Source: a virus
Lineage: Duplodnaviria > Caudoviricetes
Reading direction: 5' to 3' (one strand)
DNA length: 42,869 nucleotides
IMG/VR virus record: IMGVR_UViG_3300010220_000129
Span: 1 to 42,869 of that record
Positions within the stretch are counted from its first letter, which is position 1, and each line of letters begins with the position of its first letter. The translations under genes and the position numbers were made by a program. Shown piece by piece: positions 1 through 42,869 of this stretch. The notes below the pieces were generated by a model. That model searched no databases and was not told the DNA's origin. It saw only the letters and a list, made by a program, of their open reading frames with translations.

Positions 1-3000
1 TCAGGCCGGCACGCTGCAATCGGCAGAGAGGCCAGCGCCATAGAGCGCCGAGAGCTGGGCGACCGAGACGCTGAACCCTCCGGCGGCGCCATCGGCCGAT
101 TGACTGGCCGCGCTGTAGGTCCAGCCCGGTGCGGTGACGGTTTCCTCGCGCACGACGGTTCCGGCGACGCGGATGCGGATCAGATAGGCCTCGGTGTCCT
201 CGGACAGGGGCACCTCGACCCCGTCCCAGCCATCGCCGCCCAACCGGGTCCGGCGGGTCCAGGTCAATACGACATCGCCGCCCGGCGCGGCGCGCACAGC
301 CCGCAGGAAGACCGGCGCATAGGGGCGCAGGCCGGTGCCGCGAAAGGCCTCGGTGCTCTCGACATAGGTTGCGCCGTCATAGGCCAGCGCAGCCGGGCCG
401 ACCCGCCAGCGGCGGGCCACGGTTCGCGCGGCCAGCGGCAGGCCCACCTGCTGCACCGCCGAGTCGAGCAAGACCACGACCGCACCGGCGGCCCAGGCAT
501 CGGGGATCAGCGGTTCGGTCCCCGCCTGCCCGCGCAGGAGGCCGGACAGCCGCCAGACGCCAGGCTCCAGCAGCTCGGCGGTGGTGAACTGAAACAGCTC
601 CCATTCGGCGCCGGTGCCGATTGCGGCAAAGTTCGCGCCATCCAGCAAGGCGTCTGGCGCGACGGATTCCAGGGCCGCCAGCTGCGAAAAGGCGACCTCA
701 ACCCCGGGTCCGCGTTGCAGCAACGACGGCGCGGCGCGAAACAGCGTGGTGCGGGTGATCCCGGCCGTCGCACGCCGGGAAAGCGTGGTGTTCAGCACAA
801 AACTGCCCGAGGTCGCCGGCGCATCATAGACCGCGACGGCCCCCGGCCAGGGTGTGCCGCTGACCGCCAGATGCGGCGCGTGCGCAACCTCGTCCCCGGT
901 GATCAGCGGCAGATCGAGGAAGATCGGCACCACCGGCACCGGCGCCTGATACCGGCGGCTGGCGGGCAGGTCGTCCGATCCTTCGGGGTGGCGAAACAGG
1001 CCGGGTTCGATACGCACGGCCTCGACCTCGCGCGCGCCCGACAGCTCGACACGGTCGATCCGGTAGAGGCGATGGCCGCTGCCCTGCGGCAGGCGCACCA
1101 CGTCCCCCGCCCCGAGATCCGACGACATCGGCAGCGCAAAGCGGGCGGTATCGCGGGCAACGCGCGCCTCGGACAGCCAGCGTTTTACCGCGCCGCGTGC
1201 CTCGCCCCGGGTCAGGGTCATCGGCGGCTCGCTGCTGGCGACCTCGCCGGTGGCCTCGTCGGGGATCACCGCCTCGACGCTGCGGGTCTCGAAGCTGCCT
1301 TCGGCCTCGATATAGCTCAGGCGCAGACGGCCGGCGGTTTCCGGCTGCGAGCCGCGTGTCACCTCCAGATCCCGGTCAGGGCGCGACACCAGAAACCCCG
1401 GATCCAGCGTCACCACATCGCGCCCGTCGCGCATGCGGAACACCAGCGTGCCGGCGCGCTCGACGGCCTCGACGCCATGCGCCAACAGAAGCGGCTGCAG
1501 GGCCGCGCGCCCGGTGGTGGTGGACTCGATGCCATAGCCCCGCACGACCCCCCGCACCCCCGAGACGTCGAAATCGGCGATGCCGGCGGTCTGGCAGATC
1601 TCGGCGATGACCGCCGACAGCGGCTGGTTCGCGGCGCGCCCGGTCAGCCAGTGCCCCCCCAGCCAGTTGTCGCCATCCGACCACAAGTCGGTGCGGGCGG
1701 GGAACCAGGGCCAGGGCCGCGCGTCCCAGGCCCAGGCGTGCGAATGCGCCCAGTCGACCATCGGCCCGCCATAGATGTCGGACACCGGGTTGTTGGCCGG
1801 ATCGGACCAGTGATCGTGCAGCGCCAGCAGGTATTGCATCTGCATCAGGTCATCGCGCCGCCCGGTCGAGAAATGCGGCAGCATCGACTCCGACGATTTC
1901 GGGTCGAGGAACACGTTGGGCTGGTTCGCGCCCTTGTCGATCGCCGCGCAGCCGTATTCGGTGAACCAGATCGGCTTTGACCGGGGCTGCCAATCGGTCG
2001 GATCCTCGAGCGGGACACCGTTGATGCGGTCGGTATGCGGGTTCTCCCACCAGGCGCGCAGATCCTTGACCCGCCAGATCCAGGGTTGGTGCAGCCCGTC
2101 GGTGATCGGCGTGCGGCGCTGGTCGCGGCGCGCCTGGGCGTCGGGGTAATACCAGTCGAACCCCTCGCCGCCAGCGATGTTGGCCTGCAGATAGGCCCGA
2201 TCATGGATCGAACGCCAGCCGGCGGCATAGTCGAGATGCGCCTCGCCCTCGCGCCAATCAGCGACCGGCATGTAATTGTCGATGCCGATCATGTTCAGAT
2301 CGGGGTCCGACCAGAGCGCGTCGAGGTGGAAATACCGCGTGCCCTCGCCCGCGTCATAGCCGGCGTATTCGCTCCAGTCGGCAGCATACGTCAGCTTGAC
2401 CGAGGGGCCCAGGATCGCGCGCACGTCATGCAGCAGCGCGATCATCTGCCCGACCGCCGGAAAGCTGTCGCCGTCACCACGGATCTGCGTCAGGCTGCGC
2501 ATTTCGGAACCGATGCAGAACGCATGCACCCCACCCGCCGCCGCACAGAGCGCGGCGTAATGCAGGATGAAGCGGCGATAGGTCCATTCATCCGGGCCGG
2601 AATAGGTGACCGAACCGGGCGCGACGGCAAAATCGCCCGGCTGGACGGTGCCGAAAAAGGCTGCGACCTCGGCCTCGGCGGCGAGTGTGCGGTCGGGGCT
2701 GCCGGGCTGCCCCGGGGCTGCCGACAGGGTGATGCGCCCGCGCCAGGGCAGCGCCGGCTGATCCGCCGCGCCGCTCCAGGGGTCGGGCAGGCCATTGCCG
2801 GGCAACTGGTCCATCAACAGGAAGGGATAGAACACCACGTCCTGCCCGGCGTCCTTGAGCGCGGCAATTGCCTGGAGCACCGCGGCATCGGCGGGCGTGC
2901 CCCCATAGATCGGCGCCTCGTCGACCTGCGGCACCGTGGCCGCCGCCGTCCGCGAAAGGCCAGCAACCCGCCAGGGCATCGCCTTGCCGTCGCGTTCGGT

Positions 3001-3945
3001 GAATTCGACCTTGGGCTGGATCCGGCACGCGCCACAGCGCAGGTCGCCGCCGAACCAGGACGCAATCAGAAGCCCCGAGCGCGCATTCGGCAGCTCGGCT
3101 TGCAGAGCCTGCAGTGCAGTGGGAAAATCGGCCTCGCCGCTGGGGGTGTTCTGGTTCACCTGCGTCGACGGCCCGCGCTGCACCTCGATCGAAAGATCCG
3201 GCAGGAACGGCACCTCCTCGGTGCTGCGAACCAGCACCGGGTCGGCCGCCAGCGCGTATTCCCCGGACCCGGGCAGCCAGGCCACGCCCTGCACCGCCTG
3301 CTGCAACGTGGTTTCCCCCTCGGCCTGCGCAGCGCGGATCACCTCGAAGGAGAAGCTGGGCATGCGGTTGCCATAGGGTCCGAGGTCAAGATCCTCGATC
3401 ACCACATAGGCGATGCCGCGATAGGCCGGTGCCAATCCTTCCCCCTCGACCGCCTCGATCTTGGGATCGGCCATCTGGTCCTGGCGGCCGGTATAGACCC
3501 GCAGGTTCAAGTCCTTGCGCGCGATCTCGTCGCCATAGGCCCAGACCCGGCCGAGGCCGCTGATTTCACCCTCGCAAAGCGCGATAGCGACCGAGACGAC
3601 ATAGCGCGATTCCTCCTGAACCTTGGGGCCGAGGCCGCCCTTGGTCCGTTTCGAGCGGCCCGGGATCTCGTGGAAATCCGAAGCCCAGATAACATGGCCG
3701 GCGACCCGCATTCGGCCCCAGAGGCGCGGCACCGGCACGCCCTCGCCCGCGCCGGTGACCTGCAGGCGGTCGATGCGGCCGGTTTCCACCGCACCGGATC
3801 CTGCGCCCAGCAGCCGCTGGTCGATCAGCCGGCCGACGGTCGCGCCAACCGCGCGGCCGATCACCATGCCCGACAGCCCGAGCACCGCGCCGCCGAAATT
3901 CGCGCCAAGCGCCGCACCGGCGGCAGACAGAAGCAAGGTAGCCAT
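1..3945 (-). CDS. GTA baseplate multidomain 'megatron' / host-specificity protein (RcGTA g15-like)
   Basis: 1314 aa. N-terminus MATLLLSAAGAALG...GRAVGATVGRLIDQ, AYRGIAYVVIEDLDLGPYGNRMP, TIM-barrel segment YAADWSEY / GIDNYMPVADWR / KPIWFTEYGC, and WTRRTR near the C-terminus all match the RcGTA g15 family. Lies next to a g14-like remnant. Confidence 0.93.
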   Translation of the reverse strand: MATLLLSAAGAALGANFGGAVLGLSGMVIGRAVGATVGRLIDQRLLGAGSGAVETGRIDRLQVTGAGEGVPVPRLWGRMRVAGHVIWASDFHEIPGRSKRTKGGLGPKVQEESRYVVSVAIALCEGEISGLGRVWAYGDEIARKDLNLRVYTGRQDQMADPKIEAVEGEGLAPAYRGIAYVVIEDLDLGPYGNRMPSFSFEVIRAAQAEGETTLQQAVQGVAWLPGSGEYALAADPVLVRSTEEVPFLPDLSIEVQRGPSTQVNQNTPSGEADFPTALQALQAELPNARSGLLIASWFGGDLRCGACRIQPKVEFTERDGKAMPWRVAGLSRTAAATVPQVDEAPIYGGTPADAAVLQAIAALKDAGQDVVFYPFLLMDQLPGNGLPDPWSGAADQPALPWRGRITLSAAPGQPGSPDRTLAAEAEVAAFFGTVQPGDFAVAPGSVTYSGPDEWTYRRFILHYAALCAAAGGVHAFCIGSEMRSLTQIRGDGDSFPAVGQMIALLHDVRAILGPSVKLTYAADWSEYAGYDAGEGTRYFHLDALWSDPDLNMIGIDNYMPVADWREGEAHLDYAAGWRSIHDRAYLQANIAGGEGFDWYYPDAQARRDQRRTPITDGLHQPWIWRVKDLRAWWENPHTDRINGVPLEDPTDWQPRSKPIWFTEYGCAAIDKGANQPNVFLDPKSSESMLPHFSTGRRDDLMQMQYLLALHDHWSDPANNPVSDIYGGPMVDWAHSHAWAWDARPWPWFPARTDLWSDGDNWLGGHWLTGRAANQPLSAVIAEICQTAGIADFDVSGVRGVVRGYGIESTTTGRAALQPLLLAHGVEAVERAGTLVFRMRDGRDVVTLDPGFLVSRPDRDLEVTRGSQPETAGRLRLSYIEAEGSFETRSVEAVIPDEATGEVASSEPPMTLTRGEARGAVKRWLSEARVARDTARFALPMSSDLGAGDVVRLPQGSGHRLYRIDRVELSGAREVEAVRIEPGLFRHPEGSDDLPASRRYQAPVPVVPIFLDLPLITGDEVAHAPHLAVSGTPWPGAVAVYDAPATSGSFVLNTTLSRRATAGITRTTLFRAAPSLLQRGPGVEVAFSQLAALESVAPDALLDGANFAAIGTGAEWELFQFTTAELLEPGVWRLSGLLRGQAGTEPLIPDAWAAGAVVVLLDSAVQQVGLPLAARTVARRWRVGPAALAYDGATYVESTEAFRGTGLRPYAPVFLRAVRAAPGGDVVLTWTRRTRLGGDGWDGVEVPLSEDTEAYLIRIRVAGTVVREETVTAPGWTYSAASQSADGAAGGFSVSVAQLSALYGAGLSADCSVPA

Positions 3946-3963
3946 CGGATTGGTCCTTCGTGA

Positions 3964-4197
3964 TCAGATCAGGTCAAAGCGCGCGACGATCCGGCGCGCC
4001 CAGGGTGGGCTGAGGGGGCTTTCGACCACCCCATGCCCGCTGTAGGCATGAACGAAGCGCGGCGCGGGGCCGGGATCGGTCAGGATGCCAAGGTGCTTGG
4101 CGGTGCTGCCCGCGCGCATGCGGAACAACAGAACCTGACCGGGCAGCAGCGCAGGACCGGCGGGGGACATCACCCCCGCCAGCGCGTGCCACAGCGT
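3964..4197 (-). pseudogene. C-terminal remnant of GTA NlpC/P60 peptidase (RcGTA g14-like), truncated by prophage insertion
   Basis: TLWHAL...PGQVLLFRMRAGSTAKHLGIL...PRFVHAYSGHGVVESPLSPPWARRIVARF is the C-terminal half of g14. The N-terminal GTPY/DCLGL catalytic-Cys half is absent, and upstream of ~4197 the sequence changes to unrelated lower-GC DNA. Confidence 0.88.
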
Positions 4198-4206
4198 ATA
4201 GCGCGC

Positions 4207-4243
4207 CACAAGGTTTGAGCAATTCAGACACAAGGATTGCGCA
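4207..4243. repeat. Tandem 22-nt-period direct repeat, candidate transposase-binding sites (R1/R2-like) at the prophage right end
   Basis: CACAAGGTTTGAGCA (4207-4221) and CACAAGGATTGCGCA (4229-4243): 13/15 identical, 22 nt apart, about 10 nt inside the junction with the g14 remnant. Confidence 0.65.
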
Positions 4244-4315
4244 GCGCCGAGCGGGCCGATTCGAGGGCATTTAAACGCCCTCTTTGCGCCCGATAAATGC
4301 GACCGCAAATACCCC

Positions 4316-5392
4316 TCATGCGGCACCCTTTTCGCCCCCGAGGGGCGGCGGGATGAAGACCACGTCTCCCAGCACCCGGGTGCGCAGGCGGTAGGTGTTG
4401 GCGTGGCCGGCATGCCCCACCCAGCTCATGATCACTTGATGGACCTGATCCCAAGTCATCTTGCCTTCATGGTAGAGCCGAGCCATACGCTTCATCTTCC
4501 GGCGCATGCGGCCCGCGCTGTCCTTACGGATCTTCCGATGGGTCGGCCAGATCCGATACCCGAGGAAGTCGAGCGCCCGGCCATTGGTCAGCGAGACCGG
4601 GAAGATTTGGGTCTTGTGATTGCAGCGCAGGCCGAGGCGGGCATGCAGGAAGTCCTCGATATCGCGGCGGACACGGTGCAGGTGAGCCTTGTCGTGGCCG
4701 ATGACGGCGAAGTCATCCATGTAGCGCAGATAGCACTTCTCGCGCAGCTCGAACTTCACGAACTCATCCAGCTCGTGCAGGTAGATGTTGGCGAAGAGCT
4801 GCGAGGTCAGGTTTCCGATCGGGATGCCTCGGGGCATCGGATCGCCCGCCTCGGCGGTGCTGTCGATGATGTTGTCGATCAGCCAGAGGGTATCGGCGCA
4901 GGCGACACGGCGGCGGATCAGGCGCTTGAGCGCATCATGACAGATCGAGGGGAAGTACTTCGAGATATCGGCCTTCAGCACATGGATCACCTCATGCTCG
5001 CGCAGGGTGGCGCGAAGGAAGGCCTGGGCGCGATCAGCGCCGGCATGGGTGCCCTTTCCGGGGCGGCAGGCATAGGTGTCGAAGATGAACCGGCTGGCCC
5101 AGATCGGGTCGAGCACTGAGACCAGGGCATGCTGGACGATCCGGTCCTTGAGCGGCAGTGCTGCGATGTCGCGCTCCTTCGGCTCGAACACCTTGAAATT
5201 CCGGTACGGGCCGGTCTGGTAGGTCTTCCAAAGGAGGCTGTTCTGGATGTCGATCAGGTTGGTTTCGAGCTCGGTCTCGAAGCGGATCACGTCCATCTGG
5301 TGGCGGCGGCCCTTGATGACGCGCTTCCAGGCGGCGCGCAGGGCTTCAAAGGTCACAAACTGCTCGAACAGGTTCTTATAGGTTTTCGCCAT
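4316..5392 (-). CDS. DGR reverse transcriptase
   Basis: 358 aa with RT motifs KDRIVQHAL, KADISKYFPSI, GIPIGNLTSQLFANIYL (DGR-type IGxxxSQ), RYMDDF and DFLGY. No maturase or endonuclease domain. Adjacent to TR and avd. Confidence 0.96.
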   Translation of the reverse strand: MAKTYKNLFEQFVTFEALRAAWKRVIKGRRHQMDVIRFETELETNLIDIQNSLLWKTYQTGPYRNFKVFEPKERDIAALPLKDRIVQHALVSVLDPIWASRFIFDTYACRPGKGTHAGADRAQAFLRATLREHEVIHVLKADISKYFPSICHDALKRLIRRRVACADTLWLIDNIIDSTAEAGDPMPRGIPIGNLTSQLFANIYLHELDEFVKFELREKCYLRYMDDFAVIGHDKAHLHRVRRDIEDFLHARLGLRCNHKTQIFPVSLTNGRALDFLGYRIWPTHRKIRKDSAGRMRRKMKRMARLYHEGKMTWDQVHQVIMSWVGHAGHANTYRLRTRVLGDVVFIPPPLGGEKGAA

Positions 5393-5562
5393 ATTGGGTC
5401 TTTACTAAGGGTCGGCCGGAGCGAGGGGTCGCCGCCCGAGGGCGGATACTGTCCCACCCCGGCCTGTTTACATATTTCGGCACTTGGCCGGGGAGCACGG
5501 GTCCTTTCGAAGGCGCACTGGAAGAGGCCCCTTGAGGCCTCGACTTCTGGCTATTCTCCGAG
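5393..5562 (-). ncRNA. TR-RT spacer, probable structured 3' part of the DGR template RNA
   Basis: 170-nt non-coding gap between TR and RT with short inverted repeats (GAGGCC-N6-GGCCTC 5524-5541; CCGCC-N4-GGCGG 5432-5445). Same position as the BPP-1 spacer needed for cDNA priming. Function is inferred. Confidence 0.55.
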
Positions 5563-5679
5563 AGCGGGCCGGAAGCCGATGTTGCTGTTCGCGTTCGAAC
5601 GTGCGTTGTTCAGGTTGAGGGCGAAGACGCCGGCATTCGAGCCATTGTTCCAGTTGCCCCCGCGGATCGGCAGACGCTC
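5563..5679 (-). repeat. DGR template repeat (TR)
   Basis: 117-nt non-coding copy of the target 3' ends. Conceptual translation ERLPIRGGNWNNGSNAGVFALNLNNARSNANSNIGFRPA, with 25 adenines and 10 AAY codons. Starts inside the avd stop codon. Confidence 0.97.
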
Positions 5680-6034
5680 AAGCCACATTACCCGCGCCCC
5701 TTTCCTGCATACTCTTGAACCAGCCGCCGATCATGCGGCCGATCTCATCAAGATGACGGCTCCAGACTTCGTAGCTTTTAAAGGAGAGGTATCCGAGCTT
5801 CTGGGCCATCCTGACCTGGCTGCGCAGCAAGTCGAGCTCCGCATCGAGGTCCTGCATCGTGGTCTTCTTGTAGTACCGCTTGTTGCAGATGATGATCAGT
5901 CGAAGGAGCGCCCACATGCTGTTGCGGATTTCCTGGCTGAGCACATGGCGCTCAGCCTTCGGAAATTGACGCAACACGACATAGCCGTACGAGATCATGT
6001 CCTCGCACTTACGGCGGATCTTGAGATCTTCCAC
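5678..6034 (-). CDS. avd: DGR accessory variability determinant (four-helix-bundle Avd)
   Basis: GTG start at 6034 after AAGGAGG. 118 aa, (M)EDLKIRRK...QFPKAERHVLSQEIRN...LDAELDLLRSQVRMA...LDEIGRMIGGW. Lies between target and TR. Confidence 0.93.
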   Translation of the reverse strand: MEDLKIRRKCEDMISYGYVVLRQFPKAERHVLSQEIRNSMWALLRLIIICNKRYYKKTTMQDLDAELDLLRSQVRMAQKLGYLSFKSYEVWSRHLDEIGRMIGGWFKSMQERGAGNVA

Positions 6035-6063
6035 CGCAACCTCCTTCAATGGATCAAGAGCAA

Positions 6064-6085
6064 GGGGCGGGCTATCGCCCGCCCC
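6064..6085 (-). promoter_or_regulatory. DGR target-recognition hairpin/cruciform downstream of VR1
   Basis: GGGGCGGGC-GATA-GCCCGCCCC on the coding strand: perfect 9-bp GC stem with a GRNA loop, 23 nt after the target stop codon. Confidence 0.85.
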
Positions 6086-6108
6086 AGCAGAACTCAGGTG
6101 ATCAGATT

Positions 6109-7188
6109 TCAGATCACGAAAGCGGGCCGGAAGCCGATGCTGCTGCTCGCGTTCGAACGTGCGCTGTGCAGGTGGAGGGCGAAGACGCCGGCATACGAGC
6201 CATTGTGCCAGTGGCCCCCGCGGATCGGCAGACGCTCCCCCTGGTTGCGCATGGAGAAGTGCCCGCGCTCCATCGAGGTCGAATGCGGGAAGAGGCCCAG
6301 AAGCTTCAGAAGGTTCGGCACGGTCACGCCCGAGGCGGCCGTCAGGTCCTTGTATTGCTGAGAGGCCGAAGTCGTGCCGTCCGACTGGCTGGTGACCGCG
6401 ACATCGAGCTGCGGCGAGCCCGTGCCGGTGGCCGAGAGGGCGTTCCACTTCAGGGTGCCGGCCGTGCCCGGCGCCACCAGCGTCCCGTTCGGCATGATGG
6501 CGCGCCAGAGCGTGCTGGCGACACCGTGGTCCGCCTCGGTCACGGCGGCATTGTTGTCGGGGATGATCTGGATCTCGCCATCCACCAGGCGCAGGCCGCG
6601 CTGCCATTCCCAAACGTTGCCGGTCAGGTCCGCAATACCCGCCGGGCTGTTGTCGTGGAACCAGCTCATCGGACCCGAGCCGGTCAGCGTGCGCGCCGAG
6701 CCCTCGGTATTGCCGGGGGCGCTACCATCCTGGCGGCGGCCAGTTTCATAGGTCTGCGCATAATCGCGGCCGTAATTGGTGTTCCCGCGCGGCATGAAGC
6801 CATTCTTCCAGCACCACAGGGCCACAGCGGACCATTCCGCATTGGTCATCAGGTGCCAGCCCGGGCCCTTCGACACACACCGCGCTTCGGCCGTGTCGAA
6901 GCTCACGCCGGTGGTCGGGTCCTGACCCGGCATCGACAGAGCATTGCTGTCGTGAACGCGCGCCTGGTACTTGCCGACGAAGATCTCGGACTTCTGCACG
7001 CCGGACACGGTAAAGGCCGGATGGGTGCCCGAACCCAGGGCCGGATCGATGTCCTCGATATTGAAGCGCGGCACGATGCACATGACGGACGGATAGCCCT
7101 TGGCATCATAGAGCACGGTGTTGACGCCGCCCGAGGCGGCCTCGACGGATTGGCGCAGGGCGTCAGGCGTGGAAATGGTGATCCCCAT
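6109..7188 (-). CDS. DGR target 1: Mtd-like / FGE-sulfatase C-type-lectin-fold protein, probable receptor-binding protein
   Basis: ATG at 7188 after GAGGAG. Motifs VGKYQA, GWHLMTNAEW, GIADLTGNVWEW, RGGxW...GFRPA. C-terminal VR. Last gene of the tail module. Confidence 0.9.
   Translation of the reverse strand: MGITISTPDALRQSVEAASGGVNTVLYDAKGYPSVMCIVPRFNIEDIDPALGSGTHPAFTVSGVQKSEIFVGKYQARVHDSNALSMPGQDPTTGVSFDTAEARCVSKGPGWHLMTNAEWSAVALWCWKNGFMPRGNTNYGRDYAQTYETGRRQDGSAPGNTEGSARTLTGSGPMSWFHDNSPAGIADLTGNVWEWQRGLRLVDGEIQIIPDNNAAVTEADHGVASTLWRAIMPNGTLVAPGTAGTLKWNALSATGTGSPQLDVAVTSQSDGTTSASQQYKDLTAASGVTVPNLLKLLGLFPHSTSMERGHFSMRNQGERLPIRGGHWHNGSYAGVFALHLHSARSNASSSIGFRPAFVI
6121..6237 (-). repeat. DGR variable repeat VR1
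   Basis: 117 nt aligned to TR without gaps. 8 mismatches, all at TR adenines (AAC>CAC x4, AAT>TAT, AAC>AGC x3). Confidence 0.97.
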
Positions 7189-7193
7189 GAAGG

Positions 7194-7547
7194 TCACTCC
7201 TCAGTGTTGCTGGTTTCGATCGCCTCGGGCACGGCCCAAAGCTGTACGGTCACGGCCGAGACCTGGACAGGTTCCGGCGTCGTCTGGATCTGCGTCACCT
7301 CCTCACCCTCGACGGTCTCGGTGACTTCGGTCTCGGTGTAGCGGCGCGGCGGGATGATGATCACCGCGGCATAGGCCTCGCCCGCGAAGGAAAGGCCGCC
7401 CGAGACATCGGCAAAGACGGTGATGACCCGCTCTACATCACGCTGCTCAGCCTCGATGTCGATGGCGAGCGCACCGCCCAGCGTCAGGATGGCGCCAGCG
7501 AGCGCGACGGTGACCTTCCGGCCCTCATTCATGGGGATGATGTTCAT
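7194..7547 (-). CDS. Small tail-associated protein (hypothetical)
   Basis: ATG at 7547 after GAGG (MNIIPMNEGRK...), 117 aa, beta-rich. Lies between the tail fibre-like gene and DGR target 1. Confidence 0.65.
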   Translation of the reverse strand: MNIIPMNEGRKVTVALAGAILTLGGALAIDIEAEQRDVERVITVFADVSGGLSFAGEAYAAVIIIPPRRYTETEVTETVEGEEVTQIQTTPEPVQVSAVTVQLWAVPEAIETSNTEE

Positions 7548-7557
7548 GTCTGCGACC

Positions 7558-8475
7558 TCACTGGTAGCGGGGGTTGAGAAGGGTCCAGCGGATGCGGACG
7601 TTGTCGGCGCTGCCCGTCTGGCGGATCTTGAAGCCGTTCTTGGCCTTGTCGTAGACGACGAGCGAGCCCACGGCGGCGGGATCGGTGGCCGCCTCGACTT
7701 CAAGCTCGACGCCGTAATCGGCAGCCGGCAGGCCCTCGGGAAAGGCCACGGTGGTGAAGGGATCGAAGGTCGAGACCCAGGCATTGGCCGCCTGGATCAC
7801 GCGCAGATCGGTCAGGGTGACCGCCGCCAGGCTGTTGCCGGTGTTGTTGGCGGGGATGGTGACGCGGTAGAGCGGCAGGCCATCATCGGGCACGGTCAGG
7901 GCGATCTGGACCCCATAGGTGTTGCCGGATTTCACGAGGAAGGCGTAGTACTCGCGGGTCTCGTTGCTCTCGTTGGAGGGGACCGAGACGTGATAATCGT
8001 CATCCGAGCGCGAGACGATCATCCCGTCGATCTTGGCGCGCGACACGCCGGTGCCGACCGTGCCGGATTGCGACAGGTGCAGGGCGCGGATCTCGGACTT
8101 GGTCAGTTGCATGCCGGTGATGACGTGCTTGTTCTTGATCACCACCGTGCCTTGGGCGAGGACGCGCTTGCGCAGGACGCGCATCTCGCGCGCCAGCACG
8201 CCGCCGAGGCCGAGGGCCTCCTGCATGCCCGCCAGGATCGAGACCTGCTGTTCGGGCGAGAAGGCGTCATAGCCCGCAAGGCGATCGGCAAGGGTCGGAA
8301 AGCCGCCGCGGGCCTCGACCATCTCATCGGCCTTCTGCTTGAGCCAGGCGGTTCGGCTGGCCAGCTGCTTGGCCTGGACGTTCGAGATCCCGTCCTCGCC
8401 GCCCACCACCGGATCGGTGAGCTCGATGCGGTAGATGCCGGCGGAATAGGAGATCGTTTCGGTGAGGTTCGCCAT
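7558..8475 (-). CDS. Short tail fibre / baseplate-anchoring fibre protein
   Basis: N-terminus MANLTE...GIYRIELTDPVVGGEDGISNVQAKQLASRTAWLK resembles common myophage tail-fibre N-termini. AGGAG RBS. Confidence 0.7.
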   Translation of the reverse strand: MANLTETISYSAGIYRIELTDPVVGGEDGISNVQAKQLASRTAWLKQKADEMVEARGGFPTLADRLAGYDAFSPEQQVSILAGMQEALGLGGVLAREMRVLRKRVLAQGTVVIKNKHVITGMQLTKSEIRALHLSQSGTVGTGVSRAKIDGMIVSRSDDDYHVSVPSNESNETREYYAFLVKSGNTYGVQIALTVPDDGLPLYRVTIPANNTGNSLAAVTLTDLRVIQAANAWVSTFDPFTTVAFPEGLPAADYGVELEVEAATDPAAVGSLVVYDKAKNGFKIRQTGSADNVRIRWTLLNPRYQ

Positions 8476-8490
8476 CGAGGGCTCCTGTGC

Positions 8491-8928
8491 TTAGAAGATG
8501 ATGGTCCAGGTCCCGTCGAGGCTGATGTCGTCTGCCTTCTCGATCGGGGCCCGGGTCTTGCGGGCAAAGAGGGTGCCGTCCGCCGCGATGAGGCCGAACT
8601 CACGGATCACCTTGCCGTTCGCCTCGGTGGTCTCCAGCCGCCAGTCGAACTGCACGCGCCCGGCTGCCGGATAGCTGTGGCCCTGGAGGTTCTTGACGAA
8701 GGACGAGGTCAGGGCGGTGTCATCGGGGGTCGGGCCGGTGCCGTTGGTGCCGACGCCGATGCGGTTGATGGTCTTGCCCGCCCCGTCGCCCGCGATCAGC
8801 CGCGCAAGGGCGGTGCGTGCCGCGAGCATGATCATATTGTCGTCGCGCAGGCAGTCGATCAGGACGCCGCGACGGCGGATATTCACCAGGAGCGACCCAC
8901 GCAGGGCGATGGCTTCGGTTGCGTTCAT
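8491..8928 (-). CDS. Tail protein (tail-collar / fibre-attachment type)
   Basis: IGVGTNG...EANGKVIREFGL...LFARK...WTIIF pattern; position after the gpI-like gene. Confidence 0.7.
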   Translation of the reverse strand: MNATEAIALRGSLLVNIRRRGVLIDCLRDDNMIMLAARTALARLIAGDGAGKTINRIGVGTNGTGPTPDDTALTSSFVKNLQGHSYPAAGRVQFDWRLETTEANGKVIREFGLIAADGTLFARKTRAPIEKADDISLDGTWTIIF

Positions 8929-8935
8929 GGCACCC

Positions 8936-9961
8936 TCAATAGGCAGTTACGGCAGTGGTGACGGGGCCGGAATGGAAGGCGCCCGTGTAGTATGGCCGCC
9001 CACCCTGATGGGTGAGCTGGCCGTCATAGCGATCCCCGGCATGGCGCCAGCGGCCATCGTGGCGGACATGGCGCGTGACGCGGATCGGCATGGCGAGATC
9101 GGCAAGCGGCGGCTGATCCGCGCCATAGGTGATGGCCGAGTGCAGGTAGTGGCCATTGTGCAGGGGTGTGACCTCGATCCGATCCTCAAGGCCAAGGCGC
9201 GCGCCGAGATCGAGAAGCACCCGCTCGTTGCCATAGCGCTCGCCGGCCTCTCCCCAGCCGCTGTGATCGACAGCACCCGCATGCACGAGAGCCCCGTCAT
9301 GCAGGTGCCGGGTGCCGTGCTCATGCCGCAGGCTGCCATCGTAGCGCCGCCCCCAGGGCAAGATGTCCTCGCCCTCGTGATGCACCCCGGTCTGCCCGGT
9401 TTCGCGCGGATCAAGGCTGTCTTCGACATGCGCCCGAAACCCGATATCCACGAGATGCGAGCGGGTATTCTTCCAGCGCTCGATCAGCGCCACGAGGCGC
9501 GCCACCTGAGCCGCGCTGACGCCCTTCGCTTCCCCGAGATCGAGAAGTACCCGGAACATGGCCCACCGGGTACCGCCGCCATAGGTCTCGACCGCCGAAT
9601 AGGTCTTGTCGCCGTCATAGAGCGCGATCGGCAGACCCTCGACGATCTCGGCATCCGCATAGCCAAGCGCCTTGATCGCCTCTCGGATTGCCCAGGGCGT
9701 TCCCCGATGACGATGCAGATCGAGGGCACGGCGGATGAGGGCGCGGCGCTCTTCCGGGGTCGAGGCCAGATCCCAGCCATCATCCCCCATGATATTGAAC
9801 TGCCAGGCCAGAAGCGAGAGCGCCTCATCGGGCAAATCATCGATGCGGTAGACGAGGAGCGCGGTGAGATCGAGCGCGTCGAGACGGCCGACCAGCTTCA
9901 GGAGCGCGCGGGCGCGCTCATCATCGATCCCGGCCGGAAGGAGGCGAAGATCGTCAGCCAT
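8936..9961 (-). CDS. Phage tail protein I (P2 gpI-like baseplate wedge)
   Basis: LSLLAWQF...RRALIRRALDLHRHRGTPWAIREAI...KNTRSHL; directly after the baseplate J gene. Confidence 0.85.
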   Translation of the reverse strand: MADDLRLLPAGIDDERARALLKLVGRLDALDLTALLVYRIDDLPDEALSLLAWQFNIMGDDGWDLASTPEERRALIRRALDLHRHRGTPWAIREAIKALGYADAEIVEGLPIALYDGDKTYSAVETYGGGTRWAMFRVLLDLGEAKGVSAAQVARLVALIERWKNTRSHLVDIGFRAHVEDSLDPRETGQTGVHHEGEDILPWGRRYDGSLRHEHGTRHLHDGALVHAGAVDHSGWGEAGERYGNERVLLDLGARLGLEDRIEVTPLHNGHYLHSAITYGADQPPLADLAMPIRVTRHVRHDGRWRHAGDRYDGQLTHQGGRPYYTGAFHSGPVTTAVTAY

Positions 9962-11054
9962 CGGCCGAGCCCGCCTGCGTCAGGGTGATGCCGGTGCAAT
10001 CTGCCCATTCCTCGGGGGCGAGATCCTGCCAGGCAGGCGAGGCCAGCTCGACACGATAAACCCCTGCCACAGACAGGGCCGAGATGAACTGGCTGGGCAC
10101 GAGGTCTCGGCCGAGGCCCGCACGGCGCTCCGCCACATAGGCGGCCGCCGCCGCCTGGACGGCAGCCATGGTGCTGATCGGGTCCGCGGTGCGGTAGAGG
10201 GTCACCGTGGCGGCCAGCGCATAGGGGATGCGGACGGGTGCCACCACCTCGACGGTATCGGTCAGCGGGCGCACCTTGTCGTCGGACAGCACTTCATTCA
10301 CCAGCGCCAGCATCTCGGCGCCCGGCAGGCCTGCATCGGTCAGGACATGAACGCGCACGAGGCCGGGGCGCGGGCTCAGCACGGCCGCGTCGATGATGGA
10401 TTGATGAGCGCTGATCGCGCGCCAGCGATAGGTCCCGGCGGGACCGGCCACCGAGAAGCTCTCGGGCGCTTGCTGGATACGTGCGCGCAGCCGGTCATCG
10501 GTTTCGCCGGCGCGACCACCACAGGAGGTCGAGCTGTTCGCCGCCGTGACGCCGGGGAGCGGATCGAGCACGGTCGCGATCTGGCCGGGGATATAGCCAT
10601 TGCCGATGATGCCGGCGACCTCGGCGGTGGCGGTGACCTCGATGCTCAGCGCCCCCGCGGGGATCTCGACGACCTTGTCGGTGGCAAAGGTCACGCGACT
10701 GTCGCCCGAGCGGACCCTTGTGCCGGCCGGGATCGCGGTGACCGAGGCGCGCGGCGCGGCAAGGCTGAAGGCCAGCGTGACGATCGCCGGAGCCTCGACC
10801 AGGCGCACGACGCCCAGGAGCTCGCCCAGGTAGTCGAGCATGGGGAACGAGGCGAAGGCCAGCAGGTTCTGCTTGGCGGCCTCCTGGATAGCGATGCGCA
10901 GAAGGCTCTCGCGATAGGCGATGAGGTCGATGATCAGCCGCTCGACCTGCGCCGGCTGCAAGGTGCGGCCGGTATAGGCCTCGTAATCGGCCACCATCTC
11001 GGCGGTGAGGGCGGCAGGATCGCGCTCGACGAAACTCGGCTCAGGCAGCGACAT
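9954..11054 (-). CDS. Baseplate J-like protein
   Basis: LIAYRE, AAKQNLLAFA, ETDDRLRARI, FSVAGPAGTY and VRPLTDTV motifs. Confidence 0.92.
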   Translation of the reverse strand: MSLPEPSFVERDPAALTAEMVADYEAYTGRTLQPAQVERLIIDLIAYRESLLRIAIQEAAKQNLLAFASFPMLDYLGELLGVVRLVEAPAIVTLAFSLAAPRASVTAIPAGTRVRSGDSRVTFATDKVVEIPAGALSIEVTATAEVAGIIGNGYIPGQIATVLDPLPGVTAANSSTSCGGRAGETDDRLRARIQQAPESFSVAGPAGTYRWRAISAHQSIIDAAVLSPRPGLVRVHVLTDAGLPGAEMLALVNEVLSDDKVRPLTDTVEVVAPVRIPYALAATVTLYRTADPISTMAAVQAAAAAYVAERRAGLGRDLVPSQFISALSVAGVYRVELASPAWQDLAPEEWADCTGITLTQAGSADG

Positions 11055-11412
11055 CGCGCACCTCCGTGGCCATCATCTCGCCCGCGCCCTCAAGCCGCCA
11101 TTCAACGGTGACATGCAGATGGGCGCTCAGCTCGACCGGCACCATGCGCACCACCTCGATACGCGGCTCCCAAAGGCGCAGCGCCTCGATGCCCTCGCGG
11201 ATGACATGAGGCACCGCCTCGCCGGTCGGCAGATCGAGGTATTTCCACAGGTCCGAGCCGAACTCGGGGCGGTGCGGAACCGATCCCTTGGGGGTCATCA
11301 GGATCGTGCGGATGCACTGATGGATGTCACCGAGGCCGGTGACGACCTCGCCCTGCGTCCCGAGACGCGGCTGCCAATAGGCGGCGGTGATATGTCGGAT
11401 GTCCTGCACCAT
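11041..11412 (-). CDS. Baseplate wedge protein (gpW/gp25 family)
   Basis: DIHQCIRTILMTPKGSVPHRPEFGS...LRLWEPRI. Start placed at ATG 11412. Confidence 0.88.
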   Translation of the reverse strand: MVQDIRHITAAYWQPRLGTQGEVVTGLGDIHQCIRTILMTPKGSVPHRPEFGSDLWKYLDLPTGEAVPHVIREGIEALRLWEPRIEVVRMVPVELSAHLHVTVEWRLEGAGEMMATEVRDVAA

Positions 11413-11444
11413 GCCCGGGACCATGCCCGAGCCGGGCGCGGATC

Positions 11445-11466
11445 TCATACCCGGACATCTGTCCGG
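11445..11466 (-). promoter_or_regulatory. Late-promoter activator site 3 (upstream of baseplate/tail-fibre/DGR operon)
   Basis: CCGGACAGATGTCCGGGTATGA on - strand; dyad CCGGAC-N4-GTCCGG shared with two other sites; in an intergenic gap. Confidence 0.75.
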
Positions 11467-11551
11467 CGGCATGATCGGGGGCGGGAAATGCGGGGAAGCG
11501 AGGGTGATCCTAACGGCAATCCGGCAATCCGCCAAGCCTGAGGATTACACC

Positions 11552-12022
11552 TCAGGAGGGAACATCGGTCTTCGCGCCGCCGGGGCTGATGCCGCCGTGC
11601 TTGTGGGTGTCTCCCACATTGATCCCGTTATGGGTAAGGGCCGGGCCGGTGATCGCCACGCCCGCCGGAGAGATCTCGACCTTGGTGCCACCGACGACAA
11701 GGGTGAACATCTGGCCGCCCTTGTCATAGGTGAGCGAGGCCCCGCCGCCGTAGACGATGGTATGGACATTCGGATCCGACGCGGGCGGGGTATCGGCCTC
11801 GGAATAGATCGCCCCAGCGATCACCCCGGCCTCTTCGCCTTGGTCCATCATCACCACGACATGCTCGCCCACTTCCGGCATCCAGTAGGTCTGATCGCCG
11901 TGCGTGCGGCCCTGCATGACCTGAAGCCAGTAGCTCTGGACGTTGTCGTGGTCGGGGAACTGGACGCGGCCCTTGGCGGTGGCCGGGTCGATCTCGCTGA
12001 CGATGCCAATCCTAAGCGACAC
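11552..12022 (-). CDS. Baseplate spike / assembly protein V
   Basis: RIGIVSEID...GRVQFPD...YWMPEVGEHV...GAIYS and C-terminal THKH Fe-binding motif. GTG start at 12022. Confidence 0.9.
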   Translation of the reverse strand: MSLRIGIVSEIDPATAKGRVQFPDHDNVQSYWLQVMQGRTHGDQTYWMPEVGEHVVVMMDQGEEAGVIAGAIYSEADTPPASDPNVHTIVYGGGASLTYDKGGQMFTLVVGGTKVEISPAGVAITGPALTHNGINVGDTHKHGGISPGGAKTDVPS

Positions 12023-12992
12023 GGCGCACCTCGATCTCGGTGGTGTAGCCCGCACCCCGCTCGATGCGGTGGCGCGAGGTCTCGACATAGTAGCGCCCCG
12101 ACAGCTTCCCCAGCAGGGCGACCTCGATCACATTGCCGGCGATCATGCGGTGATCGCCCACGATCTGGATGCGGCCGGTCAGGCGCTTGGCATTGGCGCG
12201 CTTCAATTCAGCCTCGGCACGGGTGCGGGCCTGGGCTTCATTCTCGACCCGCGCGCGGATCTTCAGGGTGTCGCCGGTGGTGATCCCCTCGGCCTCGACC
12301 GTGACCGTGATCAGGCGCGCCGTCTCGGGATCATGGTAGGAAAGCGTGCAATCCTTGTAGACCTCGTGGGTCTTGTCGGTGAAGTCGAAGCGCTTCATCT
12401 CGGTGCGCGGAATGACGGCGACGGCCGCCTGCGATTCGAGGCTCTCGATGGTCGAGAAGAACAGCACCGTGTCGCGCACCGCGAAGACATGGGCGTATTC
12501 CTCGGCCGTTCGGCGCAGGAACTCCAGGTCGCGCTCATCGTTCTGGGTCACCCGCTTGATGGTGATGTCCTCGATCTCGCCCTCGACCGACAGCCCGTGC
12601 TCGCCCGCGATCTGTTCGGCAATCTGGCGCAGGGTCTTGTTCTCGAAGGCGCGGGTTTTCTTGGTGCGCAGGGACGCGGTGACCGGGGCGGCAAGGCCCC
12701 GCACGGTCACCGTGTCAGGCTGGCCGGTGAAGGTTATCTCGTCCACCTCGAACTTCCCGCAGGGCAGAAGCCCCCGGCCGAGCCAGCCGATCTGGAGATC
12801 CATCACGTCGCCCTTCTCGGGATACCAGCTGCCCTTCCAGCGGTGCAGCTTGTCCTCAAGGCGCACCTCGATCTCGTCGGACTTGCCGTGATCGGCATCG
12901 GTATAGACGATCATCAGCGCATCGCCGGCGATATCGCCGGTGATGTCCGCCCCGGAATAGGACAGGACCCATTTCGCCTGGGGGACCATCAC
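12012..12992 (-). CDS. Late control D / baseplate hub protein
   Basis: YTDADHGKSDEI, GKFEVDEI and QNDERDLEFLRR motifs. Confidence 0.88.
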   Translation of the reverse strand: MMVPQAKWVLSYSGADITGDIAGDALMIVYTDADHGKSDEIEVRLEDKLHRWKGSWYPEKGDVMDLQIGWLGRGLLPCGKFEVDEITFTGQPDTVTVRGLAAPVTASLRTKKTRAFENKTLRQIAEQIAGEHGLSVEGEIEDITIKRVTQNDERDLEFLRRTAEEYAHVFAVRDTVLFFSTIESLESQAAVAVIPRTEMKRFDFTDKTHEVYKDCTLSYHDPETARLITVTVEAEGITTGDTLKIRARVENEAQARTRAEAELKRANAKRLTGRIQIVGDHRMIAGNVIEVALLGKLSGRYYVETSRHRIERGAGYTTEIEVRRVA

Positions 12993-13213
12993 GACCGGCG
13001 CCCCCGCTTCCAGGGCGGCAGGTCCCGGTCGAGGACGATCTCATCCGCGATCACCGGGATGCGCAGCCGCTGGCCCGCCTCGATGAAGGGCCGGATCGGG
13101 ACCGTGGGATTGGCCGCGACGATCGGCTCGTAGAGATGCGGATCACCATAATAGCGCCAGGCCAGAAGGTCCCAGCGATCGTTCTCTGTGGTGATATGCT
13201 CGACATAGTCCAT
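12989..13213 (-). CDS. Tail protein X (LysM-like)
   Basis: DRWDLLAWRYYGD...IVAANP...LRIP...LPPWK. Confidence 0.88.
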   Translation of the reverse strand: MDYVEHITTENDRWDLLAWRYYGDPHLYEPIVAANPTVPIRPFIEAGQRLRIPVIADEIVLDRDLPPWKRGRRS

Positions 13214-13214
13214 G

Positions 13215-13736
13215 TCAGGACCTCACGATGCTCGACGCCGGGACCGAGGCCGGATCGCCGGACGGGGGCGCGGCCGTGGTGGCGGCCTGGCGATTGGACC
13301 CGGCGCCCGAGGCGCGGGCCGCGTTGTTCACCAGGCTGATGATCGCGCCGAGAAGCCCGCCCAGGCCGCCATGCTCCATCAGCGTCACCTTGGCCACCAC
13401 GGCGACGAGGCCGCCGCGGCTGTCGGTCTGGCGGCTGGTGGTCTGGATCTGCTTGATGACGAACATGCCCACGTACTGGCCCGAGCCATAGATGAAGGGC
13501 AGTGCCGTGCGCATCGAGCCGGCAATGCGCAGCTTGGCAAGCTCGGCCTCGGGGTTGCAGTAGCTGACATGGAACATGAGGTCGATCGTGACCTCCTCCA
13601 GCGCCTCGCCCATGTATTGCAGGCGCGGCTTGCCCTCGATGACATCATGCTGGGCATAGTCCCAGGCGCGCTTGTTGGTCACCCCCTCGAAATAGGTGAT
13701 GAGGCGGAAGCTGATCGGGCCGAGCATGGCGAACAT
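13215..13736 (-). CDS. P2 gpU-like tail tube initiator
   Basis: MFAMLG...YAQHDVIEGKPRLQYMG; follows the tape measure gene. Confidence 0.85.
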   Translation of the reverse strand: MFAMLGPISFRLITYFEGVTNKRAWDYAQHDVIEGKPRLQYMGEALEEVTIDLMFHVSYCNPEAELAKLRIAGSMRTALPFIYGSGQYVGMFVIKQIQTTSRQTDSRGGLVAVVAKVTLMEHGGLGGLLGAIISLVNNAARASGAGSNRQAATTAAPPSGDPASVPASSIVRS

Positions 13737-13747
13737 GGGCGCTCTCC

Positions 13748-16700
13748 TCAGTAATCGCGGCGGGACTGGCGGGCGAGCTCGTCCTGGACGAGCTGCACGA
13801 GCTCATGGCCCATCGAGCGCAGGAGCTCTTGCATCTGCTCGCGCGACTGGAAGCCATCGCCACCGACGGCCGCGCCGCCGGTCATGGTGATGGTCGGGTT
13901 GAAGTTGATCTCGACGCGCGGGCCACCCTCGGCCGAGGCCGCGGCGGGCGCCGCTCCTGAGGCCGCAGCCCGGGCCGGGGCATCGAGGCCGACGCGCGGC
14001 AGGGCGGCGGCCGCCTGGAACACGGGCAGGTTCGCACCACCGATCGCGGGCGCCTGCGCTGCCAGCGCGGGCAGGCTCAGCGTGGCGCCGGTCAGGGCTG
14101 CCGCCATGCCGGCCGTCATGCGATGCACGGCGGCGATGGCCGGTGCGGGGCGCACGGCCCCTGCCACGGTCTCCGAGAAGCGGACGCGGTCGAGATCCGA
14201 GAGCGGGCCCACCTTGGCGGGCGAATGCGGCAGGTGATCGCGCATCGCCTGGACGGTTTCGCGGGTGGCCTCGATCGCCTGGGCGGCGCCAGCACGGATA
14301 CCCTCGGCCAGGGTGCGCATGAAGGCGATGCCATGCGAGCGGAAGGAGATGCCCTGCAGGACGGCACGCGCCGAGCGGATCGCCGCCTCGGCCGCGGCCG
14401 GAATGCCGCCCGCCTGGGCGATGGCCGCCGCTGCCGCTGCCGTCACAGCCTCAAGGCCGCCTTGCACGGGGGCAAGGCTCAGGACACTCAGGCGCTCAAG
14501 CGCTGCGGCCAGCGCCTCGACGGCCACCTGCGCGCGCTCCAGCGAGGCGGGATCGCGGATTGCCATCTCGGCCGCATCGCCCGAGGAGAAGACGGTGGTG
14601 AGCCGGTTCCAGGCCGCCCCGGCCATGTCGGCAGCCCCCGAGATGAGGCCGCTCACGGTTTCCCCGATACCCCCGAAAGCGGTGCGGATGGTCTCGATGG
14701 GCGACCAGGCGAAGAGGGCGCGCAGCCCGTCCCAGATGACAGTGATGCCGGCGAAGGCCGCCTCGATCGGGGCCTGCATGGCCGTGGCCACCGCGCTCCA
14801 GTCGAGGGCAGGCATGGCCGGCAGGACCGAGGCCCAGCTGAAGGTCGGGATATAGTCGAGCCAGTTGAGGGGCGAGATCCAGGTGAGCCAGCTGAAGGCG
14901 CCGGTGATCGCGGACGAGAGGTCGAAGCTGGGCACGAAGCTCGACCAGGCGATCGTCGGCACAAAGGCGGCCCAGTCGAGCGCCGCGCCGAGGATCGCGG
15001 ACCAGTTGAAGCCCGGGACGAAATCGAGCCAGCGCAGCGGCAGCACCCAGCTCGCCCAGTTGAGGGCCGTCAGGGCGTTGTCCCAGGTGAAGGCACCGAT
15101 CACCGCCGACCAGTCCAGCGCCGGGACCCAATCGGCCCAGCTCAGCACCGAGGCGATCACGCCCGACCAGGTGAGCGTCGGCACCCAGGCGGCCCAGTCG
15201 AGCGCCGCGCCGAGGATCGCGGACCAGCTGAAGCCGGGGATGAAATCGAGCCAGCGCAGGGGCAGCACCCAGCTCGCCCAGTTCAAGGCGGTCAGGGCGT
15301 TGTCCCAGGTGAAGGTCCCGATCACCGCCGACCAATCGAGTGCCGGCACCCAATCAGCCCAGCTCAGCGCCGAGGCGATCACGCCCGACCAGGTGAGCGT
15401 CGGCACCCATGCGGCCCAGTCAAGCGCGGTACCGAGGATCGCGGACCAGTTGAAGCCCGGGACGAAATCGAGCCAGCGCAGCGGCAGCACCCAGCTCGCC
15501 CAGTTGAGGGCCGTCAGGGCGTTGTCCCAGGTGAAGGCACCGATCACCGCCGACCAGTCCAGCGCCGGGACCCAATCGGCCCAGCTCAGCACCGAGGCGA
15601 TCACGCCCGACCAGGTGAGCGTCGGCACCCAGGCGGCCCAGTCGAGCGCCGCGCCGAGGATCGCGGACCAGCTGAAGCCGGGGATGAAATCGAGCCAGCG
15701 CAGGGGCAGCACCCAGCTCGCCCAGTTCAAGGCGGTCAGGGCGTTGTCCCAGGTGAAGGTCCCGATCACCGCCGACCAATCGAGTGCCGGCACCCAATCA
15801 GCCCAGCTCAGCGCCGAGGCGATCACGCCCGACCAGGTGAGCGTCGGCACCCATGCGGCCCAGTCAAGCGCGGTACCGAGGATCGCGGACCAGTTGAAGC
15901 CCGGGATGAAATCAAGCCAGCGCAGGGGAAACACCCAGCTTGCCCAGTTCAGGCCCGTCAGCAGGTTTTCCCAGGTGAGCAGGTCCACGAATTCCGACCA
16001 GCTGAGCGAGGTCACCCAATCCGCCCAGTCGAGGACACCCTCGATGATGCCCGCCCAGCTGAAGCCGGGGATCAGGTCCAGCCAGCGCAGGGGCATGAGC
16101 CAGCTCGCCCAGTCGAGGCCCTGGCCGAGCCAGCCCATGACCCGCGACCACCAGCCGGTGACAAAGGACGAGAAGCCCTCAAACGAGCCTTGAACGTCGC
16201 TCCACAGGCCCGTGAAGAACTCGGCAATCGGCTCCCAATAGTACCAGACCAGCAGCGCCGCCGCCGCGATCGCCGCCACCACCAGCCCGATCGGGTTCGC
16301 CATCAGCGCCAGCCCGAAGGCCCGCGCCGCCACCGCCGCCGCGCGAAGACCCGCCACCACACGGCCCGCCGCCGCCGCGCCGAGCGCCCAGAGGCCGGAC
16401 AGGAAAACTGGGATACGGTTTACAGCGGTGATCGCCAGCGCCGTACCGAAAGTCCGGATCGCGCCGATGGCCATGGTGAATTTCGGCCAGAGCCAGACGA
16501 GGCCAGTGCCAAAAGTCCGGATCGCGCCGATGGCCATGGTGAATTTCGGCCAGAGCCAGACGAGGCCAGTGCCAATCCCGGCAATCGCCTGAAGCCCCAC
16601 GCCCGCCATCGTGGCAAAGCTGCCCACAACCGAGAGGATCGGCGCCACCACGGCAAGGATGCCGGTGCCGACCAGCGCCACGCGCATGGCAATGCCGGCC

Positions 16701-17869
16701 AGCGTCGGATGCGCCTCGGCCCAGCCCATGAAGGCCTGCACCACCCCGGTCGCCCAATGCGCAAGCTCGGTCAGCATCGGCAACAGGATCGTGCCCAGAG
16801 CGATGTTCAGCCCCTCGACCGCCGAGGCAAACTCGGTCTGCGCGCCGCGAAAGTTGTTGCCCATCTCGGCTGCGACCTGCGCCGCCCGCCCCTGGCTGCC
16901 CATCAGCTGATCGACGTAATCCCCGATCGCCTGCCCCTGCGACAGAAGCTCGGCCGCGCCCGCCGCCGCCTCGACCCCGAACACCGTGCCGATGATGTCG
17001 AGCTGGCGCTGGGTGCCCAGATCCCCGATCGCATTGCCGACCTCGCCCAGGATCGTCACCATCGAGCGCATGTCGCCATTCTGATCCGCGACCGAGATGC
17101 CCAGCGATTGCAGCACGGCTGCGGCTTCGGTGGTGGGGGCGGCCAGTCGCTGAAGCATGGCGCGCAGCGTGGTGCCCGCCTGGCTGGCCTGGATGCCGGC
17201 ATTGCCCAGAAGGCCCGCCATCGCCGCTGATTCCTCAAGGCTCATGCCGGCGGCGCGGGCGACCGGCGCGATATAGCGCATCGTGTCGCCCAGCATCGGG
17301 ATGTCAGTATTGGCGGTGGTGAAGGTTGCCACCATCACATCGGCCACGCGGGTCATCTCGGCCGCATCGAGGCCAAAGCCCGACAGGATGTTCGAGGCGA
17401 TATCGGCGGTGGTACCGAGATCGACGGCGCCGGCGCGCGCCAGCGCCAGCATCGAGGGCATGGCCGCCATCTGCTGATTGGCCGAGAAGCCGGCACGGGC
17501 CAGGAACCCCATGCCCTCGGCCGCCTGACTGGCCGAGAAGGCGGTGGTCGCACCCAGCTCGCGCGCCTGGGCGGTCAGCGCCTCGAATTCCTCGGTGGTG
17601 ATATTGGCCGTGACGGCGCGCACCGCCGCCATGGATTGCTCGAACTGCGCGGCGGCCTCGATCGGCCCCCGGATCGCGCGCATCATCTGGCTGGCCGCGC
17701 CCTGGGTCATCGCGCCGGCGATGGACATCCGGGTGCCCCAGTCCTGCATCGCCCGCCCGCGTTCCGCCACCCGGTCGAGATCGCCCATGCGCCGGGCCAT
17801 CTCGCGCACCGGCCCGGTCAGATTGTCCACGGCGGCGACGATCACCGAAAGGTTGAAGATGCTGTCCAT
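13748..17869 (-). CDS. Tail tape measure protein (TP901 family) with Trp-rich repeat insert
   Basis: 1373 aa. ARELGATTAFSASQAAEGM, GIQASQAGTTLRAML and ALMANPIGLVV motifs; LPHSPAKVGPLSDL near the C-terminus. Confidence 0.93.
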   Translation of the reverse strand: MDSIFNLSVIVAAVDNLTGPVREMARRMGDLDRVAERGRAMQDWGTRMSIAGAMTQGAASQMMRAIRGPIEAAAQFEQSMAAVRAVTANITTEEFEALTAQARELGATTAFSASQAAEGMGFLARAGFSANQQMAAMPSMLALARAGAVDLGTTADIASNILSGFGLDAAEMTRVADVMVATFTTANTDIPMLGDTMRYIAPVARAAGMSLEESAAMAGLLGNAGIQASQAGTTLRAMLQRLAAPTTEAAAVLQSLGISVADQNGDMRSMVTILGEVGNAIGDLGTQRQLDIIGTVFGVEAAAGAAELLSQGQAIGDYVDQLMGSQGRAAQVAAEMGNNFRGAQTEFASAVEGLNIALGTILLPMLTELAHWATGVVQAFMGWAEAHPTLAGIAMRVALVGTGILAVVAPILSVVGSFATMAGVGLQAIAGIGTGLVWLWPKFTMAIGAIRTFGTGLVWLWPKFTMAIGAIRTFGTALAITAVNRIPVFLSGLWALGAAAAGRVVAGLRAAAVAARAFGLALMANPIGLVVAAIAAAALLVWYYWEPIAEFFTGLWSDVQGSFEGFSSFVTGWWSRVMGWLGQGLDWASWLMPLRWLDLIPGFSWAGIIEGVLDWADWVTSLSWSEFVDLLTWENLLTGLNWASWVFPLRWLDFIPGFNWSAILGTALDWAAWVPTLTWSGVIASALSWADWVPALDWSAVIGTFTWDNALTALNWASWVLPLRWLDFIPGFSWSAILGAALDWAAWVPTLTWSGVIASVLSWADWVPALDWSAVIGAFTWDNALTALNWASWVLPLRWLDFVPGFNWSAILGTALDWAAWVPTLTWSGVIASALSWADWVPALDWSAVIGTFTWDNALTALNWASWVLPLRWLDFIPGFSWSAILGAALDWAAWVPTLTWSGVIASVLSWADWVPALDWSAVIGAFTWDNALTALNWASWVLPLRWLDFVPGFNWSAILGAALDWAAFVPTIAWSSFVPSFDLSSAITGAFSWLTWISPLNWLDYIPTFSWASVLPAMPALDWSAVATAMQAPIEAAFAGITVIWDGLRALFAWSPIETIRTAFGGIGETVSGLISGAADMAGAAWNRLTTVFSSGDAAEMAIRDPASLERAQVAVEALAAALERLSVLSLAPVQGGLEAVTAAAAAAIAQAGGIPAAAEAAIRSARAVLQGISFRSHGIAFMRTLAEGIRAGAAQAIEATRETVQAMRDHLPHSPAKVGPLSDLDRVRFSETVAGAVRPAPAIAAVHRMTAGMAAALTGATLSLPALAAQAPAIGGANLPVFQAAAALPRVGLDAPARAAASGAAPAAASAEGGPRVEINFNPTITMTGGAAVGGDGFQSREQMQELLRSMGHELVQLVQDELARQSRRDY
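14988..15906. repeat. Tandem coding repeat in tape measure: 222-nt units arranged as two apparently identical 444-nt copies
   Basis: AGGATCGCGGACCAG recurs at 14991, 15213, 15435, 15657 and 15879. Alternate units share the same synonymous variants. Confidence 0.92.
16449..16575. repeat. 63-nt exact tandem duplication in tape measure
   Basis: AAAGTCCGGATCGCG...CAGTGCCA at 16449 and 16512; encodes GTGLVWLWPKFTMAIGAIRTF twice. Confidence 0.92.
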
Positions 17870-17909
17870 TCCGGCTTATTGTCCTTGGTGACAAACGTGA
17901 GGTGGTGCG

Positions 17910-18125
17910 ATGGGTTTCCTGATGCTGTTCTTCGTCCTCTTCGGCCTGGGCGCCCTCTTGGGTCTCGCCTATGTCGGCGTGAAGGCGATCTTTATGACCG
18001 GCAAGGGGCTGCGCTTCGCCGCCAAGGATCTCGCCCGCGTCAATCGCGAGAGCGCAGATCGCGGCCGTGAGCTGGCCGCGAAATGGGAAGCTAAGAGGCA
18101 GCAGCGGCTTCGCGAGCGTCCCTGA
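17910..18125 (+). CDS. Small antisense membrane protein (moron-like)
   Basis: GAGGT RBS, 71 aa, one N-terminal hydrophobic helix then a basic tail. Fills the gap between chaperone and tape measure genes. Confidence 0.7.
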   Translation: MGFLMLFFVLFGLGALLGLAYVGVKAIFMTGKGLRFAAKDLARVNRESADRGRELAAKWEAKRQQRLRERP

Positions 18126-18258
18126 CCGCCTTGGCGTGATCGACCGCCTGCTCGATCCAGTCATAGAGATCGACGAGATCCATCCCGTCCACCTCGGCGG
18201 CCGACCATTTGGTGACGGTGATCAGGGCGAAGGCATCCCCTGGGGTAGGGATTTTCCC
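18091..18258 (-). CDS. -1 frameshift extension of tail chaperone (gpE'/GT-like)
   Basis: In-frame slippery G GGA AAA at 18258-18252. The -1 frame reads IPTPGDAFALITVTKWSAAEVDGMDLVDLYDWIEQAVDHAKAVRDAREAAAAS* and has the W-x3-E-x3-M...W pattern of P2 E'. Confidence 0.8.
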   Translation of the reverse strand, partial: GKIPTPGDAFALITVTKWSAAEVDGMDLVDLYDWIEQAVDHAKAVRDAREAAAAS

Positions 18259-18515
18259 GGCAGGATCGCCATGATCGCGTTCACGTCCTCCATGTCCATC
18301 TCGTCGAGATCCTCGGGCAGCACCGGGGTGCCATCGACGGTGGCGAGGGTGGCGGCCAGCGCCATCGAATAGCCGATCGGGTCCTGGGCGGGGTTCACAT
18401 GGCGCGCAGCCATGCGCATGTCGCGCCCCTTGCCCCGGCGCAGCACGGCGGTCTTGCCCGAGACGGGCAGCGTGACGGTGCGGGCATCCTCGGTGGCGGC
18501 GGTTTTCTCGTTCAT
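18222..18515 (-). CDS. Tail assembly chaperone (gpE/gp41-like)
   Basis: ATG at 18515 (MNEKTAA...), VTLPVSG...EDLDEMDMEDV; between tube and tape measure genes. Confidence 0.8.
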   Translation of the reverse strand: MNEKTAATEDARTVTLPVSGKTAVLRRGKGRDMRMAARHVNPAQDPIGYSMALAATLATVDGTPVLPEDLDEMDMEDVNAIMAILPGKSLPQGMPSP

Positions 18516-18525
18516 GGTCTTTCCT

Positions 18526-18867
18526 TCAGATGAGGTCGGTGAGCAGTTTTCTGGCCAGGGCCCCGGCCAGATCGAAGGACAAGGCAAGGCCCCGGTCCTT
18601 GGCTTCGGTCTTCACGCGCTCCCAGAGTGTCTTCGAGCGCAGGAGCGAGAGGAACTCGTGGCCGCTCCAGGTGAGGCGGGCTGCCAGCAGCACGCCCTGG
18701 CCCCGGGTATAGCCCTCGATCAGGCCCGCCTCATCGAGGAGACGGATATGCCCGACCACGGCATCCTCCGAGAAACCCGGCAGGGTGCCGGGCGCCAGCA
18801 TCGCGCCCGGGTCGAGGGCCTCGCAGCCCTCAAGGATCGCGCGGATGCAGCCCCAGTCCCGGCGCAT
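18526..18867 (-). CDS. DUF2513-like winged-helix protein
   Basis: MRRDWGCIRAIL...HIRLLDEAGLIEG...RLTWSGHEFL...WERVK pattern. Confidence 0.75.
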   Translation of the reverse strand: MRRDWGCIRAILEGCEALDPGAMLAPGTLPGFSEDAVVGHIRLLDEAGLIEGYTRGQGVLLAARLTWSGHEFLSLLRSKTLWERVKTEAKDRGLALSFDLAGALARKLLTDLI

Positions 18868-18868
18868 G

Positions 18869-19393
18869 TCAGCCGCCGATATTGAGGCGGTAGGTGGTCA
18901 GCACGTCATTGCCGGCGACCTTGTAGATGTTCTCCATCACGTCGAACTCGAAGATCTCCTGGTTGTCGATCTCCATCTTCGCGTAATAGACCGACAGGTT
19001 GCTGTCGGGCACGGTGCGGTCATGCTGCTTGAAGGACCCCAGCGGGAAGTCCTTGTAGGCGGCGACGAGCGAGACCAGCACCGGCACCTCGGCCGTGCGG
19101 CCCTGCCCGGTGTAGGTTTCCAGGGACGAGCGGGCCTGAAGGCGCACGGTCTTGAAGGGGTTTGCCGCCTCGCGCAGCACCTCGGAATAGAACGAGGTCC
19201 ACTTGATCTTGCATTCCATCTTGTCCACGCCCGAGAAGAACTCGGCCGTGCCGACCATGCCGAGCGCCTTGTGCTCGGTCATCTTGTGCTTGACCTGCGG
19301 CAGCTCCAGCTCCTCGGCCCGACCGAGCAGGGACTTGCCGTCCATGTACATGTTGACGTTGGTCAGGTGGTTGATGGCGATCTTGTTGCTCAT
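18869..19393 (-). CDS. Major tail tube protein (P2 FII-like)
   Basis: LGRAEELELP...EHKALGMVG...YYAKMEID...EFDVMENIYKVAG; follows the sheath gene. Confidence 0.9.
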   Translation of the reverse strand: MSNKIAINHLTNVNMYMDGKSLLGRAEELELPQVKHKMTEHKALGMVGTAEFFSGVDKMECKIKWTSFYSEVLREAANPFKTVRLQARSSLETYTGQGRTAEVPVLVSLVAAYKDFPLGSFKQHDRTVPDSNLSVYYAKMEIDNQEIFEFDVMENIYKVAGNDVLTTYRLNIGG

Positions 19394-19407
19394 GGGTCAG
19401 GCCCCTC

Positions 19408-20856
19408 TCACTGGCCGCCGAGCTGGTTGAGCAGCTCGATGTTGATGAAGCTCTCGAACGTGATGCGCTCGGCCGGGGTCGGCGGCATGAACTCGATGTC
19501 GAAGACCAGGTGGCCGGCGGCGATCTGGGTGGCCTCGTTCTTGGCCGGATCGTAGCTGCACTTGCCGTCGAGCAGCGCGCCCCGCCCGATCAGCGTGCGG
19601 ATGAAGCTGTTGACGCTCTCGCGGATGTCGTCGATCAGCGCCTGGTTGATCGGGCGATCGAGGAACTGGAGCATCGACAGCTCGACGCTCTCGTGCAGCA
19701 TGTCGGCCACCCGGCGGATCGGGATGAAGTTCTTCGGATGGGTGACCGCAGGCCAGGCGGCCGAGCGGTTGCCCCAGACCCGCAGGCCCGAGCCAAACGA
19801 GTTGAACACCGTCACGATGCCGTTCTCGCCCAGGAGGTTCACATCCGTGGTCGGGTCGTTGATCATCGCGGACAGGCGGCGCTCGACGCCGACGATGCCC
19901 TTGATCTCGTGGTTGGACGGGCTGACCCAATAGCCCTCGTCATTGTCCACGGCACAGATCACGCCCGCCAGGCGCTGACTGTAGGGCTCCAGGCGCTCGG
20001 TATTGGTGGCGAGGTCATAGACCTTGAGATGCGGGTAGCAGAGGACCAGCCGCTCGCTCGACGTGTTGAAGTTGATGGCACCCGAGGGGCCGCGACCGGC
20101 GATGGCCTCAGCCATGGTGGTGCCGATCGGCGCATCGACCAGGGCGATGGCGCGCAGCTTGCCAGCCAGTGCGTCGAGCTCGGCCGTCACCGAGGTCAGC
20201 GTGCCATAGACCGGCGCGATCAGGATCTTCGGCCAGAAGCCCATCTCGGCATAGCAATCGAGGAAGGCCTGAAGCCCGGTGCGGTTGCCCGAGACATCGA
20301 CCGTGCCGATGATCTCGGCCGGCGTCACCTTCGAGGGATCGGCAAAGTCATAGGCGGCCTTGACCGTGGCGCCGGCGGCGATGTCGCCATCCGCGATGCG
20401 GGTCACGATGCCGGTCGCGGGATCGAGCGTGTAATCGGTGCCGGCGACATAGGTGGTGGTGGCGCCCGTATTGGTCAGCACCAGGTCGAAGACGCCCTTG
20501 TGGCCGAGATCCGCCGTGCCGTCCGCCGCGAAGGTCGCATCCTTGGCAGCCTGGGCGGTGACATGGGTCTCGGGGTCGAAGACGTTGACGACGACGACGA
20601 TGCCGCGTCCCTGGTCGAAGATCGCATCGAGCGCCTGGGGGATGGTGTAGCCCTCGATCTGCCCCCCGAAATACCGGGCGGCATCACGGTCGGACTGGAT
20701 CAGCACCGGGGTGTTCATGGTCGCAAGCGAGCCATCAACGGCGAAGATCGGCGCGGTGCCCACGAGGCCCACGACTGCCGTCTTGACGCCGCGAATGGGG
20801 CGCGGGCCCTTGTCGATCTCGATGGTCTCGACGCCATGCAGGAAATTGGCAGCCAT
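19408..20856 (-). CDS. Tail sheath protein
   Basis: FLHGVETIE, YWVSPSN, GLRVWGNR and PPTPAERITF motifs. Confidence 0.95.
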   Translation of the reverse strand: MAANFLHGVETIEIDKGPRPIRGVKTAVVGLVGTAPIFAVDGSLATMNTPVLIQSDRDAARYFGGQIEGYTIPQALDAIFDQGRGIVVVVNVFDPETHVTAQAAKDATFAADGTADLGHKGVFDLVLTNTGATTTYVAGTDYTLDPATGIVTRIADGDIAAGATVKAAYDFADPSKVTPAEIIGTVDVSGNRTGLQAFLDCYAEMGFWPKILIAPVYGTLTSVTAELDALAGKLRAIALVDAPIGTTMAEAIAGRGPSGAINFNTSSERLVLCYPHLKVYDLATNTERLEPYSQRLAGVICAVDNDEGYWVSPSNHEIKGIVGVERRLSAMINDPTTDVNLLGENGIVTVFNSFGSGLRVWGNRSAAWPAVTHPKNFIPIRRVADMLHESVELSMLQFLDRPINQALIDDIRESVNSFIRTLIGRGALLDGKCSYDPAKNEATQIAAGHLVFDIEFMPPTPAERITFESFINIELLNQLGGQ

Positions 20857-21135
20857 TTACTTTCCCTCCTTCTCGCCCGCAGCCGGGCTGTCGGTCTTGG
20901 TCTTGCTCTGGGTGGTGGTGCGGGTGGGCTCGGCCGCCGGGATGGCCTCGGCCGCGGGCTTCGCGGCAGGCTTGGCCGGGGCGGCGACGGGCGTGAGGCG
21001 CTTTTGCGCAACCAGCGTCTGCACCCAGGCATTCCCGTCCGGCAGCGTGATCTCGCGGCCGGGGAACAGGATCACGTCGGTGCCGTCATCGAGCGTGGCA
21101 GCGGACACAGGCCCGCTGTAGAGGAACTTACCCAT
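20857..21135 (-). CDS. Small hypothetical protein preceding sheath
   Basis: MGKFLYSGPVSAATL...; start overlaps the upstream stop; low-complexity Ala/Pro tail. Confidence 0.6.
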   Translation of the reverse strand: MGKFLYSGPVSAATLDDGTDVILFPGREITLPDGNAWVQTLVAQKRLTPVAAPAKPAAKPAAEAIPAAEPTRTTTQSKTKTDSPAAGEKEGK

Positions 21136-21616
21136 TGGGGATCTCCGTGTCGGTGGTGCCGAAGGGATCGGCGGTGTTGACCCGCTTGAGAACGGGCAGG
21201 TCTTCTTCCTCATGGCACTCAACCGTGGGGATCGAGTGCGACATGGTGAGCATGTGGGTCCAGACGCCCTGGCTCTGGTCGATGAACTCGGCGCGCACGG
21301 GGATGAGCTTGCTGCACCCCTCGGTGCGCCAGCCGGTCAGGACCATGCGCACGGCATCGAGCACGTCATAGGCGCCCACATGGCTGCGCAGGTTGCGCGT
21401 CAGGATCGAGATGTCCCATTCGATGCGGCGATCCTGCGCCACGAGAGCGATGTCGCGGGGCTTCGAGTAGACCTCGCGCCCATAGGCCACGAGGACCGCG
21501 CCGGCGGGATGGGTGAGCTTGAAGCTCTCGGGCTTGTCGGGGAAGGCCGCGACATGCAGCTTGTCGAGCGCCGCGTCGAGGCGGGCGACGATCGAGGCTT
21601 CGATTTCGCGGATCAT
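21128..21616 (-). CDS. Mu gp37-like tail terminator / completion protein
   Basis: FPDKP...HPAGAVLVAY...GAYDVLDAVRMVLTGW; neck-gene position. Confidence 0.75.
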   Translation of the reverse strand: MIREIEASIVARLDAALDKLHVAAFPDKPESFKLTHPAGAVLVAYGREVYSKPRDIALVAQDRRIEWDISILTRNLRSHVGAYDVLDAVRMVLTGWRTEGCSKLIPVRAEFIDQSQGVWTHMLTMSHSIPTVECHEEEDLPVLKRVNTADPFGTTDTEIPNG

Positions 21617-22074
21617 GGGCGCACCGCCTCTGCCAGGTGATCGGTCAGGATCTCGCCAATCATGCGGCGATCCTCCTCGCTGATGCCGAGATAGGGACGG
21701 GCCGGGATCGTGACCTTGCGGTTGCGCCCGGCCTTCCCGCCCAGCTGATGGATGCGCGCATAGGCGCGATTGGTGCCGACCGTGGCCTGAAGGCGGCCGG
21801 CGGCGTAGTTGAGCGACTGGTAGAGATGGTTGCGGTGGCGCAGCTTCTTGGCGCTGGCGCCCCGTTTCAGCAGGGTGACCGGCGAATGCGCGGCCCAGGC
21901 CGCCCCATCGGGGCCCGCCTCATCCTCGAAGCGCTCCTCGGTCGTGGTCTGAAGCGCCGAGCCGATCTCGTCGAAGACGGGCTGAAGATTGGCGCTGCGC
22001 TGGATGAGCCGCGTGAGGGCTTCGCGGAAGCCCTCATCCTCGACCCGGACAACGACGCTGACACCTTGCGACAT
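21613..22074 (-). CDS. Phage virion morphogenesis protein (Mu gpG / P2 gpS family)
   Basis: RFEDEAGPDG-W, VGTNRAYARIHQLGG and IPARPYLG motifs. Confidence 0.9.
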   Translation of the reverse strand: MSQGVSVVVRVEDEGFREALTRLIQRSANLQPVFDEIGSALQTTTEERFEDEAGPDGAAWAAHSPVTLLKRGASAKKLRHRNHLYQSLNYAAGRLQATVGTNRAYARIHQLGGKAGRNRKVTIPARPYLGISEEDRRMIGEILTDHLAEAVRP

Positions 22075-22502
22075 CAATACCCCCGCAGCTTGTCACGGCT
22101 GAAGGTGCGCGCAGGCCCCGCCACCAGGGTCGGGCCGCCCGCCGGCGCGACCGTATCCCCGAGCTGGGTCAGGCCGAGGTTGATGTCGCCATTGGCCACC
22201 GCGCGGAGGAACTTGATCGCATCCTCGTAGCGCTGGCGCTGGTCTTCCATCACGTCGATCTGGCGCAGGGATAGCAGCCGGTACATGGCGATGTTGCACG
22301 CCAGAAGCCGCAGCGAGCGCGGAGGCTGCTGGAGAGGCAGCCGGTAGCGCCCCTCCAGATAGCCGTCGATCTCGTCCGAGGCATCTTCCAGGGCGCGATC
22401 GAGCGCCGCGACCTTGATCGCGACAAGATCGGGATCGGTCACCTCGACGAGCTGCTGCTCGGCAAAGCGGTCGATCATGTCCTGGTGGTTGGCATAGGCC
22501 AT
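22074..22502 (-). CDS. Mu gp36-like head-tail adaptor (DUF1320)
   Basis: MAYA...DASDEIDGYLEGRYRLPL...IAMYRL...RYEDAIKFL. Confidence 0.9.
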   Translation of the reverse strand: MAYANHQDMIDRFAEQQLVEVTDPDLVAIKVAALDRALEDASDEIDGYLEGRYRLPLQQPPRSLRLLACNIAMYRLLSLRQIDVMEDQRQRYEDAIKFLRAVANGDINLGLTQLGDTVAPAGGPTLVAGPARTFSRDKLRGY

Positions 22503-22531
22503 GGGTCAGTCCTCGGAGTGCAGGGCGCGCG

Positions 22532-22801
22532 TCACTTCGCGGGCGCGGCGGGCGCGGCCTTGGGGGCCGCTGCCTTCTTGGGGGCGGGCGCCTGATCGGC
22601 GCTGCCTTCGGAAGCCCCTTCAGCCGGGCCGTCGATCTCGACTTCGATCACCACGAGACCGGGCTCGCCCTTCAGCTGGGCGATCTGATCCTTGGTGAGG
22701 CTGTCGAGCGGGTGATCGACGGGGGTGGCGCGGTGCTCGATGCCGGCACGGCGGAAGCCATCGTGGCGGGCGGTGATACGCAGGACCTTGATCTTGGACA
22801 T
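22532..22801 (-). CDS. Mu gp35/HI1506-like small protein
   Basis: RITARHDGFRRAG...LKGEPGLVV; directly after the capsid gene; AGGAG RBS. Confidence 0.78.
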   Translation of the reverse strand: MSKIKVLRITARHDGFRRAGIEHRATPVDHPLDSLTKDQIAQLKGEPGLVVIEVEIDGPAEGASEGSADQAPAPKKAAAPKAAPAAPAK

Positions 22802-22812
22802 CACAGCTCTCC

Positions 22813-23703
22813 TCACAGCCATTCGCAGACGAGCAGCTCAGCGGTGCCGCGGTAGACGTTGGTCGCCCCGGCCGCATCGCGCTCGGCATTGAGAAGTTCG
22901 AGCCCCGCCTCTTCGAGCGAGGGCGGCACGACGAGGAGACGCGGGCGCAGACCCAGCGGCCGGCCATAGTCGCCCTTCATGCCCATGAGCGCCGTGCGCG
23001 CGGCCTTGTAGCCCGCTTTGTTCAGCGTCTGCTTGGAGCCATAGGCGAACTGCCAGAAGCCCAGACCCACGTTCGAGCGCCCATCGACGCCGTAGCGGAA
23101 GGACTTGCGCATGAAGACGTTCTCGTCTTCCTCCTTGTCCTGGCGCACGAAGTTGTAGTCCTTGCGCACCTGGTAGAGGATCGGCTTCAGCGCGCGGCTG
23201 TCGTCGATCAGGAACCAGGCATCGCCCGAGCCGCCGCCGGTGTTCGAGACCGAGGTCACCGCGCCGTTCTCGTCGAGCACCGGGTGATCGGTGTCGAAGA
23301 AATACTGGCCATCGTAGCAGGCGGTCGTGAAGCCCTGGCCCAGCAGGCTGAACACCAGCTGGTTCGGATGCGCGACAGTCGAGCGGCCCATCTCTTCGAA
23401 GAGGGGCGAATAGACGCCGTAGGTGTCATCCTCGATGTCGTCGCGGCTGACTTCGATCGTGCTTTCCCAGGACTTGTTCTTGATCGAATAGTCATGGGTC
23501 TCGATCGACTTGATGACCCGGTCACCGACCCATTCGCGCAGGTTCGGGGTCTGGCCGAGCCAGCCGTATTTCTCCTCGCGGGTGGTCGAGGGGACGCGGG
23601 TGGCCACGCGCTGCCATTGCGGATCGGCCTGGCCGAGACCGCGCTGGAAGGCGGCGCTGTAGCCGGTGAAGAGACGGCCGAGATTGGCCTGATTGAGTAG
23701 CAT
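22813..23703 (-). CDS. Mu-like major capsid protein gpT
   Basis: YGWLGQTPNLREWVGDR, DDIEDD, CYDGQYFFDTDHP, GFWQFAY and LLVVPPSLE motifs. Confidence 0.95.
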   Translation of the reverse strand: MLLNQANLGRLFTGYSAAFQRGLGQADPQWQRVATRVPSTTREEKYGWLGQTPNLREWVGDRVIKSIETHDYSIKNKSWESTIEVSRDDIEDDTYGVYSPLFEEMGRSTVAHPNQLVFSLLGQGFTTACYDGQYFFDTDHPVLDENGAVTSVSNTGGGSGDAWFLIDDSRALKPILYQVRKDYNFVRQDKEEDENVFMRKSFRYGVDGRSNVGLGFWQFAYGSKQTLNKAGYKAARTALMGMKGDYGRPLGLRPRLLVVPPSLEEAGLELLNAERDAAGATNVYRGTAELLVCEWL

Positions 23704-23714
23704 GTGTGGCCTCC

Positions 23715-24122
23715 TTAGCCGATCGAAACCCAGACGCCGTTGCCATCGACATCGACGATGCGGCCCGCCTTCGAGCGGGCGGACGAGCCATTGGTCTTGG
23801 CGACCGTCTGGTCATCGACGATCCAGGCATCGCTGCCGACTTCGGCGAGGGTGATCTCGTCGGCGCCCGCCGAGTTGAAAAACCGGAACACGCCGGCGCG
23901 GACATTGACGCCCACGGCACCGGCAGCGCCGCCGGTATTGTCGGCATGCGCCTCGGCGCGACCCACCGACACGAGGCCGGTGTCGGTCGAGCCGGGTTTC
24001 GCCACGCCCGCGTCAAGCACGACGAGCGAGCCTGCGAAGATCCGGGTGGCGGCGGCGACGGGATAGACGAAGTCCTTGCCCGAGCGCTCGGGCGTGTTGC
24101 GGTCCTTGGTCAGCGCGGCCAT
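23715..24122 (-). CDS. Head decoration / cement-like protein
   Basis: MAALTKDRNTP...IVDDQTVAKT...RSKAGRIVDVDGNGVWV; between protease and capsid genes. Confidence 0.7.
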   Translation of the reverse strand: MAALTKDRNTPERSGKDFVYPVAAATRIFAGSLVVLDAGVAKPGSTDTGLVSVGRAEAHADNTGGAAGAVGVNVRAGVFRFFNSAGADEITLAEVGSDAWIVDDQTVAKTNGSSARSKAGRIVDVDGNGVWVSIG

Positions 24123-25183
24123 CAGGCGGTCTCCTTCTTGCGGCTGGCGGTGAACTCTTCGGGGGTGAGGCCCATGGCGGCGGCAACCGCGATGTCCTCG
24201 GCATCGAGGGCGGCGTCACCGGCGCCCGGCTTCGGGGTGGTCTTGCCGCCCTGGCTCAGGATGGCGGGCTGGCCGTCGAGGAACTGGGCAAAGCCTTCCG
24301 GGTCCTTGGCGTGATAGGCCACGGCCCAGTCGCGGTTGGCGGGCGGCACCTTGCCGGACTTGATGGCCTGATCGACCACCGAGGCCCCGCGCTCTTCCAT
24401 CAGGGTCTTGACCTGGGATTGCAGGCTGGTGACCACCTCGATCGGCGCGAAGCGCTTGGGATCGGGGTTGCCGGCCGCGCCCTGGCCTGCCGCGGTGAAG
24501 GCCGCCTGCACGGCGGTCGCGGTGGCGGCGGGATCGGCGGCCGGGGTCACGCCGGCGGCCGAGGCGATGGCGGTGATCGCGGCCTGCGCGGCGGTCTCGC
24601 GCTCGCCCAGGGCGGCGATGGCCGCCATGATCGCGGCCTGATCGGCATCGGCGGGAAGGCCGAGAGCCTTGGCCAGCGCTTTCAGAAGCTCATCCATGGT
24701 GTCTCCTTCGGACTGAAGCTGGGTGTCCCCGGCGGCGAGAGCCGTCAGGTTGAGGTTGGGATTGTTGGTGAGGCCGGCGCGCAGCACGGCCTTGATCTGC
24801 CCGGCGCGGGTGTGGATGAAGACCGGCGAGATGTAGCGATACTCGCGGGCGGCGATGGCGGCCGCCGCCTTCTCGGTCCATTCGACCTTGCCCCAGATCC
24901 CGTCTGCGCGGGCTTCGAGAGCCTTGATCCAGCCGGCCGCCGGGGCGGTGCCGCCCACGCCCTTCACGGCGGCAAGGTCGGTCTGGTGATCGTAGTCGAT
25001 GACAGCGTCGAGCCCCTCGCGGATCGACGCCGCGACCACGGCCTGCGCATCCTCCAGCACATAGGGGCCGCGGCCATCGCGCCCCGAGGTGCGCCCGGCC
25101 GGGATCAGATGCACCCATTCCGGAGCCTGGCCGCCATCACTGGAGCCAAGCGGCGCGGCATGGGTCGCGATCAGGAAGCGCAT
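24122..25183 (-). CDS. Mu gpI-like head maturation protease, with probable internal-start scaffold (Z) from 24697
   Basis: IDYDHQT, APAAGWI, VEWT, YRYISPVF and GLTNNPNL motifs. Internal GAAGGAGA-N3-ATG (MDELLKALAK) as in Mu I/Z. Confidence 0.92.
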   Translation of the reverse strand: MRFLIATHAAPLGSSDGGQAPEWVHLIPAGRTSGRDGRGPYVLEDAQAVVAASIREGLDAVIDYDHQTDLAAVKGVGGTAPAAGWIKALEARADGIWGKVEWTEKAAAAIAAREYRYISPVFIHTRAGQIKAVLRAGLTNNPNLNLTALAAGDTQLQSEGDTMDELLKALAKALGLPADADQAAIMAAIAALGERETAAQAAITAIASAAGVTPAADPAATATAVQAAFTAAGQGAAGNPDPKRFAPIEVVTSLQSQVKTLMEERGASVVDQAIKSGKVPPANRDWAVAYHAKDPEGFAQFLDGQPAILSQGGKTTPKPGAGDAALDAEDIAVAAAMGLTPEEFTASRKKETA

Positions 25184-25265
25184 TGTCGGTTCTTGCCCTT
25201 TTCGGTGACGAAGCGGCTTGATTGCCGGTCGTTCTTGGGCAAGCTTTAAGGATGCGGGCGGGTGG

Positions 25266-25287
25266 TCCTACCGGGACAGCTGTCCGG
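25266..25287 (-). promoter_or_regulatory. Late-promoter activator site 2 (PI-like)
   Basis: CCGGACAGCTGTCCCGGTAGGA on - strand in the F-I intergenic region. Confidence 0.72.
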
Positions 25288-25485
25288 CCCGATCCTCCCC
25301 TTCATCGTGGAAATGGCAGGCGCAGGGGGCGAGGCCTTCCCCGCATCGCCGCAGACCCCCCTTAAACGCGTTTAACAGACGTTTAAGAACTTGGCGCGGC
25401 TCACGGGTGCCGAAACCCGCCTTGGCCCCTCCACGGCCCGCTCAGAGCCTCTGCGCGAAACTGGCACCCAGCACCCCGAAAGAGG

Positions 25486-26586
25486 TCAGGCGCCATCGCG
25501 ACGAAGGTCACGCAGGACGATGCGGCCCTCGACCTCTTCGGCCTCGACGCGCAACCCGTCGCCCGAGAGCGTGACGGTGCTCTCCTGGCGATCCGGGGTG
25601 GCCGTATCGATCAGCGATTGCACCTGGTGCCAATCCTCGGCCGTGGCGCTCTCGGCCAGGCGCCGGGCGGTGTCGGGCGGCAGGGTCACGGTGGGCAGGC
25701 TGGCGCCCAGGCGATCACCGCCGGTGGCGACAGGAAAGCCGGCGCGGCCCGAACCCGGCGAGCGCAGAAAGCTGTCGAAGGCGGGGCTTGTGGTCATCTC
25801 GCGCAGGGTGGCGCGGGCAAGGTCCCCGCTGGCCGCGTCGATCTTGGCGGTGGCGGTGGCGCGCAGATGGTCCATGTTGGCGCGCCCGACATTATAGTCG
25901 AAGCCGGGATCGATGCCGCGCGGGATCTCGCGCACCTCACCCGTCCGCTGGTTGACCCAGCGCCGTGTCGGCAGGACCGGGGCGTCCGAGGGCGTGAGGC
26001 CGCGCCGGGCAAGGTCGCGGTCTCCGAGCTGCTGCACCGTGCATCGGCAGTTCCAGCCATTGGGCGGGGCGCATTGCCCCCACCAGGGATCGTCCCAGCG
26101 CAGCACGGTATCATGCCAGGCGCGGTGCAGATCGCGGGTGCGGTCATCGAGGACAGCGACATAGCGCAGCCAGGGCCGGCGCTCCGCCACGCGCTCGATG
26201 CGCTCCCAGCGGCCGGCGGCATGGGCCATGCGCAGGTTGGTGTCATAGATGATGCGCAGCCGGCGGGGCGAGCCGAGCTGCACGTCGCGGGTCTCGCCGG
26301 TCAGGGGATCGGTCATCGCCTGGCGCCCCCACCAGCCACGCTCCTGCAAGAGCGGTGTCAGCCGGCGCTGGAACTCCTGAAGCGTGATGCCCTCCGCGAT
26401 TGCCGCATCCACGGCCGCGCGGATCTCGCCCAGAAGATCGAGGCAGGCAACCTTCGCCACGGTGAAGGCGCGGGAATGCTCCTCGCGCTGGGTGTCGCGC
26501 CAATCGAAGCCGATCTCGAAGCCCTTGCGGCGGAAGGCCTCGACCGCCTCTTCCGGCGGCTGGGCGGTGAGCTCAATCTCCGCCAA
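25486..26586 (-). CDS. Mu gpF-like head morphogenesis protein
   Basis: AFTVAK, GSPRRLRIIYDTN, DDRTRDLH and PPNGWNCRC motifs. TTG start after GGAGG. Confidence 0.92.
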   Translation of the reverse strand: MAEIELTAQPPEEAVEAFRRKGFEIGFDWRDTQREEHSRAFTVAKVACLDLLGEIRAAVDAAIAEGITLQEFQRRLTPLLQERGWWGRQAMTDPLTGETRDVQLGSPRRLRIIYDTNLRMAHAAGRWERIERVAERRPWLRYVAVLDDRTRDLHRAWHDTVLRWDDPWWGQCAPPNGWNCRCTVQQLGDRDLARRGLTPSDAPVLPTRRWVNQRTGEVREIPRGIDPGFDYNVGRANMDHLRATATAKIDAASGDLARATLREMTTSPAFDSFLRSPGSGRAGFPVATGGDRLGASLPTVTLPPDTARRLAESATAEDWHQVQSLIDTATPDRQESTVTLSGDGLRVEAEEVEGRIVLRDLRRDGA

Positions 26587-28180
26587 GGTCGGCCTCCACC
26601 TGGCCGGCGAGGCGGGCGCTGAAGGTGCCGCGCATCATCATCTCTTCGAAGGCGGCGGTGTCCATCTCCGCGATCAGCGTGGCCAGGCGGTCGCGGACCT
26701 CTTCCAGGCTGCCCGCCTCCCCGATCAGCTTGCGCACGGGATCGATTAGCGGCTCGGCCACCTCGCGCCAGTCGCCGGCCAGCGTGTCGGCCAGCCGGTC
26801 GATCTCGTCGGGGGCGGCGGCATGGCAGGAGCAGGAGGCATCATGCCCGACACCGGGGCGGGCAGACTGGACGGCAGGCGGCACGGCGGGCGCGGGTGCC
26901 GGCGCCTGCGGCGCGGGCGCAGCCCCCTTGCCCGAGGGGGTCAGCAGCTCGTCCTCGTCATCCGGGTCGGGCAGGCCCATGCGGTCGCGCACCACGCTTT
27001 GCCCGACGCGCAGGCCGCGGTCGAGCAGCACGCCCAGGGCATCCGCGAACTGCTTGGTGTCGATGGCCACGGGCAAGCCGATATTGACCCGGGGGTAGCG
27101 TTTCTGGGGACCCTTGTTGAGGTCGATCAGCGGGCGGACGATGTCGCGGTTGAGGGCGCTCGCGAGTTGGCGGGCATCGGCGCGCATGATGTCGCGGCGC
27201 ACATCGTCATGGACCCGGGCCGCCGCCAGCGAGCCGCCGCCCACCTCGGTGGTCAAGGTCTGGCCGAGCACCGCCTTTGACACCTGCTTGTCGAGCCAGT
27301 TGGCGAGCTTCTCGTAGATATCGGTGCCGGTACCGCCGCCGCTCTTGGCGGCCTCGACGAACTCGATCACCATGTTCGAGGGGATGATCGCTGCGGCATC
27401 CGAGCCGATATTGGCCACGGCCCGCAGCAGGACTTCCTTGTCCGCCTCGGTCGCGCCGGTGTGGTATTTGCCCACCCGCAGGGGCTGGCCATGCACCTCG
27501 ATATAGGTGACCCAGTCCTTCAGATCATAGTTCTTGAAGAGATAGGCCCAGGCGGCGGCGCGCGCGAGGCCGCCCCGGATCGGCAGGCCGGACTTCGCCG
27601 CCACGAAATGCGTCACATACTTGAACGGCCAGAGCGCCTCGGCCCCGGAGATCCCCTTGAGATAGAGCGTCTCGCCGTCTTCGCGGTCGAATTCGAACCA
27701 GCGCTGGTCGCGGCGCTTCAGCCGGGCGGGCCACCATTGCCGCTCGGACATGTCCCAGATGATCTCGGTGACCGAGAAGCCCTTGCCGATCGCATCGAGG
27801 ATGTCGAACATCTCGTCTTCAAGCTGGTCGCGGCGAAGCCAGTCCCGCACGAGGTCGGCATTCTCGATATCGGCTGCGTCATCCGAGGCGCTCTCGACGG
27901 TGATCTCCAGCTGCGCCACGGCGCGCTTGCGGGTCCCCAGGACCGAGAGGTAATGGAGGTCCTTCTCCTCCATTTCCTCGGCCAGCTCCAGATAGGCGGT
28001 GGCATCGCCCTGTTCGGCCATGCGCAGGAGGCGCTGGAGCTTTGAGGGCGTCAGGCCCTGGGCGGGATGCCCGGACAGGATGCCGCGCACGCCCGAGAGC
28101 GTGGGCTCGGCCTGCTCCTGGCGCAGGCGCTGCATCTCGACGGGTCGGCCGTACTGATCCAGAAGCTTCGCCATCACCAT
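26573..28180 (-). CDS. Portal protein (Mu gp29, DUF935)
   Basis: EEMEEKD, LDAIGKGFSVTEIIW, GQPLRVGKY and SKAVLGQTLT motifs. Confidence 0.93.
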   Translation of the reverse strand: MVMAKLLDQYGRPVEMQRLRQEQAEPTLSGVRGILSGHPAQGLTPSKLQRLLRMAEQGDATAYLELAEEMEEKDLHYLSVLGTRKRAVAQLEITVESASDDAADIENADLVRDWLRRDQLEDEMFDILDAIGKGFSVTEIIWDMSERQWWPARLKRRDQRWFEFDREDGETLYLKGISGAEALWPFKYVTHFVAAKSGLPIRGGLARAAAWAYLFKNYDLKDWVTYIEVHGQPLRVGKYHTGATEADKEVLLRAVANIGSDAAAIIPSNMVIEFVEAAKSGGGTGTDIYEKLANWLDKQVSKAVLGQTLTTEVGGGSLAAARVHDDVRRDIMRADARQLASALNRDIVRPLIDLNKGPQKRYPRVNIGLPVAIDTKQFADALGVLLDRGLRVGQSVVRDRMGLPDPDDEDELLTPSGKGAAPAPQAPAPAPAVPPAVQSARPGVGHDASCSCHAAAPDEIDRLADTLAGDWREVAEPLIDPVRKLIGEAGSLEEVRDRLATLIAEMDTAAFEEMMMRGTFSARLAGQVEADLGGD

Positions 28181-29814
28181 GCCCCTCTGCGGCCAAAGCG
28201 GGCCGTGCCGGCCCCGTCGTCGTGATCGAGATCCGCCGGACGCAGATCCGAGGCCGCGCGGTATCCATACTCATAGCTCTCGGAGCCGGTCGCGGCGTGG
28301 AAGTTCATGAGCGCCACGGCCGTGTCGGCATGACGGCGCCCGCCATCGGTGCCTTCGGTGCGCACGTCGCGCGGCACCTTGCCCACGCCGCCGATCATGC
28401 GGATCTGGCGCAGGTCATCGCGCACGTCCCGGTCGGCCGGCAGGCGGATGGTGCGATCCTCGAAGGCGCTGCGGAAGCCGGGCGTGAACTCGCGGTGCCA
28501 GGCATCCGAGGCGATGAGCTCGGTGATCGTCTCGGGTCCGAACTTCTGGCGCGCCTCCTGGGCCAGCGCCATGCCGTTGCCGTTGGCATCGAGGATGCCC
28601 TTGGTGAAGCGCGGCAGGCGCTCGACGATCCAGAAGAGCGCCTGCTTTTGCTGGTCATAGGGGCATTGGCGCAGCTCGACGATCAGGGGCACATGGCGCA
28701 CGAGATCCTGCGCGGCGTAGCCGATCACGAAGGAGGTGCGGTCCTGCCGCATGCCGAAGTCCTCGCCCAGGGCAAAGGGCCCCATGTCCGGGGTGAAGCT
28801 TTGCAGGATGGGTCCGAGCTCGCGCTCCAGCCAGTCGCGCATCTCGGCGCGGCGATAGGTCTCGGGCAGATCGACGAAGCTGGTGCCGCCGGGTTCCCAG
28901 CGCTTGACCACATACTCGGGGGTCGAGACGGCCTCGATCCAGGCGAGGGGCAGAAGGACGCCCTCGCCCTCGCGCGGGATCGCGTCGAGCTCCTCGCGCA
29001 TGGCCTCGACGCGCGTGCCGTAGGACCGGCGCACTCGCGCATACCAGTCGCGCTTGCCCTCGGCCGAGGCCGTCCAGCCACGGATCAGGCAGACGCGCTC
29101 ATAGAGGCCGTTCTCGACGGCATCGTCGAAGGTGATGCGGTGGATGCGGTAGTCGTAGCGCCCCTCGCGGGTCTCCTTGATCAGCTCGTTAAACGGGTTC
29201 AAGGCCCCGTTATGGGTCGATATAATGCGGATGACACCGCCCCAGATCAGCAGCGCGTTGCAGGCATCGATCACGGCGGCCACGTTGCGGTGGAACGCCG
29301 CCTCGTCGATGACCACCCGGCCCTGAAGACCCCGGATGTTGGCAGGGTTCGAAGACAGGGCCGCGACCTGGAAGCCGCTGGCGAAGCGGATGCGGTAGGC
29401 GTTGATGAAGCGGCTCGTGCCATCGGTCTGCTTGTCCTCGAAGAGGAACTCCTCGATCTCGACCAGCTCGCGCGCGATGGTCTTGGCAAAGCGGGCGCAG
29501 ACCGAGATGAACTCCAGGCCCTTGTCCTTGGTGTCCCCGATATACCAGGTGTGATCGCCCCCGGCCGCGCGCGACGAGGCGGCGATCAGGGTGCTGTCGA
29601 GCGCCTCGGCAAAGGTGACCCCGGTGCGGCGGCCTTTCTCGGCAAGCTTCAGCGGGGATTGATCCTCGATCCAGGCGCGCTGATGCGCCATCAGGATGCC
29701 GTCTGCCAGCGGGTCGAGATCCTCGGGCGGCAGGGCACCCGGCACCTGGTCATCTACGGGCGAGCGCGGGGGCTCGGAATGGACGCCGGGAAGGTCGGAC
29801 TTCAGCTCGGACAT
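28174..29814 (-). CDS. Terminase large subunit (Mu gp28-like)
   Basis: EKGRRTGVT (Walker A-like), VVIDEAAFH (Walker B), IISTHNG and RHAD nuclease motif. Confidence 0.92.
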   Translation of the reverse strand: MSELKSDLPGVHSEPPRSPVDDQVPGALPPEDLDPLADGILMAHQRAWIEDQSPLKLAEKGRRTGVTFAEALDSTLIAASSRAAGGDHTWYIGDTKDKGLEFISVCARFAKTIARELVEIEEFLFEDKQTDGTSRFINAYRIRFASGFQVAALSSNPANIRGLQGRVVIDEAAFHRNVAAVIDACNALLIWGGVIRIISTHNGALNPFNELIKETREGRYDYRIHRITFDDAVENGLYERVCLIRGWTASAEGKRDWYARVRRSYGTRVEAMREELDAIPREGEGVLLPLAWIEAVSTPEYVVKRWEPGGTSFVDLPETYRRAEMRDWLERELGPILQSFTPDMGPFALGEDFGMRQDRTSFVIGYAAQDLVRHVPLIVELRQCPYDQQKQALFWIVERLPRFTKGILDANGNGMALAQEARQKFGPETITELIASDAWHREFTPGFRSAFEDRTIRLPADRDVRDDLRQIRMIGGVGKVPRDVRTEGTDGGRRHADTAVALMNFHAATGSESYEYGYRAASDLRPADLDHDDGAGTARFGRRGAW

Positions 29815-30356
29815 CAGCTTGCCCGCCCCACGCCCAGGAAGCCGCGGCGCAATTCGGCCAGGCGTTCGAGCGACAGGCCGCGCTCGCCGGCTTCCTCGGC
29901 GGCTGCGATCGCATCATCGAGCTTCTTGGCGAACTCCTTGCGGATCAGAACCTCGCGGTCGGCATCCTGCTTTGCGGCCTGGGCCAGCTTCTGGAGCGCG
30001 GTCGCGAGCATCATCGCGTCCTTGGGTTCGAACTGGATGGCCTCGCCGTCCTCGGCAAACATGAGACGGGTCACGAGGCCCTGCATGAGCTCGATGTTCA
30101 GGCGGGCGGTGCGGCTTTCCGGAGCTTCGCCGTACTGGCGCACGAGCGATTCGGCCACGGCCCGCGAACGGCGGATCTCCGAGCCGATGGCATCGATCTG
30201 CTTGACATGCCGGCCGAGCGCCGAGCGCGAGACATCGACATCGAGCTCGCGCAGCTTCGACAGGATCTCGTCGATGGTGCGGCCCCGCTCGCGCAGCTCG
30301 CCAATGAGGTCGCGCAGCTCCGCAGGCAGGCGCTGGATCGTGGACGGGCGGGCCAT
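29814..30356 (-). CDS. Mu gp27-like (DUF3486) putative small terminase
   Basis: MARPSTIQRLP...VSRSALGRH; directly upstream of terL. Confidence 0.85.
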   Translation of the reverse strand: MARPSTIQRLPAELRDLIGELRERGRTIDEILSKLRELDVDVSRSALGRHVKQIDAIGSEIRRSRAVAESLVRQYGEAPESRTARLNIELMQGLVTRLMFAEDGEAIQFEPKDAMMLATALQKLAQAAKQDADREVLIRKEFAKKLDDAIAAAEEAGERGLSLERLAELRRGFLGVGRAS

Positions 30357-30358
30357 GC

Positions 30359-30664
30359 TTACCTCCGCGCGTCCGGGACCTTGACCCCCTCGACCTCGAT
30401 ATCGCCGCTGACCACGTAGGACCCACGCTCGGTCAGGGTGACCACGAGCATGGTGTCGTCGAGCCATTCGAAGGCGACGAGGTGGCGGTTGTGCAGCCAG
30501 TCGAGATCGGCGCGGATCACGTCGCGGGTCACGCCCTTGATCGGACGGAAGCCCTGGCGCACGCCCTGGTAGACGATGTCTTCATTGGCCGAGCTGCCCA
30601 CCTCGTCCAGAAGCTGCAGGACGAATTGCCGGCGGTGCTCCGCGATGAAATCCCTGTAACTCAC
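30359..30664 (-). CDS. Mu gp26-like winged-helix protein
   Basis: RRQFVLQLL...DLDWL...LTERG...VEGV; conserved Mu-like position. Confidence 0.75.
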   Translation of the reverse strand: MSYRDFIAEHRRQFVLQLLDEVGSSANEDIVYQGVRQGFRPIKGVTRDVIRADLDWLHNRHLVAFEWLDDTMLVVTLTERGSYVVSGDIEVEGVKVPDARR

Positions 30665-30993
30665 TTCACGCCCCTCATCAGCCAGTCCTCGATGCGCGCC
30701 ACGGATTGCGACAACCCGATCAGCTCCTGGGTCTGGACCTTCTCGGCGCCGCTGAGCGCCGCCATCTGTTCCTTCAGCCCCGCGAAATCCTCCGCGTCGG
30801 GCAGGTGCTTGATGTCCCGCTCCATCAGGTCAACGCGCCGGGCGAGGGTGTCGAGACGGCTGGATTGCACGGCGATATCGTCCTTGGTGGCCATGGAGCG
30901 GGTGGCGGCGCGGATGAGCCAGCCCGCGGCCGGGATGAACACCACGTTGAGGAGCGGCAGCCATTGCAGGATATAGGTCAGATCCATGCTCAC
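30661..30993 (-). CDS. Mu gp25-like (DUF2730) membrane-anchored coiled-coil protein
   Basis: N-terminal hydrophobic helix, IKHLP motif, coiled coil. Confidence 0.7.
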   Translation of the reverse strand: MSMDLTYILQWLPLLNVVFIPAAGWLIRAATRSMATKDDIAVQSSRLDTLARRVDLMERDIKHLPDAEDFAGLKEQMAALSGAEKVQTQELIGLSQSVARIEDWLMRGVK

Positions 30994-31229
30994 CCCGCCG
31001 CGCCCAGATCGTAGACGCAGGCAGCGGCAAGGCCGCGCACCAGGCTCACGCCCGTGTCGATCGAGAGCGGCCCGCCATCCTCGGCCAGCGCCGCGGCATG
31101 GTCCCGCGCCGGGCGCTCAAGCCCCTGGCAGATGGCCTCACCGCTTGGGCCCTGCACGGCCTCCGGCCGAGAAGTCGCGCAGCCAGCTGCGAGCATCATC
31201 ACCATCGAGAGGCTTGCGATCCGCTTCAT
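30990..31229 (-). CDS. Lipoprotein, putative o-spanin (Rz1-like)
   Basis: MKRIASLSMVMMLAAGC lipobox; overlaps the 3' end of the i-spanin-like gene in another frame. Confidence 0.72.
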   Translation of the reverse strand: MKRIASLSMVMMLAAGCATSRPEAVQGPSGEAICQGLERPARDHAAALAEDGGPLSIDTGVSLVRGLAAACVYDLGAAG

Positions 31230-31398
31230 CGATACGTTCCCTTGTTTCCACATGGTTGCGAAGCGTGCGGACTTCCGTCTCTGCTTCCGCTTCGCGCTGT
31301 CCCTCGCGCCGCCCGCGAGAGGCGGCGATCTTCCAGGTTGCGCCGATCCCGGCCAGAAGCCCGAGGATCAGGGCGATGACATCGGGCAGCCAGCTCAT
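31138..31398 (-). CDS. Putative i-spanin (Rz-like)
   Basis: Single N-terminal TM helix (MSWLPDVIALILGLLAGIG) then a charged helical region; within the lysis cassette. Confidence 0.68.
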   Translation of the reverse strand: MSWLPDVIALILGLLAGIGATWKIAASRGRREGQREAEAETEVRTLRNHVETRERIDEADRKPLDGDDARSWLRDFSAGGRAGPKR

Positions 31399-31667
31399 GG
31401 CAGGCCCTCCGCGCCACGCTCTCGCCGGAAGACGAGCTGGTATTTGGGCGCGCGGCGTTCGAGCCAGGCCCAGAGGCCGAAGACCCAGGGCATGATCGTC
31501 ATGGCGAGATCGATCAGCTGCTCGGGCGCATCGAGGCCGATGCGCCCCACCCAGACCCCGAGGTCGAGACCGAAGGCATGGGCGGCCACGGTCAGGACGA
31601 GGAGGAGCTGGGCATAGAAGGAGCGGGCGTGCCAGGCAGGCAGCGGCGGCAGGGGCGAGGGGTTCAT
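31395..31667 (-). CDS. Putative holin
   Basis: 90 aa, two hydrophobic segments, basic C-terminus, coupled to the endolysin gene. Confidence 0.65.
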   Translation of the reverse strand: MNPSPLPPLPAWHARSFYAQLLLVLTVAAHAFGLDLGVWVGRIGLDAPEQLIDLAMTIMPWVFGLWAWLERRAPKYQLVFRRERGAEGLP

Positions 31668-32437
31668 CAGGACTGCCCCTCCAGCCAGCGCGTGACATCG
31701 AAGCCAGGGCAGGCCTTGGCCGCGTATTCGTTATGGCCGCTCACCCGCTCGATCGGGGTGCGCATCGAGATCGCCTGGATCTGCGCCTCCAGCGTGACGC
31801 CCTGCGCCGCGGTGAAGTGATCCGAGAAGCGGTCGGTGGTGGCGCTGCCGAAGCCACCGATCAGGCAGATGCCGATCGTGCCGGAATTGTGCCCCTGGAC
31901 ATGGGCCCCGACCTCGGTCTCGGGACGCCCGGCCAGCATCGAGCCGTCGCGACCGATGATCCAGTGATAGCCGATATCGCGCCAGCCCCGCGCGCGGTGC
32001 CAGTTGCGGATCTCCTCGACCTGCTCGCGCAGGGTCTGATTGCCCATCCACTCGGGCCGGGTCGCGGCGCAATGGATGATGATCTCGCGCACGAGGTGGC
32101 CCGCAGACCCCTGCCGGATGCCGGTTGGCGCGCTGGCCGCGCCCTCAATGCGCGGTCGGGTGCGGGCTTCGAACTGGGCGCGCGCGGCCGCCGTCAGCGG
32201 GCCGTCAAGCCCGTCGATGGGTCCGGTCTCGAAGCCGCTCGCCGCCATGATCGCCTGCTCGGCCGCGATCCGCTGGCGCGAAACCGGCCAGCTGGCGGCA
32301 CCCGGCAGGGCGATGGCACGCAGGATATAGAGGAGCGAGAGCAGGGCCGCACGGGTCTGCGCGCCCCAGACGCCATCGATCGGACCCGGGTCATGCCCGA
32401 GCGCCTTCAGATGGCCCTGGATGTCGAAGATGTTCAT
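31667..32437 (-). CDS. Endolysin: peptidoglycan-binding repeats + N-acetylmuramoyl-L-alanine amidase (T7-lysozyme/Amidase_2 type)
   Basis: Two GPIDG..G..T PG-binding motifs, then IIIHCAAT, DIGYHW and GHNEYAAKACPGF Zn-amidase motifs. Confidence 0.92.
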   Translation of the reverse strand: MNIFDIQGHLKALGHDPGPIDGVWGAQTRAALLSLLYILRAIALPGAASWPVSRQRIAAEQAIMAASGFETGPIDGLDGPLTAAARAQFEARTRPRIEGAASAPTGIRQGSAGHLVREIIIHCAATRPEWMGNQTLREQVEEIRNWHRARGWRDIGYHWIIGRDGSMLAGRPETEVGAHVQGHNSGTIGICLIGGFGSATTDRFSDHFTAAQGVTLEAQIQAISMRTPIERVSGHNEYAAKACPGFDVTRWLEGQS

Positions 32438-32491
32438 GATGAGGGTCAACCGCTGCTGTTTGCACCCGGTCACCCTGTCATCGCGGCACGG

Positions 32492-32980
32492 TCAGTTCCG
32501 ACCCGGACCCCTGTCCGGCGGCCTTCCCGTCCTGTCTCCGCTTTCGTCAAAATCGTCCGTCGCGCAAGGGCTCTCTTCATCGTCGAGAAGCGAGAAGAGA
32601 TCCATCTGCGCCGAGGGCACGCGGGCGCGGTAGCGCCTCACGGTGCGGATATGGCAGTTGAGGGTCCGGGCGATACGCGCCTCGGACTGCCCCTCATCGA
32701 GTAGGGTGATGATCCGGCGGGCGAGCTGCTGCCCGCGCCCGCTCAGCCAGAGCGGAACCTCCAGCGCCCCCGGGCCAAAGCGTTCGAGGATGGAAGCCGC
32801 CGCTTCCATCCCCACCGACTTGACCAGCACATGCTCCAGGTCGAGCGTCCGCCGGATGTAGATCTCGGTCCCCCCGTGGTCGCGCGCCAGACGCGCGGCC
32901 GCCTCGATGCCGGCAACCTCGGCCACCTGGCGCAGGGTCGGCGGCAGGCCGTCGAAGGGATCGGCGCGGTCCTCAGGCAT
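32492..32980 (-). CDS. Mor/C-family late transcription activator
   Basis: LPPTLRQVAEVAGIEAAARLARDHGGTEIYI plus C-terminal HTH (SEARIARTLNCHIRTVRRYR); directly before the lysis genes. Confidence 0.82.
   Translation of the reverse strand: MPEDRADPFDGLPPTLRQVAEVAGIEAAARLARDHGGTEIYIRRTLDLEHVLVKSVGMEAAASILERFGPGALEVPLWLSGRGQQLARRIITLLDEGQSEARIARTLNCHIRTVRRYRARVPSAQMDLFSLLDDEESPCATDDFDESGDRTGRPPDRGPGRN
32497..32518 (-). promoter_or_regulatory. Late-promoter activator site 1 (Plys-like)
   Basis: CCGGACAGGGGTCCGGGTCGGA on - strand, upstream of the endolysin and inside the 3' end of the Mor/C gene. Confidence 0.75.
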
Positions 32981-33239
32981 GGCGCGCCTCTGCCTCGCCC
33001 GCGCAGGACGGGTCGATGCCGCGGATCGTATGCACAAGGGACGACCCCCGGCCGCGATGGCGATAGGCGATGCGGATGGTCAGCGTGCCCTGGTTGGTCC
33101 GCCACAGGCCCGAGGTCGCGCAGATCACCCAACCCTCGTCGAGCAGATCCTTGTGATCATCGACCAGGGCCGCGCCCAGACGGGCGATCGTCGCGGCATC
33201 CGCCTGGATACGGTAGGAGCGGGACTTGCGGCGGGTCAT
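32973..33239 (-). CDS. Hypothetical protein
   Basis: 88 aa, start and stop overlap with both neighbours. Confidence 0.55.
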   Translation of the reverse strand: MTRRKSRSYRIQADAATIARLGAALVDDHKDLLDEGWVICATSGLWRTNQGTLTIRIAYRHRGRGSSLVHTIRGIDPSCAGEAEARHA

Positions 33240-33682
33240 CGATGGGCTTCCTTCTTGGCCAGGGCACGGCGCTCCCAGGACTTCAGCGCCTCGGTGACCT
33301 TGCGGGCGGCCTCGGGCTCAAGCCATTCCGGGTTGCCGATCCCCTCGGGGCGCTCAGCCGTGGCCGTCATCTTGGCGACGAAGGCGCGCAGGCCGGCGCG
33401 GGTCGGGTTCTCGGGGATGCCGGCGCGGCACATGGCGCCCCAGATCGCAAAGACCTTGCGCACATGGGGCTTGTCCGAGGGGCGAAAGCTGCGCGCGGCA
33501 TTGCCGCTGGCCGCACCCCGGGCGCGCAGGGCATCAAGCACCTGCTGACGCGCCACCTCGTCCATCGCCCGGATCGAGCGCTGGCCGGTGAGCTGCTCCA
33601 GGAAATCGCGCCAGGTGTCCTCGTCGTCGAGGCCCTGCACCTGGCGGCGGCTGGCGTGGATGGCTTTGATCGCGTTGCTCAT
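33236..33682 (-). CDS. gemA: GemA / Mu gp16 family (DUF1018)
   Basis: IKAIHASRRQ..GLDDEDTWRDFL...TGQRS...KVFAIW...LRAFV...EALKSW. Confidence 0.85.
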   Translation of the reverse strand: MSNAIKAIHASRRQVQGLDDEDTWRDFLEQLTGQRSIRAMDEVARQQVLDALRARGAASGNAARSFRPSDKPHVRKVFAIWGAMCRAGIPENPTRAGLRAFVAKMTATAERPEGIGNPEWLEPEAARKVTEALKSWERRALAKKEAHR

Positions 33683-33795
33683 TGTCTTGACGCTCCACAG
33701 TTCGAGCAAGTCACGGCACCAGGCGCCAGGCGAGATCCGCAATAGGCGCAAGGTGGAACAGGGGCAGGTTTGGGCTGCCGGACGCCAGGGGGCAT
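33679..33795 (-). CDS. 38-aa zinc-ribbon peptide
   Basis: CAYCG...CSNCGA; GGAGG upstream; stop overlaps the gemA start. Confidence 0.55.
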   Translation of the reverse strand: MPPGVRQPKPAPVPPCAYCGSRLAPGAVTCSNCGASRQ

Positions 33796-33796
33796 C

Positions 33797-34057
33797 TCAC
33801 TCACCTCCGTGCGGCGAAGGCAGGGCCAGCCGCGGTGCGGGCAGGGCCAGCTGGCGGACCTTGCGCGCCTCCGGCTTCGGCTTTCGCGCCTCGGCCGCCT
33901 TGCGCTTCTGCTCTGCCTCGGTATCGGCCAGGCTGCGCAGGAAGAAGCCCAGCTCGTAGAGGTCATCGATCTCGACCTCGATCTTGACGACGCCCTTGGT
34001 GCCCTTCGTGGTCGAGCTGAAGGATTTGAGGCGCAGGTGCTCGTGCAGGATCAGCAT
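33797..34057 (-). CDS. Hypothetical early protein
   Basis: MLILHEHLRLKSFSST...; coupled to the upstream stop. Confidence 0.6.
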   Translation of the reverse strand: MLILHEHLRLKSFSSTTKGTKGVVKIEVEIDDLYELGFFLRSLADTEAEQKRKAAEARKPKPEARKVRQLALPAPRLALPSPHGGE

Positions 34058-34254
34058 CACAGACCCACCTGCGCATAGAGTGCCGCCCATGCGACAAGGA
34101 ACACGGCCGCCGCGAGGCCCATGCCCTGGACCAGGCGGATGTAGCAGCTGGGCGGCCCATAGGTGCCAGCCCAGGTCGCCGCCAGCAAAAGGACCACCAC
34201 GGCCGCCACGGCCGCAAGCGCGGTGACGCCGGCGAGGTCGATCAGAATATGCAT
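34057..34254 (-). CDS. Small two-TM membrane protein
   Basis: AGGAGG RBS; two hydrophobic helices. Confidence 0.6.
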   Translation of the reverse strand: MHILIDLAGVTALAAVAAVVVLLLAATWAGTYGPPSCYIRLVQGMGLAAAVFLVAWAALYAQVGL

Positions 34255-34338
34255 GTCGCTGCCTCCTGTTCCGGGCTGGCTCATCAGTGCGGGGGTGCCC
34301 TTGGCCCGCAGACCGCAATGCGGTTTCGCCGGGAGACG

Positions 34339-34358
34339 GGCCCGCCTCTCGGCGGGCC
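34339..34358 (-). promoter_or_regulatory. DGR target-recognition hairpin downstream of VR2
   Basis: GGCCCGCC-GAGA-GGCGGGCC on the coding strand: 8-bp GC stem with a GRNA loop, 23 nt after the stop, same geometry as at VR1. Confidence 0.85.
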
Positions 34359-34381
34359 TTCAGATGTCAGGGGATCAGATG

Positions 34382-35551
34382 TCAGAACACGAAAGCGGGC
34401 CGGAAGCCGAAGAGGCTGTTCGCGTACGAACGTGCGTAGCTCAGGTTGAGGGCGAAGACGCCGGCATACGAGCCATCGTACCAGTCGCCCCCGCTCAAGG
34501 CGATGGTTTCACGGTCAGCCCACCGGCCCCAGACGTAGTCGGGAAGGATGGCATCCTCGCGCGCATCTCTGACGGATGAGGGCAGGAACAGGAACGGCAG
34601 GTTGAAGCTGTCGCCGCCTTCGATATGCAGATCGGCCGGATAGCCGTCATCGGTGCCGGGGCCATAGGCAATGCCCGTGTTCACCCAGGCATCCGGGCCG
34701 GGGATCGTGTCATGCCAGACCTCGATCACGCCACCCTTGCTGATGCGCAGGCCATCCACAAATTGCCAGGCATTGCCCCAGAGATCATCGATGCCGCGCC
34801 AGACCGCCCCGGTGGTACCGGTCGGCTTCATGCCGCTGACATCGACGTTGCCGCGGGCGATCGCGGTCTGCACATCCGGGGTGCCCAGATCGATCAGCGC
34901 GAGGATCTGCACCGCCGCCTGATCATAGACCGACCACAGGCGCCAGCCTTGACCGAGGCCCTGACACTGGGCGCGGGCCTCGTCGATGGTGATCGAGGTC
35001 CAGGGCGCGCGATCTGCGGCCACTTCCAGCTTGCCCTCGTTCTTGCTGGCCAGATACTTGCCGACGCGCAGCACGGCGCAGGAGCGCCCGTCCGGGGTCA
35101 GGAAGGCGGGGTGCAGCGAGAAGCCTGCCGCCGCGCGCGGGCTGACCCACCACAGATGATCGTCACCCCGGATCTCGAAGCGCACCCAGAAATGCGGGAT
35201 CTCGACCAGGGCATGCCCATCGGCGGTGACGATATCGCGCATCCGCCCCCAGACCGCATGCTTGTCGAAATAGTCATGCGCGAGGGTGACGTGGTTCCCG
35301 GCCGCGTCGATCTGGTGCCAGTTGCCGTTGATGTCGAGCGCGATGCCGACAATGCCGTCACCGGCATCCGCCGCCGCAAGCTCGATCGCGCCCTCGCAGG
35401 TCTCGTCAAAGGCCAGCGCGGCATCCTGCCCGCTGATGAAGCGCCACATGTCATGGGCGTATTCGATGGCCTCGGGCAGCTTCGCGCCGGCGAGCGCCTT
35501 GTCGAGGATGCTCAGGCGCAGGTCTCGGTCAGTCATGGTCATGGTACTCAC
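34382..35551 (-). CDS. DGR target 2: remote C-type-lectin-fold (Mtd/FGE-like) protein in the early operon
   Basis: HPAF, VGKYLA, GWRLWS, GIDDLWGNAWQFVDG and GGDW...GFRPAF motifs parallel target 1. 3' end is a TR-derived VR. Start is GTG 35551 or ATG 35542. Confidence 0.92.
   Translation of the reverse strand: MSTMTMTDRDLRLSILDKALAGAKLPEAIEYAHDMWRFISGQDAALAFDETCEGAIELAAADAGDGIVGIALDINGNWHQIDAAGNHVTLAHDYFDKHAVWGRMRDIVTADGHALVEIPHFWVRFEIRGDDHLWWVSPRAAAGFSLHPAFLTPDGRSCAVLRVGKYLASKNEGKLEVAADRAPWTSITIDEARAQCQGLGQGWRLWSVYDQAAVQILALIDLGTPDVQTAIARGNVDVSGMKPTGTTGAVWRGIDDLWGNAWQFVDGLRISKGGVIEVWHDTIPGPDAWVNTGIAYGPGTDDGYPADLHIEGGDSFNLPFLFLPSSVRDAREDAILPDYVWGRWADRETIALSGGDWYDGSYAGVFALNLSYARSYANSLFGFRPAFVF
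34394..34494 (-). repeat. DGR variable repeat VR2
   Basis: 101 nt aligned to TR without gaps. 10 mismatches, all at TR adenines (AAC>GAC, AAC>TAC x3, AAT>GAT, AAT>TAT, AAC>AGC, AAC>CTC, ATC>TTC). Confidence 0.97.
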
Positions 35552-35566
35552 TCCCTTGGATGGCGG

Positions 35567-36232
35567 TCAGGCGCTGGCCAGATCGATGGTGATGGGTTCC
35601 CAGCGGGCGCGGGCATGCTCGCGGCGGTAGAAGCGCAGGTATTCCTTGGAGCCGATCACCCGGATCGCATCGGACAGCGCATCCATGGCGGCGCGCCATT
35701 CCGGGTCACCGTCCTCGACGCGCATGCGGCGCAGCTGGAACAGGGCCGAGCGGTTGATGCGCCCCTCCTTGTCCACCTGGAAGGCATGCTGGATCAGCGT
35801 GCGCACCTGCGCATTCGAGCCTTCGGACCAGCGCGAGATGCAGACATCGACCAGTTCCTTCGCCGCCTGAAGCTCGGGGCCGAAGGTGATCTGGTCCTGC
35901 ACCTGGACCTTGACCTGCAAAGTGCCGTCGAAGCTCGTGAGCGTGACATTGCCCTTCGCGCCGCCCAGGCGGCGGCCGTATTTCTCGTTCATCAGATCGA
36001 TGGTGGTGACGATGTCGTCGAAGGTGTGCCCGTGGAAGCGGCTGATCTGCGCGGACAGATCCAGGGCGAAGCCGCAGATCTTGCGCGTGGTCTCGTCCAT
36101 GAGGAGATCCTCGGGCTGGATGGTCTCCAGGGGCACGAGGTGGCCCGAGGTATTGCGCATGTACTTCTCGCCCTGGATCTCGATGATGCCATCGGCGGGG
36201 GCTTCGGGCTGAATGTCGGTCTGGGTATTCAT
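35567..36232 (-). CDS. DUF3164 family Mu-like early protein
   Basis: GHLVP, GGAKGNVTLTSFDG, FGPELQAAKELVD, AFQVDKEG and SKEYLRFYRR motifs. Confidence 0.88.
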   Translation of the reverse strand: MNTQTDIQPEAPADGIIEIQGEKYMRNTSGHLVPLETIQPEDLLMDETTRKICGFALDLSAQISRFHGHTFDDIVTTIDLMNEKYGRRLGGAKGNVTLTSFDGTLQVKVQVQDQITFGPELQAAKELVDVCISRWSEGSNAQVRTLIQHAFQVDKEGRINRSALFQLRRMRVEDGDPEWRAAMDALSDAIRVIGSKEYLRFYRREHARARWEPITIDLASA

Positions 36233-36264
36233 GGAGGTCTCCTGAAGGGGCGCCGGAGCGCCGT

Positions 36265-36546
36265 TTACGCGGGGGTTGCGGGGTGGTGCGGCGCAGGTCG
36301 CTGGATCGCATCCAGTCGCTTGCGCCAGGGATCGAGGCGGACCACGTTGCCCGCCTCGCTGGGGGGTTCGGGGAGGGTGGCCGAGGCGGGCACGACCAGC
36401 CCCTCGATCAGCTCGACCCGGTCGGCCACATCGGCCAGGACATCGAGCGCAAGGTCGAGAAACTCGGGCGTGAGATCGCCCTTGTCGGAGGTGTCGCGGA
36501 GGGAGAAGTTGATCGCGCGGATCTCGCCGGACAGCATCATGCTCAC
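36265..36546 (-). CDS. Hypothetical early protein
   Basis: 93 aa, coupled to the B gene stop; AGNVVRL motif. Confidence 0.6.
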   Translation of the reverse strand: MSMMLSGEIRAINFSLRDTSDKGDLTPEFLDLALDVLADVADRVELIEGLVVPASATLPEPPSEAGNVVRLDPWRKRLDAIQRPAPHHPATPA

Positions 36547-37523
36547 TCCTGCCCGCCGAGATTGACGCGGGCCTGGCGCAGGGCCGCGAGGGTGACCTCG
36601 CCGCCGCTCGCCATCGAGGCCAGCGCCAGCACCTTGCTCGCGCCGCGCAGGGCGCCGGGCTCGGCAGCCACCTCTTTCAGCAGCTCGACCTCGGGCGCGC
36701 CCTTGACGCCCCAGGCGGCCGCCAGCGCCCGCACATCGCCCACGGTCGGGCGCGGGATGAAGAGGCGCATGCCGATGCGGCTGAAGATCTGGGCAAAGCG
36801 CATCGAGCGGTTGCCGCCCGTCAGCCGCGAATAGACCTCGGGGTTGCCCGCGAAGACGAGGCCGATGCCCGTCGCGTCATGGATCGAGATCCGCAGTTCC
36901 TCCAGCGCCGAGGTCGAGAGATGCTGCGCCTCGTCGATGATCAGGAGGCCGCGCGTGCCCTCGATCTTGCGGCGAATGGCGCGGGCGATCCGGCGCGCAC
37001 CACCCCCGGCATCGCGCAGACCGATGGCCTCGGCCACCTCCTCCAGCGCCGGCACGAGGCCCGCGCTGTCGGGCGACATGGTGGCGATCCAGACCGAGGG
37101 GTTGGTGTCGCGGTAATGGCGGAAGGACTTGGTCTTGCCCACGCCGGGATTGCCGTAGATGCAGACGATGTCGCCGGCCATCTGGGCATAGCTCAGCGCA
37201 TTCACCACCTTCTCGGCCGAGGGCGAGCGGAAGAACTCGGGCGCCACCGGCATCGAGCCCGCCACCTGGTCGCGGCGCTCCTGATTGTCGAGCCAGATCT
37301 CGACCGCCGCTTCGACGGCCGGGATGTTGCCCTGGTACTTGCCGTTGAGCCACTGGTTCAGCGCCGTGCCGGAAATGCCGATTTCCTGACCGGCCTTGAC
37401 CTGCGACAGGCCACGGCGGGCAATGGTGGCCCGGGCGCGATCGATCAGCGGCAGGCGGCCGCTCACATAGTCATCTTCCTCGGTCTCGGGGGTCATCTGG
37501 ACAATCTGGGCGTTCGGGGTCAT
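36543..37523 (-). CDS. MuB-like DNA transposition protein (HTH + AAA+ ATPase)
   Basis: N-terminal HTH (SQVKAGQEIGISGTALNQWLNGKY), Walker A GNPGVGKT, Walker B LLIIDEAQHL, QIFSRIG. Confidence 0.93.
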   Translation of the reverse strand: MTPNAQIVQMTPETEEDDYVSGRLPLIDRARATIARRGLSQVKAGQEIGISGTALNQWLNGKYQGNIPAVEAAVEIWLDNQERRDQVAGSMPVAPEFFRSPSAEKVVNALSYAQMAGDIVCIYGNPGVGKTKSFRHYRDTNPSVWIATMSPDSAGLVPALEEVAEAIGLRDAGGGARRIARAIRRKIEGTRGLLIIDEAQHLSTSALEELRISIHDATGIGLVFAGNPEVYSRLTGGNRSMRFAQIFSRIGMRLFIPRPTVGDVRALAAAWGVKGAPEVELLKEVAAEPGALRGASKVLALASMASGGEVTLAALRQARVNLGGQE

Positions 37524-37592
37524 GATCTGCTGTCTCCTCAAGATGCAGTTGCAGGGGCTGGCCGGTCGGCGTGGGGCGCCGCCGGCCGTTTC

Positions 37593-39605
37593 TTATTCCG
37601 CGGGCGGGATGCCCTGACGGGTGCGGATGCCGGCAAGAGCGCGGCGCATGAAATCGCTCTGCTCGTCCTCATCCTCGGCAAGGCCGGTCGGACGCTGGCG
37701 CGCCGCCATCGCCGCGAAATCGATCACACCAGGCGCGGCTTCGACTTCGGGCAGGGCGCTGTCGCGGGTCGGGTCGGGGATGGCGCGGAAATGCGCGGCC
37801 ACCACGGTCGAGCTGGGCTCAGGCGGCGGACCTGCCTCTTCGGCTCGGGCCTCGATGGCCTTGCCGTAGAGGTTCTCGCGCTCCAGCTGGCTCATGCGGC
37901 TCGCGGCTTCGGCCTGTTTCTTGGTGGCCTTGACCATCCGCGCGCGGTTCTTGTTCCACTCGCGGCCATCCTCGGTCGCGTTGAAGCCCACGGCGGTCAT
38001 ATGCTTGACCTCAAACAGGTACCGGCCATCGAGCGAATAGACATGCGCGCCGCCGTGCAGGTTCTCGGGGTCGAAATGCGCGACCACCTTCTTGCCTGCC
38101 AGCGCGGCCGAGGCCTCGCACCAATAGCGGTTGCGGCCATAGGCACCCCGGCCCGCGTCGATTGCGATCTCGCCCGCCTGGTTCACGGTCACCACCTCGC
38201 GCACCATCAAGAGAAGGCGGCGCTGACGCTCGGCAAAGCGGCGGAAGGTGATGCTGGCGGTCGCTTCTTCCCAGGCCTGATCGAAGCTCAGGATGCCCCG
38301 GCAGGCCATGGTCCGGCGCTTGGGCTGGGCGTTGTGGCGCGCGACCTCATGGACAAGGGCCGCGTGCAGCTCCTCATAGGTGATCGCCGTGGCCTTGCTG
38401 TAGCCGCGATCGATAAACGAGGGATGGGTTGCCACCTTGTCGTGCAGGCCGCCTATGCCGAAGGCGCGCTCGATCGGCTTCGCGCCGGGGTTGCCCGTCT
38501 CCTTGTCCGGGTTGGTGAAACGCGGATCGATGCCGAGCGCGATCAGCAGGCCCACACCGTCGCTGTCACCATCCTTGAAGCGGTGACGGTTCTCGGCGCC
38601 GGCGGTCATCAGCTTGTTGGCGGCCACGCGCGTGTTGTCGATATACATGATCGAGGGCGCGCAGACCCCGGTCAGGTCATAGGTGGCCAGCCGGAAGAGG
38701 TCGGTGTTCTCGGTCTTGCCCAGGCGCCAGGCGAGGATCTTGCGCGTCCGGATGTCCTGGAAGAACCAGGCGGTGGCGGTGTTGAGGATCTCGCCATCGG
38801 GGAACTTGACCCAGAGGCGGTCGAATTTCAGACCGTCACCGTTGACCGCCTCGCCCGCCGTGAACACGCTCTCGTCGCGGCGCTGCTTGGGCAGGCGGCG
38901 CGCCAGCGCCTCCATGCCTTCGCGCATCAGCACCACGGTCAGCGGATCGATGTCGCTCTCGACCCGGCGCTCCAGCGTCTTGCCGCTCGGGATCACCCAG
39001 CCCTCGACGGCGGCGATCTCTTCCAGGCGGCGATAGGTATCGGCATGGCTCGGGGCGCGCCGCGTCAGGTACTGGCCCAGATACCAATCCCAGGCGCGCG
39101 GATCGCATTCGGCGCGGTCGGTCTTGCCGACATAGCGCGGTGCCAGCGCGGGCAGCCAGTTGCGGCGCTCGACGGCCTTCACCATCTTCGCCCAGCGGCG
39201 GATCGTGGCAGGGCTCACCTCGGCATCTTCCGCGACAAGCTCGGCCGCCGAAACGCGGCCCACGCCACTCTCGACCAGCGCCTCGACGGCGGTCAGCACC
39301 TTCAGGCGGAACTCGGCCTCGTCCTTCAGCGTCTGCGACAGGCGCTCGTAATCCGCCCAGGCCTCATCCTGCGGAACCTCGGCCGGCGTCGGGGCGGCGA
39401 CGGCCTTGCGGTGGCGCAGGAGATAGGCCGCGCGCGCCCGGTCGGGCAGGCTGGAGTAATGGTATTCCAGGCCACCGCCGCGTTCCTCGCGTTCACGGCA
39501 AATCCAGTCGTCACGCCGGGCGCGGCGGATGAACCCACTCTTGCTCTCGGGGGCGCCCGGAAGCCCCTGCGCGGCCCAGTCCGCCGCGGTCCGCCATTCG
39601 ATCAT
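37593..39605 (-). CDS. MuA-like DDE transposase
   Basis: N-terminal Mu DNA-binding motif (GGGLEYHYSSLP); catalytic NGDG / YIDNTR / AKPIERAF; C-terminal Mu-transposase domain. Confidence 0.94.
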   Translation of the reverse strand: MIEWRTAADWAAQGLPGAPESKSGFIRRARRDDWICREREERGGGLEYHYSSLPDRARAAYLLRHRKAVAAPTPAEVPQDEAWADYERLSQTLKDEAEFRLKVLTAVEALVESGVGRVSAAELVAEDAEVSPATIRRWAKMVKAVERRNWLPALAPRYVGKTDRAECDPRAWDWYLGQYLTRRAPSHADTYRRLEEIAAVEGWVIPSGKTLERRVESDIDPLTVVLMREGMEALARRLPKQRRDESVFTAGEAVNGDGLKFDRLWVKFPDGEILNTATAWFFQDIRTRKILAWRLGKTENTDLFRLATYDLTGVCAPSIMYIDNTRVAANKLMTAGAENRHRFKDGDSDGVGLLIALGIDPRFTNPDKETGNPGAKPIERAFGIGGLHDKVATHPSFIDRGYSKATAITYEELHAALVHEVARHNAQPKRRTMACRGILSFDQAWEEATASITFRRFAERQRRLLLMVREVVTVNQAGEIAIDAGRGAYGRNRYWCEASAALAGKKVVAHFDPENLHGGAHVYSLDGRYLFEVKHMTAVGFNATEDGREWNKNRARMVKATKKQAEAASRMSQLERENLYGKAIEARAEEAGPPPEPSSTVVAAHFRAIPDPTRDSALPEVEAAPGVIDFAAMAARQRPTGLAEDEDEQSDFMRRALAGIRTRQGIPPAE

Positions 39606-40084
39606 GCCCGGCCCCTCCGCAGGGTGACGGGATGCAGGCGCTTCAGCTCGGCCCGGCGCGCGCGCAGCTCCTCGATCTCCTGATCGATGAAGCCCACCTC
39701 GGCCGCGACGGCCTCCTGCCCGACCAACAGGCGGCAGCCCACCTTCTCGGCCACCATCGCCAGAAGGTCATAATCCCGGGTCGCGAGGATCATCGCGACC
39801 AGCCGCACCACCGAGATCTGATGCGTCTCGCGACTCTCGGCCGTATAGGCGTCGAGCATGTTCTTCGACACATCGTCGCCCAGCATCTCGCTCATCTTCG
39901 CCGCCACCTCGTAGCGCGACAGCGGGTTCTCCTTCAGGCTCTGGCTCAGCGCCTGGCGCAGCTCGGCATCGAAGCCGGCGATCGAGCCCGGCCGCACCTC
40001 GGCGGGGGTCGGCACCACGAAGTAGTCATCGAAAGACATCTGGCGGTCATCATTGCCGCCGCGATGGGGTCTGCGCCTGCTCAT
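39602..40084 (-). CDS. Putative DNA-binding protein preceding transposase
   Basis: SRYEVAAKMSEMLGDDVSKNMLDAYTAESR helix-turn-helix-like segment; ATGA-coupled to the transposase. Confidence 0.7.
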   Translation of the reverse strand: MSRRRPHRGGNDDRQMSFDDYFVVPTPAEVRPGSIAGFDAELRQALSQSLKENPLSRYEVAAKMSEMLGDDVSKNMLDAYTAESRETHQISVVRLVAMILATRDYDLLAMVAEKVGCRLLVGQEAVAAEVGFIDQEIEELRARRAELKRLHPVTLRRGRA

Positions 40085-40164
40085 GCGCGCCCTCCGTTGG
40101 GGTCTTGGTCTGCCTGGCGATGCGCCCCTAAAGTCGCGCAACCACAGTCAAAAGGAATCGATGC

Positions 40165-40461
40165 ATGGACGAAGATCGCCTGAGCGACATGCGGCTCGAA
40201 CTGAGCCGGCTCATCGAGGGCAACGCCCATCTGTTCTGCGCTCTGGCCGATGCCCTGGAGCGCAGCGGGGTGCTGAAACGTGAGGATCTGGTGGCTGCGA
40301 TCGCGGACAAGATCCATTGGCTGGAACACCACAACACAGACATCAATGCGGCGGTGCCGCTGCTTCAGGCCAAAGACTGGCTGATCACTCCACCGCGCAA
40401 CCCGGCTGATCCGTTTGGCGACGAGGGGACGCCGTTCCTGCGCCCCGTTCCGGATCGGTGA
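40165..40461 (+). CDS. Antisense hypothetical protein
   Basis: AAAGGA RBS, 98 aa, protein-like composition with GC-rich third codon positions. Confidence 0.6.
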   Translation: MDEDRLSDMRLELSRLIEGNAHLFCALADALERSGVLKREDLVAAIADKIHWLEHHNTDINAAVPLLQAKDWLITPPRNPADPFGDEGTPFLRPVPDR

Positions 40462-40646
40462 CCGCGCCTTGAGCGATGAGCCCGGCGAGGCGCTGCTCTT
40501 CGGCGCGGTAATGCTCGGCCCGGTAGCCTTTTTCGACGGCCCAAGCGGCCTTGCGCCGGCCCCGTTCCAGCAGGCTGATGCCGGGTTCAAACCAAGGCAG
40601 GAGGTGTCCCATGTTCTTCCTTTCGGGCTGAGGATCAGGGGAAGGC

Positions 40647-40847
40647 TCATTGCTGGCCTCCTTCGGGCCGAGCGAGGGCAACCCGCTCGCAGCCGGAGAT
40701 CACGTATTGCAGGCCGATCTCGGTCATCTCGACCGGCCAGGGCGCGGGATGCGGCGCATCCGGCGCGGGATGGCGGCCAGCCCCGACCCCGCGCGCAGCG
40801 TCGGGCTGCACGGGCGCGGACGCCGGGAAGGGGCTGGCCGGTTTCAT
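40647..40847 (-). CDS. Hypothetical early protein
   Basis: 66 aa, ATGA overlaps at both ends. Confidence 0.4.
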   Translation of the reverse strand: MKPASPFPASAPVQPDAARGVGAGRHPAPDAPHPAPWPVEMTEIGLQYVISGCERVALARPEGGQQ

Positions 40848-41135
40848 GCGAACACCGCCGCGGCCCAGAGGCCGAGCCAGAGCATGCCGAACAGGCAGGC
40901 CGCGCCGATCATGTCACCCAGCCAGCTGTCATCGAGACGCCGGGCGGCTGCGATCAGCCAGCCCCAGCCCGCGCGCAGGGAGGAGGAAGCGCGCGGGCTG
41001 GACGGCTCACGCGCAGGCCCGGTGGCAGCCGGAGCGCGGAGAACCCCGCCCGACCGGCCCGGCGCGCTTTGCGCTTGGGGCTCGGCCAGACGGCCCTTAC
41101 CATCGGAAGCGCCAACAACCGGATGGAGGGATCTG

Positions 41136-41630
41136 ATGGAACTGTCGGAAATGTGGCGCTGGTACTGCGAGCAGCACTTGCCTGCGGGGGGGAGGCTCAT
41201 CCCGCAACCCAATTCACCCGACGAGGTGCTTGTAGCGTTCTGGTCCTTCCACCCCCTATTCCAGGGCAGGACCGATGCGATCAAGGCAACGCCATACGAT
41301 GCCGCCTTCGATGCCGAGGCGGACGCGGCGCTCTTGGCCATGGCCGAGACAGATGGCTTCGCCTCGTGGGACGGCATTTCAGCCGGGGCCTGGCGCGTCC
41401 TGTATGAGCGCTTCGTGTACTGCACCGTTGTGGTCGAGGCCAACAGGCGGGAGGGCGTAAGTGTCATTGACACCCTCCCAGCCGGTCTTTCGCCGCAAGC
41501 GAAGGCTCGATCACTGCTGCTGCGGTATCTTTTAGGCGCTGGACGGGCCATTGATCGAAGATTGCTTCCTCGATCAGCGCCCGGTACCGCGCCGCTGTTT
41601 CCGGCGTCAGCGCCGATAAGGCGACAGTGA
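41136..41630 (+). CDS. Antisense hypothetical protein
   Basis: GGAGG then ATG 41136 (MELSEMWRWYCEQHL...), 164 aa, globular composition, lower GC than flanks. Confidence 0.55.
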   Translation: MELSEMWRWYCEQHLPAGGRLIPQPNSPDEVLVAFWSFHPLFQGRTDAIKATPYDAAFDAEADAALLAMAETDGFASWDGISAGAWRVLYERFVYCTVVVEANRREGVSVIDTLPAGLSPQAKARSLLLRYLLGAGRAIDRRLLPRSAPGTAPLFPASAPIRRQ

Positions 41631-41678
41631 ACGCGTCCTGCGGAGACCTGAACATTCCCGGATCGAGGCGCGCACCCA

Positions 41679-42104
41679 TCACGCGGCCTCCTTCTGGCGG
41701 GCGAGCATCGCCGCCTTGGCCGCACGGGCCGAGGCCGCCATGCGTTCCGCCAGCTCGATCTGGCGGAACTCTTCCAGGGTGATCGAGGGGCGCGACCCCA
41801 GCGGACGCTGGGGCAGGTCCAGACGGCGCGCCATGCCGCGCACCGCCGAGTACGTCACCCCGAAATGCCCGGCGATGTCGGGGCCGTGGACCCCGGCCTG
41901 CCACATGCGGGCGAAGCCCTCACGATCGAGGATCTCGAAGCGACGGCCATTCTTGCGCGGGGGCAGCCCCAACGCCTTGGCGCGGCGCCACAGGTTCGAC
42001 CGTGACAGGCCAACCGCCTCGGCGGCCTGCACGGTGGTCAGCGCTTCGTCCAGCCAGACACGCCGGATCGCCGCTGCCGGGATGCGCTTGCCGGTCGGCA
42101 TCAC
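41679..42104 (-). CDS. Tandem HTH DNA-binding protein
   Basis: TTVQAAEAVGLSRSNLWRRAKALGL and GPDIAGHFGVTYSAVRGMARRLDL. Confidence 0.72.
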   Translation of the reverse strand: MMPTGKRIPAAAIRRVWLDEALTTVQAAEAVGLSRSNLWRRAKALGLPPRKNGRRFEILDREGFARMWQAGVHGPDIAGHFGVTYSAVRGMARRLDLPQRPLGSRPSITLEEFRQIELAERMAASARAAKAAMLARQKEAA

Positions 42105-42376
42105 GCACCCGCCTTCGACTTCGAGGCCTTGAAGCCCAGCGACTGGCTCGCCGGCAGATCGATCGGCGCGCCGGTATGCGGATTGCGGCCGGGGCGCGCC
42201 GCGCGCTGGCGCATCGAGAAGGTGCCGAACCCGTGCAGCGCGACGGAATGCCCGGCCTGCGTCGATTCGCTGATGGTTGCCGTGATCGCGTCCAGCGCGC
42301 TCTCGGCCTGCGCCTTGGTGATCCCGGCCTTGGCGGCAATCGCCTCGATCAGAGCGGGCTTGTTGATACGTGCCAT
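42101..42376 (-). CDS. HU family DNA-binding protein
   Basis: NKPALIEAIA...VALHGFGTFS...ARPGRNPHTGAPI...FKAS; AAGGA RBS. Confidence 0.93.
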   Translation of the reverse strand: MARINKPALIEAIAAKAGITKAQAESALDAITATISESTQAGHSVALHGFGTFSMRQRAARPGRNPHTGAPIDLPASQSLGFKASKSKAGA

Positions 42377-42388
42377 GTCTCAGTCCTT

Positions 42389-42574
42389 TCAGGGGGTCAG
42401 AGGGCGCAGGGGGATGGAGAAGGTGACCGACACGCCCTCGTCGTCGGCCAGAATTGCGAAATCGAGATCGGCACCCCGGCCGAGCTCCCGCGCTACCGCC
42501 AGCGCACCGGCGATGGCGCCTTGCCAGGCAAGCAGCTCGGCCAGCGGCAGGGTCTGGAAATCAGGGGGAGCCAT
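42389..42574 (-). CDS. Hypothetical protein
   Basis: 61 aa, GAGGG RBS, in operon. Confidence 0.5.
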   Translation of the reverse strand: MAPPDFQTLPLAELLAWQGAIAGALAVARELGRGADLDFAILADDEGVSVTFSIPLRPLTP

Positions 42575-42581
42575 GCTGCCC

Positions 42582-42830
42582 TCACCGCATCAGCAGCCAG
42601 AGCGCGACCACGGACAGCGCGCCGGACACGGTGAACAGGAAGTCGAGCCATTCGACCCGGCCATAGCCCAGGGCGTCGATCAGCTCCTTGACCGCGCCCG
42701 CCAGGGCCGCCGCGAAATAGGCGCAGACGGTTGCAGCCGCAGGCGACAGACCTGCCCAGGTAGAGGCCAGCGCCGCAAGCGCGGCAATGGCGGCGCCCGC
42801 CAAGAGATGCTGTTTCCCCACATTCTCCAA
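42582..42830 (-). CDS. Small membrane protein
   Basis: KQHLLAG...GAVKELID...EWLDFLFT; hydrophobic helices. Start uncertain. Confidence 0.55.
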   Translation of the reverse strand: MENVGKQHLLAGAAIAALAALASTWAGLSPAAATVCAYFAAALAGAVKELIDALGYGRVEWLDFLFTVSGALSVVALWLLMR

Positions 42831-42869
42831 GTAAGTCGCTGATTTCGCTGTCGTAATCGTGATATTTCG

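Follow-up and report, generated by a model that had tools for sequence, protein, structure and literature searches.

Why would a gene hypermutated by a phage DGR stand among the early genes of a Mu-like prophage, tens of kilobases away from the template that rewrites it? The question is raised by a window of 42,869 nt (the whole stretch of DNA analysed, positions 1 to 42,869 of IMG/VR record IMGVR_UViG_3300010220_000129). An earlier note, made from its letters alone, had proposed that one reverse transcriptase (RT) and one template repeat (TR) serve both a target at the tail end and a second, early target, called target 2 here.

Layout of the prophage and its DGR cassette

The Pfam and PHROG annotation identifies the window as a Mu-like transposable prophage on the minus strand, with MuA, MuB, GemA and a Mor/C-like activator, and also with Mu portal, protease, major head and contractile tail genes. 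The genes around target 2 run in the order MuA, MuB, hypothetical, DUF3164, target 2, small ORFs, GemA, small ORF, Mor and amidase, while the tail end of the prophage holds target 1, avd, TR and RT in cassette order. A repressor was sought in the window and none was identified. The main features are as follows.

4316..5392, minus strand: DGR reverse transcriptase, intact, 358 aa (RVT_1, phrog_1423)
5563..5679, minus strand: template repeat, TR (repeat comparison)
5678..6034, minus strand: Avd accessory protein (PF22296, 115 bits with a cut-off of 40; phrog_3206)
6064..6085, minus strand: VR1 hairpin with a GATA loop (folding)
6109..7188, minus strand: target 1, a TaqVP-like C-lectin that stands alone where the tail operon ends (FGE-sulfatase, phrog_2889)
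6121..6237, minus strand: VR1, 117 nt, 8 adenine-specific differences from TR (TR alignment)
32492..33751, minus strand: GemA and the Mor/C-like late activator with a small ORF between them, downstream of target 2 (Pfam, PHROG)
34382..35542, minus strand: target 2 gene, intact, 386 aa, protein P0001 (ORF; likely start ATG at 35542)
35567..36232, minus strand: DUF3164 gene, directly upstream of target 2 (Pfam)
36543..39605, minus strand: MuA transposase and MuB ATPase of the early operon (Pfam, PHROG)

The gene of target 2 had been drawn to 35551 in the earlier note. The intact ORF stands, and the likelier start is the ATG at 35542, the GTG at 35551 being an alternative start that lies 15 nt past the DUF3164 stop and would give a 389-aa form.

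Outside the prophage, positions 1-4190 belong to a host GTA-like cluster (Pfam, PHROG) with an Rcc01698-type tail gene at 1-3945, whose neighbour, a truncated ORF from 3964 to about 4185 that we take to be NlpC/P60-like, is cut by the prophage end. This cluster points to a Rhodobacterales host in which the insertion breaks a GTA gene. Inside the prophage, the tape measure gene carries Trp-rich repeats of 222 nt (74 aa) at positions 14823-16126.

Target 2 is a remote second target of the same RT and TR

A repeat finder detected one 134-nt repeat family with three copies in the window. The alignment of TR, VR1 and VR2, which the earlier note had called for, places every difference at a TR adenine: 10 of the 101 positions of VR2 differ from TR (23 A in the aligned TR), as do 8 of the 117 positions of VR1 (25 A), and the chance of all ten VR2 differences landing on A is about 6e-8. 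The two VRs carry different alleles, and TR and VR2 are 28,831 nt apart. VR2 is followed by its own cis elements.

34394..34494, minus strand: VR2, 101 nt, 10 adenine-specific differences from TR (alignment to TR 5563-5663)
34359..34393, minus strand: IMH-like element, common to VR2 and VR1 and unlike the IMH* of TR (sequence comparison)
34339..34358, minus strand: VR2 DNA hairpin, 8-bp stem, GAGA (GRNA) loop (folding; loop type kept in relatives)

Retrohoming by a DGR requires both the hairpin and the difference between IMH and IMH*. A GC hairpin with a GRNA loop lies beyond each of the two VRs; the 66-nt stretch with the VR2 hairpin has a DNA folding z of -3.1, and the VR2 hairpins of relatives have GAAA, GGAA, GGCA or GATA loops. 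The cassette has the hallmarks of a BPP-1-type DGR, with an RT beside TR, Avd, A-only VR changes, a C-terminal VR in a C-lectin, IMH/IMH* and the hairpin. The earlier note had recognised a TR match of about 100 nt with ten adenine differences some 28.8 kb away, together with a GRNA hairpin of its own, and the A-only differences, the shared IMH and the hairpin mark target 2 as a genuine remote second target of one RT and TR.

VR2 is rewritten from the TR of its own phage

The TRs of seven phages differ from each other at non-adenine positions, and these differences serve as a fingerprint of each phage's TR. VR2 has no non-A mismatch to the TR of its own phage in six of the seven, and 3-18 such mismatches to the TRs of the other phages, except for L002 and L044, which have a single TR in common. 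The VR2 of L006 departs from its own TR at eight non-A positions, which are confined to the 5' part, a pattern consistent with partial overwriting after a change of TR.

The earlier note had named an invariant VR2, or variation outside adenines, as findings that would speak against its reading. Neither was found: L003, L045 and L165 have no difference in 688-798 nt of scaffold and 12-13 differences in the 102-nt VR, all of them at TR adenines. Between L002 and L166, 12 positions are changed in the VR versus 4 in 454 nt elsewhere. The scaffold itself is under purifying selection, with a dN/dS of 0.09-0.22 in all seven pairs (699 nt before the VR). Compared at this level, the repeats and alleles show that one RT and TR has rewritten two VRs, and from the assembled alleles we infer that the DGR is currently active in the window's isolate.

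Target 2 joins a helical hairpin to a C-lectin domain

The AlphaFold (AF2) model of target 2, predicted from 88 sequences with a mean pLDDT of 91.5, supersedes a first model with a pLDDT of 66 that was based on a shallower alignment. In this model, the lead folds into a helical hairpin of two helices (residues 8-39 of the 389-aa form), followed by a flexible or disordered linker (residues 44-62). The part after the linker is an FGE-type C-lectin domain with VR2 at its C-terminal end, the VR of the family being 33 residues long. The nearest structure is TaqVP (Z 27.1, rmsd 2.6, 256 residues aligned, 28% identity), followed by TvpA (Z 15.0) and Mtd (Z 14.3).

The Pfam search of target 2 gave no match, and its sole family label is PHROG 5302 ("tail protein"), which matches residues 111-387 with an E value of 2e-34. 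All of the named viral structure models among the top matches are tail fibres. Together, the PHROG, structure and family matches make the tip domain of target 2 homologous to tail-fibre tips.

The lead of about 60 residues, in which a fibre or baseplate anchor was sought, has no tail-family match. Since target 1 is also a standalone C-lectin, the missing anchor carries little weight and leaves room for docking to the virion. A search for the origin of the helical lead among shorter proteins gave one match, a 39-aa fragment of target 2's own family; the matches in the ESM Atlas, to small viral hypothetical clusters, scored 0.80-0.81 and so fell short of real matches, and Pfam gave nothing useful for 28 family members. 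The short helical N-terminus described in the earlier note is borne out by the hairpin, which is unlike the lead of target 1, and the absence of an evident signal peptide agrees with the hydropathy scan, where no segment rises above KD19 1.26. Target 2 is acidic and has no DNA-binding module.

Target 2 is likely to be expressed early

Target 2 is far from the RT and no part of the structural module; it lies between DUF3164 and GemA. Its immediate neighbours are Mu early genes, with no recognisable counter-defence island or methyltransferase. A conserved motif, GGACANNTGTCC, is found at 25274-25285 and 11453-11464, before the protease and baseplate genes, and in a variant form before the amidase.

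32505..32516, minus strand: first putative late-promoter motif, a variant of GGACANNTGTCC, before the amidase (motif search)

Its position suggests that the motif is a late promoter. All three copies are downstream of target 2 and none is upstream, and in relatives the motif is found at the amidase and protease positions, the two that their loci cover; early co-transcription of target 2 with DUF3164 is therefore likely, as far as motif positions can tell. The gene order given in the earlier note, with target 2 upstream of Mor/C and of three late motifs, holds.

Orthologues keep to the early region

A search of 8000 candidates gave 35 matches, namely the protein itself, 27 near full-length proteins with an identity of 43-66%, and 7 that match less well. 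Orthologues of full length are located between MuB/DUF3164 and GemA in L001, L002 (identical to L043, Pseudoruegeria), L005, L006 (identical to L047, Devosia), L008, L044 (Actibacterium) and L048 (Neomegalonema), and truncated copies follow DUF3164 in L049 and L050. In L003, L045 (Antarctobacter) and L004 (identical to L046, Sediminimonas), the orthologue follows a small leading ORF upstream of MuA. The search for an early-region target in related Mu-like prophages, which had been suggested in the earlier note, thus finds full-length orthologues in two places, both of them early, and no orthologue within the tail module, indicating that the gene moved yet stayed in the early region. The layout is found in named environmental isolates, Antarctobacter heliothermus DSM 11445 and Devosia elaeis S37.

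An RT was found in 10 of 15 orthologue records, including all four viral records that are at least 90% complete, and the misses are four fragments (69-87% complete) and the Neomegalonema MAG prophage (L048, G014:C23). At its tail end, which is complete, this last prophage has a non-lectin fibre of an unrelated kind and no DGR, but it keeps an intact target 2 orthologue, which has a degenerate VR and sits on a long branch.

Among cultured phages, 24 records match target 2, none of them covering 80% and the best with an identity below 40%, so that no close orthologue was found there. In the 251 genomes of the G009 family, target 2 is present in one, a close RT in two and a close portal in three, the second RT genome ending before the early region. 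A related DGR (G012:C98) has a single VR in its genome, indicating that this RT type is not always paired with a second target. In the Pseudoruegeria aquimaris prophage (L053/L057; G002, G009), VR2 still matches TR; codon 55 of the RT is an in-frame stop, so the DGR of this isolate is probably inactive.

Free early lectins appear to have more than one origin

The lectin module of target 2 belongs to a family of 4737 clusters, in which it is mostly the tip of long tail proteins, the relatives mostly having 450-1000 aa. A scan with short family members, of which the best 80 of 249 confirmed stretches gave 79 kept loci, separates fibres of about 850 aa, which usually have avd-TR-RT behind them, from free copies of 320-400 aa located far from an RT. 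The 104 neighbours of 15 free-copy loci include, by PHROG, RecE, Erf, SSB, dUTPase, methyltransferases, antirepressor, Lar-like, CII-like and primase genes, and at other loci among the 15 the neighbours are MuB, Gam, GemA and Mor. The family members L085, L092, L094 and L011 have methyltransferases or a Lar-like gene as neighbours.

With one non-A mismatch allowed, the VR of the free copy matches the TR of its own record in all eight same-contig pairs. It does so in four of six further records, with L087 and L091 not matching; L243 and L228 also match the TR of their own records. Three of four further free-copy records are without an RT, at a completeness of 56-73%. Two tandem RT genes stand at the end of each prophage record of L181/L186 (G022) and L182/L187 (G021), and the TR enclosed by them no longer agrees with the remote VR of L091, which suggests a replacement of the cassette.

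A tree quickly built from 27 early and 30 tail rows, calculated with the VR removed and containing long branches, needs four changes of the early label, and a single clade of early copies is rejected (p-AU 0.006). The early copy of L011 is 66% identical to the tail tip of its own phage, and across the family some leads form a helical hairpin and others a P-loop-like segment, while some members have no lead. The P-loop-like lead measures about 65 residues and belongs to the early lectin targets at L017:8025-9224 and L154:7677-8858 and in P0027 and P0039. A recent duplication of target 1 can be ruled out as the source of target 2, since the two share 27% identity outside the VR, fall into different PHROG families (phrog_2889 and 5302) and target 1 ranks last of 57. 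By these comparisons, target 2 probably derives from a tail-fibre tip family and not from target 1. Free early copies appear to have arisen more than once, through repeated recruitment of tail tips into early operons.

A hammerhead motif follows target 2

Downstream of the VR2 hairpin we found a ribozyme motif that the earlier note on target 2 did not mention.

34270..34331, minus strand: type II hammerhead motif with a loop I-tail pseudoknot, predicted cut after 34311 (RF02276)

The window copy scores 33 bits, compared with an Rfam gathering threshold of 37 (E 1.2e-4), and the orthologous copy in L005 scores 39.3 bits. The core elements CUGAUGA, GAAA and GUC are intact, both stem I and stem III are closed and stem II is open. 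The pseudoknot is GGGC/GCCC in the window and shows a two-sided change to CGGC/GCCG in the L163 group.

In the first 65 loci, a hammerhead follows target 2 in eight cases, all eight being DUF3164-GemA orthologues, and one also follows the distant L140 target. None was found near L003, L004, L045, L048, L017, L154 or 11 other parsed free-target loci, nor in eight Mu-like loci without target 2. Across 118 viral loci, the pattern of this hammerhead type matches 207 times and 23 of the matches lie behind a C-lectin ORF, in a count that takes overlapping loci twice, includes 38 loci with short flanks and uses a pattern derived from these same copies. As only these 23 follow a lectin gene, the hammerhead is ruled out as a general DGR part, and it is best read, from its distribution, as a general phage transcript-processing element acquired by some early targets. 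L076 and many of L194-L311 carry arrays of the same type II hammerhead family, several per contig and away from lectin genes.

In the L163 group (L163:5355-6571, L153, L156, L160 and L161), the early DGR target lies between two hammerheads and is predicted to be released as a single-gene RNA; the VRs of the ten copies in this group are all different. The record IMGVR_UViG_3300032155_000021 (L227-L229) contains two tandem hammerhead-lectin-hairpin units, 1160 nt apart and with different VR alleles, which may be either a real duplication or an assembly artefact.

Possible functions of target 2

We think, with moderate confidence, that a single DGR rewrites VR2 and that target 2 is made early and acts as an intracellular, variable binder of host proteins. 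The cassette of avd, TR and RT at the tail end would rewrite the adenines of VR2 28.8 kb away. Retrohoming of the BPP-1 DGR works in cis or in trans, and VR2 could be reached in either way. Target 2 would be transcribed with DUF3164 before the late activator is made, and its free C-lectin would stay in the cytoplasm and bind a host protein with its variable surface, the most plausible aim being to weaken a defence or divert a host function. The gene may have originated when a tail-fibre tip without its anchor was fused to a short early ORF. The hammerhead is predicted to cut the early transcript 71 nt past the stop of target 2, separating off the GemA-Mor part, and each lysogen lineage would have its own VR2 allele, to be selected at the next infection. 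The intracellular role is favoured by a target that is anchor-less, early-placed, intact and conserved, and is kept in the Neomegalonema prophage without a DGR. Against it stand the label "tail protein" and the tail fibres among the structural neighbours. The broader idea, that temperate phages have repeatedly made tail-tip lectins into free, early, DGR-hypermutated binders, an antibody-like repertoire directed against intracellular defence proteins of the host, with hammerheads setting the message free as a separate unit in some Mu-like phages, is put forward tentatively and is less likely than not.

Target 2 could instead be a displaced virion protein, made early and assembled later, either as a second receptor-binding protein or accessory adhesin or as an injected protein. 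Its domain is a tail-fibre tip in relatives, target 1 demonstrates that a standalone C-lectin can sit in a tail module, and the published second targets of the Toutatis and Bacuni phages discussed below are, in the descriptions available, interpreted in this way. We nevertheless regard this role as unlikely, as the orthologues seen are all early, at two different sites, the leads in the family differ or are absent, that of target 2 being unlike target 1's, and target 2 is kept where the tail fibre has been replaced by a non-lectin type.

A phage-versus-phage binder or receptor decoy, blocking co-infecting phages or re-adsorption, would fit an origin in a receptor-binding tip and the close similarity between the early copy of L011 and its own tail tip. 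In the window, the low identity of target 2 to target 1, the different alleles of VR1 and VR2 and the absence of an evident export signal in the hydropathy scan make such a function improbable; early operons are, moreover, normally repressed in lysogens.

DGR mutagenesis requires only cis elements at the target. Target 2 might hence be a passenger whose IMH and hairpin attract retrohoming, or a donor of alleles for recombination with VR1, and the degenerate VR and long branch of the Neomegalonema copy could be understood in this way. The purifying selection on the scaffold, the intact ORFs in 28 homologues and the more than one origin of early copies render this very improbable. Finally, we give hardly any credence to a variable adaptor steering MuA/MuB transposition to host DNA-bound proteins, a role that the earlier note had considered and that the operon common to target 2, MuA and MuB in all close relatives might suggest, because non-transposable prophages have equivalent free early targets next to RecE, SSB and primase genes, and target 2 is acidic and lacks a DNA-binding module.

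Comparison with known systems

A DGR with a distal, probably non-structural second target has been published before, and the window adds a case to this known layout. Wu et al. (2017, PMC5758913) describe many prophage DGRs in which an adjacent target is accompanied by a non-adjacent one within 50 kb, an arrangement within a single prophage that the window shares; in the passages available, the non-adjacent targets come without operon context or function. Closest to our case are Quimbyvirus, described as having a distal, probably non-structural second target near methyltransferases (Benler et al. 2021, PMC8008677), and four prophages of the gut whose second VR is distal and whose target is reported to be near counter-defence genes (Dahlman et al. 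2025, PMC12629997). There too, the same RT and TR serve a tail target and a distal C-lectin, and the distal targets were interpreted, in the passages available, as non-structural proteins in phage-host conflict. These are human-gut phages, with the second target near methyltransferases and, in Quimbyvirus, on the opposite strand (PMC8008677, PMC12629997), whereas the window is a transposable phage with alphaproteobacterial relatives, in which the target stands in line within the MuA-MuB-GemA operon and is followed by a hammerhead motif.

The Faecalibacterium phage FP_Toutatis has a second VR 17.5 kb from the cassette, read as receptor-binding (bioRxiv 10.1101/2024.10.15.618418), and the Bacuni phages have a distant second target interpreted as an adhesin (PMC8143477). 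Both resemble the window in having a far second VR in a small C-lectin-like gene; as described in these two sources, one domain family serves for both targets of a phage, unlike the two targets of the window with their 27% identity and different PHROG families. TaqVP from a Thermus aquaticus prophage DGR (PDB ID 5VF4, PMC6328139) has the same FGE-type C-lectin fold and C-terminal VR and is described as a single-domain monomer, to which target 2 adds, in the model, the N-terminal helical hairpin and linker.

Remote targets would escape the screen of Roux et al., by a statement of that paper (PMC8144416), and a 2026 preprint survey reports, in its available part, no DGR aimed at a known anti-defence protein. 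Our literature search, largely of open-access main texts, found no paper on an early-operon DGR target in a Mu-like phage or on a link between DGRs and hammerheads; the available parts of PMC6199706, PMC3521204, PMC8987985 and PMC12636319 contain no early-operon case, and no DGR passage was found in PMC12366544. Type II hammerheads flanking prophage genes have been proposed as transcript-processing elements (Perreault et al. 2011, PMC3088659), and the window copy is like those described there in its core, open short stem II, loop I-tail pseudoknot and phage-intergenic position, differing in that it follows the hairpin of a DGR target.

The question of whether DGR targets bind intracellular proteins dates from Quimbyvirus, and the family of target 2 makes it testable, as the variation among its natural alleles is confined to the 33-residue VR and the two targets are dissimilar enough for proteomics to separate them. 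Should free targets made early prove to bind host proteins inside the cell, DGRs would be a means of adaptive counter-defence in addition to host-range switching. The virion tropism protein Mtd of Bordetella phage BPP-1 is the only phage DGR target described, in the sources at hand, as experimentally studied. The window shares with BPP-1 (mtd-avd-TR-brt) the cassette order target-avd-TR-RT, the adenine-specific differences, IMH/IMH* and the hairpin, as well as the Mtd fold match; BPP-1 has a single target, a trimeric tail tropism protein, and the window DGR has two. To the published dual-target layout, the present case adds TR-fingerprint and allele evidence for rewriting, a scaffold unrelated to that of the tail target, evidence for more than one origin of the early copies and a ribozyme motif.
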